The notes beneath the pieces are model-generated. The model had not been told where the DNA came from, searched no databases, and saw only the letters and a program-made list of their open reading frames with translations. Both the position numbers and the translations under genes were made by a program. From Sporopachydermia quercuum (taxonomy: Eukaryota): a stretch of DNA of 64,000 nucleotides. Shown here one piece after another: positions 1 to 64,000 of the stretch. Position 1 is the first letter of the stretch, and each line of letters opens with the position of its first letter. The stretch lies in the NCBI GenBank assembly GCA_001599295.1, contig BCGN01000009.1:558001-622000 (forward strand). The letters are read 5' to 3'.

Positions 1-2
1 GA

Positions 3-92
3 AACGCTAAACTCCCGGAACGTAACGGAAGCTTCCGCCTTCAGCATATGGCGTTTAATAATGATACCATACTAAAGTTTGATGTTGTATAG
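3..92 (+). CDS. Possible 3' end of a gene truncated by the window edge
   Basis: Frame starting at nt 3 is open to TAG at 90-92 (NAKLPERNGSFRLQHMAFNNDTILKFDVV*), followed by T-rich, 3'UTR-like sequence. No family recognised. Confidence 0.3.
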   Translation, partial: NAKLPERNGSFRLQHMAFNNDTILKFDVV

Positions 93-664
93 AATTCCAA
101 TCCGCTACGTAACTTTCCTCCACTGTTTTCTTATTCAATATCATTCTCACGATTATTCACATATTATGATCATTACCATCAGAATTATTATTCTCATTCT
201 CTTTGTCTTTGTCTTTCTCGTCACTATTCTATTCTATTCTAATCTAATTCAATTTTTGAATGCTACACAAGTATCACCATCACCGTCTCACTGACCTGAA
301 CGTGTCCTAAGATCTTAACCCTTTCTTGTTCATAGAACAATCCAATCCAATACGACCTCTAAGATAAATGACTTCTCATGCGCACGATCTAATGAATAAA
401 AGGACTAAAAAGATTAGCTGGACCATAATAAATTACATAGCTTAGGGTTGGAAATTGTTGAGTATACAAGACCAACAAGGATTCATCTGTGGACTTTATT
501 CTTGTAAGCAAAGTCTGATTATGTAGGTGACATCTAAATCGTTAAATCGTCTAGATCAACAAATGCTCTTGATTTACCATTTATTATCTTNATCTTTATC
601 TCCATCTTCATAATTAATCCATCTATAAATTTCATTCTTACCCATCTCATCACCATGTGCTTCC

Positions 665-1582
665 TCAGACATCATTTAAAGCAACACACACAACGCTCTT
701 GGAATGGCCAGAATATTGCCGGACAATCTCGCTGTTATTCAAATCCCACAACCGTAGAAAATGATCAGACGACGCAGTGATTATATACGCAGAATCCGCA
801 CTGAACGCACAGTCCCACACCCAACGCTCGTGCGACTGCAGTGAGTTCTCTAAATTGAAGTCATTCTCCGTAGACCATATACGACATGTATGGTCAGCTG
901 AACAGGTAGCCAAATGGCGCACGTCACTCGATAACATGACTCTTGTAATGTATTTGGAATGGGCTCTCAGTCTGGTGGCAGGAAATAGAGATGTCGCATC
1001 CTTAGAATTAACCATTCTCCATATATAGCAGTTGCCTCTGTTGTTTCCAACGATTAGGATGCTGCCATCGCTGGCAACAGTCAGGGAATTAATAGGAACA
1101 TCGTCCTCCGGATCTGCTTTCACCGTGCAAACATTTTTGCTTAAATCCCATATTCTCACGTGTCCCGATTGGTCGCATGATATCAGCTCTCCTTGGTTTG
1201 GATGGATCACCACTTCGTTGACAGCACAGCCATGTTTATAGTTGCGCTGGGGTTTATTCGTTCGCACGTCCCAGACTTTCACCGTGCCGTCTTCTGACGA
1301 GCTCACCATCCACCTTCTGTCGGGTTCAAATGCTATAGATGTCACGTTGTCTGTATGGCCATCGAATTCAATTGTAGGGGTCGGCGAGGAGGACCGAATA
1401 TCATAAAAGCGGATTTTTGGGTTCCCGGCAGCGACAAGGTACTGTTTGTCGGAGGTGATTTCCAGTCTGTTTACTTGGGAGTCTTGATGCTGGATGTTTC
1501 TGGTGGAGACTCCCGATAGGGCGTCCCAGAATCTGATGGTTCTGTCGTAGGAGGCAGACGCCAGTATGACTGAGTTTGACAT
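665..1582 (-). CDS. LST8: TOR complex subunit Lst8 (WD40), 305 aa
   Basis: VILASASYDRTIRFWDA, DSQVNRLEIT, HPNQGELISCD and WVWDCAFSADSAY match Lst8. Divergent from SIS1, as in S. cerevisiae. Confidence 0.96.
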   Translation of the reverse strand: MSNSVILASASYDRTIRFWDALSGVSTRNIQHQDSQVNRLEITSDKQYLVAAGNPKIRFYDIRSSSPTPTIEFDGHTDNVTSIAFEPDRRWMVSSSEDGTVKVWDVRTNKPQRNYKHGCAVNEVVIHPNQGELISCDQSGHVRIWDLSKNVCTVKADPEDDVPINSLTVASDGSILIVGNNRGNCYIWRMVNSKDATSLFPATRLRAHSKYITRVMLSSDVRHLATCSADHTCRIWSTENDFNLENSLQSHERWVWDCAFSADSAYIITASSDHFLRLWDLNNSEIVRQYSGHSKSVVCVALNDV

Positions 1583-2678
1583 TTCAAGAGTAATGAGCCG
1601 CTGGTAATTCTGGTGATGGTGCTAGAGGTACTGGTGACTAGAGGTGTTGACGTTTGATAGCCGTAGCTTGCAGGGATCAAGTAAAACTGCGTTGATGTGT
1701 TGATGCTGTGTTGAGCAATGGGAATTGCTATGTGCAAGAGCGACAGATAGAAGTATCACAGCAAACAGTTGATTAGCAATAATAGTAATAGTGGAAATGA
1801 GATTCGTTTGTAAAGGCTGGATGGAATATAAGGTTTGAATAGTCTGCATTTAATATGTATGATACTGTATCAATATGCAAGCGATAGAAGAGTATTTCTA
1901 CATGTGATTTTGTTCAATTTCGATGTAACTATTTACATGAAGAAGAAATAAAGAGAGGGATTGTTGATATTACAATGTAATAATAGTAGACAATGTATAA
2001 ACGATGTTTTCTTGCACTGGGNGTTTGGCAGAAATATAATGCTTTTTTGCATATTATTCCATAAATTGTACAGGAAAGAAGTATGGTAATGGTAAAGCTA
2101 CATGAATGTGGGAATTCCTGTTATCATATGCAGCGAAAACCAGAGTCGTTGGGTTGCATATGTATGAATGCTTAAGAATCAAGTATTAAAGCAAAGAAAC
2201 TACTCAACCTAAGAATTTTAAAATCAGAAGCTCAAAATTATACAACTCGATTGAAATAAATAGTAAATATATACAACTAGTTCCAGTGGTTTATTAGGAG
2301 AATCATCGGCATTTAAATCAACTATAACCAGGAGTATTAAACATACGTATGATTATGCATCAAAATTAATAGCGCAAAATCATACATAGACAAATAGTCA
2401 TTCTCAACTCATCAAAACATCCTTTCAGGTATCGTCAATAGAACAGTTTCAACCTAAACGTATCATCCATATAAACAACATAGTAATAACCCACTGACAA
2501 ATAAAATCTCCTTTACTTTTCCCCCTTTCCTTTTCCTTCTTTTCCCTTCTTTTCACACGCTCATCTCATATTAATCCACTACCTCTTATTAGACAGTCTC
2601 AAGTACTCCCCCATAATACAAAAGTCTTGTGACACAATCCCTGGGGGCCATCACAAGACTATCCCACCTTCCGGCAAA

Positions 2679-2691
2679 TTCAGGAACATTC
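2679..2691. promoter_or_regulatory. Heat-shock element (Hsf1 site) upstream of SIS1
   Basis: TTCagGAAcaTTC gives three perfect alternating nGAAn units about 700 bp before the SIS1 ATG. SIS1 is a known Hsf1 target. Confidence 0.7.
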
Positions 2692-3390
2692 TAGCAAAAC
2701 CTAACTGTAGCTTCATTGCATGCACGTCATCAAGCTTATACATAATTATTACATCAACTATTTGATCATGTACGCTCATAATACCTTCAGACTACAACCC
2801 CCAACTTACCCCGTAAGAAAAACAAAAATTGCTGCTAAAATAATCTCTCTGTTTTCGAGTTAATTTTCCTTTTTCGGCGCTTTTCTATCATGTTTCATCT
2901 CATTTTATGATGTACCCTAGCGTACACTAATCGCCCATCTCTTCCTGTACCTTTATGTACATTTTATGTGCGTTTCATGCACATTGCATGACCTTCTAAC
3001 CGGCAACTCATTCTCTCCTCATATAAGTAGTAAAGGCATTCCATTCAATACTTTTCTTTATCTTAATGTTCCTTTAAGGTGCATATATATGAATAAATGA
3101 ACATATCGTAGTGTTCTGGATATCATTTCAAGTGCTATAAAGTTAATTGATACATACCACAAGAACTAGAGATTATATTTCAACATACAGTTCATATCAC
3201 GCTGTATCATTGAATCAATTGTCTGAACAAGACATTCTATTTCGATTCATTACATTACATTGAACATATTCAATACGTGACATCGTGATAGAATCTTAAG
3301 AAATATCATATATATAAACATCACAGCATTTACATTTAAAACCATTCATACATCCAATTTTCCCATTCTAATACACACAATAAAGTCAAG

Positions 3391-4479
3391 ATGGTGAAAG
3401 AAAGAAAACTATACGACCTACTGGGGGTAGCTACCAGCGCCTCCGATGACGAAATCAAAAAAGCATACAGAAAAATGGCTTTGAAATATCATCCTGATAA
3501 GCCAGGTGGAGATGCCGAAAAGTTCAAGGAGATCTCAGAGGCTTTTGATATTCTTTCTGATAAAAACAAACGAGAAATCTATGATTCATATGGTTTGGAA
3601 GCAGCCAGACATGGGGGACCAATGTTTGACGGCTCTGCTCCTAGTGGTGCTGGTGCTGGTGGAGGCCCAGGAGGGTTTCCAGCAGGTGGGTTTCCCGGTG
3701 GAGGATTTTCTGGGTACCCAGGCGGCGGTGCGAAAACCTCATTCAGTTTCGGTGGACCTGGTGGGGGAGGAACATACTTCAGCTCTGGTGGTGGTGGCCC
3801 TGATGTGGATAACATATTCAGTCAAATGTTTGGTGATGGCGGTGGATTTGGTGGCTTTGGTGGCATGCCAGGCGGTATGGGAGGAGGTTCTAGACAAAGA
3901 TCAACTCCTGCCGGTTTCCCTGACATGGAGTCTGGAAGCTCTAAACCAGTGGGCCATGATAAAGTAGATGTTGGCCGATTACCTCTATCTTTAGAAGATC
4001 TATACAATGGTGGAACCAAAAAGATGCAAATCACAAGAAAAGGTCTCAACGGTCAAGAAAAGGTAATTGTGTCTATTCCTATTACTCCTGGCTGGAAAGC
4101 AGGTACTAAGATCACATTTGATAACTATGGTGATATGTTGTCGGACGGTTCAAGACGGAAGTTCCAATTTATTGTTGAAGAGAAACCTCATAGCACTTTC
4201 ACAAGAGAAGGCAATGATCTTCGGGCGAAATTGAACTTGACATTCAAGGAATCTTTACTAGGGTTCCAGAAGACTGTTAGAACGTTGGATGGTAAAGATC
4301 TTAGAGTCAGTTCGACGTTGCCAGTACAATCTGGTGAGACAGTGAAGTATCCAGAACTAGGTATGCCAATTACTAAGGAGAAAGGAAAGAAGAAGGGCGA
4401 TTTGATAGTTGAGTATAAAGTGACGAAACCAGGTCGTTTGACGCCTCAACAAAGAACTGCTATTGAACAGAATTTCTGA
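3391..4479 (+). CDS. SIS1: Type II Hsp40 co-chaperone Sis1, 362 aa
   Basis: J-domain with HPD, G/F- and G/M-rich region, DnaJ C-terminal domain ([11 protein letters not shown]), no CxxCxGxG zinc finger. Confidence 0.93.
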
Positions 4480-6093
4480 GAACGGTTCAATAGATGAGAA
4501 GATAGATGAGAGAGAGAAGATAAAGTGAAACTAAGGAGCTTATGATGATAGGATAAGAATATGATTATTTTACTGGTATTGTAATAATGCCAGCAGATAA
4601 GGAGTATTGTTCCTTGTTTCTTATTCTGTTTCTGTGTCAATATAACGACAGATAAATTACTATGAATAGGAAACTGTTATTATTTTGTACTGTTTCCTTT
4701 TTATTGAGTTAGCAGTTCCATAAGCTTCATAGTTTGATCTAATGTGTATATAACAATAATACAGACGCTAATAATAAGCATTAACTAATAATAGTAGCAA
4801 TACAATAACAACTAATGCAAGTAAGCAAAACAACTCTACTAATAACTATATTAACAATATTAAATTTCAACTGTTGATTTTGGAACATAAGAGATAAGGT
4901 AGAAGATGAGGAGAGAAGGATAAGCGTTTATAGTATTCATTATAAAATCCTAGAAAACAATAAGCATGCATATTGATATGTATGTTACTACGTATTTATA
5001 AGAAGAGTTGATATTATAAAAACAACGAATAGTAACAATAACAACAATATAACATCATACACAACAAATAGAAGTTAATTAGTGTATCATATAGTGTNAT
5101 TATGATTGTTATGACCATTTGGGTGGGCATATTTACTGATATGAAGATATATCATTATGTGGATAATTATTAAAACAATATCAGTTATACGCTTATTACC
5201 AGTAATCAATAAATCAATAAATCATACGATTATTATAATAGAACTATTGACATAAGTAATGTACCACCAGTGTTCCAATTGTAAAATTCCAGCTAATATC
5301 TCCATAACCAATGTAAATCAATAAAACAATATCATATTACTGTTTATTATGAACCATTGATGCTATGGATTTGTTTGAAGAAATGATGAAGAGATGATGA
5401 AGAAATGATGAAATGGTGAGGAAATGTGTCGATGAACTTGTACTTGTACTTTTTTCATGATTTGTGGTGATATGGTAACGAATTAGTTTATGTACATTTT
5501 CATAGTAACATTTGTAAAATCTGCTGCCATAACTTGATTCTTTTAGATCTCCTGGATATTCCTTTGGTGAAACCCATTGGGATTTGGTGTGTTTATTTTG
5601 GCTTACGGTTTTTAGTCTTTGATTATTGGGTATTATAAACGGCTTGAATTTCAGGTTATTGATTGTATTGTACTTGCTTAGCTTCATATCTTCCTAAACG
5701 ATCTTCCTCACTTCTATTCTGTTAATCATAACGAGCAATCAGCAGGAATCAACAGGAATATTAATGTATCTACATATTCTGGAACATTTACAGTAATTCT
5801 TCCCTAAACACAAATTCAGCTCATTTCTCATCTTCTACACTCAAATCTATCTACAGACTGGCGAACGCATCATCCATTCGATCGAATAGCCTCAGTCTCA
5901 ATTGTATACCAAAACTACAATAACCCAACTAATCCCGACTTATCAATTAATACTAACACTATTAATTACAAAATATATACATCATACTATACGATATGGT
6001 ATATTCTAAGGAAATACATTCAAATCTCCTCTTTATGCTCTATTTTCTAAGCAACAACTATCAAATCCATCACCATCACCAAAACCTGTTAAT

Positions 6094-7533
6094 TTATTTC
6101 TTCTTCTTCTTTTTCTTTTCTCCATCGTCATCGTCATCAGCTTTTCTCTTCTTTTCCTTCTTTTCTTTCTTTTCCTTCTTCTCTTTCTTCTCTTTCTTGT
6201 CCTTCTTGTCCTTCTTTTCCTTCTTAGATGGAGTTTCTGGTTCAGCACTTGCTTTAGAAGGAGAAGAATCAACAGACTTCATTTCAACTTCTTGAATCAA
6301 AGGAGAACCAGTAGCGGCAGGAGCAGGAGTAGAAGGAGCAGCACCATTATCATTCTCAACAGGTCCAGTATAGTCCTTATAGTAGTTCTTCCAGAAATCA
6401 GGGGTATTATCATTGATTCTGCCATGAGTATCTAATTTACCATTTGCTTTCAATTGCTTCTTCTTCTGAGCAACAGGTCCCAAACCCCATCTTCTAGGAT
6501 AAGTGTCTCTCTCCATAATACATCTCTTGACCTTAGCAACAACTCCATGGTCGCAACTAGCTAAATCAACAGTAGACATTTGAGCAATAGCAAGAGCAAT
6601 AGCCTCACCTTTAGTAGTGATCAGAACAACTTCATCATATAATTCAATGCCTTCTTCATATCTTAATAAACCAGGAATCATTAATTTAGCACCATAGCAT
6701 ACTGAATTCACAGCAGAGTCTTTCACGACAATTCTCTTATAACCCAACAGCAAAGTTTCCAAAGGTTTGATCACTCTTCTCAAATATGACTCATCTCTGG
6801 TGTTATCATATACCCACTGGGCATCTAAGACATCATGCAGAGTAACCATATCATCGTTTTCTGATAGAGCTCCAGATCTCACACGCCTCAGTTCTTGCAT
6901 ATGCCCTCCAACACCTAATAACATACCTAAATGAACACATAATGTTCTCATATAGGTACCGGCTTCACAGCTGGCCCAGAACACGCCTAAGCCTCGGTCG
7001 TTATCAAATTCAATCAGTTTGGATTCATAGATAGTTCTAATACGTAACTGTCTCTTGACAGCAGAAATCAAAGGAGGTCTCTGGAACAGAGCTCCAGTTA
7101 GGTTTTCTAGTCCTCTTGCTAATTCTTTTTCATCTTTTAAAGCATCATGCAATCTAACAATGCAAACGTATTCCTTACCGGCACCTTGCTGGGATTTGAC
7201 TAATCTAGTAGCACGGTCGATACAGACAATAAGACAACCGGTGACTTTAGGATCTAAAGTACCTGAATGGCCGGTTTTCTCAACTCTAAGAATTCTCTTA
7301 ATCCAAGCCACAACTTCGTGCGACGAAGGATTTGATGGTTTGTCCAAATTGATAACTCCTGATGCTATGTATTGCTTCAAGTCTCTTTTCAATGGTGAAC
7401 TACCGGTAGGGATAGGTGTGTAATGACCTGATCTTACCAGTAGTTTATCATAGTTTTTAAGTAATAAAGGCCAATCAGAAGTATCGTTGGAAGGTCCAAC
7501 GTTTTCCGGCTTGATGAATTGTTCTTCTCCCAT
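6094..7533 (-). CDS. CBF5: H/ACA snoRNP pseudouridine synthase Cbf5/dyskerin, 479 aa
   Basis: TruB motifs [13 protein letters not shown] and [15 protein letters not shown] domain, KKE-repeat tail. First ATG is at 7533; the track's extension to 7608 uses a non-ATG start. Confidence 0.97.
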
Positions 7534-7993
7534 TGTTTTGCTTGTCGTCCTGTTGGTTATGATGGCTTTTCTTTTTGATTCTATGCAAATGCTCTCACCG
7601 CTATTCAATGTGAGATTCTACTAGATATTTCCTCTATGCTTTACACTTGGTTTCCTTTTATCAGCAAAAGCAAAGTCCTGCAATTTATTTCTAGCAAAAC
7701 TAACCGTTATATACAATCTCTTGTGCTGATGAGCTTCGGCTGATAAACTTACACCTTGTCTGTGCTTGTAAGCTATCCTATCCTTTCTTTTCTTCTATAG
7801 ATGCCTTATAACAAACACCTGAACAATTGGAAATAATCTCAGAAAGCAGATAAAACCACAGCTATCAACAACTCAATTTAACACTTGAAAACGGTTGTAC
7901 TAAACGCTAGCAAATTTTGTATTGGATTGCTAATGATTGTTTATAGTAGCTGATAACAAACAGGTACAGATGGTTTTCCTGCTGCTAAGAAAG

Positions 7994-8027
7994 AAATTTT
8001 CATTATGGGAACCACTTAATTTTTCAC
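7994..8027 (-). promoter_or_regulatory. Two RRPE-like elements upstream of CBF5
   Basis: AAATTTTCA (7994-8002) and AATTTTTCA (8018-8026) read TGAAAATTT and TGAAAAATT on the minus strand. RRPE is typical of ribosome-biogenesis genes. Confidence 0.55.
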
Positions 8028-8679
8028 TTGGAATAAATTTTTTAGCTGAAGAGGGAATTGTTAGTGCTGAATGTTACGCTGGAGGGATATGTAAGCATGT
8101 ACTAGAGAACACTGGGTCTCACTACAACTTTTTGGGTAGGTGTTCTGGAGATGATNCAGATATGAGAGCTATACGAGGTGAACGAGAAAGATGAGATGAA
8201 GGAATTGGAAATAACGAATGGAGACGAAGGAATTGGATGATTTCCAAGCCATTTACTCCGAATATTAATGGATTTTTAGAAGGTAGAAAGTAAGCTGCAG
8301 AAGGTTGAATGTCGCAAGCGTTAGAAATACTGAGAAGTTGGGATATGTGTGATTTTAAGGGAAAGTAGTGCAAAGGATGAATAGTATAGCATGGGAGTAT
8401 GTGTCAATCATTGAGAATGCTAATGTAGCTTGAAATATGTGATTTGTATGACATAATTATATATCACCCTGTATAGATGTATTTGTATAAATATACCGGA
8501 TAGTATATGTAATGGTATATTNATCTGTCTGTCATATTGCTGGGAACATCCTCTATTATACCAATTGCCATACATACGTGCTATACAGAACATGTATGCT
8601 TGCTACTGTCAAAATTCCATATCCACACGCTCATACGCTCCTCTCTTATACTTATTCCATATCCATCAACCAGCATAGT

Positions 8680-10725
8680 TTATTGCTGAAGGCCACTCAA
8701 GTTAGCAATCTTTATACTGAGAGCTCTTTTCATGAACTGTTCTCTTGCAAGCATGCGTGTATGCTAATAAAGAGTGAATCTATGTTAGTATCAATAAATA
8801 GCAAGGCAAATAGCAAATAACAATAACAAATTACTTCGTCCTGCATCTATGCTTACCTTCATAAACTGACTGAGAGAAATCTTTCCACTATCCAAACCTT
8901 TACTAAGGTAGTAAATAGTATCCCCAATAGCATGATCTTCTGCTACCACGTCGTGTAATCTGATTGTTAACACTGTTAGTATTTGTTTGAGTTCAAAAAG
9001 CAGAAAATCCTTATGCTTCCACATTCCATCTATCAACAAAACACGAGACATCATAACTTACTGGTTATATACAACTGTCTCAGCACAGAGAATATCATCT
9101 ACAGATGGCTCTTCTCTACTATTAGCATCAGTTATCACTTTCCTAGCATTACTGATCCTTTCTTCTAATATGCCCATATTACATTCAATTACCTCCATCA
9201 GCTTTTCCCCGTTGTCTTCTTCAATCTTCGCGGTACTTTCTAGTTGAGCCACTGACGATTTCAACGTCTTTATCCGATTCTCAGTGCTATGAATCTCTGG
9301 CTCAATCTCTGTAGAAAGTAAATTAATTAATCCTGACTCGATTTCCACTATTATGTTGTTTCTTTTCTCTTCATTCTCTAACTGGGATTTGATCTGTCCA
9401 GTTCCCATGTCCATGATATCTGGTGCTTCAGGCTTTGGTGGCTGGTGTTTCAAGCTTGGTTGCATAGACGGAAGCGTAGAACTGATATTGTTGATNCTGG
9501 TGCTACCACCAGGATAGTTATAGTTGGTGGAGATGCCATGCGCCTGGTCTACTATAGGCACAGCGGGGGATCTCAATGGGCTCCGTATAGGGCTTCTAAC
9601 AGGGCTTCTCATGCCGGGAAGTTGCGGCTGAGGTTTGAAATAAGCAGGCTTGGAACTATCACCCCCTGTAGGACTACTGATTTGAGCCGATATTGTTGAT
9701 ATAGGACTTGCGTTAGGACCAAGGTTTACGGGAGATTGGGCTCTATTGGGTTTTGGAGGTAACGGTGGTACTTTTGGTGCCTCGGCAAAGGTCTGAAAGC
9801 CTGGTTTAGAAATGGCCTGAGAATACTGTTGTGGTTGTTGTTGTTGTTGCTGTTGCTGTTGATTGGAGCTCTGACTATTATAGGATTCTAAGGGTGGTCT
9901 ATTAGGTTGCTGATACAGCTGAACATTATGGAACTGTGAATAACTAGGCGATGCTGTAAATGCCGATTTGCTGATTAAAGGAGGCTCCTGCGAGAAAGCA
10001 ATTGTCAATTGCTTGATAAGCTCTGTTATTGAGGATTGCTGCTGGATTCGTTAGTATGAATTATTGCTATCATTGCTTTTACCGCCTTTATGCCTTTATG
10101 TTCCTCTCTATCATCAGCCATAAACTTGACCCAACGCTTGCATGTATACTTACAGGGTTATCTCTCCAGAAGGAAATAAAAGGATGAAATATTTTGCTGT
10201 TGGTATCGACATAATTTCCCGGCAAAACAAGCAGCGAGTTATCGGGTGTAATGTATCCAAAAGGTGCTAATTGAGGGTACTCCTTGGGTATCCATATCTC
10301 AACAGGTACTCTTGGGATTGATCCTTCTTGCACAGGAATCGTTCCATAAATGCATAGTAAAAGCTGAGAGTAACCAGTTTCCGAGGCTAGACTATGTTAG
10401 TAAAATAAAGGATTTTGATAACCAGCAAGAATAAAAAAGCAATAAACTGTTGAAATTATATCAATCGCTAGAACAGAGATACATAGGCATAGATACTTAC
10501 TGTAAACACGAGTTCTAGGACGTAAAGTAGGAAACGTCTGCAGACAATGAGCAACATGTTGATATGTTGTTTGGACGTCTTTATACTCCTAAATTTTTGG
10601 TGATGTTAGCAATTCATGCAGTAGGAATTCAATTGACAACGATGATGTATCGCCTAACGGATACTTACAGGTGTCAGTACTTTGTAGAGCCAGTCAAGAA
10701 GCTCGGGGGGTAAATTAGGAGCCAT
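8680..10725 (-). CDS. STP22: ESCRT-I subunit Vps23/Stp22, 6 exons, about 514 aa
   Basis: Exons 10725-10669, 10588-10501, 10386-10154, 10041-9062, 8959-8857, 8763-8680. Introns GTAAGT/GTAAGC...(T/G)CTAAC...YAG. The joined frame gives a UEV domain (LRPRTRVYT, IYGTIP, IWIPKEYP), a Pro/Gln-rich linker, a coiled coil and the SB core (YNQLHDVVAEDHAIGDTIY...LAREQF). Confidence 0.9.
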
Positions 10726-11356
10726 TACAATGGAATTAGGCAGAATCTAACGATAGATTCTGGAAATTTGAAGAAAAAAGGTGATTTTATGCTAGAAAAC
10801 AATTTGAAATTACGTTTTCACTGAAACGGAGACAGATCTAATAGATTTTTAGTCCTATCGACAGATAGTCAAATGGTGATGGAACAATGTTATGATGTCG
10901 CAGATACCGCTAATGATCTTTGATGTTTTCAGGTATATTTTCAGGTTCCGATAGTAGAGTTATGAGCAGAAATCAACCACCTTATCTGGCATTTATATAT
11001 TTTGCTCAGATATACTCAAACTCTATCAACAATTGATCCAATCGCCTAATCCATTCCAATTGCCATCAATAGAGGTTCGCAGACGACACTTCCTGTACTT
11101 ATCAGCCAGCGACCGTTCAGGAAAACATGCAAATGAAGTCAGTAGAAATTCTTCAATTATACCACTGAATACAACCAACTGATTTACGTAAACAGATATA
11201 TTTAATTCCTATGATTTCGTCAATAATTCTAACCAAATTGTTGGTTACTTCGTCATTATACATTATTCCTCCCGTCTACCTGTAGATTAATTTATTACCT
11301 ACCGATAGAACCCCAAATAAATGGTTGACCCGAGATGACCCGAACCAGTCAGATAA

Positions 11357-11366
11357 GTCACGTGAC
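11357..11366. promoter_or_regulatory. Palindromic E-box GTCACGTGAC (Cbf1-type bHLH site) in the divergent STP22/VMA9 promoter
   Basis: Perfect 10-bp palindrome, preceded by a TGACCCG direct repeat at 11326-11332 and 11336-11342. Confidence 0.65.
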
Positions 11367-11835
11367 ATAGCTTACCTTTTCTGAAGTCTCATAGCCCACT
11401 AACTGTTGTCTCATAACAGGCACCATATTCACTAGAGAATCCATGCAGTCAAGGAGCCAGCACAAATTACTATGGTTGTTGTTACTATGTGAACTGGCTC
11501 ACGGGTTCGTGCCAGAGAACTGAATAATGAACGAATGTATAATTGATGCTGTTTGAACAGAGACATTAGCTTAATCATCACAACGTACATGAAACTAGAT
11601 TGTGCTAACTCTTGGTTGATTGTTGCTGGTTGATTGAGTTTGATTGGATACTTAGAGCAGCACAATTGGCACTGTAAAGGTGATAGCATTGTGTAGAAGG
11701 AAGCAAACGCAACCACGATTACCATTTGTTTATTATTTATTCATAGGAACTCCTGGTAGATTAAACAGAAGAGATTTAAAGAGGCTTGGAACTAGTTGCT
11801 AAAGACAAGAAGAGTTTACAAAATATCTGGTAATA

Positions 11836-12502
11836 ATGAGTGGGTAAGTAAAGATGAGTTACAGAAGTGAGACTGTGATGTGGTCAATTCAAACTGGTTA
11901 CGAGAGCATAATGTAGTGAAACCCTGATAGTATTTGCTAGGAGAAAGTAGAAATAGGCCAGAGAACTAACAACAACTAGATGGACTGTGATTGCTGTTTT
12001 GATTGTAACAGCAGTTATTTCAACTGTATTTTGGTACACAGCTCCTAAGGAGAATCAAACGTATGTTATAATGAAAGGGGATATGAAATATTGGATGAGG
12101 GATTACAGGGGAACTTATATTTGGGTTGATGTACTAATATGCCATTACTAGTGTTTGGAGGAGCAGTGTCATTTTGACGTTATCAATGTGCTATTTAATG
12201 TATGTTTAATATATTATCAGAAGATGATAGGCTGATGGACGGTTCTATTGCATTTAGATGATGATCTATCTTTACATCATCAAGATTACATTGAGGGAAT
12301 AAAGTACTAACAGAATCTTCTAGGTGGGCCATTACTTATCTATGTATGTTTTAGTGAGGAGTCCTCACGGATTAGACATTAGTATTAATGTTCTGCAGGT
12401 GAACATGAAGTCGATGTATACTAACATTAGGTTTTAATAGGTCAACTGCACCCACTTGTTGTGCCACGACGAAGTGACTTGAGACCAGAATACGCAGAAT
12501 AA
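11836..12502 (+). CDS. VMA9: V-ATPase V0 subunit e, 5 exons, 72 aa
   Basis: Exons 11836-11843, 11980-12060, 12152-12199, 12324-12343, 12441-12502 (219 nt) give MSGWTVIAVLIVTAVISTVFWYTAPKENQTVWRSSVILTLSMCYLMWAITYLCQLHPLVVPRRSDLRPEYAE*, closely matching Vma9. Splice signals are canonical. Confidence 0.95.
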
Positions 12503-13624
12503 AAAGCATTAACTATCATAGAAGTGAACAATTAATATAAGAAATATAATGGAGAATTAGGTGTGAAGTATTATCCGTTTTAATGTAATGTAGTCAGCAG
12601 AAAAGTAAATATTCGAATCCCCTATAATCCTCGATTACTTCTACAATCTTGCTTCTACAGTTAAATCCACGTAAACGAAAGTTCGATGAATCAAACAAAA
12701 CATATATTCGACAATTTATATACAGGAAATGTAGTAGACCACGACCACTAAGATTTCAACTCTCGAAAACCTAATGCTATTCTCAAAGATCCACACGATC
12801 CACACAATGAAAGAACTCACGAGGTAATGTAAGGGTACATTCTGTGGCTTAATCTTCTCCATAACCAGAACCCAAGAGCTATTGATAATATTTCAGTCAA
12901 TTGGGGCAGAAACAGGAGTTTTGATAAGAAGAAAATAGATGTTAAAATAATGTAAAAAGTAATCCAGTGAAGGGAACATGATGTTGAAACAAAAACACTC
13001 GATGATGAGCTTCGCTGTATTCGTGCTATATAATTAGTCGACTCATTTAGTTTGGTTAGTACACAATTTGATGTGAATTCAAAGGTCAGGAAAGGCCAAT
13101 AACATCTAGAATGATGAATTGGAGTAACTAGAATATTGATAGCAATTGGAAATGAACTAATAGTAAAAGGGACTTTGATGGAAAAGAAGAAACTTGCATG
13201 AAAATTTGTAATTTATAGTGGAACTCTGATTTAACGAGGTTCGCAGGTATGATATATACAACAGTATGTAATATTGGACACGGTCATGGTGATGAAGGAA
13301 TTACAAGGATATTGAGAAGTTATGACTGGAGGCCCACACAAAAAGTTCTAACAGCCACTTAGCTTGTTCTGACTTGTACTTGCTGAGATTAAATCCTGTA
13401 CCAAAAACGTGACCTGAAGGTTCTTCTCCTGCTCGCTGGCCTAGATTACGAATCTCATCGCTAATATCGCATTCCCGTTATAGTCATAGTGGATAAACGG
13501 TAGCTTAACCATTTTACTAAATAGCAGAATCCCAATTGACACGTACAACTATCTACAAAACTGGCACAGGGTTTAGTCTTACACAAGAAAGCATCTCTCT
13601 TTCACAGCCACAACAGAAATTATC

Positions 13625-14710
13625 ATGGGAGTTGTATCAGCCTCAGTGACTATTGGGCTACTTGGGATTGGCATCAGTTTATACAGCTACTATACGCCTG
13701 GAACTTTAGAACCCTCAATTAATATTTTTCAGGAAAGATTTCTATCCATCTATAGAATATTTATCGACAATGTTCCACTGATATTATCTTTGTTTACAAA
13801 AATCTTTAGCTTTTGTAGGGTTATGTCTACCTGGGCTAGTTGCAGTATTCTCCAATTCAGCAGCTATGCCTTAAACAAAGGATATAAAGGATTCAACATA
13901 ATGTTGAAATGTTGGGTAATTATTTTATCGCCAGTTTGGGTCTGGGGTTACATCATGTTTTATACAACAATATATCCTTTGACATATCCTATATTGCTGG
14001 TTTATTATTGGCTTACAGCTGATAATTTTACGGGCTTATGGTTCCTTTATACCTTTTTCGGGGTAGCAATTATTATGGGGATGGTGATGGGAATGNTTTC
14101 TGGCGTTGTGATATTATTGGTAGGAAATATAGTAAAGGTAAGCTGGGAGAATAAGAATAAACACAATACATTACAAACTTCATGGAAATTGACCGAAGAC
14201 ACCTTGAAGAAAAATCTATCTGGTGAGATTGAATTAGAAGTGGAGCATCTGAATGCCCTTTGGAAGCGGGCTGAAGAGAAAGAAACGTCTATATCAAGAA
14301 AAGGAAAACGACGCTATCCACTATCACCAGAACCTGAAGCAGATTCAACCACAGACACTGCCAGCACTTATAAGTTATTTGATTCGTCGTTGACGCCGTC
14401 CAGAAGTTCTAATGATGAACATACATTGATCAGTAGTAACAGGACAATCACTCTTACTGATGATACCNATTTAACTGTTCCTTCGACATCTACTCAAAGT
14501 CCTGTCATTTTACAGAGGAAATTCAGCGACTCTAACCTACACACGAAATCTCATAGAAACCAGAAGATTACTTCGACAATAAATCTAGAGAACTATTTGG
14601 ACAATGTTGTGTATCGGAATGGTGGGAGATTGATAACCAGTCCAGTGCTGAAACGACCACTGAGTAAAGAGGAACTGATACAGTACTTGGATAAAACTGA
14701 GGAAGAATGA
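13625..14710 (+). CDS. Membrane protein, probable Ldb16-like seipin partner, 361 aa
   Basis: Hydrophobic N-terminal half (FLYTFFGVAIIMGMVMG...) and Ser/Thr-rich tail. Lies just downstream of VMA9 on the same strand, as LDB16 does in S. cerevisiae. Orthology is inferred only. Confidence 0.5.
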   Translation: MGVVSASVTIGLLGIGISLYSYYTPGTLEPSINIFQERFLSIYRIFIDNVPLILSLFTKIFSFCRVMSTWASCSILQFSSYALNKGYKGFNIMLKCWVIILSPVWVWGYIMFYTTIYPLTYPILLVYYWLTADNFTGLWFLYTFFGVAIIMGMVMGMXSGVVILLVGNIVKVSWENKNKHNTLQTSWKLTEDTLKKNLSGEIELEVEHLNALWKRAEEKETSISRKGKRRYPLSPEPEADSTTDTASTYKLFDSSLTPSRSSNDEHTLISSNRTITLTDDTXLTVPSTSTQSPVILQRKFSDSNLHTKSHRNQKITSTINLENYLDNVVYRNGGRLITSPVLKRPLSKEELIQYLDKTEEE

Positions 14711-17302
14711 TGTACTCTTGTTATGAACAGTGTGTATTGTAATTTTTAATGAATTGGGCAGCTTTAATGATTGTTAACCGTTATTTGTAGATACTTTTTT
14801 TGTTGATATACGCCTCATTCAAGTAAGGTTTCGTATAAAGATAGGGTTTAGAAGTTGATGTTCTTTCAAACTCTATTTATAAAATAGGAAACTATGTCTC
14901 ACGTGAAATTTACTTGTAGATGAGGTGCATGTGTCTACCCAAACTCTGACAGCAGCCAACAAGAAGACCCAAACCGACCTCTAGCAGTATCGACCTATTG
15001 ATAGTGGCAATGCCTCCAGCTAGAAGACTACATTAATTAATCTCAACAATTAAATAAGAGAAATACTATCAAATAGGATATTTAATGATGGCACTGTCAG
15101 TTGAATCTTCGTCTAATACCGCAACCCAGACGGGCCTTGATCTAATCTCAGGTACTTACTGGTGAAAGTAAACTCCATTATTGTGGTTTGCCTGACGGCT
15201 GCTAGCCGTTCAAATAACTTACATATTCTTCCAACCAACGGCTTAATTATAAATGAAAAATAACAATTGACGTATAGATTTCTCTACATGATAACTGAAA
15301 GCAAATACCAGGTTTTTTCTGGAGATGAACAATGTATAAATGACTTCCGCAGTCCTCAGGAGTTATCAGAAGCGTACGCTCTGACAGCAGTATTAACTGC
15401 CTTGTTTTATTACATATGATCTTATCTTCCATATTGCTTTTTTGAATTTTCGGGCAAAAATTCTAGCTTGGAAATGCCCTTGTTCATTTTCATTGAAATT
15501 TCGCTGAATAGAACTCGTCGTATTCCCCATCTTTCAATACAATACATTCAACCCTTCCCTGGCACAGTCTTACAATACGTCCGAATCGGACACACTGCAA
15601 ATTACCTGACAGATTTTTTTGTTCTTCTCTACGACCTAATAATTGAAGAACATCTGACTCGATCCTTGAAATATAATTGATATGTTGGGTGGAATCTACA
15701 GTCAATATACTACAGAGGACTACAACTAAATAACTGAGCAGTTTTGGTTAATCATTCAGAAAATTTTCAGTCTTCGAACCAAACACAAGTTGTAGGAGTG
15801 TGTGTACGTAGAGTAAAAGCCGTGTTTGTGCTTATGAACATTGAATCGTGAACCCGATTTGACTTTTTCTATTGATATTACGTAACTTTTAAAATAAAAG
15901 CTTCTACATTGTTATATATGATATGTATTTATTTATTTAAGCGGGTATCAAGTTCGTGATTGAGCCGAATACCAAATTTCCCATTTTGAGCATGTACAAC
16001 TGAATATTCACTCAAGCTTTTGTTAATCGGCATTTCGTCCATTTGTTCTGTCAACAAACTCCTCATCGTTTAGTGTGACATTGAAATTTCTATTATTTAC
16101 ATTATTCATGATTATCAAGCTAAGAGTCAGACAAAGCTCTTAAACCTTGACATTGTTTTTCCACATTGTTTAAGAAACAGACACGCTGCACATGATCGGC
16201 CAGAGTTAATATTCGAAGTTCCGAAGTAGTACTAACTAAATTTACATAAAAACTCCCCAATATAGATTTATCAATCTTTTAACTGCCAGGTTTCGTTATC
16301 AATCTGTATCAATTTATTACCATTTAACACTACCTCGTGCCTACGCATTTAAACTACATTATCAATATAAAGTTTAAACCTTAATTTAATGACCATTTAA
16401 ACCTTAAACGTTATTCTGATTCTAGTGTTTCTGTCACATTTGTCTCACTTCTTTCTTCCACACAGATTTATTCCTCACCTTCTAAAAATCCTCTTCATCA
16501 CCTCAACCCATCAACCGGGCACCCAGCATCCAAGTAATTGCTTTCATATAGAATAACCAATACACCCCGAAAATACACCAATAAGACCATTCAATAATCG
16601 CCATTTCACTTGGTGCTCAAACATACCAGTCCAAGTAGTTTCTGCTTGAGAACCTCCTGACATTTGCTTGTTTCTCAGCTTTTACTCCTTGTGAGTAAAC
16701 CCTTCCTTGGATTGATAGGGTCCACACATTCATTCGATCAACAGCTGAACAACTGAACGAAAATCTGAGCTGTATTATAGTACTATCACCAAATTGTTGT
16801 TTTTTTCTCAATAAAGCACAGGAACAGGTTTTTATATCCACTTTATTCTCATTTAGTTGTCTTAGCGCCCAGTGGCTGTTCACCTCTAAGTGATCCCAAT
16901 AGCCACTATCTGCCATAGCAAACATAGTAAGTCTAGCAAGCATAACATACCATAGAAGTGTTGAATCTGGCCGAGCTTTGGATACAACTTTGTGTTAGAG
17001 ATCAAGCAATCAACAGTGTGAGATCACAGCTGCATATATTGATTGGATTCTTTCATAGATACCCGCAGTTAATTCAATCGAGTACCACAAACAACTAACC
17101 NTGTTAAAGAACTCAAAGGATCCAACCGCTTCTTTACGTTGATAATTAGTTGTGGACATTGAACTCAAATAGAACGTTTTAGAATCGCAGTAAATAAAGA
17201 AACAAACAATCCGTCACTGTAATTTATCTCACCGTCAAAATACCANTATCAACGTATTATCGGGAGATTCTCATACAGCCATCACTATACAACCAACATT
17301 TG

Positions 17303-19510
17303 ATGCCATTGAACTCCCTAGTATATGATCCAGCATTTGACGCCCCTGGAACCGGTATTAAATCACTGAGCATTAACGACGAAACGATTACTTCCAGTAT
17401 GCAGGCACCAAACTCTCCTAACGGCAACTCTCCCATGTCAACTGCATCTATTTATATGAATGCTGACATTTCACGATCTACGTCAAATCTACTGGGAATG
17501 AGAAAGAAGGCCCAGAGGAGCACAATATCAGGCCTGGCTGCTAATGATGATTCTCTACCAGTCTCTCCTGTGAAATCATCATCTTCAGCTGCCAATCCAC
17601 AATCTTTGACTTCATCAACCAGAGACTCTGAAGAACCTGTGAAGAAGACCAAAGAAAGATCATCAACAGTGAGCAGATTATCCCGTTTTATCCCTGGGGC
17701 TTCTAAAGTGCATTTACGGTTAAACCATCAAGACGAACGAGAAAAGGAAAAAGAGAAGGAAGAGGAGAATGAAAAGGAGAAAGAGAGAAGTAAAACAGCA
17801 CATGTAAAGCAAGGAAGAGCATACGGCCGAAGGAGCAATTCTGTCTCCACCGCTGATCTTCCAGGACATATTTACCTTAGCGATAGACCAGTTTATGATG
17901 CGAGCTCGAGCTTGTCTCCTCATGGTACAGGAGCCAAAATAAGGGCTACTGGTGGTTCCTCTGCTTCATCTATCTCTTCGTTATCCTCAGGAACGAGTTC
18001 TGTTACTGCCCTAACAGCTTCGGATACTGCATCCACAACGAAGCACCAAAAAGTCTCCGGGGTGCATCATTCAGCAACCATTTCAGCTTCTAGTAAAGAG
18101 AAATACTTTGCCAGAAGGAACTCCGACGAGAAATCCCCTTCTTTAACTCCAACAGGATCCATTGCAACTTCTTCTTCTGGCGCAACTGCCACCTCCCGCA
18201 ACGGTTCTGACGTGCATAGAAGCGCCTCCATTTCGTCCTCAGGGTTAAGCAAAAACCATCATCAGTCGCGATTTATTGTCCTGGATAATGGCTCGCATAT
18301 CCACAACCTGAAAAACACAAAACGGCAAGAAAAGCTGAGCCATTTGATCAAAGACCTCATTGGCGGGAAACGAGCGCGAGACGAAGCAGTGTCCGCCGTG
18401 CCAGAGCTTCTCAAAGAAATCATGCCCCAAACCATAGGGAAGAGCCCCCAGGAGCCACAGAGTCCGCTTGGCACACCGCTTGGTACACCCATTGGCACAC
18501 AGGAGTCTTCAGGATCTGGTAGACCGGGGTCCAAACAACCACCACTCCTGATCTCCAATTTGATCAACAACGTGGAGTCTGGCAGCGAGCTCTTCTATGG
18601 GTCCTCCAACGTGAATCCTGCTACAGACGTCCGGCCTTTTTTTGAGAAATACGGCCGGTGCCAAGAAGTAGTTGGCCGGGGTGCCTTTGGCGTAGTACGC
18701 ATCTCCCATAAAATCGACCCAGCGTCCAACAAGGAAACTCTGTATGCTGTGAAAGAGTTCAAGAAGAGACCGCACGAGGACGAAAAGCTTTACTCCCGCA
18801 GACTTACCAGCGAGTTTTGTATCAGCTCAGGCCTCAAGCACGTCAATATCATCAACTGTTTAGACCTTTTGAAGGACGTGAAAGGCGAATACTGTGAAGT
18901 CATGGAGTTCTGCGACGGTGGGGACCTTTACTCTCTTGTTATATCCTATGGCAAACTGGAATATCTGGAGGCGGACTGTTTTTTTAAACAGATTATGACG
19001 GGGGTCAATTTCATGCATGAAATGGGCGTGAGTCATNGAGATCTAAAGCCGGAAAACCTGCTTCTGACGTCAAACGGAACTATCAAAATAACAGATTTCG
19101 GCAGTGCCGAATGCTTTAAAATGGCATGGGAACGGGAAGTACATTTGAGCCAAGGTCTGTGCGGGAGCTCGCCTTATATTGCGCCCGAGGAGTACGTGAG
19201 TAAAACGTTTGATCCCCGGCCATTGGATGTCTGGGCGTGCGGTATAATTTATATGGCCATGCGAACGGGGAGACAACTGTGGGAAACGGCAAACAGCAAC
19301 GACGAATTCTATCAGCATTATTTGAAGGGCCGGAAGAAGGAAAGTGGCTATGAGCCTATTGAGAGTCTGAAACGGGCGCGCTGTCGTAATGTGATTTATT
19401 CCATATTGGATCCTGTGCCAGAACGGAGGCTGACGGCAAAGCAGGTGTTGAACAGTGAATGGGGGCGAGAAATTAGAGTATGTGAAGCGGGATTGCATGG
19501 TTGTTATTAG
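17303..19510 (+). CDS. SAT4: Hal4/Sat4-family Ser/Thr kinase, 735 aa
   Basis: Kinase motifs GRGAFG, YAVKEF, SEFCISSGL, HxDLKPEN, DFG, GSSPYIAPEE, plus the Hal4-type HNLKNTKRQEKL segment. First ATG at 17303. Confidence 0.85.
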   Translation: MPLNSLVYDPAFDAPGTGIKSLSINDETITSSMQAPNSPNGNSPMSTASIYMNADISRSTSNLLGMRKKAQRSTISGLAANDDSLPVSPVKSSSSAANPQSLTSSTRDSEEPVKKTKERSSTVSRLSRFIPGASKVHLRLNHQDEREKEKEKEEENEKEKERSKTAHVKQGRAYGRRSNSVSTADLPGHIYLSDRPVYDASSSLSPHGTGAKIRATGGSSASSISSLSSGTSSVTALTASDTASTTKHQKVSGVHHSATISASSKEKYFARRNSDEKSPSLTPTGSIATSSSGATATSRNGSDVHRSASISSSGLSKNHHQSRFIVLDNGSHIHNLKNTKRQEKLSHLIKDLIGGKRARDEAVSAVPELLKEIMPQTIGKSPQEPQSPLGTPLGTPIGTQESSGSGRPGSKQPPLLISNLINNVESGSELFYGSSNVNPATDVRPFFEKYGRCQEVVGRGAFGVVRISHKIDPASNKETLYAVKEFKKRPHEDEKLYSRRLTSEFCISSGLKHVNIINCLDLLKDVKGEYCEVMEFCDGGDLYSLVISYGKLEYLEADCFFKQIMTGVNFMHEMGVSHXDLKPENLLLTSNGTIKITDFGSAECFKMAWEREVHLSQGLCGSSPYIAPEEYVSKTFDPRPLDVWACGIIYMAMRTGRQLWETANSNDEFYQHYLKGRKKESGYEPIESLKRARCRNVIYSILDPVPERRLTAKQVLNSEWGREIRVCEAGLHGCY

Positions 19511-19727
19511 AGAAGGTGGCTTATAGTAACGGAAAGTTGTAGATTAGCTTAGGTGCTGGGAACTGGAAGAAGAAGAGTGTAGATGTAATGTACATCAAAG
19601 GAAAGGATTTAACGGTGTAGCGGTGGTGGAGATGAATTAATTTACTGAGTTTTGACTGAGTGAATTTCTGGGAGGTATAGTAACTATGAATGTAATTGGT
19701 GTTGAGAGTCTTTTGGCTAATGTTATA

Positions 19728-19751
19728 GATGATGATGATGATGATGATGAT
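19728..19751. repeat. (GAT)8 microsatellite
   Basis: Read directly, downstream of the SAT4 stop. Confidence 0.9.
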
Positions 19752-20233
19752 GTATTGATATGTATTTTATCATAGGCGAATACCATTTATCCATACATTT
19801 ATATCTAATAGAGTAAAAAGCAAAGCAGAGAATGGCATAGTGGAGCCTAGCATAAAGAAAGAATCTACTTAGTAGTTTATGCTTTAATCCTTCTAAGACT
19901 AAAGGAGAATGTCATTAAATGAAAGTACATCTTTGCGTCTGCTAATATATCATATACATCAGATTATTACGGAGAACCTCACTTTGTCCAAACCTTCAGC
20001 TAGAATGTGTATAATCATGGAAGTTTCTCATCATTTCCAACAATATTTAGATCATGTTCTTTTTATCGTTTATCCATATTGATTATTATCATCAGTATTT
20101 TATTCAAAATATCCTCTAAATACCTTTATACTTTTCCATCAGCGCTAAGCAGTTAATGAATTAGCTCACTTAGCTCAATNTCAAAAGTTCATATTAAACT
20201 CGTATATCATAAATTCGGAAAATTCCGAAGTAC

Positions 20234-20330
20234 GGGAGTGTGGCCGAGTGGTCTAAGGCGCCAGCTTCAGGTTTTGTTCTTGAGTTTGCTGGTCTCGAAA
20301 GAGGCGTGAGTTCGAACCTCACCGCTCTCA
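20234..20330 (+). tRNA. tRNA-Leu(CAG) with a 15-nt intron (20272-20286)
   Basis: Acceptor GGGAGTG/CGCTCTC with discriminator A73, A-box TGGCCGAGTGG, anticodon stem CCAGC/GCTGG with loop TT-CAG-G^T, variable arm CTC-GAAA-GAG, T-arm GTGAG-TTCGAAC-CTCAC, T5 terminator at 20337-20341. Confidence 0.93.
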
Positions 20331-21307
20331 ATATTATTTTTGAGAAAAATGTAAAGCCAACTTTTTCTTTTTGAGGGAGTGACAAGAGAGCTTGTGGTCG
20401 ACTTTTCATGCTTTGAGAAAGTGAAAGAATAAATTTATTATATTTGAAGAGCTTTTTCATGGTTTGAGAGTAGGGGTTGATGTAAATGTGTTGAAAGGTA
20501 GTGGTGAACGGTGTATAAAGTTTGAAGTAAAATTGAGAGTATATGCATGTATGAAATAAGGTTTGAGAATTTAAGATGAAGATCAATCTAGATTAGAATA
20601 GTGAATATGATTTAAGCGGATATTTGCCATAATAGAGTGGCTAGATAGCATTGTTTAGTCTAGCCGAGGATAATTTAATAAAATAGTTTCAGATTGAACT
20701 GTGAGTATCTTTGCTAAAGATCCCATTCAACAAATCCATTGCAAAGAGGGACCTGAAAGTAAACATATGAAAGTATCCATAACGGGCAAGAAATATCTGA
20801 ACTGTAAATATAAAGTCATGAACGTTATTCCGATCTTTGTCTACGTACTTCAATCTATCTTAAATACCACTATTAAACTTATATATCTCTACTGAAGTTA
20901 TTATGTTCCTCCTTATATAAGCAGCAGAGATGTTTTCATTACTTCCAAATATTTGTTGCTTATCGCATAGCGCTTACCTACAACTCAATCACACTCAAAC
21001 AACACTGATCATAAAGTTATAGTTCAAAATAAGCTCAAATTTAATACCTCTTTCTTTCAGCAAACAAAAAATTAGTTACTATGTAAAACTTTCTTTCTGT
21101 AGTGATAAAACGGAAAATCCTTTCAAGCACATAGAAATGCAAGTGGTTTACTTGTCAGATAAGGTATTCAAAGTGCCATACTGCTGAATAGTTAACTAAA
21201 CAGTAGATAATTTGAAGATAAGATAGTTAGTTTTTTTCAGTTCTCATTGATTATAGTTTCAGGATTTCTACTGTTTTATATTCTCCATAGATATCGTATA
21301 GTTAACT

Positions 21308-22605
21308 ATGGTGAAGAAAGGTATGCAGAATAAGTGTGTGATGGGAACTGAGGCTGTAACACAGCATTGATTAGCTGGCTGATGATAATGATTGATAAGA
21401 ATGTTTTCTTTCATTGCTGTTTGATAGCTGATGATTGCAAGAGTATTATCATATTGATTAAAAACTCAAAATAGGCGCTTACTACAAAGCAGCAGCCAGT
21501 TGTAATCACTTGCTATCTTGTTAATATCCCATGCCAGTAGCATATTATTTCTAATCATCAACTTCAAACAGGTATACTAACACCTTCTATCTTTACAGTA
21601 TCATATAGAAGTCGAGCAGCACGAAGAGGTGAAGTTCCTGATCTTGAAAAAGATTTAAAAGCAGTTCCCAGAGCAACTGATACTGAATGTAAGTATTTAC
21701 GTCCCTAGGAGAAAGTTCTTTGTTTTTGATTCAATTATGGGTATGAAGATGATTTGATAGCATTTATGCTTTCCATTACTTATCATGAGCCATATCTTCA
21801 AATATAAGATATGAGCTGTACTATATTCAACAGTCTGTAACTGCCGGTAAATGGTTGAAATACAGCAAATAATTCGTTACTTTCATCATTTATACGTATC
21901 AAGTCAGATTGAATCAGCTATATAACTACTGATTTCTTTTCATACTCTCCCAATAGAAAACATCAATGATCTATTTATCAAATACTTTATCTCTCTACAA
22001 TCTAAACTTTCAGTTTATTATCACTTTTACTGGCTTTCCTTTACTAACAGAGCATATTTTCAGCTCTTGATGGTAAAACAAGAGTCCAAGCACATATTGC
22101 CTCGTTATCAGCAAGAGGTGTCTTGAACGATAACGGCAATAAAATCCAGAAACCAAGCAAAGGCAAAGCTAATAANTTATCATTATTGCTGTCGAACGAT
22201 GCTAACAAAAAGAAGAGGAAACTGAAATTGAAATCGAGCAAAGAAAAAATTGAAAAGCAGGTGAAAGCTTATAGGAACACTGATATTCTACAGAGTAAAA
22301 TTGAGAAAAGTATCGAAAGATATAAACTTGTGCAGAACAATTCTAGAAGGAAAAACTGGGATAATATTAATGAAGAAATTAGGAAAGATATAACTGTTGT
22401 TACTACTCAAGCTCCCGTTTTATTAGGAGACAACCCAGAAGATGATGGAAATAAAGAGAAGAGTATTGATGGTGATGATTGGGAAGATATGGTAGACGAA
22501 GATGAAGAAGAGGAAGAAGAGGACGAGAAAAATGGCCATAGGGGCTGGAATTCGATGAAGAATAGGAACGCTTTTTCTTTGTTGGAATCAGATATTGAAA
22601 TATAG
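21308..22605 (+). CDS. ECM1: Pre-60S factor Ecm1 (Alb1 family), 3 exons, 214 aa
   Basis: Exons 21308-21320, 21599-21688, 22064-22605 give MVKKVSYRSRAARRGEVPDLEKDLKAVPRA...RRKNWDNINEEI...NRNAFSLLESDIEI, matching the Ecm1 SRAAR, WD and C-terminal motifs. Confidence 0.82.
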
Positions 22606-24033
22606 CGATAAGTTGGGGGAAAAGTGAAGAATGCTGAAGACGGAAACATATTGATTGGATTGCGAGTTAATGGGCTGACGATGGTGCTACCGTTGATATA
22701 ATCGATCATGATACACTTATGAGTAAAGCAATGAAATACAATGCAATACAATTTAAGATATTCATATGCTTTTCAAAAGCTCTAATTGTTAAGCACAATT
22801 AATAAAAGGATGTCCAGACTGTAGAATTTGGTTCCCGTAGAACCAGCGTGAATTCATGACATATTTTCCTTACTGAAAAGATGACTCATCAAAAAGTACT
22901 AAAATAATAATCCTTCAAACAGGGATAATACAGTGACAATCATTGCAAAACATTGAATGATCTCTTTGTTTTTACTCAAACTGAAAAGCAGGGTCTGTGA
23001 TAATTGAATCCTTTCAGTTACTAAGCCCTTATAAGCTCAATTATTATTTTATAGATACTGTTTTTTGTTTTATTCCTTAAGTGCTATTGAACAATTTTTA
23101 ATAAGTAAACAAAAATCTAAAACCCATCGGCGTAAATAAATTTTGCGAATCAATAAATAAATAAAGTAAGAAGAAAGAAATAACAAAATTATAGATGAGT
23201 AAAAGTAGAAAGCAAGTAAGAAAAAATGTAAGAAATTTCGTATCAGTCAAGCTAATACAAAGAACGAGTAAAAAGACAACGAAATAAATGTAAATAAAAA
23301 GGAAGAAAAAAGAGTCAATGAGAAGAAAAGAAATAATGAACTGGATTGTTAATAAATGCAAGAATCCCCATAACCAAATGCATAATAATAAACAACAAGG
23401 AAATAAGAAGAAAAGATGGGAAGATAAACAGTAAATAATGATTGAAACGTGACTAAGAAAGAAAAAAATGAACTGTTGAATGAATTTACGATGGATTATC
23501 TGCCAATCGTTTTATCCTCACAATTTATGTCGATAATTACCAGCTTGACTGACTTCTTCTACTAGAAATCCAAAAGAGGCATTATGGTTAAAGAAGAAAA
23601 TTAAGCAATGTGCAGTAGCAGGAAGCTTGAAATACGGAAAACATTGTCACAGGAAATATCTCAAAGAAGAATCAGCGAGCATCAAATAGTTAAGTCAGGA
23701 CAATAAACCAGAAACAATAAACCATCAAAGCAATTTCAAATAAAGCAACTTATCATAAATCATACTGCAAATAATTGACAGTATCTTTATAATCATTACA
23801 ATAATTGATTAAATGCTCCCAACATCATTTATTGTGATTTATGCAATTTTTTTAATTATTGCGCTGCTTTCCCCTTCCATATTTGATTTGCAAAAACTAA
23901 TTTTTGTCATTCATTCTGTTCCGTCACAAAATTTCAATCTTATTAATTATTGCATGAAAAGCTCATAGAACCCTTCATTTGCTGCCGTTACTTTTCTATC
24001 AACAAATACTCAACGAATGATCNGCCAACCAAA

Positions 24034-25560
24034 TTAATAAGTATAATCATTTCTAGCGTTAGGATTATTGTTCATTGAAATACCATTATTCACAGTATTA
24101 TTGATCAGTTGATTCTCACCATACTTTCCTATGGGCATTCCAACATTTTGAATCATGCCAATATTGCCATCGCCAATATTAATCAAATGGCCAGTAGCTG
24201 CAGGCACTCCAGTTGGACCACCATTTAATCCATTCATAGGCTCATTCCCTTGATCTTCATTTCCAGCACCAACAACTCCTTGTGGCGGTTGCTGTGACTG
24301 CTGTTGATGCTGATGCCGTTGCTGATATCTATAATGATTAGTACGATCTCTTCCCCAGCCACATTTCAAGAATTTACCATTAATAGCATATCCACTCAAT
24401 TGAACAATGGCCAGGGCAGCTCTTTCATGACTATCGTACTTTACGAAAGCAAACCCTCTATCTGGTTGATACTTAAAATCAACGATGTAACCAAAATTTG
24501 ATAATAATGGTAATAGATCATTCTGACTAGTGTAAGGAGTTAAATTACCAATATAAACAGTTGTCTGCCAATTTGGTGACTGTCTGAGAACCATTTCAAA
24601 CGATTGAGGGGTCATTAAATTAACTCCCATAGGTATTGATGGCACTGTAGGTCCCATCAATGATCTATTACCATGAGGATGATGATTCTGGTGAGGATTA
24701 TTATGTTGATGGTGATGATGTTGTTGATTAGGAGCAACCTTTTGATTAGCCCAGTTACAACGGATTTGTCTTGATCCAATCCAAGCTCGATCCATAGTTG
24801 CCAAAGCATTTTCAGCATCATTTATTTGTTTGAAAGAAACAAATCCGTATCCTCTTGATCTACCAGTTGACATGTCCCACATGACATGAGCTTCAATTAT
24901 AGAAGGGAACTTAGCAAACGATTTATATAGTAACTCGTCGTTAACATCAACAGAAAGATCACCTACAAATACATTGAACACATCAACTTCGTATTTAGTT
25001 TGCTGGGTTTGATAGGCATAATTGATCACTATTTCTGTTTGATTCAAATGTCTTTTATTGAGGGTATGGAGAGCCAATTCTGCTCCATTCATATCTCCAT
25101 ATTCAATGAATGCATAGTTAAATCCAATTCTGTTCTTATCGGGAAAGATTTTAATAGAAAGTACTTCACCAGTAACTGAGAATAAATCCCTGAGCATTTG
25201 TTCAGTTACGTTATGATCAATACCTCCGACGTAAAGGATTTTCCTGTTCAGTTCTCTGCCGCCTTTTGTCGCTGAGATTGGAGTTGCTGGACGAGCATTT
25301 GGATTCGACGAAACATTACTAGGTGTGTTATTCGTTGTAGTACTAGAAGCAGTATTAGAGGTATTATCTGTATTAGAAGCGGTATTATTACCTGTTGTGC
25401 TTGAACTGGCAGTACTGTCATCTACTGTATCATTTGATTCAATATTCGATTGAGCTGATATTGCGTTCGCTACTGCATCATTAGATTCAAGTACATGGTC
25501 TAATCCTTTATTTGACTCGCCAATATTGATGATTGGCTCACCCAAATTTTCCTCAGTCAT
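24034..25560 (-). CDS. PUB1: Poly(U)-binding three-RRM protein Pub1 (TIA-1 family), 508 aa
   Basis: RRM1 ILYVGG/NYAFIEY, RRM2 VFVGDLS/RSRGYGFVSF, RRM3 TTVYIGN/RGFAFVKY, Q/N-rich tail. Confidence 0.92.
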   Translation of the reverse strand: MTEENLGEPIINIGESNKGLDHVLESNDAVANAISAQSNIESNDTVDDSTASSSTTGNNTASNTDNTSNTASSTTTNNTPSNVSSNPNARPATPISATKGGRELNRKILYVGGIDHNVTEQMLRDLFSVTGEVLSIKIFPDKNRIGFNYAFIEYGDMNGAELALHTLNKRHLNQTEIVINYAYQTQQTKYEVDVFNVFVGDLSVDVNDELLYKSFAKFPSIIEAHVMWDMSTGRSRGYGFVSFKQINDAENALATMDRAWIGSRQIRCNWANQKVAPNQQHHHHQHNNPHQNHHPHGNRSLMGPTVPSIPMGVNLMTPQSFEMVLRQSPNWQTTVYIGNLTPYTSQNDLLPLLSNFGYIVDFKYQPDRGFAFVKYDSHERAALAIVQLSGYAINGKFLKCGWGRDRTNHYRYQQRHQHQQQSQQPPQGVVGAGNEDQGNEPMNGLNGGPTGVPAATGHLINIGDGNIGMIQNVGMPIGKYGENQLINNTVNNGISMNNNPNARNDYTY

Positions 25561-28492
25561 TATTCACTAAAAATATGAAATAAAAGTGCAGATCAGTACT
25601 AGTTATAGAATCAGCCGATCAATCAAGGATAAGCTATTACTTGCCAAAAAAGAATATTTCTTGTTTTTTGTGATAATTAATGCAGAGCAAGCAGCAAAAA
25701 TACCAATAATTATTGCAATAAATCAGTAATCACTTAATACAAAAATCAAATCAGGAAGTCTTCTGATTTTATTGTCGATAGTTCTAAAAGGTTATAAAAT
25801 TGTTCAGTCAATGAACTTCATTAATCTAGCTCTTTTTTGCAGTATAATCCGATACAAGCGAAATGAAAAACAGGAACAATATATAAATAACTAATATTTA
25901 TATTTAATTGTTTTTCCAAAATTCAGTTATTATTTTAGAATAATAAGAACTGGNAATAAAGAAATTTATTATGATGGTAAAGAAGAAAAGAAAGTTGCAA
26001 GGATGGAAGGAAGAAAGTATGGAAAATGAAAAGTTTCATTATGTAAATGAATGAGAATATGGAGACGAAGATGAGAAGAATGGATGAACATACGTTGGAC
26101 AAAAGTATGAGAATACAAGATAAAAATGTAAAGGAAAACGAGAAGAATGAATATATGAATTTTAAATACTATAGGGGATTTATTTTTATTGATCTGAACC
26201 TACTTTTTTAGAACTGTTTAGTTGAAATGTACTATTGGAAATGATTTTTCAAAGGGCCTAAGAAAATATGTTACATGATGAAGGATGAAAGGAAATTGGT
26301 TTAAAAAATCTAGGCAAACTCGGACTGGAACGAAAAAACAAAAATGAGAATGGCTATGTTGAATACAGGCGAGTTGAATGCTCGGATTATTTAAATTTGC
26401 CTACCGTGATTGTTCATTTATGAATGTATGAAAACGAGAATAGAACTGAGAGAGAAAATGAATCATTGAAAGAGAATCAAAAGGAAGAGGCTTGAGAAAA
26501 GTCACGACAAAATGAATAGTATGATGAGATTGTATCGATTCTTAGGCTTAGAAAAAAACCAGTAAAAATAATGTAAGGTAGTATCGGAATAAGAAGGAAA
26601 ATACTTGTATAAAAAACGGCTCCGGATATCCTGTTAAGTAGAAAGTTTGAGAGTACTGGCCAGGCTATGGAAATTATGCTGTGGGACAATTAGAAGACAA
26701 ACAATCAAAACAGTTGAAAAATAAAATAAGATTCAAAATGTCAGAAAATTATTTCTGACGTTAATACGTGGGAAATCGGTAAGTAATAAAGAAAGGAACG
26801 TAAGAGTCAACAAATCTTCGTAATACGGTAGTCTAGATGATGAGACTTGCTATTCTCGTTTGCAATTGACTACCTGTTGACTTTATTTCAGATTTGTAGA
26901 CCAACTGAGCCTGATTGCACATCCGTAGATCCTTACAACTTGCGATTTCACTTGATCTGTCAATACGACGATCAATTCCTCTGTTTTACCAAAAAAAACT
27001 AGTGATTCAAGTAATCAGTAACTCCGATCTCCCAACCATCGGAACTGTAAAAACCAAGTAAATTTAAATTTCTTAATACATTAAGGAATAAGCTTTTTCC
27101 CTAACGTATTTCAATTAATGAGAAGTAAAATGAGAGACTGTTCATTGGTTGGATGTCATGGATATGTCATGAATGTCGGGGATGAGATTGCTGGCCAGGT
27201 AGAACAAAGCGTGCCCATAGAGAAGACAAGCGAGATGTGTGGGAAGCAATAGAAGGGATGAAATAAAACTACAGTGGGTAGAAACAAAAAATCCATATAC
27301 TTGGTTCAAGTTGATAGAATTGCCTACTGTTGTTTGATATTCATTCATTTTGGATATATCTTTTCGCAAAGAGTTAATCCCCAGGTCATACATCTGCCAG
27401 TAGTATGATTCCGGCACCCTTTTCTCATCAACACTTTTTGACATTGTCTTGTCTAAATCAGACTCATATAACCGTTATAGTAATCTTTCATAGTCCCATT
27501 ACCCATACATAACCGACATGCGATGGAAACGGAAACGATATTTTTGCATATGGCAAACCGGAAATAATATCTTGTCACTGTTTAGCTTTAAATGTTCAAG
27601 TAATCACTATTATGACTGAAGCTTTAACATGAACTTACTCAGATATATGACTATTTCGTTCCCTATAAATAACAAGCTACCAAATATAAGAAACAATAAT
27701 TGACATATTTTTGGCTACAATTTCAAGATTATACAAGTAAAAAAAAAGTGCGTTGTGTTTTTATGATACTAGTAAATCTTTTGTTTGCTTACAAAGCCAT
27801 CACGGTGGAAAGAACAAAGTATACAAAGAAGAGTCAATTGTGAGGATCAACCGGTAGGCTGATTGGTATGCAATCGATATACTATATGTTCATTGCCTGA
27901 TATTGAAGACAGACTTGTTCTTCCTGGTAATAAGATAGGATAGCTTCTCCTGGTGATTTTTCAATTTTTCATCAGATTTTGTATAACTTTTCAGCTGGGA
28001 AATCCTATTCATTCTGCCATATTTTTTTTTATTGAGGTATCGTTCTGCTACCTTATCATATGGGCAATACAAATCGTGCACAGTTCGTTGTACAAATATC
28101 AACATCAACTCCAAAAATAGATCTAAAGGAAAACTAGTCACACAATAGTAACTTCTTGTCTGCTTCCAAGGGAAAGAAGAACCTGGATTAACAATTCAAC
28201 TCGATCATTTGAAGCTTTATCATACTTTTGCTCTCATCAGTGCAATACATTATAGTTCATAGTACTACAACTACTGCAATCCCTTGATGCACCAATTAAA
28301 AGGACCTTTGGAGCTTTACCGGACGAAAAGTCTGCTATTTATTTTATTGATTCATTATTTGGTGAACAGCAACCGAAGATACTTTGTCTTATCCACAACA
28401 CCGATTGTTGCATAGGAAGTGGAACCCATTGCTTGTAATTTAGACGATAACAGATCTTTGGCTTACAGCATAAAACTATAGCACATCAACAG

Positions 28493-28707
28493 GTAAAGAA
28501 TCAAATTTTCTTTTTGATTTATTTGATTGCAGATCATAAAATTGATAATTCCTATCATCGCTTAATCTAACTTAATGCTCTTGATTTGCGGAATTCAACC
28601 ATATTCAATAGCGAGTGCAATTCTGTTATCTTTGTTCCATAGCATGAGATCACTATTATTTTCACCTTCTTTTTTCTTCAACTCATGCTAATGTTTGCTA
28701 CCATTAG
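28493..28707 (+). other. Probable 5'-UTR intron of the pogo-derived gene
   Basis: AG|GTAAAG at 28493, pyrimidine tract, branch TGCTAAT (28686-28692), TAG at 28705-28707, 11 nt before ATG 28719. Confidence 0.45.
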
Positions 28708-28718
28708 AATCTATCACA

Positions 28719-30908
28719 ATGAATGCTCACACACCTAGCAACATAGCAGGCAGTAATACACTGCATTCAATCAACTTCACACCTAACAATGAATCACCGA
28801 ATACGCCTGCAACATTACCATTGATAAATTCCTCAGCATCAACGTCAGTATCAAATGCTGTTTTATCTCCTACTACTTCTGGTATCAATGCATCGATTGC
28901 AATATCACCAGAATTTGCAGCAGTGGACTCCACACTAATTGCCCAGCAGATGATATCAGCTAATCATACAGAACAAAAACGACCCCTAGCATCAGAACGA
29001 CATTTCCAGACAACAAAACAGAAAAGTAAACGTTTGAAAAGAAATTCAGCTGAATATCAGGAGAAAGAAAGGAAAATCCTATTAGCTAAGAAGGAATTCG
29101 AGGAATCTGGTAGGAAAATACCAGTAAGGCATCTTTCAGCGAAATATTCAATAGCAAAATCTTCATTGTATGATAGGCTGAAGCTGAAGAATCCATCAAA
29201 GAGCTATTTGGAAGCTCATGAGAAACAACAGAAGCTAAGAAAAGTAGAAGAAGAATTGCTGATGTATTATATAGAGTGCCAGCTATGTGTGTCTATGAGA
29301 CCTACTAAGGCTGTTCTGGAGAGTTTAGCAGAAGATATCCTGCTTATTAGAAACAGACGTTATGGGCAGTGCAAGGAACATAGAGAGAATGAAGAACATA
29401 CTGAAAATGAGGATGCTATAAGAAAGATATATGATGCTAGTAGCAAAGAAAACATCGACGAACTGAATAATATCGAAAATGCTGAAAATGACAAAGGTAG
29501 CATTGATTCCAATGGTTATACAGCCAGGACAAAAGTAGNCGTTGATAGTGAATTACTGGATATTTCTAATAGTCTGAATGATGTTGGTGCAATGACGTCG
29601 CCATCTAATTCCAACGATCAAATTGATAACGCTGGTAGTGCCAATGACAAGAATATTACTAATACAAATGGCTCAGGTGATGTCAGCATGAATATCAACC
29701 CAGAATTAACATCACTTCCCCATTCTTCCTTCTATATCCCAAGTGCTCCTGTTAGCGAACGAATTGAGCAGGAATCACAAAATGCTGCACTACCCACAAC
29801 AACACACAATCGCTCTTACAATATCTCCAATCAAAGCCCAAACGTCATCACTAATATCAACACCATATCTAACACGCCTACCGCTTGTTCTACCAGTTTC
29901 AACCCTCTGACTCAAATAGGTAAGAATTGGTTCATAAGATTCAAAGAACGGTATCAACGAAGACAATTTGGCCCTGGTTATTTAATGGACTTCCTTTCCA
30001 TGGATACGTACAACGTAACTTGCAAATTAACACCAGAATTGTATATATATTCATGGCTTGAAAGAACAATCAATATGTTTTACATAACTCCGGATCACGT
30101 GATCTGTGTTTATGAAACTTGTGACCTGACCTCAAAGACAAATCAATGTTCCATAATTGAATCTGTGACATTGGAACAAAAATATCTGACACCTTTGTTT
30201 GTGTTCAAAAAGGAAACCAAACGTCAGGACAAAGACGACAATTTCATTAATACTAGAATCTATAGTGAGAATGATGATAATATTAGAGATCAGAACACAT
30301 CAGCAAGTACTGCCTTGACAAACGGTGAGAACACTTCAAATGTCCCTATTATTTACACAGACAGTGGATTTATTTCACCATTACAATCAATCCACTGGTT
30401 AGAAACGGTTATTACACCATACATTACCGATGGGCAACCTACTGTCATTAGTACAGCCAAAAGTAAGAGTACGGTGAATACATCAGCTCCATCAAAGAAG
30501 TATTCGTTATTACTAATAGAAAACTCAATGATAAATATTCTCTCTTCAGAATTTATAGCCAAGTGCAAGGAGTCCAAGATAATACTTTTCTTTGTCTCTT
30601 CGTTCGATCGGTACTTCAAGAAGAATGGTAAAGCAATAGAAAACTTTTGGGACAAGCAACAATCAAAGCAAGTTGGAACAAGCAGTACAAGTATGGATCG
30701 CTCTTCTAGCATAAAGGTTCCTATTCTTTGGAAGTTTTCTTATGGCTTACTTGCAAAGCTCAAGCAAAAGCAGATTCAGCTGTTACTGAATAATGAACAT
30801 GACTATGTGAAGCATTATCTGAGTATACGACGAGCTATTATTGATCGGCAGGACAACATGAGCAAAACCGAATCATCAAGAACTTCTGGTGATTTCCCAA
30901 TTGAATAG
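28719..30908 (+). CDS. pogo/Fot1 (Tc1-mariner superfamily)-derived CENP-B-like protein with degenerate DDE domain, 729 aa
   Basis: psq-like HTH (RHLSAKYSIAKSSLYDRL), CENP-B/Tc5 HTH (QKLRKVEEELL...PTKAVLESLAEDIL...IGKNWFIRFKERY) and DDE_1-like blocks (ITPDHVICVYET, SIIESVT...LTPLFVFKK, SGFI...WLE, LLLIENS...EFIAKCKESKIILF). No terminal inverted repeats seen. Confidence 0.75.
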   Translation: MNAHTPSNIAGSNTLHSINFTPNNESPNTPATLPLINSSASTSVSNAVLSPTTSGINASIAISPEFAAVDSTLIAQQMISANHTEQKRPLASERHFQTTKQKSKRLKRNSAEYQEKERKILLAKKEFEESGRKIPVRHLSAKYSIAKSSLYDRLKLKNPSKSYLEAHEKQQKLRKVEEELLMYYIECQLCVSMRPTKAVLESLAEDILLIRNRRYGQCKEHRENEEHTENEDAIRKIYDASSKENIDELNNIENAENDKGSIDSNGYTARTKVXVDSELLDISNSLNDVGAMTSPSNSNDQIDNAGSANDKNITNTNGSGDVSMNINPELTSLPHSSFYIPSAPVSERIEQESQNAALPTTTHNRSYNISNQSPNVITNINTISNTPTACSTSFNPLTQIGKNWFIRFKERYQRRQFGPGYLMDFLSMDTYNVTCKLTPELYIYSWLERTINMFYITPDHVICVYETCDLTSKTNQCSIIESVTLEQKYLTPLFVFKKETKRQDKDDNFINTRIYSENDDNIRDQNTSASTALTNGENTSNVPIIYTDSGFISPLQSIHWLETVITPYITDGQPTVISTAKSKSTVNTSAPSKKYSLLLIENSMINILSSEFIAKCKESKIILFFVSSFDRYFKKNGKAIENFWDKQQSKQVGTSSTSMDRSSSIKVPILWKFSYGLLAKLKQKQIQLLLNNEHDYVKHYLSIRRAIIDRQDNMSKTESSRTSGDFPIE

Positions 30909-31389
30909 TAGTGCTGGTTTCTGATGTACTACTAAGAATTCTGCCGGTACTTATCCATTCCAGAACTTGAATTGGACAGTCACAAGCTTCATCAGGCTGT
31001 ATCAAATGATTCCACTCATAGTGCAGAGTGAACGAAGACGATCTTAATTAACAGCCAATTGAGAGATATTCAGTGAGTTGTATTATAGGATAAAATCTAA
31101 TTAATTGTAAATGTATGATTGCAGGTAAAAGAAGCATATTCCACCTGGGGTATAATACAATCCCCTAATGTATAAGACGAAAGATGAATTCAAAGATAAA
31201 AAGTAGATACATTTACATTCAAATGAACTATTAAGACCTTTCATATAAACAAGAGCCATGTTGAAAACATGAATATATTCTACCAATACATTATGCTATA
31301 CTATAAGCTGTGTAACTACAGTATACATATTCTTTCTCTATACATCATATGTCACATATTCCTCACCACATCAACCATCTTCTACCTTT

Positions 31390-33162
31390 TTATGCTTTTC
31401 TCTTTCTTGCCTTAGTAGCTCCCTTAGAAGATCCACTGGTTTTACTTTCAGCTTCCTCAGCAGCTTCCTTTTTCTTTTTTAACTCAGCAAATTCTTCTGG
31501 TGAAACCTTGATGGGATTCTCCTCAGTACCTTCTTCGTTAGAGCCAAATACTGAAACAGCAGCACTAAGAATAGCACCCCAGGTGGCAAAAAATAAAGCA
31601 AAAACAATAAGGAAGACCAAAGTGTTGATAGTTGACTCGATTGGCCTTCCAGCAACGACGCCAATAGGGTCAGCACTAAAGTCAACAACCCAATCACAGA
31701 ACTCTCCAAAGAACTTTCCATATACTGGAGAAATTGAATTCAACCAGTTAGTAATCAAACCAAATATAGAATCTCCACTTCCTTCAGAGTTGAATAACTC
31801 GCCAGCAGATTCTGGTGGTGTAATTGGTTCTTCAACAGGTGTTTTAGATTGTCTCTTTTCTTCCGCTTTTTCTAGTTTGAACTTCGGAACAAATGTTTCG
31901 TTTCCAATAAATTCTGCTTGTTCAACTGAATGGCCAAGGTATATATTATCAAAGAGGATATCTGGTTGCATAGTCCATAGTTCGAATCCAATGGCTCCAA
32001 TAGGTTCTAAATTGGAGGGAGTCGTATCTTCGTAGTAATCAGGGTTAGGGATCAACCTTGGAGTCCATTCACCTTTATAATCAGGGTTAGGAATCAATGG
32101 GGGAGTATATTTACCTTTATATTCAGGGTTAATAATCATTGGTTGTTCCCAAACACCACAACCATGATTTTCGCATTCAGGGTTGGGAATATAAGGAGCG
32201 ACCCATTCTCCATCTTCTTCGTCGTCCCAATCCTCTGGTTTCTCAGCTTCAGGATCGATAATATATTCCGGAGCCTCATCATCCCAATCATCAGGTTTAA
32301 CAGCATCTGGATCAGGAATTTCTAGTGGTGCATCTTCATCCCAACCTNCGGGCTTTTCTAGTTTCTCCGGATCAGGAATCATCTCATCATCGACCCAATC
32401 CTCAGGCTTGGTATCATTTATATCTTCAACCTCCTTTGGAGGGTTCAATGAAGGCTTCAAAACACCCTCAACAAGTAAATTTCCAGCTTTCACAACATCA
32501 CCGTTGATTCTGATTTCAAAATCTTGATTTGGCTTGATTATGAGTGTATAAAGTGTAGAAGTATTCACAATACGAGCTGTTGGTGGTGATGATAAATGTT
32601 TTTCTTCATATTCTCCAGTCTTTTCATTCTTACGCTTAACAATGAAATGGACTTTGTTGGTGTAGCCACATTTATCAGGACCAAACATCAATTGGTATGG
32701 AGTATCTCCACTGAATTCCTCTTCATTGTCTATTGAAGACAAAAGTTTGAGATAAGCACCACCACATTCAATACCTTGTTGAAGCTTGACTTCGTATTGC
32801 AATACTAATGTGCCATTAGTATTGTCAAAAGGTTCATCAAGCTTTGCAGAAATAGCATGACGAGCAGCAGGTGTCTTCACAACAAGGCCTAGATCATTCT
32901 TGAATCCTGGCAACACCTTGCTCTCTTCAAATGCCCATTTTCCTCTATATGATAACTCTTCTGGACCATCAGTTGTCATATGATGAGAAGGCTTCCAACG
33001 AGTTTCATATCCTTCGTAGAACTGTTCAAAGAAAGGAGCATCAGGTACTGACAGTGGCTTGAACTCTGGATGCTCTTCCGAACTACCAGCTTCTGCAACA
33101 ACTGTGAAAGCATTATAAGTAGCTGCTAAGATAGCATAAAGCAATGATTGACTTAACTTCAT
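31390..33162 (-). CDS. CNE1: Calnexin, 590 aa
   Basis: Signal peptide, LVLQYEVK...[17 protein letters not shown]-domain KPEDWD and GEW repeats, C-terminal TM and basic tail. Confidence 0.96.
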
Positions 33163-33446
33163 GGTGTATGATAAACAACTCGCAAACTAAGTAAGACTCA
33201 AAGCAATTGCCGATTCACCAATTAACACAACGCAATTGAATACCTTAATGGATGTATGCAAATACTTGACTTAAATTATCTGTAAAATGTTATATTCTTA
33301 CACTAATACAATAGTTGTATCATATATGATCATAAATTATGATGAGCATAACTGTCAGTAATAGATGCTACTAGTTGATCTGGTTTATTATTCAATTCTT
33401 ATTGATTAATTCCTTTTCTGTAGGGTTTTCTTTTATGTTCTTTAAC

Positions 33447-33674
33447 TACGTGTCAATTTACGATAAGAGAAGTGACATTATTTCCGAAATTTGGACTGGG
33501 GGTGTACGGGATATATTACTGTTTGGTAGATATATAGAACATGATGATATGTGACTTATATAGAATAAGAAAGACAAGTGATGGATATTATGGTCAAGCC
33601 TGGATTATTTAAGTAAGATAAAAATCTAAAAATTTAAATCTGATCTATTTGTTCGATCGTTTATTATCAGCGTG
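33447..33674. promoter_or_regulatory. Candidate UPR elements upstream of calnexin
   Basis: TACGTGTC (33447-33454, UPRE-2-like) and CAGCGTG (33668-33674, UPRE-1 core), about 285 and 505 bp upstream of the CNE1 ATG. Confidence 0.45.
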
Positions 33675-34813
33675 TGAATCAGTTGATGAACCTTGTCATC
33701 ATATGGAAAAAATGAGTAACACATTTTCGGAAAACATAAGATGCTTCTCCGACGTAATTTTCAGTTGAAGAAACATATCCAGAGAAAAAGATAAGTGACA
33801 TGTGATATAATTAGCTACTATTATCAACTTGACAAGATGATGCCTCTTCTAGTTTAATGCCAACAGTCCAAATTTTCTTTTTCTTTCTGCCGTCAGCTTA
33901 CGTTTTCTGTTTGCAGCCTAGTAAATCTCTTTTAACATACTTATTGAATTACTTCCACCCGCAAGAGCTCATGCCAGAAAAGGCAAAAAAGGGATATTTC
34001 CTTTTTAGGTCATTTTTTTCTACCCCACAAAACAAGTTCGAGTTCATCGGTTTGCTTGATAAAAGAACAAGAAAGGATTCTGATTATAAAAGAATGAGTT
34101 GATAAATTGTAGGTAATAAACCATGAATAATTAGACATAAAGCAGTTGAGCTTATATAGTTTAAATATATATGAACTGACCTAAATTAGCTGTTTTAGAG
34201 AACATCCTGTTAGCACTTCTCTCCATTTGGGGACAACTGGAGTAGAAACGAGAGATAGTTCTCTAACATCAAGAGCAAATAGTTAAGCATTTTTCTTAAA
34301 TAATGGAATCCAGTAAGAGTAGGAGACGTGATCATCAATTGGGTGGCAGCTTCTAACGGTTGCAGCACTGTCTTCTCGTTATTTAAATAGAAGTTAGCAA
34401 TAGTCATAACTGAGTAGTACCGAATAGTACGTATAATACAATGGGCCGGAGATAGAATTACATATCTTGCTTTTATTGCTATATAATATAAACGATAAAT
34501 AGATACACATACTTTTATAACCTAATGTGAAATGAAGACATTCGAAACAAATCAATATGAACAAGGATGATTATCAAAATCAAAATCCAGCCAACACCAA
34601 AATCTTTCGATAAAATACCGTCAAAATGTAATCAAAACATCACTATCTGCACACTCAGAAGAGAAATAACAGATAAATTTGCCAATCAACAGGATCTATA
34701 GATAAACACCCCGAATTGTCTTCCGATATGAACAATCAATATACTATATAAATGGTAATCACCGCTAACTCAATATATCTATTCTTCTTCACTTCTTTGA
34801 GTTCAACATCGTC

Positions 34814-35581
34814 TTACTTGTCTTCCTTCTTTTCTTCTTCTTTCGTTTCCTCCTCGACTTTTCCCTTAAGTTCTTCTTTTAATCCTTCTGCTTCTTCAGG
34901 TTCATCTTCTTCATTCACAAAATAATCAAGAGCACTAGTGAATGATTCTAAAGGTGAAATACCGACCTTACTAACAGCAATCTTACCATCTTTGATAATC
35001 CAGTGTGATCTCACAATACCTTTAGGATTTTTTTTTGCTCCAAGAGGGCCGATCAAATTGTAGTTAGGATCAGATAACAGAGAGTATGGCAACTTTTGCT
35101 TAGTTTGGAAGTTCTTTTGAGCTTTTGGCGAATCAGCAGATAATCCAAATACCTTTACATTCTTCTGTTCAAACTTCGGATAACTATCCCTAAATCCACA
35201 AGCTTGCTATATTAATTGTTAGTTAGTACATTAATCATTCTATATCAACATACTATCCAATCAATTGAGTTAGCAACATACCTTAGTACAACCAGGAGTA
35301 CTTGCTTTTGGATAAGCAAAAATTACAACTAACGGATTCTCCTTAACAACTTCAGTTAAGTTGACTTCATTCTCATCTTCATCTAACAATACCAAATCAG
35401 GTAAACTGTCACCTACAACCAATTTCGTTGTCTTCTTTCCAGCTCCAGTGTTTGAAGAGGAAGCTGAAGCTGAAGGTTTGGCTTTCTTAGCCGGTTTCGA
35501 TGGTTCGACATCTTCAACAGGTTCATCTGTTGTTTTCTTAGCTTGAGCGCTTATTCTTGTTGATCTTCGTAGTGTAGTCAT
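34814..35581 (-). CDS. DOT5: Peroxiredoxin Q/BCP Dot5, 2 exons, 230 aa
   Basis: Exons 35581-35282 and 35206-34814, intron GTATGT...TACTAAC...TAG. The junction restores YPKASTPGCTK|QACGFRD (CxxxxC). Basic LRRSTRI N-terminus. Confidence 0.93.
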
Positions 35582-36831
35582 TTTTGCTGATGATGCAAGG
35601 TTTTGTCTTTATGCTTTTGTTTGCGATGTGTTTCGTTCAGCCTCAACGGCAATTTTTCATCTATTCTCCTCTAGTTCGGTAATCAGTCAATTTATCAATT
35701 TATCAATAAATTAATCAGCAAAATCAGTTACTTTATAACATTTGTTAGTATTTATAATATGCATTCTCTGAAAAGATACACAACACGATATTTCATCTTC
35801 AACCTGTGGTCTTTGCTTTTATCAGTCGAAGTATCACATACATTGATTGTACTTATCGTCTTCTTTATAACGCAGAAACGATTAGCAATAATATCAATTG
35901 ATAGAAACTACTTCCTTTATCAATATTATATTTTGTTTTTTATTTAATGGTTTTCAACCTATAATATATATTTCTTACTGGAATTATTGTTCAATCATAT
36001 AATAATTATGAAATAATTGAGTGAATTAATAAATAAGTGAAAAAAAAGAAGAAAAAATCAGGAGAAAGCTAACAATTGGCACCCTTCAAGGAGCAAGTAT
36101 CGAGTACCCTCATACAAGTTCACTAACAACTATTCTTACATCCATCCATCACAGACTCTTTTTTTTAACCACAAGGACACTTCCTGTTTCTTCTTTCTCG
36201 TTTTCTTATTTTTGTGTATTATACGAATTACGCAATTTGAGGGTAAAAACACTTCTGCTATTTCATCATAACCGAACAAGGGCCTCTTTTCCTGTTTATT
36301 TTCAGCCAATCAGCAAACCAGTTAGCCGACCTATCAATCTATTTTTTTTATGATAACAGACTTTCTTACTTACCATTATGATCAATTTCTTTTTAATTGT
36401 ATTGACTTGAATATTTTATTTCTTCAAGGCCCAGCTTACGAAGAGACCTAATTATCGTAATGTACTAATACACTACAGAGTTCATAGTTCAAATAAGCTT
36501 CGTAAACGTTTTGCATTGGGAACAAGGAGATGTAGATAGTTTAGAGAGCATTTTACAAAGAGATTCAGCTCACTTTTAATATAATTGACTTGATAATGTT
36601 ATATTACACTGAGGAGTTAATGTAAGATTTATGTAGTTAAAAGGATCGTAAACTGAAGATATTTGTTGGCCCGTTAGACCTGGTGAGAGTGAAAACTCAA
36701 AAGGCGGGGAAGGGAACGAACCATACATGAGTTCTCACTACTATCAAAAGAGTTGCTTTTTCCGAGACTTTTCCTGTGCTTTACAAATCAACATCAGATT
36801 CATCTTACTACTTGATTCCTAAACAATAGTA

Positions 36832-36883
36832 GCTTTTGACTACGGCTTTCGACTATGGCTTTCAACTGGAGGTTTCAAATTTG
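36832..36883. repeat. Degenerate 13-bp tandem repeat, 4 copies
   Basis: GCTTTTGACTACG / GCTTTCGACTATG / GCTTTCAACTGGA / GGTTTCAAATTTG. Confidence 0.6.
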
Positions 36884-37335
36884 GCTACTCTGACTGATTA
36901 AGTGAAAAGAAAGGAAAGAAAGGGCAGCTACTGTTTGGTTCTGTATGTCCAGTTGATTTGAAAAACAAACGCCAACAGAAATCAGCATTTCGGTAGCTGA
37001 TAATACCACTGCCTTTGCTTAATTGTTGGAAGATAATGCCATTTACCGAAGAATATTATTTGTTGATTATAATATCTATCCTGTTCTATTTAGTTCTGGG
37101 GTACGCCCCTCAGTTGTCTTGCTTCATCTCTTCAACAACCACCATTAGCAATATCTTTAAAATTTATCTACCACCTACTATCACTGATCACATATTATAC
37201 ATTCATTAGCTTAAATACTGTAGTATATTCTATCCAGAGAATATTATCTTGCCCTAATCCTAAAAGTTACCATTACATTTTTCCGTCATAATCTCATGCT
37301 AATGATTAAACTATCACTACAGTTCTCATCAACTC

Positions 37336-38278
37336 CTATAAATCTATTCGCAACGCAACCCAGAAATCCGATACTATCTTCCTCTTAGAATTCATCACAA
37401 CAGGGTTAAACCCAATCCAATGAAAATCGTTCATTATTCTTTTTAACTGGCTTACATTACGATCAACAAATACTAAAATACTTTCACAATGAAGAGAATC
37501 AATGGCAAGATCCAACAACGCGATAATCCTTTGCTTGAACCCGAACTTCCAATTAACTTTTGGTGTCTTATTCGATTTACCTGATATCTTCTCTTCCCCT
37601 TCAATCATTCCTTTAGTCAAGAATAGGTGAAGAACATCGTGTTCAATAAATCCTATCCATTCTTCATCACCATTATAATCAAACAGCTTGAAATAGCTCC
37701 TCAGCTCAAAGTTTGATGATCCGTGAATTCTCCTACAAAGAGAACTTGTTGATGTACTTGATTCCATTGAATATGATCTTACTTTTGATGATACTACCTC
37801 CTCTTTCTCTAGTCGATCAAAAAATGCATTTGATTCACTGAATATGCTAGTTTCAGCACTATAGCCAATGCTACTATAACTATTCTGTCGATACTCATTT
37901 ATGAATCCTTGCGTTGATTGACTTTCATAGCTGGAGATAACTTCCTCGCTATACTTAATACCTGTAATCGATATCCCTTGACTACAAAACCTCTCACATT
38001 TTATTGCCAGGTCTCTCGATGCCCTTTTTATATCGTCGATGTTGAGATGTGAATCTTTATGCATCATCGAAAAGGGTCTTTCAAGTTTCGTTTCAGGAGC
38101 GCCAATCTGCTGTTTGACCATCGCAACTGATATATTTGAACTCCTGAAAGGAGTCACTGTTATATGTGAAGCATGATGCTAATGTAGTCGATGAGGGTGA
38201 ATATTGTTTTACAGGATAGTTGTTGGTGAAATCTTCAACGTTATCATCACCGGTATTGTTTAGAAGTAAATCAGCCAT
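37336..38278 (-). CDS. OAZ1: Ornithine decarboxylase antizyme, made by +1 programmed ribosomal frameshift, about 313 aa
   Basis: ORF1 (38278-38093, 61 aa, LASC motif) ends TGG CGC TCC TGA. The +1 frame continues GAA ACG AAA... to the stop at 37336 and carries the antizyme domain FKQRIIALLDLAIDSLHCESILVFVDRN...FHWIGF. Confidence 0.93.
38092..38098 (-). other. +1 frameshift site UCC-UGA-A
   Basis: Plus-strand ttcagga (38092-38098) reads TCC TGA A on the minus strand, the canonical antizyme shift site. Confidence 0.92.
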
Positions 38279-40336
38279 TTTGATCTAGTTTTATAAAAAT
38301 ATTCTCTTTTTTCTTATTTCCCTATTATTNACTGCTGAGTGAGCTGCCGATATACGTCTTATTATGTGTTGTAAAACTCGATTGGATTGGAATTTACTAA
38401 CTTGATGATACAGTTTTGCTTTTGAGCAAAATATGATCTAGGTATTCAATTTTTCTTATGATTTCTTCATACGATCTATTTTGATATTTACTAGTTCACT
38501 ATTATCTATGCGAGTTGACTATCGTGCTTATCAATTCACTTACCGTTCATATCAGATTCTCCTGTTCTCGTTCACTGGTTTGTTGATGTAGAGAAGAAAA
38601 GAAACAAATGCCCACGAAGGTCTCGTGCGACCGAAAAGGATAAGGGTATTTTTCCCTTCTTTGGCGAGCGTTTTGTGTGAAGTTGGCGATGGGAAAGTAA
38701 GAGATTTAATAATGATTAGAGGTTAATTGAGTCAGATAACACAATTTGTTTTTTCTTTAATAAAAACACACCTTTCATCATAAATATATTAAATATAATA
38801 GGAAATGTTCCTATTTAAACAGCTATATTCGATGCAAAGATGAATAAATTGAGCTGAAATATGATAAGGTTTGGATAATATGCAATAAGATGTAGTTTAC
38901 GGCCATATTATTGCTCCTGCATGCTATCCTAGAATCTCTCATCTATTTGACATTTTAACAATCTTCATACGGAAAATACATCATAGCTTCTATAGCTAGT
39001 CAAATATGGGTAGTTTATCTCTTCTTATAGGTAAGTCGGCAAAACTAGAATAAATGAGACTTTTAGAAGTATGTCCTAGAATTTGAAAACTAAACCAAAA
39101 TGTGGTCCAATTGAAGCAAAAAGTCATTATGCAGCAATAATGCAAGATCTATACAGCTCTAAATAACTTTATTATGATAAGCATTATAAATGAGTTGAGT
39201 AGAAGAAGAGGAAGAAATGGCGATCTGATACATCCAGAATTGTAATCAAAAGGTTATATTGATGAATAATATCCAGATATTGATCTATCTATTGAGTGGA
39301 ATCATAAATGAGAATAACTGCTAGTTGATTTGGTTGATAGTTTGAGCGCGAAACCATTTAGTTAGCAGGAACTCAATCGATAAGAGTCGTTCATATAAAA
39401 GATAGATTTCTCATGAATTCATAAATTGAAAAGAAAACCTTCTGAGAACAAATACTAATAAATATAATCCGGTGTTAAATACTTTTTAAAAGGATTTATA
39501 TTAACATAGTCCGATTCTATATAATCCTTCCTCTACTCGATCTGGTCTCGCTACTTGCATACTGAGATGAGAAAGCTCAGTTTTTCATCTGCGTTCACCA
39601 TTTGGTGTAGATGCTTCAACTAACAACAGCACTCACAGCTTAAACTAGTATTTGATCCAACCAAATCGGCAGATCGTCATAGCATTTTCGAAATTCTTTG
39701 TTTTAATTCCCTATAACCGTCAGTCTACGAGCTCAGATTGCCTTGTGTTTTTGATGGTTGGCGATTTCTTCCAGCCACTTCATTTGGCTAATTATTGCTG
39801 AATCTTAAGGCAGCAGCAGTAACGATGGTAACCACAGGCGCAAATGGAGTCATATAAATTTATTCCAAATTAAGATGCGCAGTTTGCAAGTAAATTTATC
39901 GAACAGTTATTGTTCAAATGATATCTAGTGACAATCAAACAGCAGATCAGCTCAAGAAGAATTCTGCTTAGTGTGTATCCACCTTTGCATCAACTTACAT
40001 ACTACAACTTCTACCAAATATAGCAATTCATATGGCTCGTCGTATTCAACTAAACAATTATCTGATTTAATACCAATATTCTCCAAAATCTAACAGGAGT
40101 CCCTTAATTTCTCCTCGTACTCTTCCATCAATAAAACTAGCCAATTATCTCACTATTATACATCAACAACCCAACTCTTCTCATAAGTTTCCCATTTCAT
40201 ATTCAATTTACAATTTACAACCTACAGTCTCATTATAAGATACCTGTTCTATCCTGTATTTTTCTGTATTTTATAAATATTATCTGATACTACTGAAGGC
40301 CATCTCTATTTATTCAATTTTTACTATTCCATCGTA

Positions 40337-40372
40337 ATCTCGATCTCGATCTCGATCTCGATCTCAATCTCT
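40337..40372. repeat. (ATCTCG)4 plus two degenerate units
   Basis: Read directly in the OAZ1-ASH1 intergenic region. Confidence 0.85.
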
Positions 40373-41416
40373 ATATCTCCGCCCACCAATATCATCGTAT
40401 CATTCCTTCTTCTTCTATCATCATGAAACAAGAAGCCATCGGATAATTATCTAGAATAAAGCTTATTTCTATTATGCACACACTAGCATACATTATCCTG
40501 TCCTGATTTGTTCAGATCAAAGCTCTTTGAGGAAATTATCCATTAAACCTCAGAAAGGTAATGGCTGGTCATCCGATTGGGAACTTTTCTCTAAACTCTA
40601 TTAGCTTGTACTAACTCAATCAATCATCAAAACTTAATTCAGTCATTTTTTAACTTGATTGATCTCACCTGCCATCTTTAATTATGAGATGATTGAATTG
40701 GCCAGAAAACCAGCTAAATGGATCAAATAAGTATTGAATTGAATAAATAGAAAGATGGTTCTTGATTTCATTTTGAATTGGTTTTTACTTCTTTCTTTCA
40801 TTCTTTCTACTTGAAAGTTGTTTTGCTTTTTCTTTGTCTTGTTGGAATGAAGTATTTACTCGGGATCACATCATAGTAAAGTGAAGAGCAACAGGTTTGC
40901 ATAGCATTCTCAATCAAAGGAAGAAGAAATCGTATCAGATCAAATCAAACTAAGTCTAGCAACGGATAAAAGGCTCTCTGGCTTTCAAACAACAAAACAG
41001 ATTTCTACTTACACTGTTTTCAAATTCGCATTTAAGGAAATTCCAACTCATTGTCTTTCGTTTACTTCTCATCACCATTTCAAACAAGAAAGCAAGATCA
41101 ACGATTCGATCAAGCTTTGTTAGAAATTCCTAGTTCAGTCAATCAACTTACTTCATTCATTAATTGAACTAAGATATTCCAGTAAAATATTATCGGTGAC
41201 GTTCATACAACTTACAGAGCTCAGGGCCAAACCAACGTTAATTCACATAATTATACAAGAACTCACAACTGTTCTGGTTGAGTTATAGTTACCATTACTG
41301 AATTTTCTTCAGCTTAATAGATATCGTGGGGAGACGACTGGTGATTGAAATACTAATCACAAACATTTCCACTCGGTTCAATAAAGTTCTGTTCTACTGT
41401 TCCTATTTCTCATATT

Positions 41417-42949
41417 ATGTTCAGTTCTGAGAACGATAAGGCCCTTAACAAAACGAAATCAATGGCAACTGTATCTCTTCCTGCTTTGGCAACATCATTT
41501 ATGCCTTCATCTATGATCCTGTCAAGATCTAACCAACGTCATAATCAACATCATAATCATAATCATAACTATTCGCACACTGAGCAACGAAATCACCATC
41601 AAATAAATCAGTCTCATCCTGGATATAGCTTGAAGAAAAGTAATTCAGAGTCTCAATCTCAATCAACTAATTCTTCCCCACGTTTGATACCTTCTGAAGA
41701 AATGACCTCGATAGTCTCTTCGAATAAACAGCTAGCAACGTCTTTATTAGACGAAGACGCAGCTATTAATACCACAACCACTAAACCTGCTGTTATCTAT
41801 AATGAAAATGGGATTGTATCAACAAAGAAAAATTCCGAAATGGTAGAAGAACATGCAGTCGTTTCTGATAACGAACAAGATCCTAAACCGTTGGACGAAA
41901 AGCAGCAAAAATTGGAAAGTACCAAGTTATTCTGGCAAAACTGGACTTACATTTCAACTGTGAATCAAACTCGTCGTCCTATAAATAGGAATTTTGTTCC
42001 CCGTGAATCTAATACAAGATCCACTCCAAGCACATCTCCTTCTCCTAGTTCCTTACCAGGATCAGAAGATGCAGAGCTGGCACCTTTTTCAATGCTTTAC
42101 CCTGATACAGCTCCTGGTGATATATGGAGGCCAGAACTTGAAGCCTGGGCAATGAGATCTCATCCTGCCACTTTCAAGACTATCAAAGCTATTCCGGGAT
42201 CAACAGAAGACAAACCCGATCTTGGGAACTTCAAGAACTTGAAACGAAGAAGAACTGAAGAAACCAACAGTGAATATAGCTTTTCTCCTAGTGCCAAGAG
42301 ACAAGCATTGGGTTTGATAGATCCACTGAGAAGAAAGTCATGGACGGCTCATGACAAGAATAATACATCCAAGGTTATGTTTTTGCTTAATGAAGAAGAC
42401 AAGCAATCTGTAGGTAGCAATGGAGGTTCAAGCACTGTTAATATAGCGAATTCTGCAATAGATATGGGCAATTCTGGTAGCACTCCTCCTCATTCACCAA
42501 AGAGCAACGATGTTGATGTACACTATACACCTGGTAAGAACTATACGTATTACATTCCTTACCGGGCAAAGATCAATCGTCCTGGTAAAGCAGAAGAAGA
42601 CGGTTCAACGGAGACAACATCACCAAAGATGAAAACACCCAAATCTCCTAAATCTCCCAAATGTCCAAAATCTCCTTCAGGAAGAAAGTGTGCTTCTTGT
42701 GGTTCTGACCAATCGCCTTGTTGGAGACCATCTTGGTCCATAGCTGCTGGACAGTTATGTAACAGCTGTGGTCTTCGTTATAAGAAAACTGGTGCCAGAT
42801 GTATGAATGAGAAATGCTTAAAGATTCCCGCTAAAGGTGAATGGAGCCTAATGAATACAAGGGGGAAGGTGCTAATCAGAGATAATCATTATGGTTTGGT
42901 GTGCCTGCATTGTGGAAGTGAAGTTGAAGTTCAGCAGCGGAAACAATGA
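41417..42949 (+). CDS. ASH1: GATA-like zinc-finger transcription factor Ash1, 510 aa
   Basis: [16 protein letters not shown]...[16 protein letters not shown]...CLKIPAKGE is Ash1-type. Followed by SPE1 and LOT5, as in S. cerevisiae. Confidence 0.88.
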
Positions 42950-44478
42950 TAGGCACCAGTACCGCGTACAGCTTTGATAGGATATGATAAGTACAATGAA
43001 TATTCGGGTGATGATGAATTATATCAGGGATACTCTTCTTGGTATTAAGATGGTGATATGAAGATTAATAGTGGGTTCTAAGTGATATAAAGTTTTGGTA
43101 TTGGATAGGATTGCTGGTTGGTATTAACGACAAGGATAAATGGTTGGTTTTACTATTGGTTTTTTTCGAATGTTTTTTTTTTCTTTTTATTTCTTTTTAT
43201 TTCTTGTATAACTTTTAGTCTATAGTAAACTCAAACGAATAGTTTGAAGAAATTTCAATATAATTCGATATTTTCTAATTTACGACGAGTTTTTATCTCA
43301 AGTAGTTGACGAATGGATGAGCCGAAGGTATGATGGATGTTTTATGATAGCTTCTTTTGTTTGCTAAGTGGCCATATGGTGATAGGAAATTTACATGGCA
43401 TCTAACCGATTCACTTAGACATAACATGGATCGTGACCTAGCTATTTTTCACTTGCCTATTGAAGAAAACCATATATAGATCTCGTTTATCTAAATAAAG
43501 TGTCAACTACGAATGTACTATATGATGCAAACTTCCATCGTCCAGAGCCTTTCCATTTCTTCATATGGTTACAATGAAAGTGATAGTCATCAGAATGTAC
43601 CTGCCATAGCGAGAGCGCTGAGCAATTGGCAAAAACGTAGTCAACGTCAAACACTAGCTACCCCGTCCAAACAACAAAATATGATTCAAATCAACATCTT
43701 CAATTTGAAAATATTTTCATTCCGGTTTCCTTCTGTTNCTTTATCCTCCTTTTCTTTCGATTATATCGTTTCTATTCGTTTGATGAATCATGTCACAGTC
43801 GAGTAACGATAAGCGTGCATAAACATATACATATGTATGATGTAATCATCTAAATCCTATCTTGCATATTCCCCCTATATTTTGTTCTGGGCTCTCAACT
43901 TTCCTTAGCATTCTATTCCTGATACGGCAGTTTCTCTCTGTAACAAGCAATAGATACCTGATATGGAAATAAAAAAGGTTTTCTTGTATGGAGTTTCCTT
44001 TTACAGAGTGAAAAATTCAATCATTTTCTGCTAGCAAAAAATGAGAGGATGAAAAGAATAATGAAAAGAAGAAAAGTTCTTTATGTCATAGGATCAAAAC
44101 CAGAGGGGACTTCTCTTTTCTTCCTTTTGTTCATGAATACACAAGAGAACACTGACATTTTTGATTTAGAGAATCATAATACAGATCGAATAATTCACGG
44201 AGTACAAGATTCATTTTAAGTCTTTCAACTTGAAGGTTTGACATTTAGTACGAGAGCTGCCGCTTGAAGTCCGCTATATTCTTGCTTTCCTCTGGGGTTA
44301 GGGGAAAACAAGAGCAATAGGTTGAAATTGCCAAGTTTCGATAGATTATTGAACTGTAGATTAACTGTTGAAGAATTGAATCATTTTGATCGGTGAAAAA
44401 CTGCTTGAATTAAGCTAGAAAAAGGATTGGTTACAATTGATAGACTTCGTCTATAAAGAGGACCAACAAGAAACTAGA

Positions 44479-45915
44479 ATGGCTCCTCATATATCAGAAA
44501 TTAATAATGAAGTAGAATCATTTGATCATGGATCTCGATTTGATTATTTGATTAATGAGAAAGAGTTATCCTTAGGGCAAAAATCTCTGTTACCCTTACT
44601 TGAGAAATTTACTGTTGATCATAGCAGAATACAAGCTAAATCAAATGAAGAGATTGCCAAGGAGAATTATGCTAAGTTATTAATTGGAAATGCATTAGAA
44701 AATCACATTAAATGTATTGATGCAGAAACTTGCGACGCTTCTGAAGAAGATTCCTTTTTCGTTGCCGATTTGGGTGAAGTATACCGTCTTTTTCTTCGAT
44801 GGAAAAAGTTGTTACCAAGAGTTCAACCATTCTATGCAGTGAAATGCAACCCTGACCCAGTTGTATTGTCCTTACTTAGTTCTTTAGGTACTGGATTCGA
44901 TTGTGCTTCAAAGAACGAAATCGATCGCGTATTGAAACTTGGTGTGGATCCTACGAGAATCGTTTATGCCAACCCCTGTAAAGTTGCCAGTTATATCAGA
45001 TATGCTGCTTCAAAGCAAGTGTCATTAATGACCTTTGACAATGCTGATGAATTATACAAACTTAGAAAGTATTATCCTGATGCAAGATTATTGCTCAGAA
45101 TCTCAACCGATGACTCTGAAGCTCAATGTCAATTGTCTAACAAGTATGGTGCTTCTTTATATGCTGGTAGTCAACTTTTGGAACTTGCTAAAGCTCTTGA
45201 CTTATCAGTTGTTGGTTGCTCTTTCCATGTCGGCTCAGGAGCTACTTCTTTGGAACCATGGCAAAAAGCTATTCGCGATTGTCACGAGATCTTCGAATTA
45301 GGAAAGAGACTTGGTTTTGATATGAACCTATTGGATATTGGTGGAGGATTTGTTGCTTCCAGCTTTTCAGAGGTTGCACAGTTTGTAAGCCCCTTCCTTG
45401 ATCATTATTTCCCTGAAGAGTCCAATGTTTCTATTATTGCCGAGCCTGGTCGTTATTTTGTTGCTGATGGTTTCACAATGGCTTCTCATGTCATTGCTAA
45501 GCGTGACGTTGACGATGCGTCCAACAGAAGCATGATCTATCTCAACGATGGTGTGTATAAGAACTTGAATTGTATCTTATTTGATCATCAAGTTCCTGTA
45601 CCAAAAGTTCTAACCTACAACGGTGAATTCAAATACTTTGAATCTGAATCACTTCATGAACAAAACATGAATTCCACTGATGGCGTTGGCTCTTATACCT
45701 GTTCTATCTGGGGTCCAACCTGTGACGGTTTGGATTGTATTTCAAAATCTTGTAAATTGACTTATTCCTTACAAGCTGGAGATTGGATGTATTTCTCTAA
45801 TTTGGGTGCTTATACTTGTGCTGCTACCACACAGTTTAATGGTTTTGAAGGTGAATGTGGTATCATTTATGTCTGTTCTGAACCAGGCATTGCGAAAGAT
45901 TTGAATTTGAATTGA
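44479..45915 (+). CDS. SPE1: Ornithine decarboxylase, 478 aa
   Basis: PLP lysine FYAVKCN, FDCAS, FHVGSG, AEPGRYF, WGPTCDGLD, GAYT. First ATG at 44479. Confidence 0.97.
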   Translation: MAPHISEINNEVESFDHGSRFDYLINEKELSLGQKSLLPLLEKFTVDHSRIQAKSNEEIAKENYAKLLIGNALENHIKCIDAETCDASEEDSFFVADLGEVYRLFLRWKKLLPRVQPFYAVKCNPDPVVLSLLSSLGTGFDCASKNEIDRVLKLGVDPTRIVYANPCKVASYIRYAASKQVSLMTFDNADELYKLRKYYPDARLLLRISTDDSEAQCQLSNKYGASLYAGSQLLELAKALDLSVVGCSFHVGSGATSLEPWQKAIRDCHEIFELGKRLGFDMNLLDIGGGFVASSFSEVAQFVSPFLDHYFPEESNVSIIAEPGRYFVADGFTMASHVIAKRDVDDASNRSMIYLNDGVYKNLNCILFDHQVPVPKVLTYNGEFKYFESESLHEQNMNSTDGVGSYTCSIWGPTCDGLDCISKSCKLTYSLQAGDWMYFSNLGAYTCAATTQFNGFEGECGIIYVCSEPGIAKDLNLN

Positions 45916-47177
45916 TTGTTCTTGTCAGTTATCATGAGTCTTTCATTTTGTCTTCCGTCACTTACTCTTCAATTATTTCTAGTGGATCTAAAACTAGAAA
46001 TTTTGATATAATATTATTTGTCTTAATGTAATTTTGAATTTGGTTCTTAAACCTGAGTTTTTCCTGTCGTATTTCGTAGCTATAACATAGACATTCGTTT
46101 TGAGGATTTGATGATAATATAAAGACATCTACGCATTGTAGCATAGGCTCTTTGATAGTAGAAGTTTTTGTTCTTAAACGCAGAATAAGCAACGCAAAAA
46201 CTATATAACATCGGTGATAAACAGGTATGCAAACGTTCGAGATTATCAGATCAAAGGTTCCTTGGTGCTTGTATGTATGTTGACGCTTCTTATTAAAGCA
46301 TGGCAACCAATGCCTAGGACTATAGAATTCCCAGTTATTTTCCTTATTTTCCATAAATCAGACAATACATNATCAAATGGAATAGTAACTACCTTGCTCT
46401 AAGACCACAGATACAATCAACATTGTGAAGGTAAATATGTGCCCACTATGGGCTATCAAATTATAGTTATAACATCTTTGTCTCAGATCATTAACTTCTC
46501 CCTTCTATCGTGATTATCAATTGTTCAATAAGCAGAAGCCTTATCAAGCATCTCAGCAGAATATCTCTACGTTTAGTATCTCCTTTTCGGCTGCGGNCAT
46601 TCAATCATTGTTGCCTATCAAAATACATTCAAGTACCATTTTATTCAATACCAGCATATTAAATAATGGCTTCCCAGCTTTTGTTTCTATACTTTCAATT
46701 AATGCTAGTGTAACAGCGGTGGATCAACACTTTCTTCGTTTTACGTTTTGTGTTAGCTCCAAGATTTATTTGTAACACCTACTTTAGATGAATCATAATC
46801 AAAAAAAANNTTCTTTTTTTTTCTTCTTTGGATCCACAAATTAACACACNTTGCAACGGACTAATATATGTGCTTACAAGCGTATCACAATGTATGATGA
46901 AAGAAAAAAGACATTTNGTAATATACATAACGCAAGTAGTTATAGGACAAAGGAATGAGAGAAGAAAGGAAAACTATCAGTAGGGAATAACCAAATATAC
47001 AGTATCTGCTCGGTCAATTTCTTTCTATTCAAGCTTTAATCGATTCATTGTAATTGATGGTAAGGAAACACAACTTGCGAAGGTCAATTTTAATCGTTTC
47101 AGCCAGCTCTTTGAAGACTCGTAATACGAAGTTAAAAGAGCACTCACTATTAGCTGTTTGCTAATAAGAATACGGCC

Positions 47178-48425
47178 ATGAACTTACCTTCTTTGATCAA
47201 AACCGACCCTTTACTGCATGAAAGNATTAACCAAGATGTGGCAAAAACAGAAGCATTGTTTCCAAGCGCGGAAACCGTAAGAACGTCTTCCCCTTCAAAC
47301 AGCAGAATCAACACTAGTACTACAACAGCTATAGCTACCACATCTACTGATACTGATAAATCGGTATCAGCTGCGACAACTGATACGCAGATTACGCCTA
47401 TAGATTCTGCATGTTATGAAATAGACGAGGACCAGATAGTTGAATCAATAAGCGGCAAAGCATGTTTTTCTAGTCTACTCGCAACAAGGATAGCAACCAA
47501 GCTCAAATCCCATATAGGATCAAGCTATCAACCGGATATCAACTCAACAGTGCTATCAGTGACATTATGTATCTATAGACAGCACTTTTCATTATGGCTA
47601 TCTGATCTCAATATAGGGTTTTCTATTCCTTACAAATATTTACTTATGAGCGGAGTTGGAAGAACCGTTGATGACAACTCTATAGTTTCCTCTTGTATCT
47701 GCTTGCAATTGAAACCTGAGGGTATCTTACAGATGCTGCTACTTGACGATGAGGAACTCGAAGAAGATAAGTTTGCGTTACAACAAGCAAGTANGAATGA
47801 GCCAAANATACAAAAAGAGCTGGCAATCCCGAGTGCATTGAATAAACCAAAAGAAAGAATCAGGGATACCAGTGTTAGTGAAGGTGATCCCATTGAAAAG
47901 AACTTAATTCAAGAAGCTAGCATACTGACTACATTATCATATGAATCGAGTCTAAACGGAGAATCTTCTGGTGACTATCACGATGAGGATGATGAAACAG
48001 ATTTTCCATATGAAGAGAACCTCGATGTTGAGATTGACGAACTAGAAGCCTTTCTACAAGTATTGATTATTTCTGATGTTTATGGAACCGACAAAAGAGA
48101 GAACCCAGTTGATAATGACAATACGAAAGAGAAGGTATTGAAGGCTAATAGAAAGCTGAAACACCTCTATGAAACATTATCTAGATATTCTGCTCAAATA
48201 CCAGATTCTGGTAGTGACAGTGACTATGATGATGATTTTTTATGTGCAGACGACAGTGGTTTCAATTCTGGGGAAGCTGAGATCGAAATGAATGATGATT
48301 GCACTAAATTGGATGTACCAAAAGAACATGATCATTATACTTCTAGGAAAAGAATGNACCGGAGTAGTATTTCAGCTGAATTATACGAATACAAACCTTT
48401 CCAGAAATACTATAAAGGTGTCTGA
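47178..48425 (+). CDS. LOT5: Lot5/pICln-like protein, 415 aa
   Basis: IGFSIPYKYL and ICLQL blocks, acidic tracts, LYETLSRYSAQIPD helix. Directly after SPE1, as LOT5 is in S. cerevisiae. Confidence 0.65.
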   Translation: MNLPSLIKTDPLLHEXINQDVAKTEALFPSAETVRTSSPSNSRINTSTTTAIATTSTDTDKSVSAATTDTQITPIDSACYEIDEDQIVESISGKACFSSLLATRIATKLKSHIGSSYQPDINSTVLSVTLCIYRQHFSLWLSDLNIGFSIPYKYLLMSGVGRTVDDNSIVSSCICLQLKPEGILQMLLLDDEELEEDKFALQQASXNEPXIQKELAIPSALNKPKERIRDTSVSEGDPIEKNLIQEASILTTLSYESSLNGESSGDYHDEDDETDFPYEENLDVEIDELEAFLQVLIISDVYGTDKRENPVDNDNTKEKVLKANRKLKHLYETLSRYSAQIPDSGSDSDYDDDFLCADDSGFNSGEAEIEMNDDCTKLDVPKEHDHYTSRKRMXRSSISAELYEYKPFQKYYKGV

Positions 48426-48628
48426 CGTGAATCAAAATCATTATTATATTAATATATACATATATTATGGTTACACAACAGATACNTCTTCATCTACAAG
48501 CAAATCGTCTTGACAAATCCATGCTATTACACGTCTCGTCATCTCCTGGAATTAACACAACAGTATTTATTACCCAATTATAACCATATTATAACATAAT
48601 ATATTACTAGCCTTAGAACCATTAGTCT

Positions 48629-50419
48629 CTAATTACCAAACTCACTTAATCTTCTAGCAATATGTTGAATAGTATGATCATGATCAGCTTCTTCTACTGC
48701 CTTCTTAAATCTACTCTTGATTCTCTCTTTTTCTTGTTCCTCAAACTGACCCATTACGGGTGGCATACTTTCATTAGCCATATCCATAGTCTTGGCTTCT
48801 TCGAAAGAGTGAATGGCATTCTTGATACCTTCTGATCCCAACATCAGCGTACCAGAAGGTAGCTTTCCACCAAGTTTGGCCTTCAATTCGCTAACTTGTT
48901 CAGATTCACCACGCAAAACTTGAAACATCCTAGACATTCTGCCAATTGCGAGGACCTTGTTTCTTAGTGCTTTCCTTTTAGCTGCTGATAATCTTCCACT
49001 TGCCCCTCCTTTATCTGTCTCATCAGTTTCAGCGGTTTCATCAGCATTTTCACTAACATCTGTAGGTCCAACACTTTCATCACGTTTTAGTTTAGAAGCT
49101 TCTGATGGCANTTGTGACGCTTCAGCTGATAGTACACGTTCCAAAGGAATTACTTCATCCAGCTCTTCCTGCGTGCACACGTTCAAAATTGCCATAAGCA
49201 TTTGAGTGACTTTCTCACCAATGAAAGGCAATGACCATGAAAATACATCCATATACTTAGGCAAACGATAAGGGTGTGGAGAACAGTTGAATTGTCTGAC
49301 GTTCATAATATTATTCTCATATTTCAAAATAGCTGCCCTATTATCAAAACTATCAACGTAATTAGGAGCAGAAAATAGCGTAAGCAATGATGGAAATCCC
49401 ATTTTCTCTGTAGCTTTATACATTCTATAGCCTTGTGATTGGACCTCATGAGCTCTGATAACTGACAGTAAGTTATTACGTTCCAAAAACTTACAAACAC
49501 CGCGATACGAGTAAGCATAAGAACAACCTCTTAGGTTATTTACACTGAAATCTCGGGCACTCAAATTGCGATCATAGTCTTCTAGAGGATCAGACCATAA
49601 GATATCACACATCATACCTTTAGTTGGAGGTTCTCTAAATCTATCAATCTTTCTTACGTCATCAATGGTTTGAGCTTCAGGTGATAGCCCACCGTGACAA
49701 CAGAAGAACTGCTTGTTGACATGGGCGGCTAATGGTAAACAATCAAAAGAATCACAGAATACTTCGTAAGTGCCCAGATTGTACTTATAGTTACATTCTG
49801 CCTTAAATGTAAAGTATTCAGTTAAATGTCTACATTCATGATTACCTCTTAACAGGAAGAACGAATCAGGATAAGTGATCTTCAAAGAATAAAGGTATAG
49901 CACACATTCACATGAATAATCACCACGGTCAACATAATCACCAAGAAACAAATACCTGCAATCAGCAGGATCGCCACCAACCTCTAACAGCTTGAGCAAA
50001 TCATAATATTGACCATGAATATCACCACATATAGTTATGGGAGCAGGAAGGGTCAATACAGTTTCTTCAGCACGAAATATACTTTCTGCTGCCGATACAA
50101 TCTTGGTTACTTGGCTTTCTGATAATCTTCCTTCATGAAAAAAATGATCTCGCAGAAATTCAAGATTGGGTTTACCGTCTTCTTGAAAGACTTCACTGTC
50201 TTCAGGTATCTTAGAAGCAGGATATGGTACCGATGTTACTATACGATTTTTTGTTGATACTTCAGTTCCATCTTCTCTTATGAATACACTGAAATCACGT
50301 TGCACTTCATTATGTTTCTTTGCATGGACCGCTTTGATGGTCTTCTCCACACGATCACCTACATCTAAAGTACTATGGTCAGGCACCACAAATGAAGGAG
50401 TAGAGCTTCGGTCTTCCAT
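48629..50419 (-). CDS. CNA1: Calcineurin catalytic subunit A, 596 aa
   Basis: [30 protein letters not shown], CnB-binding [10 protein letters not shown], calmodulin-binding [18 protein letters not shown], autoinhibitory SFEEAK. Confidence 0.93.
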
Positions 50420-50450
50420 GATGTGTTGATTTACTGGTTATGAGTAATCC

Positions 50451-50599
50451 CTGTTCAATTTGATGTTAGTAAATTACATCCAAATGCTATTATCTTGACA
50501 CTCTTTTGAATAAAGGGTATTGNAATTATTCCATTTACACAANGGACACTTTACAGTATCTTCAATTGCCAAGAACAGAACAATACCACTCATACTAAC
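50451..50599 (-). other. Probable 5'-UTR intron of CNA1
   Basis: Minus strand TACTAAC-atcaaattgaa-CAG ends 31 nt before the ATG. Donor candidate AAG|GTTAGT at 50599. An in-frame TAA before the ATG excludes a coding upstream exon. Confidence 0.55.
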
Positions 50600-50954
50600 C
50601 TTTCAATTATATTCCTTTCTTGAATGCAACACTAGCAATTGTTAATATAACTACTCTACAAAGTCATTTAATATATGTCATTCACTGATTATTGTTTTAA
50701 CTGGCCACTCAAGCTTTCGTTTCTTCTCAAACAATGAACGGAAGCAATCAATTGTTTTAGTGGTGACACAAGGTAAAACTGGCTGCAGTTTAATGCAGTT
50801 ATCGGTCAAGTGATGTGTCTTAAAATAGGAAGCAACTACTGTGTTAGTAGCATTTTATGCATGAGTATGCAGAGTCAAAAATGGTGGAACTTTACGTCTA
50901 CCCCAACAGTTGATGGATATAATCTGGAATTCTAAGCAAAGGCCAGGTTAATAC

Positions 50955-50964
50955 TGAAAAATTT
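50955..50964 (+). promoter_or_regulatory. RRPE element upstream of TSR2
   Basis: TGAAAAATTT about 480 bp upstream of a ribosome-biogenesis gene. Confidence 0.55.
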
Positions 50965-51439
50965 CAGATTATTATTGGTGGTTCTGGTCCAAGAATAATT
51001 TGCCCTCAAACTTGGTTCTCTATAAAAAAATACATAGAACACCTTGTCAATTCAATACGCTCATTACCGCATCTGCCCTAATTAACACCGGTCGTTTATG
51101 TAACCTTTCCAACCTTATTTTATCTCCGCAATTTTACGATTACATACACGAATGTTAGGGATATTATTATATCTTCACATAATCTCCGAAATTTTATCTC
51201 TATTTTCCTTTAACCAAAAAAATTTTAATTACTATGCAAAACAATCAGCTATCAGATTTCATGAGAAATAACAGCTGCTTCAGCGTTTAATCCTTAGGGA
51301 ATCATCAAAACTTTTATTCCTCGTCAAGCATTGGAAGAACTGTTCTTTATTCGTCAGTTCATGACCTTCAGTACTACGCTTATTGCATTCCATTTCAACT
51401 ATCACCATTCATCATAAATCCTTTATTTACCACATAAAC

Positions 51440-52078
51440 ATGGCTGACAGTTTTGTTGAAACGAACAAGAAAACACTTGCCTTCGAAGGCAAAGTTCAGA
51501 AGCGATTTGAGTTGGGTGTCTGTATGGCATTGTACAATTGGAATGAGCTGACTATAGCTGTTGAAAATCAATGGGGTGGTGCTGATTCTAGTGATAAGCG
51601 TGATTGGCTTATTGGTACAGTTATTGACTTATTCCTTGAGAATAACGTCATGGATGCAGCCTCTATTGAAGATAGACTATTGGATATTATGGATGTTGAA
51701 TTTGGTGTTGGTTTGGAAGACGATTCTGCCTGGGAAGTTGGTTTGAAGGTGATTGAAATATATAAGCAATGTGCTCTTGAGAATTTCGTCATGGTCGATG
51801 AAATGTATGAAAAGTACCAAACAAAGCAGGCCAAGAATAGCAGTGCGAATGTTGTAGTTGTAGACGAAAATGGTGCACCTGCTAGTGATGATGATGAGGA
51901 TGAAGATGGGGATTATAACAAGGAAGAAAACGGTCAGGAAAGAGTATCTAATGACAATTACAATAATGATAAGGAGAACATTGAAATGATGGATGTCGAA
52001 CCAGAAGTTCAAGGTCCAATAATAGATGATGATGGGTTTGAATTGGTTCAAAAGAAAGGCAAAGGAAGAAGAAGGTGA
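51440..52078 (+). CDS. TSR2: Pre-rRNA processing / eS26 escortin Tsr2, 212 aa
   Basis: WGG motif (LTIAVENQWGGADSSDKRDWL), EDDSA, acidic tail ending DDDGFELVQKKG. First ATG at 51440. Confidence 0.93.
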   Translation: MADSFVETNKKTLAFEGKVQKRFELGVCMALYNWNELTIAVENQWGGADSSDKRDWLIGTVIDLFLENNVMDAASIEDRLLDIMDVEFGVGLEDDSAWEVGLKVIEIYKQCALENFVMVDEMYEKYQTKQAKNSSANVVVVDENGAPASDDDEDEDGDYNKEENGQERVSNDNYNNDKENIEMMDVEPEVQGPIIDDDGFELVQKKGKGRRR

Positions 52079-53131
52079 AGGTGAAGATGAAAAGAGTTGG
52101 TGGTTGGTTGTTAATTGCTATTAGTTTGTAGATATAGGATAAGGCATAGGATAGTAAGAGAGAATGATAGAAACAGTAGGATTATTATATGTACGTACAT
52201 GAGAAGAATAAAAGATAGATGTATGGCGATAACATATTGAAGTAAACGATTAAACGGAAGTTCGTGTTAATTCAACGATAGAGCGCTTTGAATTTAAACC
52301 AAGAGAACAAGGTGCTGAAGCGTCAGACAGAGTCAATTATAGTAATCAAATGGTTACTCATCAGCCACTGGTGAGTTTGATCCTAATAAGAAATGTTTTA
52401 TGATACATGAGCCAGAGTGCAATGTAGTTGTAACAATAATCTGAAATATTGCCAAAGAGACAAGGAGATACTCTTCACTGTAAAAGATTGCAATAATGAT
52501 CAATGTGATTATTATCAATTACGGTAAATGTTGTATAAATTGCAAGTTGAGCTGAAGTCAACTAGATAATGATGCAACAAGAATGCACCATTGTCTTCTT
52601 CGGCTATTTTTGATCAAAGCCTTGTTCCGTCTCTTCCTTCTGTTTTCAGTTGATGGAAACTCATNGACAAATTGTTTACAATTATTTCGTGAACTACTCG
52701 ATATAATTCGGTACTCTTTCATGTAATAGCATCTCATACATTATTATATATTCTATGACTTTCCATTAAACCATTCAAAGTAGTTTCACTTGTCGAACAA
52801 CTCTTCCACTTCTTTCTACGTCGTAAATCGTCATGTAAATGTAATAAAGCACTGAATCCTTCGTATTCTTCTGTTTATTGTTGTCCTTACTACTATTGTG
52901 CTCACTCTACGCCATGCCATTATTCTTTGAGTTAATACTCATGCGTAGCATAGTTATTAAATGAAATTGATCCATTCGATGTACCAGGGCCACTAGGCTA
53001 AGAGATAGGTCAAATCCTAGCGGTACCCTTGGCTTGTTAGATATTAGCTAATCAGATATTACAGCAATTAACAACTATATTTCTCTCTTTTCACTCGCTT
53101 ATCCTCTGTGGCATATCAACGTTTTAGGTCC

Positions 53132-55858
53132 TCATCTTCGTTCAAAACCTTTCAGGACTTTGTCGGCAATTGCATCTACAGCCCCCTGAGGTTGTAGCAA
53201 ACTGACATTTCTTTTCCCCGTTGCTNGCACTCTGAACATCCTGATCTTGGTTCCAGAGAATATCTTGACATTGATAATGTCTTTAATACTGGTAGTAGTG
53301 CTAGCATTGTCACCACTATTAGTACTACTGCTCGTGTTATTCCCGNGAAATCCAAATTTAAACCCAGATATAGAAATTGGTAGATTGAAAGAGAAATCAG
53401 TGATTCCATCAACTGATTTCAACTCATTTTCAAATATTGATATCCAAATAATTGACTTGTACCATTTAAACAACTGACTAGTCCATTTGAATTGAATACA
53501 ATTAGTATGCTGATAAGTAGATATAACGGTTTCTGGCAGTAACACAGTTAACGGTAGTTCTCGGATCTTTTCGATATATTCGAATGAGTAAGGAGCATTA
53601 ATTGCTGCTGCAGGGTTCTTAGTAGAATCAGTACTTCTAGCAGTATCTCTTGTTGTAGATGCTGGAAGAATATTGCTATTCGCTTGAGAATTAACATACA
53701 AATTCTGCTTTATGCTGGCAATGAGTTTTAATAGGATTGGTACATTTTTAGGCATAGAAACCGTATCATTAGTGATTTTCTGTTTCCCGAGTGAGTTTCT
53801 GCTTGGAATACTTGAGGATTGGTTATTCTTACCGGAATTTGAAGTGGACGAATAAGAAGATTCAATTGAATTTCTTTCGTTGTTTCCATGATTTATTGAG
53901 CTTTCAGGATCAACAAACCCTCTTCTTCTTTCATTCTCTTCAAAGAAGCTTTCCTCGATTTCAAGGTTCTTGTATTCTCCATTGTATTTATCTAAACATC
54001 TTGTCAAAGAGTCATATAGATATTCCAATGTTTTTTCATTGTTCATTATAGTGAACGTAACAATTACGTTGTCGTGATAGTTATTGATTATCATTAGGCA
54101 AACAGCTTCGAATAAATACTCAACCAGTTTGAATCTGCTACTGCTGATAGCAAGATCGTTAGTAATAGCAGTCGTGCTATTGCCATTAGCAGAATTAATG
54201 GTAGAAACACTATTCGATCTAGCTTTATTACTGTTGCTAATCCTTCTGACCAAATGGCCTTCTTTACAAAACTCCTGTAGGAGATTGAGTATGGACTGAA
54301 TTGAGGTAATTGTATATAATTTACCATTGATTGATAAATTATAAATACATTTAATCAAGTCTGGTACTAATAAATATAAATTATTGCTATTATTGTTGAT
54401 TCCAGCTTTAATCAATGAATAAACCACGGTAATAAGCAAATCGTAGTATGAGCCATTGAACGAATTGATATTGAATTCAATTGGCGATAAATATGTCAGG
54501 GAAGGTGACTTGCCATAATAAGCACGCAAATCGTCCTGAGTGACTGCCGTTGAAACTGCTTGAATAACAGTTGGAAATGTTGATAAATAAACTAGAATAC
54601 TAGCAGATATCCTTGATAGATTTATATCAATAGCTGGTGAATTGCCATTGGCAGCACTACTTGCAGTATCAATAAACGTCCTGAGATAGGACTTGTTANT
54701 ACTATTGTAGTCTGTTGATTTACCAATAATAGCTAACAAACTATTGAATAAACTAATGATATCTTCACGGCTGCTCAGAACGTAATTCCTTAACTTTTTG
54801 TTGCATTGAATTAACTCCCAAACCAGTATCACTGTATCTTTTGCCGCCTTGGACGAGATTAGCCCTTTAAGTCCGTCCCACAGATACTCCAGTTCAGGCT
54901 GTTTATGAATTTTGCTTGTATAATAACGAACCATGTTCTGCTGCTCATCATTCGTATATACTAGTAGAATATTCAGAATCTCTTGACAGTGTATTACTAG
55001 CTGGTTGTACGGTAAAGTTGTAGTACTGTTAAAGGTAGAAATACCATTACTACCATCGACAGTTAAGCCTTGGAATTTAAGAATAGTATTAAGCAGTGAA
55101 CAAGAGAGTAAAAGCAGCTTTACTTTATTGAGATTCATTAATATCCTCAAATAGTTGGATTCTTCTTCTTTATACATTCTCCTACTACTAATTACCAGAA
55201 TCAGACGCAAAGCCTCAATTCTATTCAAAAGTATTGCTTGAGATGTAGAGGAGACTGCTGATGCAGTTGCCAGAGAGTCTCCTGACCCGATTCCTTGTTC
55301 CCATAGACGATATTCAATTGCTGGCCTTCCGTCAGGCTCGCCGTGTTCCCCGCTTGGTGCAAGCTCATTGTCAATAGTAAATCCTTTGATGAATAGTAGA
55401 TCAATCGTAGCACTAACAAATGACTCGGCAAACGAAGAATCGTCTTTAATCCCTACAACTGTTTCTTCCCATCGTCTCAAATCGGAACCTTCTTCCTCGT
55501 ATATAAATGGAAATAGCCTTGTAAGAAGTCGTACGCAATTAAGCAGTTGGCTGTGGAGCTGACCAGAAGGAAGGGTATTGCTGGATGCACTCAGTGCAGG
55601 AGTTGTAGATGTTTCAGTATCTAGTGTGCTTAGTAGATATATCAGTCTTTTGATTAAAACTTCAATTAGAAGCTTGAAATTGCCGATATTTCGCGATCGC
55701 AGAAGGCGAATATCGTTATTTGTTAATGCTGAGAAAATATCTTGACATGATAGGTCAGCGGAGTAGAATCTGGCCCAATCGATCGAATTAGATGTCTTCG
55801 TGTTAATCAGCGTCGAGATATTCTCTTTAAGCAGAAGTTTGGACCCTTCAGCTCCCAT
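53132..55858 (-). CDS. ECM30: Hid1/Ecm30-family protein, 908 aa
   Basis: Myristoylation-type N-terminus MGAEGSK, LNCVRLLTRLFPFIYE, LWEQGIG, C-terminal FSGTKIRMF. Follows CNA1-TSR2, as in S. cerevisiae. Confidence 0.82.
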   Translation of the reverse strand: MGAEGSKLLLKENISTLINTKTSNSIDWARFYSADLSCQDIFSALTNNDIRLLRSRNIGNFKLLIEVLIKRLIYLLSTLDTETSTTPALSASSNTLPSGQLHSQLLNCVRLLTRLFPFIYEEEGSDLRRWEETVVGIKDDSSFAESFVSATIDLLFIKGFTIDNELAPSGEHGEPDGRPAIEYRLWEQGIGSGDSLATASAVSSTSQAILLNRIEALRLILVISSRRMYKEEESNYLRILMNLNKVKLLLLSCSLLNTILKFQGLTVDGSNGISTFNSTTTLPYNQLVIHCQEILNILLVYTNDEQQNMVRYYTSKIHKQPELEYLWDGLKGLISSKAAKDTVILVWELIQCNKKLRNYVLSSREDIISLFNSLLAIIGKSTDYNSXNKSYLRTFIDTASSAANGNSPAIDINLSRISASILVYLSTFPTVIQAVSTAVTQDDLRAYYGKSPSLTYLSPIEFNINSFNGSYYDLLITVVYSLIKAGINNNSNNLYLLVPDLIKCIYNLSINGKLYTITSIQSILNLLQEFCKEGHLVRRISNSNKARSNSVSTINSANGNSTTAITNDLAISSSRFKLVEYLFEAVCLMIINNYHDNVIVTFTIMNNEKTLEYLYDSLTRCLDKYNGEYKNLEIEESFFEENERRRGFVDPESSINHGNNERNSIESSYSSTSNSGKNNQSSSIPSRNSLGKQKITNDTVSMPKNVPILLKLIASIKQNLYVNSQANSNILPASTTRDTARSTDSTKNPAAAINAPYSFEYIEKIRELPLTVLLPETVISTYQHTNCIQFKWTSQLFKWYKSIIWISIFENELKSVDGITDFSFNLPISISGFKFGFXGNNTSSSTNSGDNASTTTSIKDIINVKIFSGTKIRMFRVXATGKRNVSLLQPQGAVDAIADKVLKGFERR

Positions 55859-57654
55859 TGTAAGGACTAGGATTTCCAGTGATCAGAATTATACCAAGCT
55901 GATGGTAGTGGTTATTATAGAGATGATAAGGATTATGCAGATGATACTAATGGAAACAGATCGCGTGGATGCAGAAGGGTACTGAGAAGAACTGGCAGAA
56001 CAACAAAGCTATCACTCGTCAGAGCAAATATATAAGCGACTGTATGTAGAAAAATAACACTTTTCCAATGCAAGTTTTGTTGATTATTGTATGCAAAACA
56101 GTGGATATGTAATAAAATGATATAGAAACAATTATAATAGATAAACGAAAGGAAGAAAGCAATTAAAAAGAGTTCATGTCGGGTAGCTTTAAGGTTTGAG
56201 CTGTACTTAAAGTTTTGCTTGGAGTTAAAGATTAGGTGAACTCAATTAAGAGAAGAGGATAAATTAGTTGGGAGGTACAGATGAACAAACGTTTTGTAAG
56301 GTGATAAGAAGAGGTAGTTGAGAGGATCTTCGTTGTTGGTATTGATTGTGTTGTACGAAGTTTGCCTTTTCCAACTATAGTAACTATTCAAATATTCAAA
56401 TGTAAGCAAGGTGATGGAACTAAGACTCAAGGCAAAATTGCTTGAGGTTCTGGTTTACGTTATAGGTTTTGAGTTTGGAACTTTGTTTGCACTGTTCGTT
56501 ACTTGTAACCATAAATCCAAACCTTATTTGTGTTGCATTGTTCATGCGTAAATCCCAAACTTTAAATCGAATATTCATTCTTTCAACTGAAAGCAGGCAC
56601 TATTTGATGTCTTCTTATCAATGATACATGAACCAATTTTCTCTGCAAGCCATATATTTGTTTCCTAATATCGAATGTAATAATCAATTCGACTACTTTT
56701 CAGTGATTTTTTCTCCCTTCTTATCTTTTCATTCTTCAATCTGCAAGTCAGTCAATAAAATGGGTGGAATAGGCCACGGACCATCTACAATTATTCTATA
56801 ATCACCACCGTGGCATAACATCTATTAGAAATAGAAGATAATATAATTTGGTGTAAAAAAATTAAAAAATTAATGTCAATTCTTGTTTGAAGTCCATTAC
56901 ATTTTCGTACGAGTTCTAAGAATCAGGCAGAACATTCTATCTGCTTCTTTTTGACGGATAAGTCTTCTGCTTAGAGAAGGTTGTGACTCATTATTTCGTA
57001 CCACCTATCCCCTTCCATTGCCATTCTGTTCCTTCTATTAACAGTTGATTATACTTATAATGACTATAAAAGCAGGAAAACATTTTGAATCGAAATTCGT
57101 TTATATATTATATATTATGCACATATTTATCAGCAGCTAATATTAATTCAAGCAGCTGGTTGGTAATTTCCCTGTTACCGTTCACCTACTCCATCCAACT
57201 TCCTAGCAATTGGAACTGGCACCCTTTCCACTTCTCTCATTGAAGCGAACTCGTCAACCGATTTGTAGAAATAACAAGTGGATTCTACAGAAAAGACGTC
57301 AGTTTCCGAATATCCCTTCTAATTGTATTGAGCTGTCGTTTTGATTCAATTTTCTATAGATTTGATTGAACTGTGCTGTTGTTGCTTCATTCGGTTCTTT
57401 GGTTGATCTGCTAGTGCATTTGTCCGCTCGTTCGGTTGTGCAACGGCAGAAAAGAAGGAATCAAACACCTGCGAAAAGGACATCAGGAATTCCGCCAAAC
57501 CAGAAATTTACAGAATACTACTTTCATTTCAAGTTCTTTTTCATTGTTTTACACCGTCGTTCCTAGGTGAACTATTCCGTATCTTGAGCACTGCATTACC
57601 ACTGATCATCTCCCCATAGCCGCCTACATCGTACGACCGTATAGCCTAATAAAA

Positions 57655-59571
57655 ATGGAAATCATGGTGGAATCAGCCTACAATCCTATTGGAAACGTGT
57701 CAATAGCCACCAATTCACCTTCTACGAATATCACCAAAAAACCTGCCTATTCCACCAGTTCTGCGAATACCAGCAGCTCTACAGGCTCTGTTTCTTCGGA
57801 CGATGTATCGTCCCCATTCAAATCTCTTCTGTCATGGATCCACAACACCGGAGGCAAATCCACGGCTTTTGTTTCTGCCAAAATCAATGTTGAGGAAACA
57901 AGAGATTCAAGAGGTATTGTCACCAAAAAGCCATTGAAGAAAAACGAGTTGTTGTTCAAAATTCCCCATTCTCATCTGTTCAACAAGGTCACCATCCTTG
58001 ACGAAATCGTTTACTATAAGAATGTACGACAGTATGGAGAGAAGAAAGCAAAAGAATTATTCAGAATCACTGACAAGAATAGCAATAATTCCTTAAACAA
58101 TAAAATCAACTTTTTGGCATATTCGGATTCAGTTTATACCGAATTATATTCGCTATTTGATGTTAAAGACTTGAATAATCTATCATCGTTTCAGTTACTG
58201 TCTTTCTATCTAACAGTTGAGAAGAAAAGGGGAGGCGAGTCATTTTGGGCTCCGTTTATTGAGATTTTACCTGAAGATACAGATTTCGACAATATGCCTT
58301 TAATTTGGATATTGGAAGAAAGAGAGAAGGAAAGGGGGAAGGAAAAAGAGAAGGAAAGACTAAAACAGAAACAGAAACATAAGCAGGAATCTGGTGATAG
58401 TAGCTCGGATGAGAAAAATACAAGAAGTAAAAGGAATAAGAAGGAAGCAGAGGAAGGAAGAGAAGCTCTATTGATTGATAATAAGCTGAAAGCGATTGAA
58501 CATGAGAATGAGAGTGAGAAAAGCATTATCAACATTAGCAGCAGTAGTAATATACAAGAAAGAGAATCTAAGAATACCGCTAATGGAATAAAAACTGTCC
58601 TTGCCACAGGAAACTCACCTGTAAAACAGCAACATCAACAAAATGGCTCGTCAACAAAAATAATCAATATCAAAGGAAACTCCACCAAATCTACAAATCC
58701 TAGCGACTCCTTATCGTCCTCTATTTTTGACTTGCTTCCCTTTAGCACTAAACAACATGCTAGGAAAGTTCTCTCACGATTTGAAGCGGACTACAGTGCT
58801 ATTTCTTCTCTCATCGCCAAATCATCACCAAATCCGTCCTCCTTCTATTTTTCTAAATCTGAATTCCTTTATTCTTGGATATGTGTGAATTCTCGTTGTC
58901 TCTACATGGATTTAAACCTATCAACTGAAAATAACTTCACAATGGCACCGTTTGTTGATTTCCTAAATCATTCAGAAACGCAAGAATGCAATATCGAAAT
59001 AAATTCTCTGGGCTTCAACGTTTCTACTAATAAGCCTTTTCCTATCAACCAGCAAATATTCTTCTCCTATGGTCCACACTCAAATGACTTCCTTCTGAAT
59101 GAATATGGATTCGTTCTCATGAAGAACAAATGGAATTACATTGATTTGAGTCCTGAGATCATTGCTATGATGGATCGGGTTCAGATTGAATATTTGAAGT
59201 CAATAGGTTATTATGGAGAGTATACACTTAATAAGCAGAGTGTTTCCTTTAGGACAGAAGTCGCGATGGCAGTCTTGCAACAAGAATTCAGAGGAAATGA
59301 TTATGATGATGGCAGAAATGATGCTATCAAAAGAAGGATTAATGCGTTTATTCAGGGAATTGGTGACGGAGACTTTTTCAATAGAAACAGCTATTTGATG
59401 CTGAAGAGCCTGTTGAAAGAAGTTATAATTGAGTGTGAGAGTAGACTTTACTTGGAATATGATGAGAAATGCATGAGGAGGAGAATCATTGGTCAACTAT
59501 ATAGAGAACGGATGGAGTTAGCTAAATGGTACGTTGATCATATTAACGATAAGGGTATTTTGGAAGAATGA
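57655..59571 (+). CDS. RKM2: SET-domain ribosomal lysine methyltransferase, Rkm2-like, 638 aa
   Basis: RGIVT, SFQLLSFYL, VNSRCLY, MAPFVDFLNH, FFSYGPHSNDFLLNEYGF, with a large K/E- and S/N-rich insertion. Confidence 0.8.
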   Translation: MEIMVESAYNPIGNVSIATNSPSTNITKKPAYSTSSANTSSSTGSVSSDDVSSPFKSLLSWIHNTGGKSTAFVSAKINVEETRDSRGIVTKKPLKKNELLFKIPHSHLFNKVTILDEIVYYKNVRQYGEKKAKELFRITDKNSNNSLNNKINFLAYSDSVYTELYSLFDVKDLNNLSSFQLLSFYLTVEKKRGGESFWAPFIEILPEDTDFDNMPLIWILEEREKERGKEKEKERLKQKQKHKQESGDSSSDEKNTRSKRNKKEAEEGREALLIDNKLKAIEHENESEKSIINISSSSNIQERESKNTANGIKTVLATGNSPVKQQHQQNGSSTKIINIKGNSTKSTNPSDSLSSSIFDLLPFSTKQHARKVLSRFEADYSAISSLIAKSSPNPSSFYFSKSEFLYSWICVNSRCLYMDLNLSTENNFTMAPFVDFLNHSETQECNIEINSLGFNVSTNKPFPINQQIFFSYGPHSNDFLLNEYGFVLMKNKWNYIDLSPEIIAMMDRVQIEYLKSIGYYGEYTLNKQSVSFRTEVAMAVLQQEFRGNDYDDGRNDAIKRRINAFIQGIGDGDFFNRNSYLMLKSLLKEVIIECESRLYLEYDEKCMRRRIIGQLYRERMELAKWYVDHINDKGILEE

Positions 59572-60375
59572 AATGTACATAAATAATTGAGTAAATAGTT
59601 AATGATATGATTTTTAATTTGAAGAAACAGTGAATTAGTTGAAGGCATTCTAATGATCAAATGAATGAATAAAAATGTAATATTCAATATGGTAGGAAAC
59701 AGGAATGGTGGTTATGTTAGGCACTGAATATTCCCCCTGGGTGTAGTACTCTCAGCTGTTCTCACAGAACTGGCACCAATAGTTATACTGGAATAACTTC
59801 TAATGCAGTAGATGGATGATGCCTCAAGAACTTGTTACAGTTAGTTATTAGATCTAATATTTGTTCATTGCCCATTATTCTATATTGCTAGTCTTACAGA
59901 AGCTTTGTTGGTAGGATGACTACTATTGGTATTCATGAGAGCAGAATGTATGGTAGTTAACAGGAAAGTAGTGCTATTGATTTGCTTTTCAGGTTGAATA
60001 GTCGCTGTTTGATCGTTAGGATGCCAGTTGTATATATTTGCTCAAAGTTCGATGACTAGTTACTGGATAGATTATTCATACTTCTGCTATCGAACAGATG
60101 TTTTCAGTGTGTAGTTGGTCTATAAATGCTAATATTTTACTAAAAGCGTTGGCAATGAGCTTTGCAGACGGTAGTAATAGTGCTAGTAGCAAGAGTACCA
60201 AATCAATGGTATTACTAAAGATGCTGAGAGCAGCAATANTATCCATAAGGTTCATAATAACAATCAACTGCTATCAGCTACCAGTGTTAGTAGTGCTGAT
60301 AGAATAATACTAATCATCTATAGTGCCTGTCGCATGACTCATGCCATTAAGCATTATCTATTAATTCAATCATCC

Positions 60376-61674
60376 TCATATCCTATTTCCTCCATTATCT
60401 TCAGTTCCTTCAGTTCCTTCAACTTCATTACTATAATCGTAGAAACTCATTCGATCNCGAACCAACTCTAGCTTAGCTAACACCATTTGACTAACTAAAG
60501 CATTCGTTGGACAATACACTCCATACATTTTCCCCAGTCTAACCAAGTACCCATTTATATAATTGATCTCAATATCATCAGCTCCATTATTTACATCTTG
60601 TCTCATTGACGATGAGTTCTCGCTAGTTAGCTCTATAACTTTTATTACAACATCATATAGTCGTTTAGGATCACAGTATCCGTGAGTTAATAATGTAGAT
60701 GGTATTATTGGTGCATGATGTATGACGGATTTCGTATTATTTGATCTATCGAAAACTGTCTCTACTCCAGNTTTAGAAGCAGCTTCAAAGACTTTCACTG
60801 CTTCTTTGATGATATTTTTAGCTATAAAGTGGAATTGAGAGGATTTTAGTAGTTCACCATTATAACAATCAAGGATACTTGTGAGAGGATTAACGCAAGC
60901 GTTGACTACTAATTTTTCCACTAGAGCAAACAGCAATTTATTGAAATCTGTTTCGACCACATTTAGCATTGGGCATTTTTCAAGCAGAGAAATGAGTGTT
61001 GTTGATGCTGATGATGAGGGAGTTTCTGATGTTGATTCTGGTGCTGATTCTGACGTCGAGTCCATTGATGATTCGATAGGTTTACTATTACTACTATCAT
61101 CCTTGACAGCCCTGCTGTCAAAATATCCATCAGGGACCTTCGAAAGGGAAATACTACCATTTCCAACATGATTAAAGTGAAATGGCGAGTCTGAATAAAC
61201 ACCATGCGTGGTAGTTGCCAATATCATCGCTGGTCTCTGATCATCGACAGCGCCTGTTTTATCTCTCCAGTATTTATCTACCACTTCATCAATAACTCCC
61301 ATGCCATTCTGAAGAAACATAACTGTTGACGTCTTCTGTAGTAAAGGCACATAATTTCTTAATGCAGCCACNGTATGTTGAGCTTTGGTTGTTACTATTA
61401 GATAATCTATTGGTGTGGATGAATTGAGGTTGAATTGAGAAGCACTTGCTGCTGAAATGGCTACAGATGGTTTTACGTGGTTTCCCGGAAACATGTTGCC
61501 CTTTCGATTAACGGTAATTTGTCCACCTTGTGCTAAGTACCGCTTGACTTTTTCCTGGTTTCTGAGTAATAAAACAACATTTGGTGACGATGGAGATAGA
61601 TTTACCAATGAATGAGCTAGAAGGCCACCAATGTTCCCTGCTCCAAGGATATGGATTTTAGGAGCCAGCGACAT
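60376..61674 (-). CDS. Ketopantoate reductase (ApbA/PanE)-family protein, Pan5/Cbs2-like, 432 aa
   Basis: IHILGAGNIG, VTTKA, FLQNGMG, EKLVVNACVNPLT, NSSSMRQD, EINYING. ATG at 61674. Confidence 0.85.
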   Translation of the reverse strand: MSLAPKIHILGAGNIGGLLAHSLVNLSPSSPNVVLLLRNQEKVKRYLAQGGQITVNRKGNMFPGNHVKPSVAISAASASQFNLNSSTPIDYLIVTTKAQHXVAALRNYVPLLQKTSTVMFLQNGMGVIDEVVDKYWRDKTGAVDDQRPAMILATTTHGVYSDSPFHFNHVGNGSISLSKVPDGYFDSRAVKDDSSNSKPIESSMDSTSESAPESTSETPSSSASTTLISLLEKCPMLNVVETDFNKLLFALVEKLVVNACVNPLTSILDCYNGELLKSSQFHFIAKNIIKEAVKVFEAASKXGVETVFDRSNNTKSVIHHAPIIPSTLLTHGYCDPKRLYDVVIKVIELTSENSSSMRQDVNNGADDIEINYINGYLVRLGKMYGVYCPTNALVSQMVLAKLELVXDRMSFYDYSNEVEGTEGTEDNGGNRI

Positions 61675-62581
61675 AATGAGAAAACAGATAAAATCTATAG
61701 GTAGTTCACAGTGGTTGGAATATGAATTTTTGGTTTCTGATAGTTCGAGATGCAGGTAAATTATCAGTCTAAAAGGATTTATAGTATGAATGATAGGAGC
61801 GATAGATGAATGATCGAAATGTTTCACTTCTGGAGNAAGATTAGGTTTGATCTTAATGCATCCTCATGTAGGTTAATGTCATAGAATCACGTGAGAAGAA
61901 CTTGTTACACTGACGTATTCTGTTGGAGGGTATGAAGGTTGATATTGATTAGAAACAAAAGGATATATCTTCCACAAGTCATATAGATAGCTGACATTTC
62001 CTTCCCTATTTTTTCGTACTATCAATGTATGTCATATAAACATGTCTACTATCTTTACACCCCCNAAACCTCCATCGTTCATCATAATATATACATTTGG
62101 AACCTTAATTTGCGTTTCTTGATCGTTTGGTCGTCCTATTTCTGATCGCGTAATCCTCCTTTTACTTTCGGATCATTTCGGATCCGAACTTCTTCCAGAA
62201 TCGGTTCGATTATCGGGTCATTATTAGGATTACCATCTGAGTCTTCAATTTATTCCTTTCTCAATTAACTGATGAATTATTATTAGTAGTATATGATAAT
62301 TGCTGCCGGAAAGATTGTAACATTATCAGCAAAGACGTTTGATCCACTGTTATTCTTGCTGATTAACTTTTATTGAGCTTACGTTAATGATTATGCTGAA
62401 TTGCAGTTATACCATCTATCGATCAATAGCTTCNTTCAGATCACATTGCCTACATTGATATTACAGTAAACAGTTGAAGTGCTATCAGCAGGACCAAATA
62501 AATTAATCGTTCTATCCAGCAAAAACTCTGTTTCTTATTGCTCGGTGATTTTAGTTCAGTACTGCTAAACAAATTGTCATA

Positions 62582-63737
62582 ATGGCTATACAGTTTATTC
62601 TTGTTCAGAATCGTCAAGGCAAAACAAGACTAGCAAAATGGTACACTGCTTACAGTGTAAGTAATTCTAATTATCTATTTTTTTTCTTCAATTGTTGATA
62701 GTTAAAGACCTTACAGATTAGATAAAATCTTTGATGGATCCTTTAAATAGGATGCTTATTGATGTCTTGATTGATTATGATAGCAATTGATATGATCAAT
62801 CATTCAATATTGATAGATTCTCAAGAGGAAGTTGGCAATAGGAGTTGAGACGAATGATGATACAATTATCTGATAATGGCAACAGACGATAGAAATATAG
62901 GATGTGAACCAAGCAGGACTTGAGCAAAACAGGACCAAACTACTTTCAGTATTTTATTGTTATTCATTTCAATTTCATAAAACAGATCAACGCTCGATTC
63001 AGCTTGACATCCTTTAGCCTGTCTTTTTTTATCTTTCAATTCATCTTACATTTCCAAGTTTACAATTTACAATTTCATGTACTAATATCTGCATTCATAG
63101 GATGAAGAAAAATTCAAACTGAAGAACGACGTTTTCAAGATCATTGCTACAAGAGATCAAAAGAATCAAAGCAATTTCGTTGAAGTAAGTATTGAGTTAG
63201 TTGTTGATCGATTGATTGGTGTATTCATTTATAGATGATACTATTTCAGAGTACGAATTAAGACTATGAGATGCTGCGAAGTGTAAAATATGATGAACAG
63301 TTGGTATGAATAGTAGAATGTTTTGATGTTTTTATTTATATGCTATCAGATTAATGTTCATTGTTAATCCGATCTACAGTTACTCTGTCTTTACATACAT
63401 GTAGTCATGTTTCCAGTTCTCCTATAATCATCTTCTATTATCNATACTAACAACTCGCTAGTTTCGATCAAATAAAATAGTCTATCGGCGTTATGCAGGA
63501 TTGTTCTTCTGTGCCTGTATTGAAACAATTGATAATGAATTAAGTCATTTGGAAGCACTGCATCTTTTCGTTGAAACATTGGATACATTTTTTGGAAATG
63601 TATGTGAGTTAGATATCGTATTCAATTTTTATAAAGTATATGCTTTACTAGATGAGATGTATTTGGCTGGTGAGATTGAAGAAACTGCTAAGAAGGTATT
63701 GTTGCAAAGAATTGAAGCTATTGATGAAATGGAATAA
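62582..63737 (+). CDS. APS2: AP-2 adaptor sigma subunit, 3 exons, 144 aa
   Basis: Exons 62582-62656, 63101-63184, 63462-63737 give MAIQFILVQNRQGKTRLAKWY...RDQKNQSNFVE|FRSNKIVYRRYAGLFF...FGNVCELDIVFNFYKVY...LAGEIEET. Confidence 0.92.
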
Positions 63738-64000
63738 ATCGTAATTACTTGCTTCGTCGCTTTGTAATTTGATGATCTGACGATTATATGTGACTCAAGG
63801 AGTTGATTCTGAGGTTAGTATGAGACAGTTGGGTTGGTACTATCGCCCTGTAATGTAAGAATATTGCATTATGGTACTGTTATGAAGGAATTGCGAGCAT
63901 ATACCTATGTTTAACTACTTGGAGATTAATTATAACCGCTATTGGTAGTATTGTCATATAATGCAATCGATCATGCGACATTTTAGTTATTCTCATTCTG

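Follow-up and report, generated by a model that had tools for sequence, protein, structure and literature searches.

Pogo-type transposases and their host descendants

Transposases of the pogo superfamily have been domesticated into DNA-binding host proteins on repeated occasions, and the products include CENP-B, the Abp1/Cbh proteins, Pdc2 and the vertebrate TIGD, JRK and POGK proteins. Pdc2 of budding yeasts is a pogo-derived transcription activator. It combines a helix-turn-helix (HTH) of the CENP-B type with a non-catalytic remnant of the DDE_1 domain and regions rich in serine and asparagine. Mobile members of the group are represented in Yarrowia by a Fot-like element.

The Fot/Fot-like family belongs to the pogo superfamily and includes Fot1, Pot2, Tan1, Flipper and Aft1 (Gao et al. 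2020, PMC7386202). For the family that survey gives a DD35D catalytic triad, terminal inverted repeats (TIRs) of about 40–60 bp and TA/TAA target duplications (PMC7386202). Among budding yeasts it records Lemi elements alone, and these in two species (PMC7386202). Abp1/Cbh1/Cbh2 and CENP-B are treated as domesticated pogo transposases in two further papers (Mateo and Gonzalez 2014, PMC4231638; PMC10799480).

The locus considered here lies in a stretch of 64,000 nucleotides from Sporopachydermia quercuum, referred to below as the window. Its open reading frame X (28719–30908, plus strand, as are all features of X given below) probably encodes a cryptic domesticated pogo/Fot transposase that would act as a nuclear DNA-binding regulator. 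The first in-frame ATG is at 28719 and the stop codon at 30906–30908, which gives 729 codons plus stop under the standard code. The sole N of the frame, at 29539, falls in a GNC codon and so cannot produce a stop; the frame is as intact as the sequence-only reading had described it. Reading CTG as leucine fits best, with Pkinase scoring 166.4 bits under this reading, 158.0 under code 12 and 159.7 under code 26, and Hid1 scoring 217.4, 172.8 and 186.5 bits, respectively. Translation of CTG as serine or alanine was rejected on these lower scores. An intron in the 5′-UTR, which had been thought probable, is unsupported: the segment 27445–28740 contains neither GTAWGT nor an exact TACTAAC.

Relationship to pogo/Fot transposases

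We derived a custom profile HMM from 28 bona fide transposase ORFs of the pogo/Fot type, 13 of them fungal Fot-like and 15 other pogo-like. Two alignments were used: A1 with 27 comparators, all of which match Pfam DDE_1 at E ≤ 0.001, and A2 with X and 23 comparators. One comparator (L002) returns DDE_1 at 4.9e-30, HTH_Tnp_Tc5 at 6.7e-7 and HTH_psq at 1.9e-5. The custom HMM matches X in four collinear blocks, which together take in HTH_psq, HTH_Tnp_Tc5 and the DDE_1 core, with a score of 32.4 bits (E 1.9e-12 at Z = 1). This score is reached by none of 1000 global shuffles (maximum 5.2) and by none of 1000 block-25 shuffles (maximum 13.8), and the reversed protein scores −9.8. Among the 56 window ORFs of at least 100 amino acids, X alone scores (33.9 bits; next best 4.2), and there is no second pogo/Fot match.

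Profile–profile comparison points in the same direction. With hhalign, the DNA-binding part of X is matched at 87–92% probability and the catalytic core at 96.2–96.5%, the latter with E 1e-9 to 2e-9 across 180 columns. None of 50 block shuffles equals either match, the scores being 75.1 against a shuffle maximum of 24.7 for the core and 49.8 against 18.4 for the DNA-binding part. The A2 profile finds the DNA-binding domain of CENP-B (1HLV_A) with an E of 7.1e-6. Two language-model feature searches were run on non-overlapping parts of X. The C-terminal 455 residues retrieve DDE_1 clusters at 0.91, and residues 95–235 share 197 of 256 features with CENP-B-N/HTH_psq clusters, part of which also carry HTH_Tnp_Tc5, for a score of 0.94; feature scores of at least 0.9 arise in 4–10% of shuffled proteins. 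X keeps 9 of the 34 columns that are at least 85% conserved in the 27 comparators. The descent of X from a pogo/Fot-type transposase, as proposed by the sequence-only reading, is thus statistically supported by the custom HMM, by hhalign and by clean shuffle nulls.

Standard searches give a different picture, and X appears too diverged for standard domain models to recognise it. When Pfam was applied to X and its sub-segments, DDE_1 and HTH_Tnp_Tc5 were unmatched at E ≤ 10, and HTH_psq reached 12.3–15.1 bits on residues 136–161, below its cut-off of 20.4; both HTH motifs are recovered only with the custom profile. Pairwise BLASTP against a real Fot-like transposase falls short of significance, with a best E of 0.14. 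A word-indexed search of 5.8 billion protein clusters found no homologue of the whole protein, and residues 405–729 and 95–235, searched separately at E ≤ 10, likewise returned none; these searches covered lengths of 400–1276 amino acids. HMMER over 1.84 billion protein representatives gave no match at E ≤ 0.001, a scale at which about 45 bits or more are required and weak relatives could escape. Searches of the PDB with phmmer, using the whole protein and its N-terminal part, yielded nothing relevant, and residues 395–729 found no related locus in genome and metagenome contigs. Four proteins of neighbouring genes, looked up by exact sequence, were likewise absent from the protein collection.

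The lack of anything significant in Pfam, the BLASTP value and the rate at which shuffled proteins reach high language-model scores would also suit an unrelated, fast-evolving yeast protein whose likeness to pogo transposases is due to chance. Such a coincidence is very improbable. It would have to place four blocks collinearly and in the right order at 32.4 bits, when 0 of 2000 shuffles score 13.9 or more, and to yield hhalign probabilities of 96% and 87–92% with clean nulls. It would also have to produce one register common to MAFFT, HMMER and hhalign, and two independent feature searches that name the two halves of a single architecture.

The DNA-binding region

X begins with a tail of 104 residues (residues 1–104, 28719–29030) of which 43% are S, T, N or Q. 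Nothing in the transposase profile corresponds to this tail: the alignments by the HMM and by hhalign begin at residues 105–114. A basic cluster read from the translation, KQKSKRLKRN (residues 99–108, 29013–29042), is a possible nuclear localisation signal.

The first HTH, of the HTH_psq type, spans approximately residues 119–161 (29073–29201). It is identified by the custom HMM, whose first domain aligns residues 105–214 with HMM positions 18–121 at 25.3 bits, by hhalign (87–92%) and by the feature search (0.94), and it stays under Pfam's own cut-off (15.1 against 20.4). The second HTH, of the HTH_Tnp_Tc5 type, aligns as two pieces, and the Pfam model for it is silent. Its first two thirds occupy approximately residues 173–215 (29235–29363), where hhalign pairs residues 114–215 with template positions 56–152 and the MAFFT alignment A2 agrees. 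The last helix is supplied by residues 396–413, GKNWFIRFKERY (29904–29957), found by hhalign and by the second domain of the custom HMM, which aligns residues 397–413. When the family profile is aligned to 1HLV, this helix corresponds to SNGWLDRFRRRR of CENP-B. Residues W404 and R411 are retained within it. Both HTH motifs named in the sequence-only reading are therefore present by the custom profile, but neither is detected by Pfam above its threshold.

Between these two pieces lies an acidic insert of 180 residues (residues 216–395, 29364–29903), which splits the second HTH immediately before the recognition helix. In the two hhalign matches, template columns 152 and 153 are adjacent, yet they are 180 residues apart in X. 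The insert has a net charge of −16, consists to 41% of S, T, N and Q and contains the N at 29539; the DNA-binding part, in contrast, has a net charge of +10. The insertion could have disabled the second HTH.

The catalytic core and the loss of its active site

The remnant of the DDE_1 (RNase H-like) core covers residues 442–626 (30042–30596) and is defined by hhalign, a sub-HMM and the language-model features. Residues 396–626 align with template positions 153–354 at 96.2% (E 2e-9). With the C-terminal sub-HMM the score is 16.0 bits, and shuffled sequences reach 6.0 at most. Two loop insertions rich in S, T and N interrupt the core at about residues 500–541 and 574–594.

The first catalytic position, which is Asp in 26 of 27 comparators, corresponds to Leu447 (30057–30059) in both hhalign and MAFFT, the segment reading YIYSWLERT where a comparator has DIYNMDETG. 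In these two programs the DE(T)G motif falls on L447–E448 (30057–30062), and in HMMER and BLASTP its Glu falls on E448. The sequence-only reading was right that this Asp has gone, but had assigned the position to Y465 in the motif YET (30111). That register was rejected, as HMMER, hhalign, MAFFT and BLASTP all put YET on the following strand. The second catalytic Asp is replaced by Glu601 in MAFFT and BLASTP or by Asn602 in an ungapped hhalign alignment (30519–30524). The DGHxSH block, whose D-G-H is present in 27 of 27 comparators, reads ENSMIN in X, and the altered IEN at 30519 had been recognised correctly as lying at or beside this position. The third-Asp block (PPHSSHLLQPLD in the comparators) is missing at the junction F626/V627 (30594–30599): with the 13 Fot-like comparators, hhalign yields a deletion of 13 residues, and MAFFT leaves a gap at the L-D columns, in keeping with the QPLD block having been reported absent. 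A proposal that D631 is a retained third Asp was rejected, as it needs an ad hoc gap and is produced by no alignment program.

X thus does not carry the catalytic DDD triad, having L447 at the first position, E601 or N602 at the second and a deleted or gapped third block. By alignment, an acidic residue is lost at two of the three positions, and the second is at best Glu. Across the three catalytic blocks all conserved columns are lost except E448. Structural positions show the opposite pattern, with W404, R411, G550 and the hydrophobic strands retained while active-site positions are lost.

The C-terminal tail (residues 627–729, 30597–30905) has a net charge of +7, and helices are predicted in it at low confidence with low pLDDT. 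A weak match suggests that G724 and P727 are a possible remnant of the G..P motif at the C-terminus of the transposases. A complex prediction with two copies of residues 627–729 scored 0.00 and was uninformative.

Structure prediction of the C-terminal 455 residues with AlphaFold2 from the single sequence was unusable (pLDDT 31.6). When the family alignment was supplied, a core model with pLDDT 62.3 resulted that matches the integrase and Mos1 cores at Z 8.1–11.4. Since this confidence was reached only with the alignment, the model must be regarded as alignment-driven. Foldseek found no match to the alignment-guided core model in the PDB at E ≤ 0.001.

Locus, terminal repeats and copy number

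X is flanked by housekeeping genes in ordinary gene-dense sequence. A three-RRM gene (24034–25560, minus strand) and a calnexin gene (31390–33162, minus strand) were found on its two sides, in agreement with the PUB1- and CNE1-type neighbours that had been named. A search for TIRs in 26500–32500 gave a best inverted pair of 16/19, compared with 16–18/19 in 12 shuffles, and 7 inverted pairs against 2–5 in shuffles. As the best pair is no better than in shuffled sequence, the reported absence of TIRs holds. In the whole contig set of 17.1 Mb (run X1), a single contig covers ORF X at 80% identity or more, so that X is single-copy at this level; copies of lower identity elsewhere in the genome could escape this comparison. 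Sequencing run X4 contained only an identical contig of 203 letters at depth 2, and no RNA run was listed as containing the sequence. Runs X5 and X6, from other organisms, matched only short conserved pieces of two neighbour genes.

These observations bear on whether X might be a still-active, very divergent transposase with unusual catalytic residues. The long intact ORF would be expected of such an element, E601 occupies the second Asp position or the one next to it, and D631 follows 30 residues later. Yet a Leu stands at the first Asp position, the block with the third Asp has been deleted, TIRs are absent, a single copy at 80% identity or more exists in 17.1 Mb and the locus sits among housekeeping genes. 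Of all the explanations considered, continued activity is the most improbable.

Coding statistics and the question of decay

The chance of 729 open codons is 3e-21 at the stop frequency of the window (0.063). In-frame codon use in X gives a log-likelihood of 0.201 bit/codon, inside the range of 0.09–0.39 bit/codon of 15 other window ORFs, and the off-frames are negative. Host-like codon use is seen in all five segments of X. From the open frame and this codon use it is argued that X is a selected host gene.

An immobile, decaying pogo/Fot relic without host function, whose open frame is merely left over, would likewise have lost its catalytic residues and TIRs, and might well have no homologue among 5.8 billion clusters and 1.84 billion representatives. 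A relic that has diverged past the Pfam DDE_1 model, however, should have gathered stops, which make up about 6.3% of random triplets, yet there are 0 in 729 codons (P 3e-21). Host-like codon use in every segment, with negative off-frames, speaks against decay as well, and so does the retention of W404, R411, G550 and the hydrophobic strands alongside the loss of active-site positions. Decay without function is therefore an improbable account of X.

Probable domestication and a working model

The explanation we consider quite likely is that X is a host gene descended from a pogo-superfamily transposase with Fot/Fot-like architecture (HTH_psq, HTH_Tnp_Tc5 and DDE_1). As judged from the alignments, the protein retains a positively charged CENP-B-type double HTH and a folded RNase-H-like core. 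It has lost two of the three catalytic acidic residues, its TIRs and any multicopy state. It appears to have gained the S/T/N-rich N-terminal tail of 104 residues and the acidic insert of 180 residues in the second HTH. Because the DNA-binding part is retained and the cutting site lost, a role as a host DNA-binding regulator is the most likely one. The sequence-only reading had also arrived at a domesticated host DNA-binding protein; its case is strengthened by the descent, the catalytic loss, the absent TIRs, the single copy and the host-like frame, whereas the YET register and the intron do not stand.

We infer selection on X, nuclear DNA binding and some role in the cell. In the proposed mechanism, protein X would enter the nucleus and its two HTH units would bind specific DNA sites. 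The dead core could provide a scaffold on which X associates with itself or with partners, and the acidic disordered insert may recruit other factors. If X is domesticated, a sequence-specific transcription regulator resembling Pdc2 has slightly better than even prospects. A chromatin, retroelement-silencing or centromere/origin-binding factor comparable to Abp1/Cbh1/Cbh2 or CENP-B would come second, at well under half, and some other role is left with a small share. The Pdc2-like model is favoured as a working model.

A related question is whether X could itself be a fast-evolving PDC2 orthologue or old paralogue, in which case it would be domesticated but neither independent nor a new family. 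The plan of double HTH, dead DDE_1 core and S/N-rich regions is common to both. Against this, HMMER returned 0 proteins at E ≤ 0.001 and three word-indexed searches were empty at E ≤ 10 or 0.001, when a Pdc2 orthologue would be expected to match the Pdc2 proteins of other yeasts if these are present in the libraries. The N-terminal HTH of X scores as HTH_psq, as in Fot elements, and X has a tail of 104 residues at its N-terminus and an interrupted HTH. A PDC2 origin is rather unlikely, although it is the strongest of the alternatives. Somewhat under even chances are given to the reading that a Fot-type transposase was domesticated independently, in a single lineage of budding yeasts, and became a new sequence-specific regulator whose recognition helix is set apart from the rest of its HTH by the acidic, disordered insert of 180 residues.

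Significance

The kind of finding is not new, as pogo domestication is known and recurrent. X nevertheless offers a concrete candidate for domestication in a budding yeast poor in transposable elements (TEs), with no relative detected among billions of database proteins. It is also unusual for an HTH of the CENP-B type to be interrupted by a large disordered insert, as in X. Genes like X are missed by curated domain models, while a small lineage-focused profile together with profile–profile comparison recovers the whole architecture. Since Pfam misses X, counts of TE co-option that are based on Pfam are lower bounds. Should an independent Fot domestication prove true, X would be invisible to Pfam-based co-option screens of the type described in PMC10799480, and cryptic transposase-derived regulators may be systematically under-counted in TE-poor yeasts.

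Comparison with known systems

X shares with the Fot/Fot-like elements the domain order of HTH_psq, HTH_Tnp_Tc5 and DDE_1 core. Its DNA-binding part matches the 13 fungal Fot-like sequences best (33.6 bits, hhalign 93.8%); with the remaining 15 pogo-like ORFs the hhalign value is 7%. X differs from these elements in lacking the DD35D triad (L447, E601/N602 and a missing third block) and the TIRs of 40–60 bp, and in being single-copy. X alone has the 180-residue insert in the second HTH and the extra tails, and it goes undetected by Pfam.

Pdc2 is likewise a budding-yeast host protein with S/N-rich regions, a CENP-B-type HTH and a dead DDE_1 remnant. X departs from it in its N-terminal tail and its split HTH, and none of the protein searches described above returned a match to it.

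In comparison with CENP-B and Abp1/Cbh, X has no Pfam match to CENP-B_N or HTH_ABP1_N, its sole Pfam signal being HTH_psq, and the C-terminal dimerisation domain of those proteins is not seen in it. X shares with them the double-HTH DNA-binding domain, the A2 profile matching 1HLV_A at the E of 7.1e-6 given above. In these host proteins, as in X, a dead transposase core has been retained.

Detection of a Cryptic Homologue

Protein X, encoded by the open reading frame (ORF) at 28719–30908 (+), is a cryptic, catalytically dead host protein derived from the pogo/Fot transposases. In Pfam it matches HTH_psq alone (residues 136–161; 12.3–15.1 bits vs. a cut-off of 20.4, E 0.019–0.14), and neither DDE_1 nor HTH_Tnp_Tc5 matches X or any of eight sub-segments at E ≤ 10. 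Of the three domains proposed for checking in the sequence-only reading, HTH_psq is seen by Pfam below threshold and the other two are not. No homologue is found by a word-indexed search of 5.8 billion protein clusters or by HMMER run exhaustively over 1.84 billion representative proteins (0 matches at E ≤ 0.001), phmmer on the PDB gives nothing relevant, and scanning prokaryote genomes and metagenomes for related loci gives none. A protein-language-model search places the C-terminal 455 residues with DDE_1 clusters (0.91), the ten best family-bearing matches all being DDE_1, and residues 95–235 with CENP-B-N/HTH_psq clusters, some of which also carry HTH_Tnp_Tc5 (0.94; 197/256 features in common).

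The DGHxSH and QPLD motifs form a pair typical of pogo/Fot transposases. Comparators were sought in public contigs by a short degenerate pattern of DGHxSH, a fixed gap and QPLD. This yields two loci (L001 and L002), transposase copies in opposite orientation on a single IMG/VR “viral” contig, and 37 loci in contigs filed as prokaryote genomes, most of these being short contigs of MAGs; searching metagenomes with the first ORF recovered adds three more. The L002 ORF (1667–2641) is classed by its Pfam matches as a bona fide pogo/Fot transposase (DDE_1 4.9e-30, HTH_Tnp_Tc5 6.7e-7, HTH_psq 1.9e-5), and phmmer with this ORF picks 38 ORF pieces. The profile set comprises 28 ORFs of at least 360 aa with E < 1e-10, leaving out shorter or weaker pieces and L001, a duplicate of L002. 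At E ≤ 0.001, Pfam finds DDE_1 in 27/27 comparators of the MAFFT alignment A1 and not in X. Short contigs assigned to bacterial or archaeal MAGs carry intact pogo/Fot-like DDE_1 ORFs, with a “Sedimenticola sp.” MAG alone holding 9 of the 37 motif-scan loci; L006, L010, L016, L019, L022, L028, L030, L034 and L041, with pogo/Fot-like ORFs, all lie on JBEVXV01... contigs. The MAG- and IMG/VR-filed contigs seem to reflect contamination with eukaryotic DNA or chimeric binning, not prokaryotic genes.

Descent from pogo/Fot Transposases

The 28-ORF HMM scores 32.4 bits on X (E 1.9e-12 for one sequence) in four blocks in the right order: residues 105–214 (HMM 18–121, 25.3 bits), 397–413 (123–139, −1.2 bits), 471–575 (214–292, 7.7 bits) and 609–626 (304–321, −0.2 bits). 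None of 2000 shuffles attains this score, the maximum being 5.2 for 1000 global shuffles and 13.8 for 1000 within 25-residue blocks, and reversed X scores −9.8. Among the 56 window ORFs of at least 100 aa, X alone scores (33.9 bits; next 4.2). Residues 390–729 reach 16.0 bits with a core sub-profile, against shuffle maxima of 6.0 and 5.0; scores were returned for 714 and 747 of 1000 shuffles, respectively. By hhalign, residues 396–626 match template columns 153–354 at 96.2–96.5% probability (E 1e-9 to 2e-9, 180 columns) and residues 114–215 match columns 56–152 at 87–92%; no block shuffle in 50 attains the core score of 75.1 (maximum 24.7) or the DNA-binding score of 49.8 (maximum 18.4). Pairwise BLASTP finds no significant match between X and L002 (best E 0.14); the two top pieces lie in the same register as the profile alignments. 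From the HMM and hhalign scores, which exceed their shuffle nulls, it is concluded that X descends from a pogo-superfamily transposase, as first proposed.

The DNA-binding part fits 13 fungal Fot-like comparators (HMM 33.6 bits, hhalign 93.8%) much better than 15 other pogo-like ones (hhalign 7%). The core fits both groups (85.9% and 93.2%). The two helix-turn-helix (HTH) motifs noticed earlier are recovered by hhalign and by the custom profile, in the latter at residues 105–214, with 397–413 supplying the last helix of the second. Template columns 152 and 153 adjoin, yet 180 residues separate their counterparts in X; residues 216–395 are therefore an insert in the second HTH, directly preceding its last helix (GKNWFIRFKERY, residues 401–412). 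The insert is acidic, with a net charge of −16, and is 41% S/T/N/Q, and the aligned DNA-binding part (105–215) has a net charge of +10. Among solved structures, the profile of alignment A2 (X and 23 comparators) matches 1HLV_A, the DNA-binding domain of CENP-B (E 7.1e-6), and 2COB, the HTH_psq domain of LCoR (E 8.6e-6), which is a link at family level.

Fold and Catalytic Site

The core holds two more S/T/N-rich loop insertions, at about 500–541 and 574–594. AlphaFold2 guided by A1 gives residues 396–729 a pLDDT of 62.3, with core blocks at 80–93; the prediction made without an alignment (31.6) is useless. Foldseek returns no match at E ≤ 0.001 with the guided model. An exhaustive structural aligner places 30 DDE integrase/transposase cores on top (Z 8.1–11.4; Mos1 10.4, Metnase 9.5, Sleeping Beauty 8.9), with Z ≤ 6.2 below these. 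The model is alignment-driven and may serve as a consistency check alone.

The catalytic triad, as had been suspected, is dead. The first-Asp motif (DIYNMDETG in L002) falls on YIYSWLERT of X by hhalign and MAFFT, which sets L447 (30057–30059) in a column that is Asp in 26/27 comparators; HMMER and BLASTP align E448 with the Glu of this motif, in agreement with that register. The first Asp had been read as the YET at 30111. This candidate, Y465, is rejected, since it aligns with the next strand (VICVYET vs. VICGSET), although loss of the Asp holds in any register. Replacement of the second Asp at 30519 (IEN) stands, its counterpart being E601 by MAFFT and BLASTP or N602 by ungapped hhalign, and the D-G-H-x-S-H block reads E-N-S-M-I-N. 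The third-Asp block (PPHSSHLLQPLD, the QPLD block) is missing as described, through a 13-residue deletion at F626/V627 (hhalign vs. the Fot group) or a gap at the L-D columns (MAFFT). X retains 9 of the 34 columns that are at least 85% conserved in the 27 comparators (W404, R411, E448, V461, P492, G550, L598, G724 and P727), and E448 is the only one of these within the three catalytic blocks. Fold-supporting positions are thus retained and active-site positions lost.

The Reading Frame and Its Surroundings

Under the standard code, an intact frame of 729 codons opens at 28719, its first in-frame ATG, and ends with the stop at 30906–30908, as had been reported. The sole N (29539) lies in a GNC codon, where a stop is impossible. 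Isolated N bases, which give “X” in translations, also occur within 17303–19510, 31390–33162 and 53132–55858; they break none of the frames seen and block exact-sequence matching. The standard code is right for the window because CTG = Leu raises the Pfam scores of the Pkinase (166.4 bits vs. 158.0 for Ser and 159.7 for Ala) and Hid1 (217.4 vs. 172.8 and 186.5) neighbours; CTG = Ser and CTG = Ala are rejected. CTG usage is uneven, with a single codon in the calnexin gene, another in that for ornithine decarboxylase, and many in the kinase, in Hid1 and in X; judged by Pfam score, every one reads as Leu.

The window is gene-dense, ordinary yeast-like sequence, and GC near the ORF (0.36–0.37) is that of the remainder. 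X is flanked by a three-RRM gene (24034–25560, −) and a calnexin gene (31390–33162, −). Further genes encode a GATA factor, Hid1, a kinase, and WD40, DnaJ, dyskerin-like, calcineurin-like, TSR2, SET and PanE proteins. Ornithine decarboxylase (44479–45915, +) and its antizyme (ORF 37336–38121, −; Pfam ODC_AZ 4e-13) are encoded ~6 kb apart, so that regulator and target are near neighbours. An H/ACA snoRNA, snR43 (12727–12920, −), matches over the full-length Rfam model (95.6 bits). A 97-nt tRNA (20234–20330, +; Rfam 45.7 bits) probably contains an intron; ARAGORN reports 0 tRNAs across the window.

The region between the divergent X and RRM genes (25561–28718, ~3.16 kb) is unusually long. Its single ORF of at least 80 aa (27142–27444, −; 100 aa) has no Pfam match, and a long 5′ UTR, an unannotated small gene or a non-coding RNA may lie there. 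The 5′-UTR intron proposed earlier is not borne out: GTAWGT and exact TACTAAC are both absent from 27445–28740, and a one-mismatch branch site at 28146 is too far upstream.

Transposon or Host Gene

Were X a mobile element, terminal inverted repeats (TIRs) would be expected; Gao et al. (2020, PMC7386202) describe Fot and Fot-like elements with TIRs mostly of 40–60 bp, TA/TAA duplications, and DD35D transposases bearing HTH_psq and/or HTH_Tnp_Tc5. Around the ORF, seven inverted pairs of at least 16/19 occur (best 16/19), against 2–5 in 12 shuffles (best 16–18/19). This is chance level and upholds the reported lack of TIRs. In the full contig set of sequencing run X1 (17.1 Mb, possibly the same DNA source), only one contig covers the ORF at ≥80% likeness, a threshold that leaves room for more diverged copies. 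The chance probability of the open frame is 3e-21. Codon use carries 0.201 bit/codon in frame, within the host ORF range of 0.09–0.39, and the codon score is positive in 5/5 segments and negative off-frame. Purifying selection on the frame is inferred, because neutral decay at such divergence would fill it with stops. X is not a transposon but probably a selected gene, most likely for a nuclear DNA-binding regulator.

In the lists of Gao et al., Lemi elements are given for two Saccharomycotina species, and Fot for Pezizomycotina and Basidiomycota. A fungal co-option screen (PMC10799480), as its domain-based procedure is described, depends on Pfam domains such as DDE_1, and X would therefore escape it. 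Literature searches turned up no description of a second gene of pogo origin in budding yeasts, which does not prove its absence. Pogo-derived host proteins are a well-known kind, to which X adds one more member.

What the first reader, a model, noticed from the sequence alone, without database searches (positions are those of the whole stretch)
37336..38278. Antizyme gene hidden as two overlapping ORFs joined by a +1 frameshift
Seen: the 61-aa ORF1 ends ...GAT TGG CGC TCC TGA A, and the +1 frame runs 252 codons to an antizyme domain. The track's 273-aa ORF starts at a non-ATG codon. Known: antizymes use polyamine-stimulated +1 frameshifting, with UCC-UGA in mammals and S. pombe and GCG-UGA in S. 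cerevisiae. Inference: this yeast keeps the UCC-UGA site, and automated annotation would probably mis-model the gene.
Basis: partly seen in the sequence, partly recalled or inferred. Interest (0 to 1): 0.75.

Follow-up and report, generated by a model that had tools for sequence, protein, structure and literature searches.

The report
Yeast antizyme gene with +1 frameshift
This is an ordinary but correctly spotted antizyme gene, the brake on polyamine synthesis, whose protein can only be made if the ribosome slips forward one base at a UCC-UGA site, as in most fungi and animals.

Summary
On the minus strand a 61-codon ATG ORF (38278..38093) ends GAT TGG CGC TCC TGA A, and the +1 frame then runs 252 codons to TAG at 37336. 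The +1 frame carries a Pfam ODC_AZ domain: 49 bits against a cut-off of 24.2. Of 14 hits in an exhaustive HMMER search, 13 are antizymes. The predicted fold matches human antizyme best.

ORF1 has coding-type codon usage in its own frame. TGA is a working stop here, ending 9 of 15 large ORFs. No splice signals lie near the junction. Of 96 ORFs of 50 codons or more, only this one has a +1 frame open for 100 codons or more after its stop.

The best reading is a canonical antizyme decoded by programmed +1 frameshifting at UCC-UGA, with a module-A-like UGG-CGC just upstream. Polyamine control and ODC binding are inferred from the family, not shown.

This is a new member of a well-described kind (PMC1874602), not a new mechanism. 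Three details are worth noting. The ODC gene lies only 6.2 kb away. The base after the stop is A. No 3' RNA stimulator was found.

The parts
38093..38278 (-). ORF1 of the antizyme gene: 61 codons from ATG 38278 (context AAAATGG), with stop TGA at 38095..38093
   Evidence: The codon-usage log-likelihood ratio is +0.161 per codon in its own frame, against -0.304 and -0.813 in the other two. Calibration windows of 61 codons from 15 large ORFs gave 0.221 +/- 0.108 in frame (122 of 122 above 0) and -0.401 +/- 0.168 off frame (1 of 122 above 0). An in-frame TAG lies 3 codons upstream of the ATG.
38093..38098 (-). Frameshift site TCC TGA (UCC-UGA): Ser codon in the P site, stop codon in the A site. 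The T at 38095 is the base skipped in a +1 shift.
   Evidence: Read directly from the sequence. UCC-UGA is the commonest antizyme shift site (PMC1874602, section 9). TGA ends 9 of 15 large ORFs in the window, so it is a working stop here.
38099..38105 (-). Module-A-like 7 nt abutting the shift site: T TGG CGC (Trp-Arg at codons -3 and -2)
   Evidence: PMC4505036 describes module A as 6-7 nt abutting the shift site. Coprinopsis has codon -4 GGG, -2 CGU and the peptide end ...WRF (the peptide is in PMC1874602, section 11). The window shares UGG-CG, which is 5 of 7 bases against that reconstruction. CGC is the rarest Arg codon here, 15 of 358 Arg codons, which fits a constraint at the nucleotide level.
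37336..38094 (-). ORF2 as decoded after the shift: 252 codons from GAA 38094..38092 to Leu 37341..37339, then stop TAG 37338..37336
   Evidence: P0001 residues 62-313. Codon-usage log-likelihood ratio +0.134 per codon in this frame, -0.415 and -0.689 in the others.
37342..37698 (-). ODC_AZ domain (P0001 residues 194-312)
   Evidence: Pfam PF02100: 49.1 bits against a cut-off of 24.2, E 6e-13, profile positions 3-113 of 114. The model gives pLDDT 82-95 over most of the domain. The best PDB fold match is 4zgy_B, human antizyme: E 1.4e-5, TM 0.61 on the target. A profile of A1 against PDB sequences hits 4 sequences, all antizyme.
37981..38040 (-). Predicted helix early in ORF2 (P0001 residues 80-99) carrying the motif A-S-R-D-L-A-I-K-C-E-R-F
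   Evidence: Helix 28-47 of the 261-aa ORF, pLDDT blocks 68-82. C-E-R is shared by 5 of 13 homologues (P0003, P0005, P0007, P0008, P0014), and a sixth (P0006) has C-D-R. Its function is unknown.
38119..38121 (-). ATG in the ORF2 frame, 9 codons upstream of the shift site. This is the start an automatic annotator would choose, giving a 261-aa model.
   Evidence: On this strand it is the fourth ATG from ORF1's own start at 38278, which is counted first (38278, 38247, 38174, 38121).
44479..45915 (+). Ornithine decarboxylase gene, the presumed target of the antizyme, 6.2 kb away
   Evidence: Pfam Orn_Arg_deC_N 278 bits and Orn_DAP_Arg_deC 82 bits. The best named relatives are fungal ODCs at 49-57% identity.

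Best explanation
This is the ornithine decarboxylase antizyme gene of an ascomycete yeast.

Ribosomes start at ATG 38278 and translate the 61-codon ORF1. With tRNA-Ser on UCC in the P site and UGA in the A site, a fraction of them move one base forward instead of terminating. They read GAA (Glu) next and continue for 252 codons. The product is a 313-residue protein whose C-terminal third is the antizyme domain.

By analogy with every studied antizyme, the shift frequency rises with polyamine level. The protein then binds ODC monomers, inactivates them and sends them to the proteasome, which closes a negative feedback loop.

- **Shown here:** the two-ORF anatomy, the shift site, the module-A-like context, coding signal in both frames, and family membership by sequence and by predicted fold.
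- **Inferred:** that the shift happens, that polyamines stimulate it, and that the protein acts on the ODC encoded 6.2 kb away.
For: - **Anatomy.** ORF1 ends TGG CGC TCC TGA A, and the +1 frame is open for 252 codons. This is the only such case among 96 ORFs of 50 codons or more in the window.
- **Family by sequence.** Pfam ODC_AZ scores 49 bits against a cut-off of 24.2. An exhaustive HMMER search of 1.84 billion representatives gave 14 hits at E <= 0.001. Of these, 13 carry ODC_AZ; the 14th, P0002, is a repetitive 1175-aa chance hit. A profile of A1 against PDB sequences hit 4 of 4 antizymes.
- **Family by fold.** The fold search puts 4zgy_B (antizyme) first, with 5bwa_B and 4zgz_D also listed.
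- **ORF1 is coding.** ORF1 scores as coding in frame 0 and ORF2 in frame +1. ORF1's ATG is the first after an in-frame stop and has A at -3.
- **Stop codon.** TGA is a normal stop here, ending 9 of 15 large ORFs.
- **No intron.** No donor or branch signals lie between 38300 and 37300, although 10 GTAWGT..TACTAAC..AG candidates occur elsewhere in the window.
- **Site context.** Codon -2 is CGC, the rarest Arg codon (15 of 358). The first +1 codon is GAA, the commonest Glu codon (390 of 552). Trp-Arg at -3/-2 matches the mushroom antizyme ORF1 end ...WRF and module A (PMC1874602 section 11; PMC4505036).
- **Binding to ODC.** The complex prediction of the C-terminal domain with the neighbouring ODC gave weak support. 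The score was 0.44 against 0.00 for the best of 3 controls. That mark was reached by 51 of 78 solved complexes and 2 of 108 mismatched pairs. At 0.60 or under, however, it was reached by only 5 of those 78 and by all 4 mismatches that passed (of 180). The runs agree in at least 52% of contacts, and the partner's pLDDT is at least 65. Human ODC-antizyme complexes are solved, so this pass may reflect likeness only.
Against: - No expression data of any kind: no cDNA, no ribosome profiling, no peptide.
- No DNA from related fungi was available, so conservation of ORF1 and of the site could not be tested.
- The base after the stop is A. PMC1874602 section 10 calls A the most efficient termination context in S. 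cerevisiae and reports a nearly 4-fold loss of frameshifting for C-to-A there. This species' own preference is unknown: 5 of 16 stops in the window, counting ORF2's own, are followed by A, which is too few to judge.
- No UCCCU element lies 3 nt after the stop.
- No convincing 3' structure: the 63-nt fold has z -0.8 (39 of 200 shuffles as good) and the 118-nt fold z -2.0 (5 of 200). There is no Rfam match above noise.
- ORF2 has its own in-frame ATGs at 38121, 38067 and 38064.
- The homologues are distant, at 23-33% identity in A1. The word-index search found none.
Confidence: 0.9

Rival explanations
1. ORF2 is translated on its own from ATG 38121 (or 38067/38064), from a shorter transcript or by leaky scanning. 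ORF1 would then be only an upstream ORF that dampens expression, and no frameshift would be needed.
For: ATG 38121 opens a 261-aa ORF holding the whole conserved part of the protein, including the helix motif and the ODC_AZ domain. Three database homologues are modelled this way.
Against: Scanning ribosomes meet three ATGs first (38278 in a good context, then 38247 and 38174). ORF1 has coding-type codon usage, which a mere uORF need not have. It ends on the canonical UCC-UGA with a module-A-like Trp-Arg context. The ORF2-only models in databases are the known annotation error (PMC1874602 section 7).
Confidence: 0.05
2. The frame change is not biological. It is either a one-base sequencing or assembly error in a continuous gene, or a recent frameshift mutation in a decaying pseudogene.
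For: The window is a draft-quality sequence with 45 isolated N, one of them at 38330, 52 nt upstream of ORF1.
Against: An error would have to create, by accident, exactly the site that antizymes use, at the place where they use it. Both ORFs keep coding-type codon usage. ORF2 is intact over 252 codons and has the residues at all five invariant columns of A1 (L205, D220, W235, G237, F238). No N lies between 37336 and 38278.
Confidence: 0.03
3. The two ORFs are joined by splicing: a short intron removes the stop codon and resets the frame.
For: This genome appears to have introns: 10 GTAWGT..TACTAAC..AG candidates occur in the window. PMC1874602 notes that the Cryptococcus antizyme gene has introns.
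Against: No GTRNGT donor and no TACTAAC branch site lie between 38300 and 37300. The nearest GTAAGT is at 38543, upstream of ORF1. PMC1874602 section 7 describes exactly this kind of invented splice as an annotation error contradicted by more than 10 ESTs.
Confidence: 0.01
4. Same gene and same site, but the ribosome reaches the ORF2 frame by a -2 shift rather than +1. This would add one residue at the junction: ...DWRS-P-ETKLER.
For: PMC1874602 section 9 reports that the mammalian UCC-UGA cassette gives more -2 than +1 shifting in S. cerevisiae, and the converse in S. pombe. Here a -2 shift would read CCU (Pro) and then GAA (sequence).
Against: That observation concerns a foreign cassette in a foreign host. 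Native antizyme genes are described as +1 (PMC1874602 abstract and section 9).
Confidence: 0.05

Closest known systems
Fungal ODC antizymes with a UCC-UGA +1 frameshift site (Ascomycota), as catalogued by Ivanov and Atkins 2007 (PMC1874602)
   Same: A short ORF1 of 61 codons (reported range 17-86) and ORF2 in the +1 frame with 252 codons (reported range 114-443). The shift site is UCC-UGA, and the C-terminal domain is ODC_AZ.
   Different: The base after the stop is A, not the poor-termination base the paper finds in most antizymes. There is no UCCCU element and no detectable 3' structure. The sequence is distant from every homologue found, at 23-33% identity.
Saccharomyces cerevisiae OAZ1 and close relatives
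   Same: A budding-yeast antizyme with +1 frameshifting at a stop codon. A long product of about 300 residues (the S. cerevisiae length is recalled, not checked here).
   Different: S. cerevisiae relatives use GCG-UGA, GCG-UAG or CCG-UGA, tied to rare or absent tRNAs, with C after the stop (PMC1874602). The window keeps the presumed ancestral UCC-UGA, followed by A.
Agaricomycete antizymes (Coprinopsis cinerea), PMC4505036
   Same: Trp-Arg at codons -3/-2 (UGG CGN) abutting the shift codon, which is module A.
   Different: Mushrooms shift on UUU-UGA. They also have a conserved nascent-peptide stimulator and two stacked 3' stem-loops. The window's ORF1 end (...SCDGQTADWRS) shares only W-R with the mushroom peptide, and no 3' stem-loops stand out.
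Human antizyme 1 in complex with ODC (PDB 4zgy, 5bwa)
   Same: The predicted fold of the C-terminal domain matches it best: TM 0.61-0.62 on the target. The profile aligns the K..ALLDLA segment to the rat antizyme chain 1zo0_A at positions 60-108.
   Different: Only 11-13% identity in the structural alignment. A single-sequence search of PDB found nothing. The vertebrate pseudoknot family is not matched in Rfam.

Membership tests
ODC antizyme (Pfam PF02100, ODC_AZ) | C-terminal antizyme domain scoring above the curated threshold | tested here: met
   49.1 bits against a cut-off of 24.2, covering profile positions 3-113 of 114.
ODC antizyme (Pfam PF02100, ODC_AZ) | Nearest relatives are antizymes | tested here: met
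   13 of 14 exhaustive-search hits carry ODC_AZ; the 14th is a repetitive chance hit. A profile search of PDB sequences hit 4 of 4 antizymes.
ODC antizyme (Pfam PF02100, ODC_AZ) | Fold of the solved antizyme C-terminal domain | tested here: met
   The model has pLDDT 82-95 over most of residues 140-261 of the 261-aa ORF. The top PDB match is 4zgy_B (E 1.4e-5, TM 0.61 on the target), with 5bwa_B at 0.62 and 4zgz_D at 0.73. The remaining matches are GNAT-type acetyltransferases at TM 0.34-0.46.
Antizyme-type programmed +1 frameshift gene | Short ORF1 overlapping a long ORF2 in the +1 frame | tested here: met
   61 + 252 codons. Unique among the 96 ORFs in the window.
Antizyme-type programmed +1 frameshift gene | Shift-prone sense codon directly before the ORF1 stop (UCC-UGA or a listed variant) | tested here: met
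   TCC TGA at 38098..38093. UCC is listed for Ascomycota in Table 1 of PMC1874602.
Antizyme-type programmed +1 frameshift gene | Module A: 6-7 conserved nucleotides abutting the shift site | tested here: inconclusive
   The window has U UGG CGC. Against the Coprinopsis codons quoted in PMC4505036 and the ...WRF peptide of PMC1874602, 5 of 7 bases agree. The consensus figure itself could not be read. The supplementary PDFs of PMC1874602 yielded only species labels.
Antizyme-type programmed +1 frameshift gene | Poor termination context (base after the ORF1 stop) | tested here: not met
   The base is A. In S. cerevisiae, A is the most efficient context (PMC1874602 section 10). This species' own preference is unknown, and the paper calls the rule only 'mostly valid'.
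Antizyme-type programmed +1 frameshift gene | 3' stimulator (pseudoknot, stem-loops or UCCCU). This is branch-specific, not universal. | tested here: not met
   No UCCCU 3 nt after the stop. Fold z-scores are -0.8 for 63 nt and -2.0 for 118 nt. No Rfam hit above noise. Without related DNA, covariation could not be tested.
Antizyme-type programmed +1 frameshift gene | Frameshifting occurs and is stimulated by polyamines | not testable with these tools
   Needs a reporter assay, ribosome profiling or mass spectrometry.
ODC antizyme (function) | Binds ODC monomers and targets them for degradation | not testable with these tools
   The only evidence is a weak-support complex prediction: score 0.44 against 0.00 for the best of 3 controls. 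That mark was reached by 51 of 78 solved complexes and 2 of 108 mismatched pairs, but at 0.60 or under by only 5 of those 78 and by all 4 mismatches that passed (of 180). The runs agree in at least 52% of contacts, and the partner's pLDDT is at least 65. A like complex is solved, so the pass may come from memory.

The most novel reading that the evidence does not exclude
In this lineage the antizyme shift works without the usual helpers. It has an efficient-looking stop context (UGA-A), no UCCCU and no 3' structure. The 5' side, meaning module A plus perhaps the ORF1 nascent peptide, would then carry both the stimulation and the polyamine sensing on its own. In addition, the sensor gene and its target ODC gene sit 6.2 kb apart as a linked polyamine-homeostasis pair, an arrangement I did not find described. 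One search (listing only) showed nothing on it. S. cerevisiae and S. pombe keep the two genes on different chromosomes by my recollection.
Probability: 0.15. Interest if true: 0.5.

Novelty: new member of a known kind. Interest (0 to 1): 0.3.

Why it matters
For annotation, the correct product is a 313-residue protein joined at 38096|38094. It is not the 261-aa ATG model or the 273-aa GTG model, and pipelines that forbid frameshifts will truncate it or invent an intron.

For biology it adds one more, rather divergent, ascomycete example that keeps the presumed ancestral UCC-UGA site and the Trp-Arg module-A context. It lacks the 3' elements and the poor stop context seen elsewhere. That makes it a compact natural test case for what the minimal polyamine-sensing frameshift cassette needs.

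The close linkage to the ODC gene is a curiosity worth checking in related genomes.

Tried and rejected
- **Word-index homologue search** with the joined protein: 516 candidates, none at E <= 0.001. This reflects divergence, not absence, because the exhaustive search found 13 antizymes.
- **Single-sequence search of PDB:** 0 hits at E <= 1. The profile search succeeded.
The source names and accessions of the homologues P0003-P0015 stay unknown.
- **Rfam** at E <= 10 over 37000..38700: 6 matches, all far below their gathering scores (snoRNA and sRNA models), none an antizyme element.
- **3' RNA folds** were not distinguishable from shuffles.
- **Intron scan** of the gene was negative. The GTAAGT at 38543, after ATG AAC G, cannot be joined in frame to ORF1, because the ORF1 frame has a TAG 3 codons before its ATG.
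- **tRNA scan** of the window: 0 genes.
- **Supplements of PMC1874602:** 3 PDFs gave only species labels as text, and file 4 was not searched. The nucleotide alignments of Figure S1 could not be compared.
- **Literature search for ODC-antizyme linkage** (OAZ1, SPE1, synteny, yeast): 38 papers held at least 3 of the terms. Of the 10 listed, none addresses it by title or by the start of its abstract, and none was read.
- **CUG-Ser code.** I considered it because the organism is an unplaced yeast. The one in-frame CTG I looked at in ORF2 (R-D-L-A) sits at a column where most of the homologues that cover it have Leu. That is a single case and I did not pursue it.
- **Not run.** A search for ORF1 homologues alone.

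Full report
**What is in the sequence.**

On the minus strand, ATG 38278 opens a 61-codon ORF that ends ...GAT TGG CGC TCC TGA at 38093, followed by A. The ATG has A at -3 and is the first ATG after an in-frame TAG three codons upstream.

One base forward, the frame is open from GAA 38094..38092 for 252 codons to TAG 37338..37336. Reading TGAA as a single step gives a 313-residue product with the junction ...TADWRS-ETKLERPF....

With ATG starts, the same frame gives a 261-aa ORF from 38121.

**Is it more than chance?**

- Among 96 ATG ORFs of 50 codons or more in all six frames of the window, two end TCC-TGA. The second, 18509..18709 (-), is antisense inside a kinase ORF.
- After the stop of these 96 ORFs, the +1 frame stays open for a median of 11.5 codons (95th percentile 57.5). 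ORF1 is the only one with 100 or more, at 252.
- I built a codon-usage model from 15 large ORFs of the window. ORF1 scores +0.161 per codon in its own frame, and -0.304 and -0.813 in the other two.
- ORF2 scores +0.134 in the +1 frame.
- For calibration, 61-codon windows of real genes give 0.221 +/- 0.108 in frame (122 of 122 above zero) and -0.401 +/- 0.168 off frame (1 of 122 above zero). These windows were part of the training set, so the separation is somewhat flattering.
- TGA ends 9 of the 15 large ORFs, so it is an ordinary stop here.

**What the protein is.**

- *Pfam.* The joined protein and the 261-aa ORF both match ODC_AZ (PF02100) at 49-50 bits against a curated cut-off of 24.2, over profile positions 3-113 of 114. 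ORF1 alone matches nothing.
- *Word-index search.* It found no relative, so the protein is divergent.
- *Exhaustive search.* A HMMER search of 1.84 billion representatives gave 14 hits at E <= 0.001. Thirteen carry ODC_AZ. The other, P0002, is a repetitive 1175-aa protein with 14 matched stretches and is a chance hit.
- *Alignment.* In alignment A1 the window protein is 23-33% identical to the 13 and has the family's C-terminal signatures (K-x-x-I-I-A-L-L-D-L-A, D-R, W-I-G-F, S-D-x-W).
- *PDB by profile.* A profile of A1 hits four PDB sequences, all antizymes.
- *Structure model.* An AlphaFold2 model built on A1 is confident only in parts: mean pLDDT is 63, with 82-95 over most of residues 140-261 and below 50 over residues 49-138.
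- *Fold search.* The best PDB match is human antizyme in its ODC complex, 4zgy_B (E 1.4e-5, TM 0.61 on the target). 5bwa_B (0.62) and 4zgz_D (0.73) are also listed. The remaining matches are GNAT-type acetyltransferases with lower TM.

**The frameshift site and its surroundings.**

UCC-UGA is the commonest antizyme site and is listed for Ascomycota. S. cerevisiae relatives use GCG- or CCG-UGA instead (PMC1874602, passages of section 9 and Table 1).

*Upstream.* The seven bases before the shift codon read U UGG CGC, which encode Trp-Arg.

- PMC4505036 (passages and section 29) describes module A as six to seven bases abutting the shift site. It quotes Coprinopsis codons GGG at -4 and CGU at -2. 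It also reports that changing CGU to CGA or AGA lowers frameshifting.
- PMC1874602 section 11 gives the mushroom ORF1 end as ...P(G/E)WRF.
- The window therefore shares UGG-CG with the mushroom module.
- CGC is the rarest Arg codon in this genome sample (15 of 358, against 185 AGA), which fits a constraint on the bases rather than on the amino acid.
- The first +1 codon, GAA, is the commonest Glu codon (390 of 552).
- Three homologues (P0005, P0008, P0011) read G-[V/I]-P-E at the aligned place. The window's ORF2 frame reads G-A-P-E there. Back-translated, this is what xGG-xGU-xCC-UGA looks like in the ORF2 frame. I take it as indirect evidence that those genes have the same kind of site and were modelled without the shift. 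This is an inference, because I could not see their DNA.

*Downstream.* The usual helpers are not evident.

- The base after the stop is A. [quoted passage not shown]
- There is no UCCCU three bases after the stop.
- The 63-nt and 118-nt downstream folds have z-scores of -0.8 and -2.0 (39 and 5 of 200 shuffles fold as well).
- Rfam gives only noise.
- Without DNA from relatives, covariation could not be tested.

**Rivals.**

- *Intron.* There is no GTRNGT donor and no TACTAAC between 38300 and 37300. The window has 10 canonical GTAWGT..TACTAAC..AG candidates elsewhere, so this yeast's introns appear to be of the recognisable kind.
- *Independent start.* ATG 38121 is the fourth ATG from ORF1's start (38278 counted first) and lies inside an ORF that itself looks coding.
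- *Sequencing error or pseudogene.* The window has 45 isolated N, the nearest at 38330, so it is a draft. An error would have to produce the canonical site by accident, and both ORFs look intact and coding.
- *-2 shift.* This would give the same frame with an extra Pro. PMC1874602 reports it for a mammalian cassette in S. cerevisiae. Only a junction peptide can settle it.

**Context.**

The window is from an ascomycete at about 36% G+C. Pfam finds ordinary eukaryotic genes on its large ORFs, among them Cbf5/dyskerin-type, calnexin-type, a DnaJ protein, a kinase and a GATA-finger protein.

The 478-aa ORF at 44479..45915 (+) is an ornithine decarboxylase. It scores 278 bits on Orn_Arg_deC_N. Its best named relatives are fungal ODCs of Lipomyces, Myxozyma, Dipodascopsis, Trichomonascus and many Pezizomycotina, at 49-57% identity. 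The single best match, at 58%, carries no name. No close relative of this organism is in that collection. The regulator and its presumed target are thus 6.2 kb apart, with the GATA-finger ORF between them.

A complex prediction of the antizyme C-terminal domain with this ODC gave weak support.

- The score was 0.44, against 0.00 for the best of three controls.
- That mark was reached by 51 of 78 solved complexes and 2 of 108 mismatched pairs.
- At 0.60 or under, it was reached by only 5 of those 78 and by all 4 mismatches that passed (of 180).
- The runs agree in at least 52% of contacts, and the partner's pLDDT is at least 65.
- Human ODC-antizyme complexes are solved, so this shows likeness at most.

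**Verdict.**

This is an antizyme gene that needs a +1 shift at UCC-UGA. It is a new, divergent member of a kind described in close to 300 cases (PMC1874602), so the interest is modest. It lies mainly in correct annotation, in the unusually bare 3' side of the site, and in the linkage to ODC. Polyamine stimulation, the actual shift and ODC targeting are inferred from the family and remain to be shown.

**What stayed unchecked.**

- DNA of related fungi.
- The nucleotide alignments in the supplements of PMC1874602, which are held as pictures.
- ORF1 homologues, for which no separate search was run.

Noticed in passing
window 44479..45915 (+): A full ornithine decarboxylase gene: 478 aa, both PLP-decarboxylase domains, up to 58% identity to fungal ODCs. 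It lies 6.2 kb from the antizyme gene, with a GATA-finger ORF (41417..42949) between them. Regulator and target are linked. One literature search turned up nothing on such linkage (listing only).
   Followed up: partly
window 38092..38095 (-): The base after the ORF1 stop is A (UGA-A), and no UCCCU follows. PMC1874602 section 10 says most antizymes have a poor-termination base there and that A is the most efficient context in S. cerevisiae. Stops in the window are too few (16, counting ORF2's own) to learn this species' preference.
   Followed up: partly
window 37981..38040 (-): A predicted helix early in ORF2 with the motif A-S-R-D-L-A-I-K-C-E-R-F. C-E-R is shared by 5 of 13 fungal homologues and C-D-R by a sixth. 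PMC1874602 section 10 states that no antizyme-wide conservation is apparent just after the shift site, so this may be a fungal-branch feature. Its function is unknown.
   Followed up: partly
whole window; nearest at 38330: 45 isolated N are scattered through the 64 kb, including one pair at adjacent positions. One lies 52 nt upstream of the ORF1 ATG and none lies inside the gene. They look like masked or ambiguous single positions rather than gaps.
   Followed up: no
window 38470 and 38550 (-): Two 4-codon upstream ORFs (ATG AAG AAA TCA TAA and ATG AAC GGT AAG TGA) lie 190-270 nt upstream of ORF1. The second overlaps a GTAAGT. Whether they lie in the transcript is unknown.
   Followed up: no
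window 35207..35581 (-): A 103-aa ORF matches only the first 44 of 124 positions of AhpC-TSA. It ends where a candidate intron (GTAWGT..TACTAAC..AG, 35207..35281) begins, and a second candidate lies at 35731..35841. This is probably a peroxiredoxin gene split by introns.
   Followed up: partly
window 18509..18709 (-): This is the only other ORF of 50 codons or more that ends TCC-TGA-A, with 82 open codons in the +1 frame. It lies antisense inside the protein kinase ORF 17303..19510 and is most likely chance.
   Followed up: no
window 38295..41416: About 3 kb without any ATG ORF of 90 aa or more separates the antizyme gene from the divergently oriented GATA-finger ORF. That is a long intergenic stretch for this window.
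   Followed up: no
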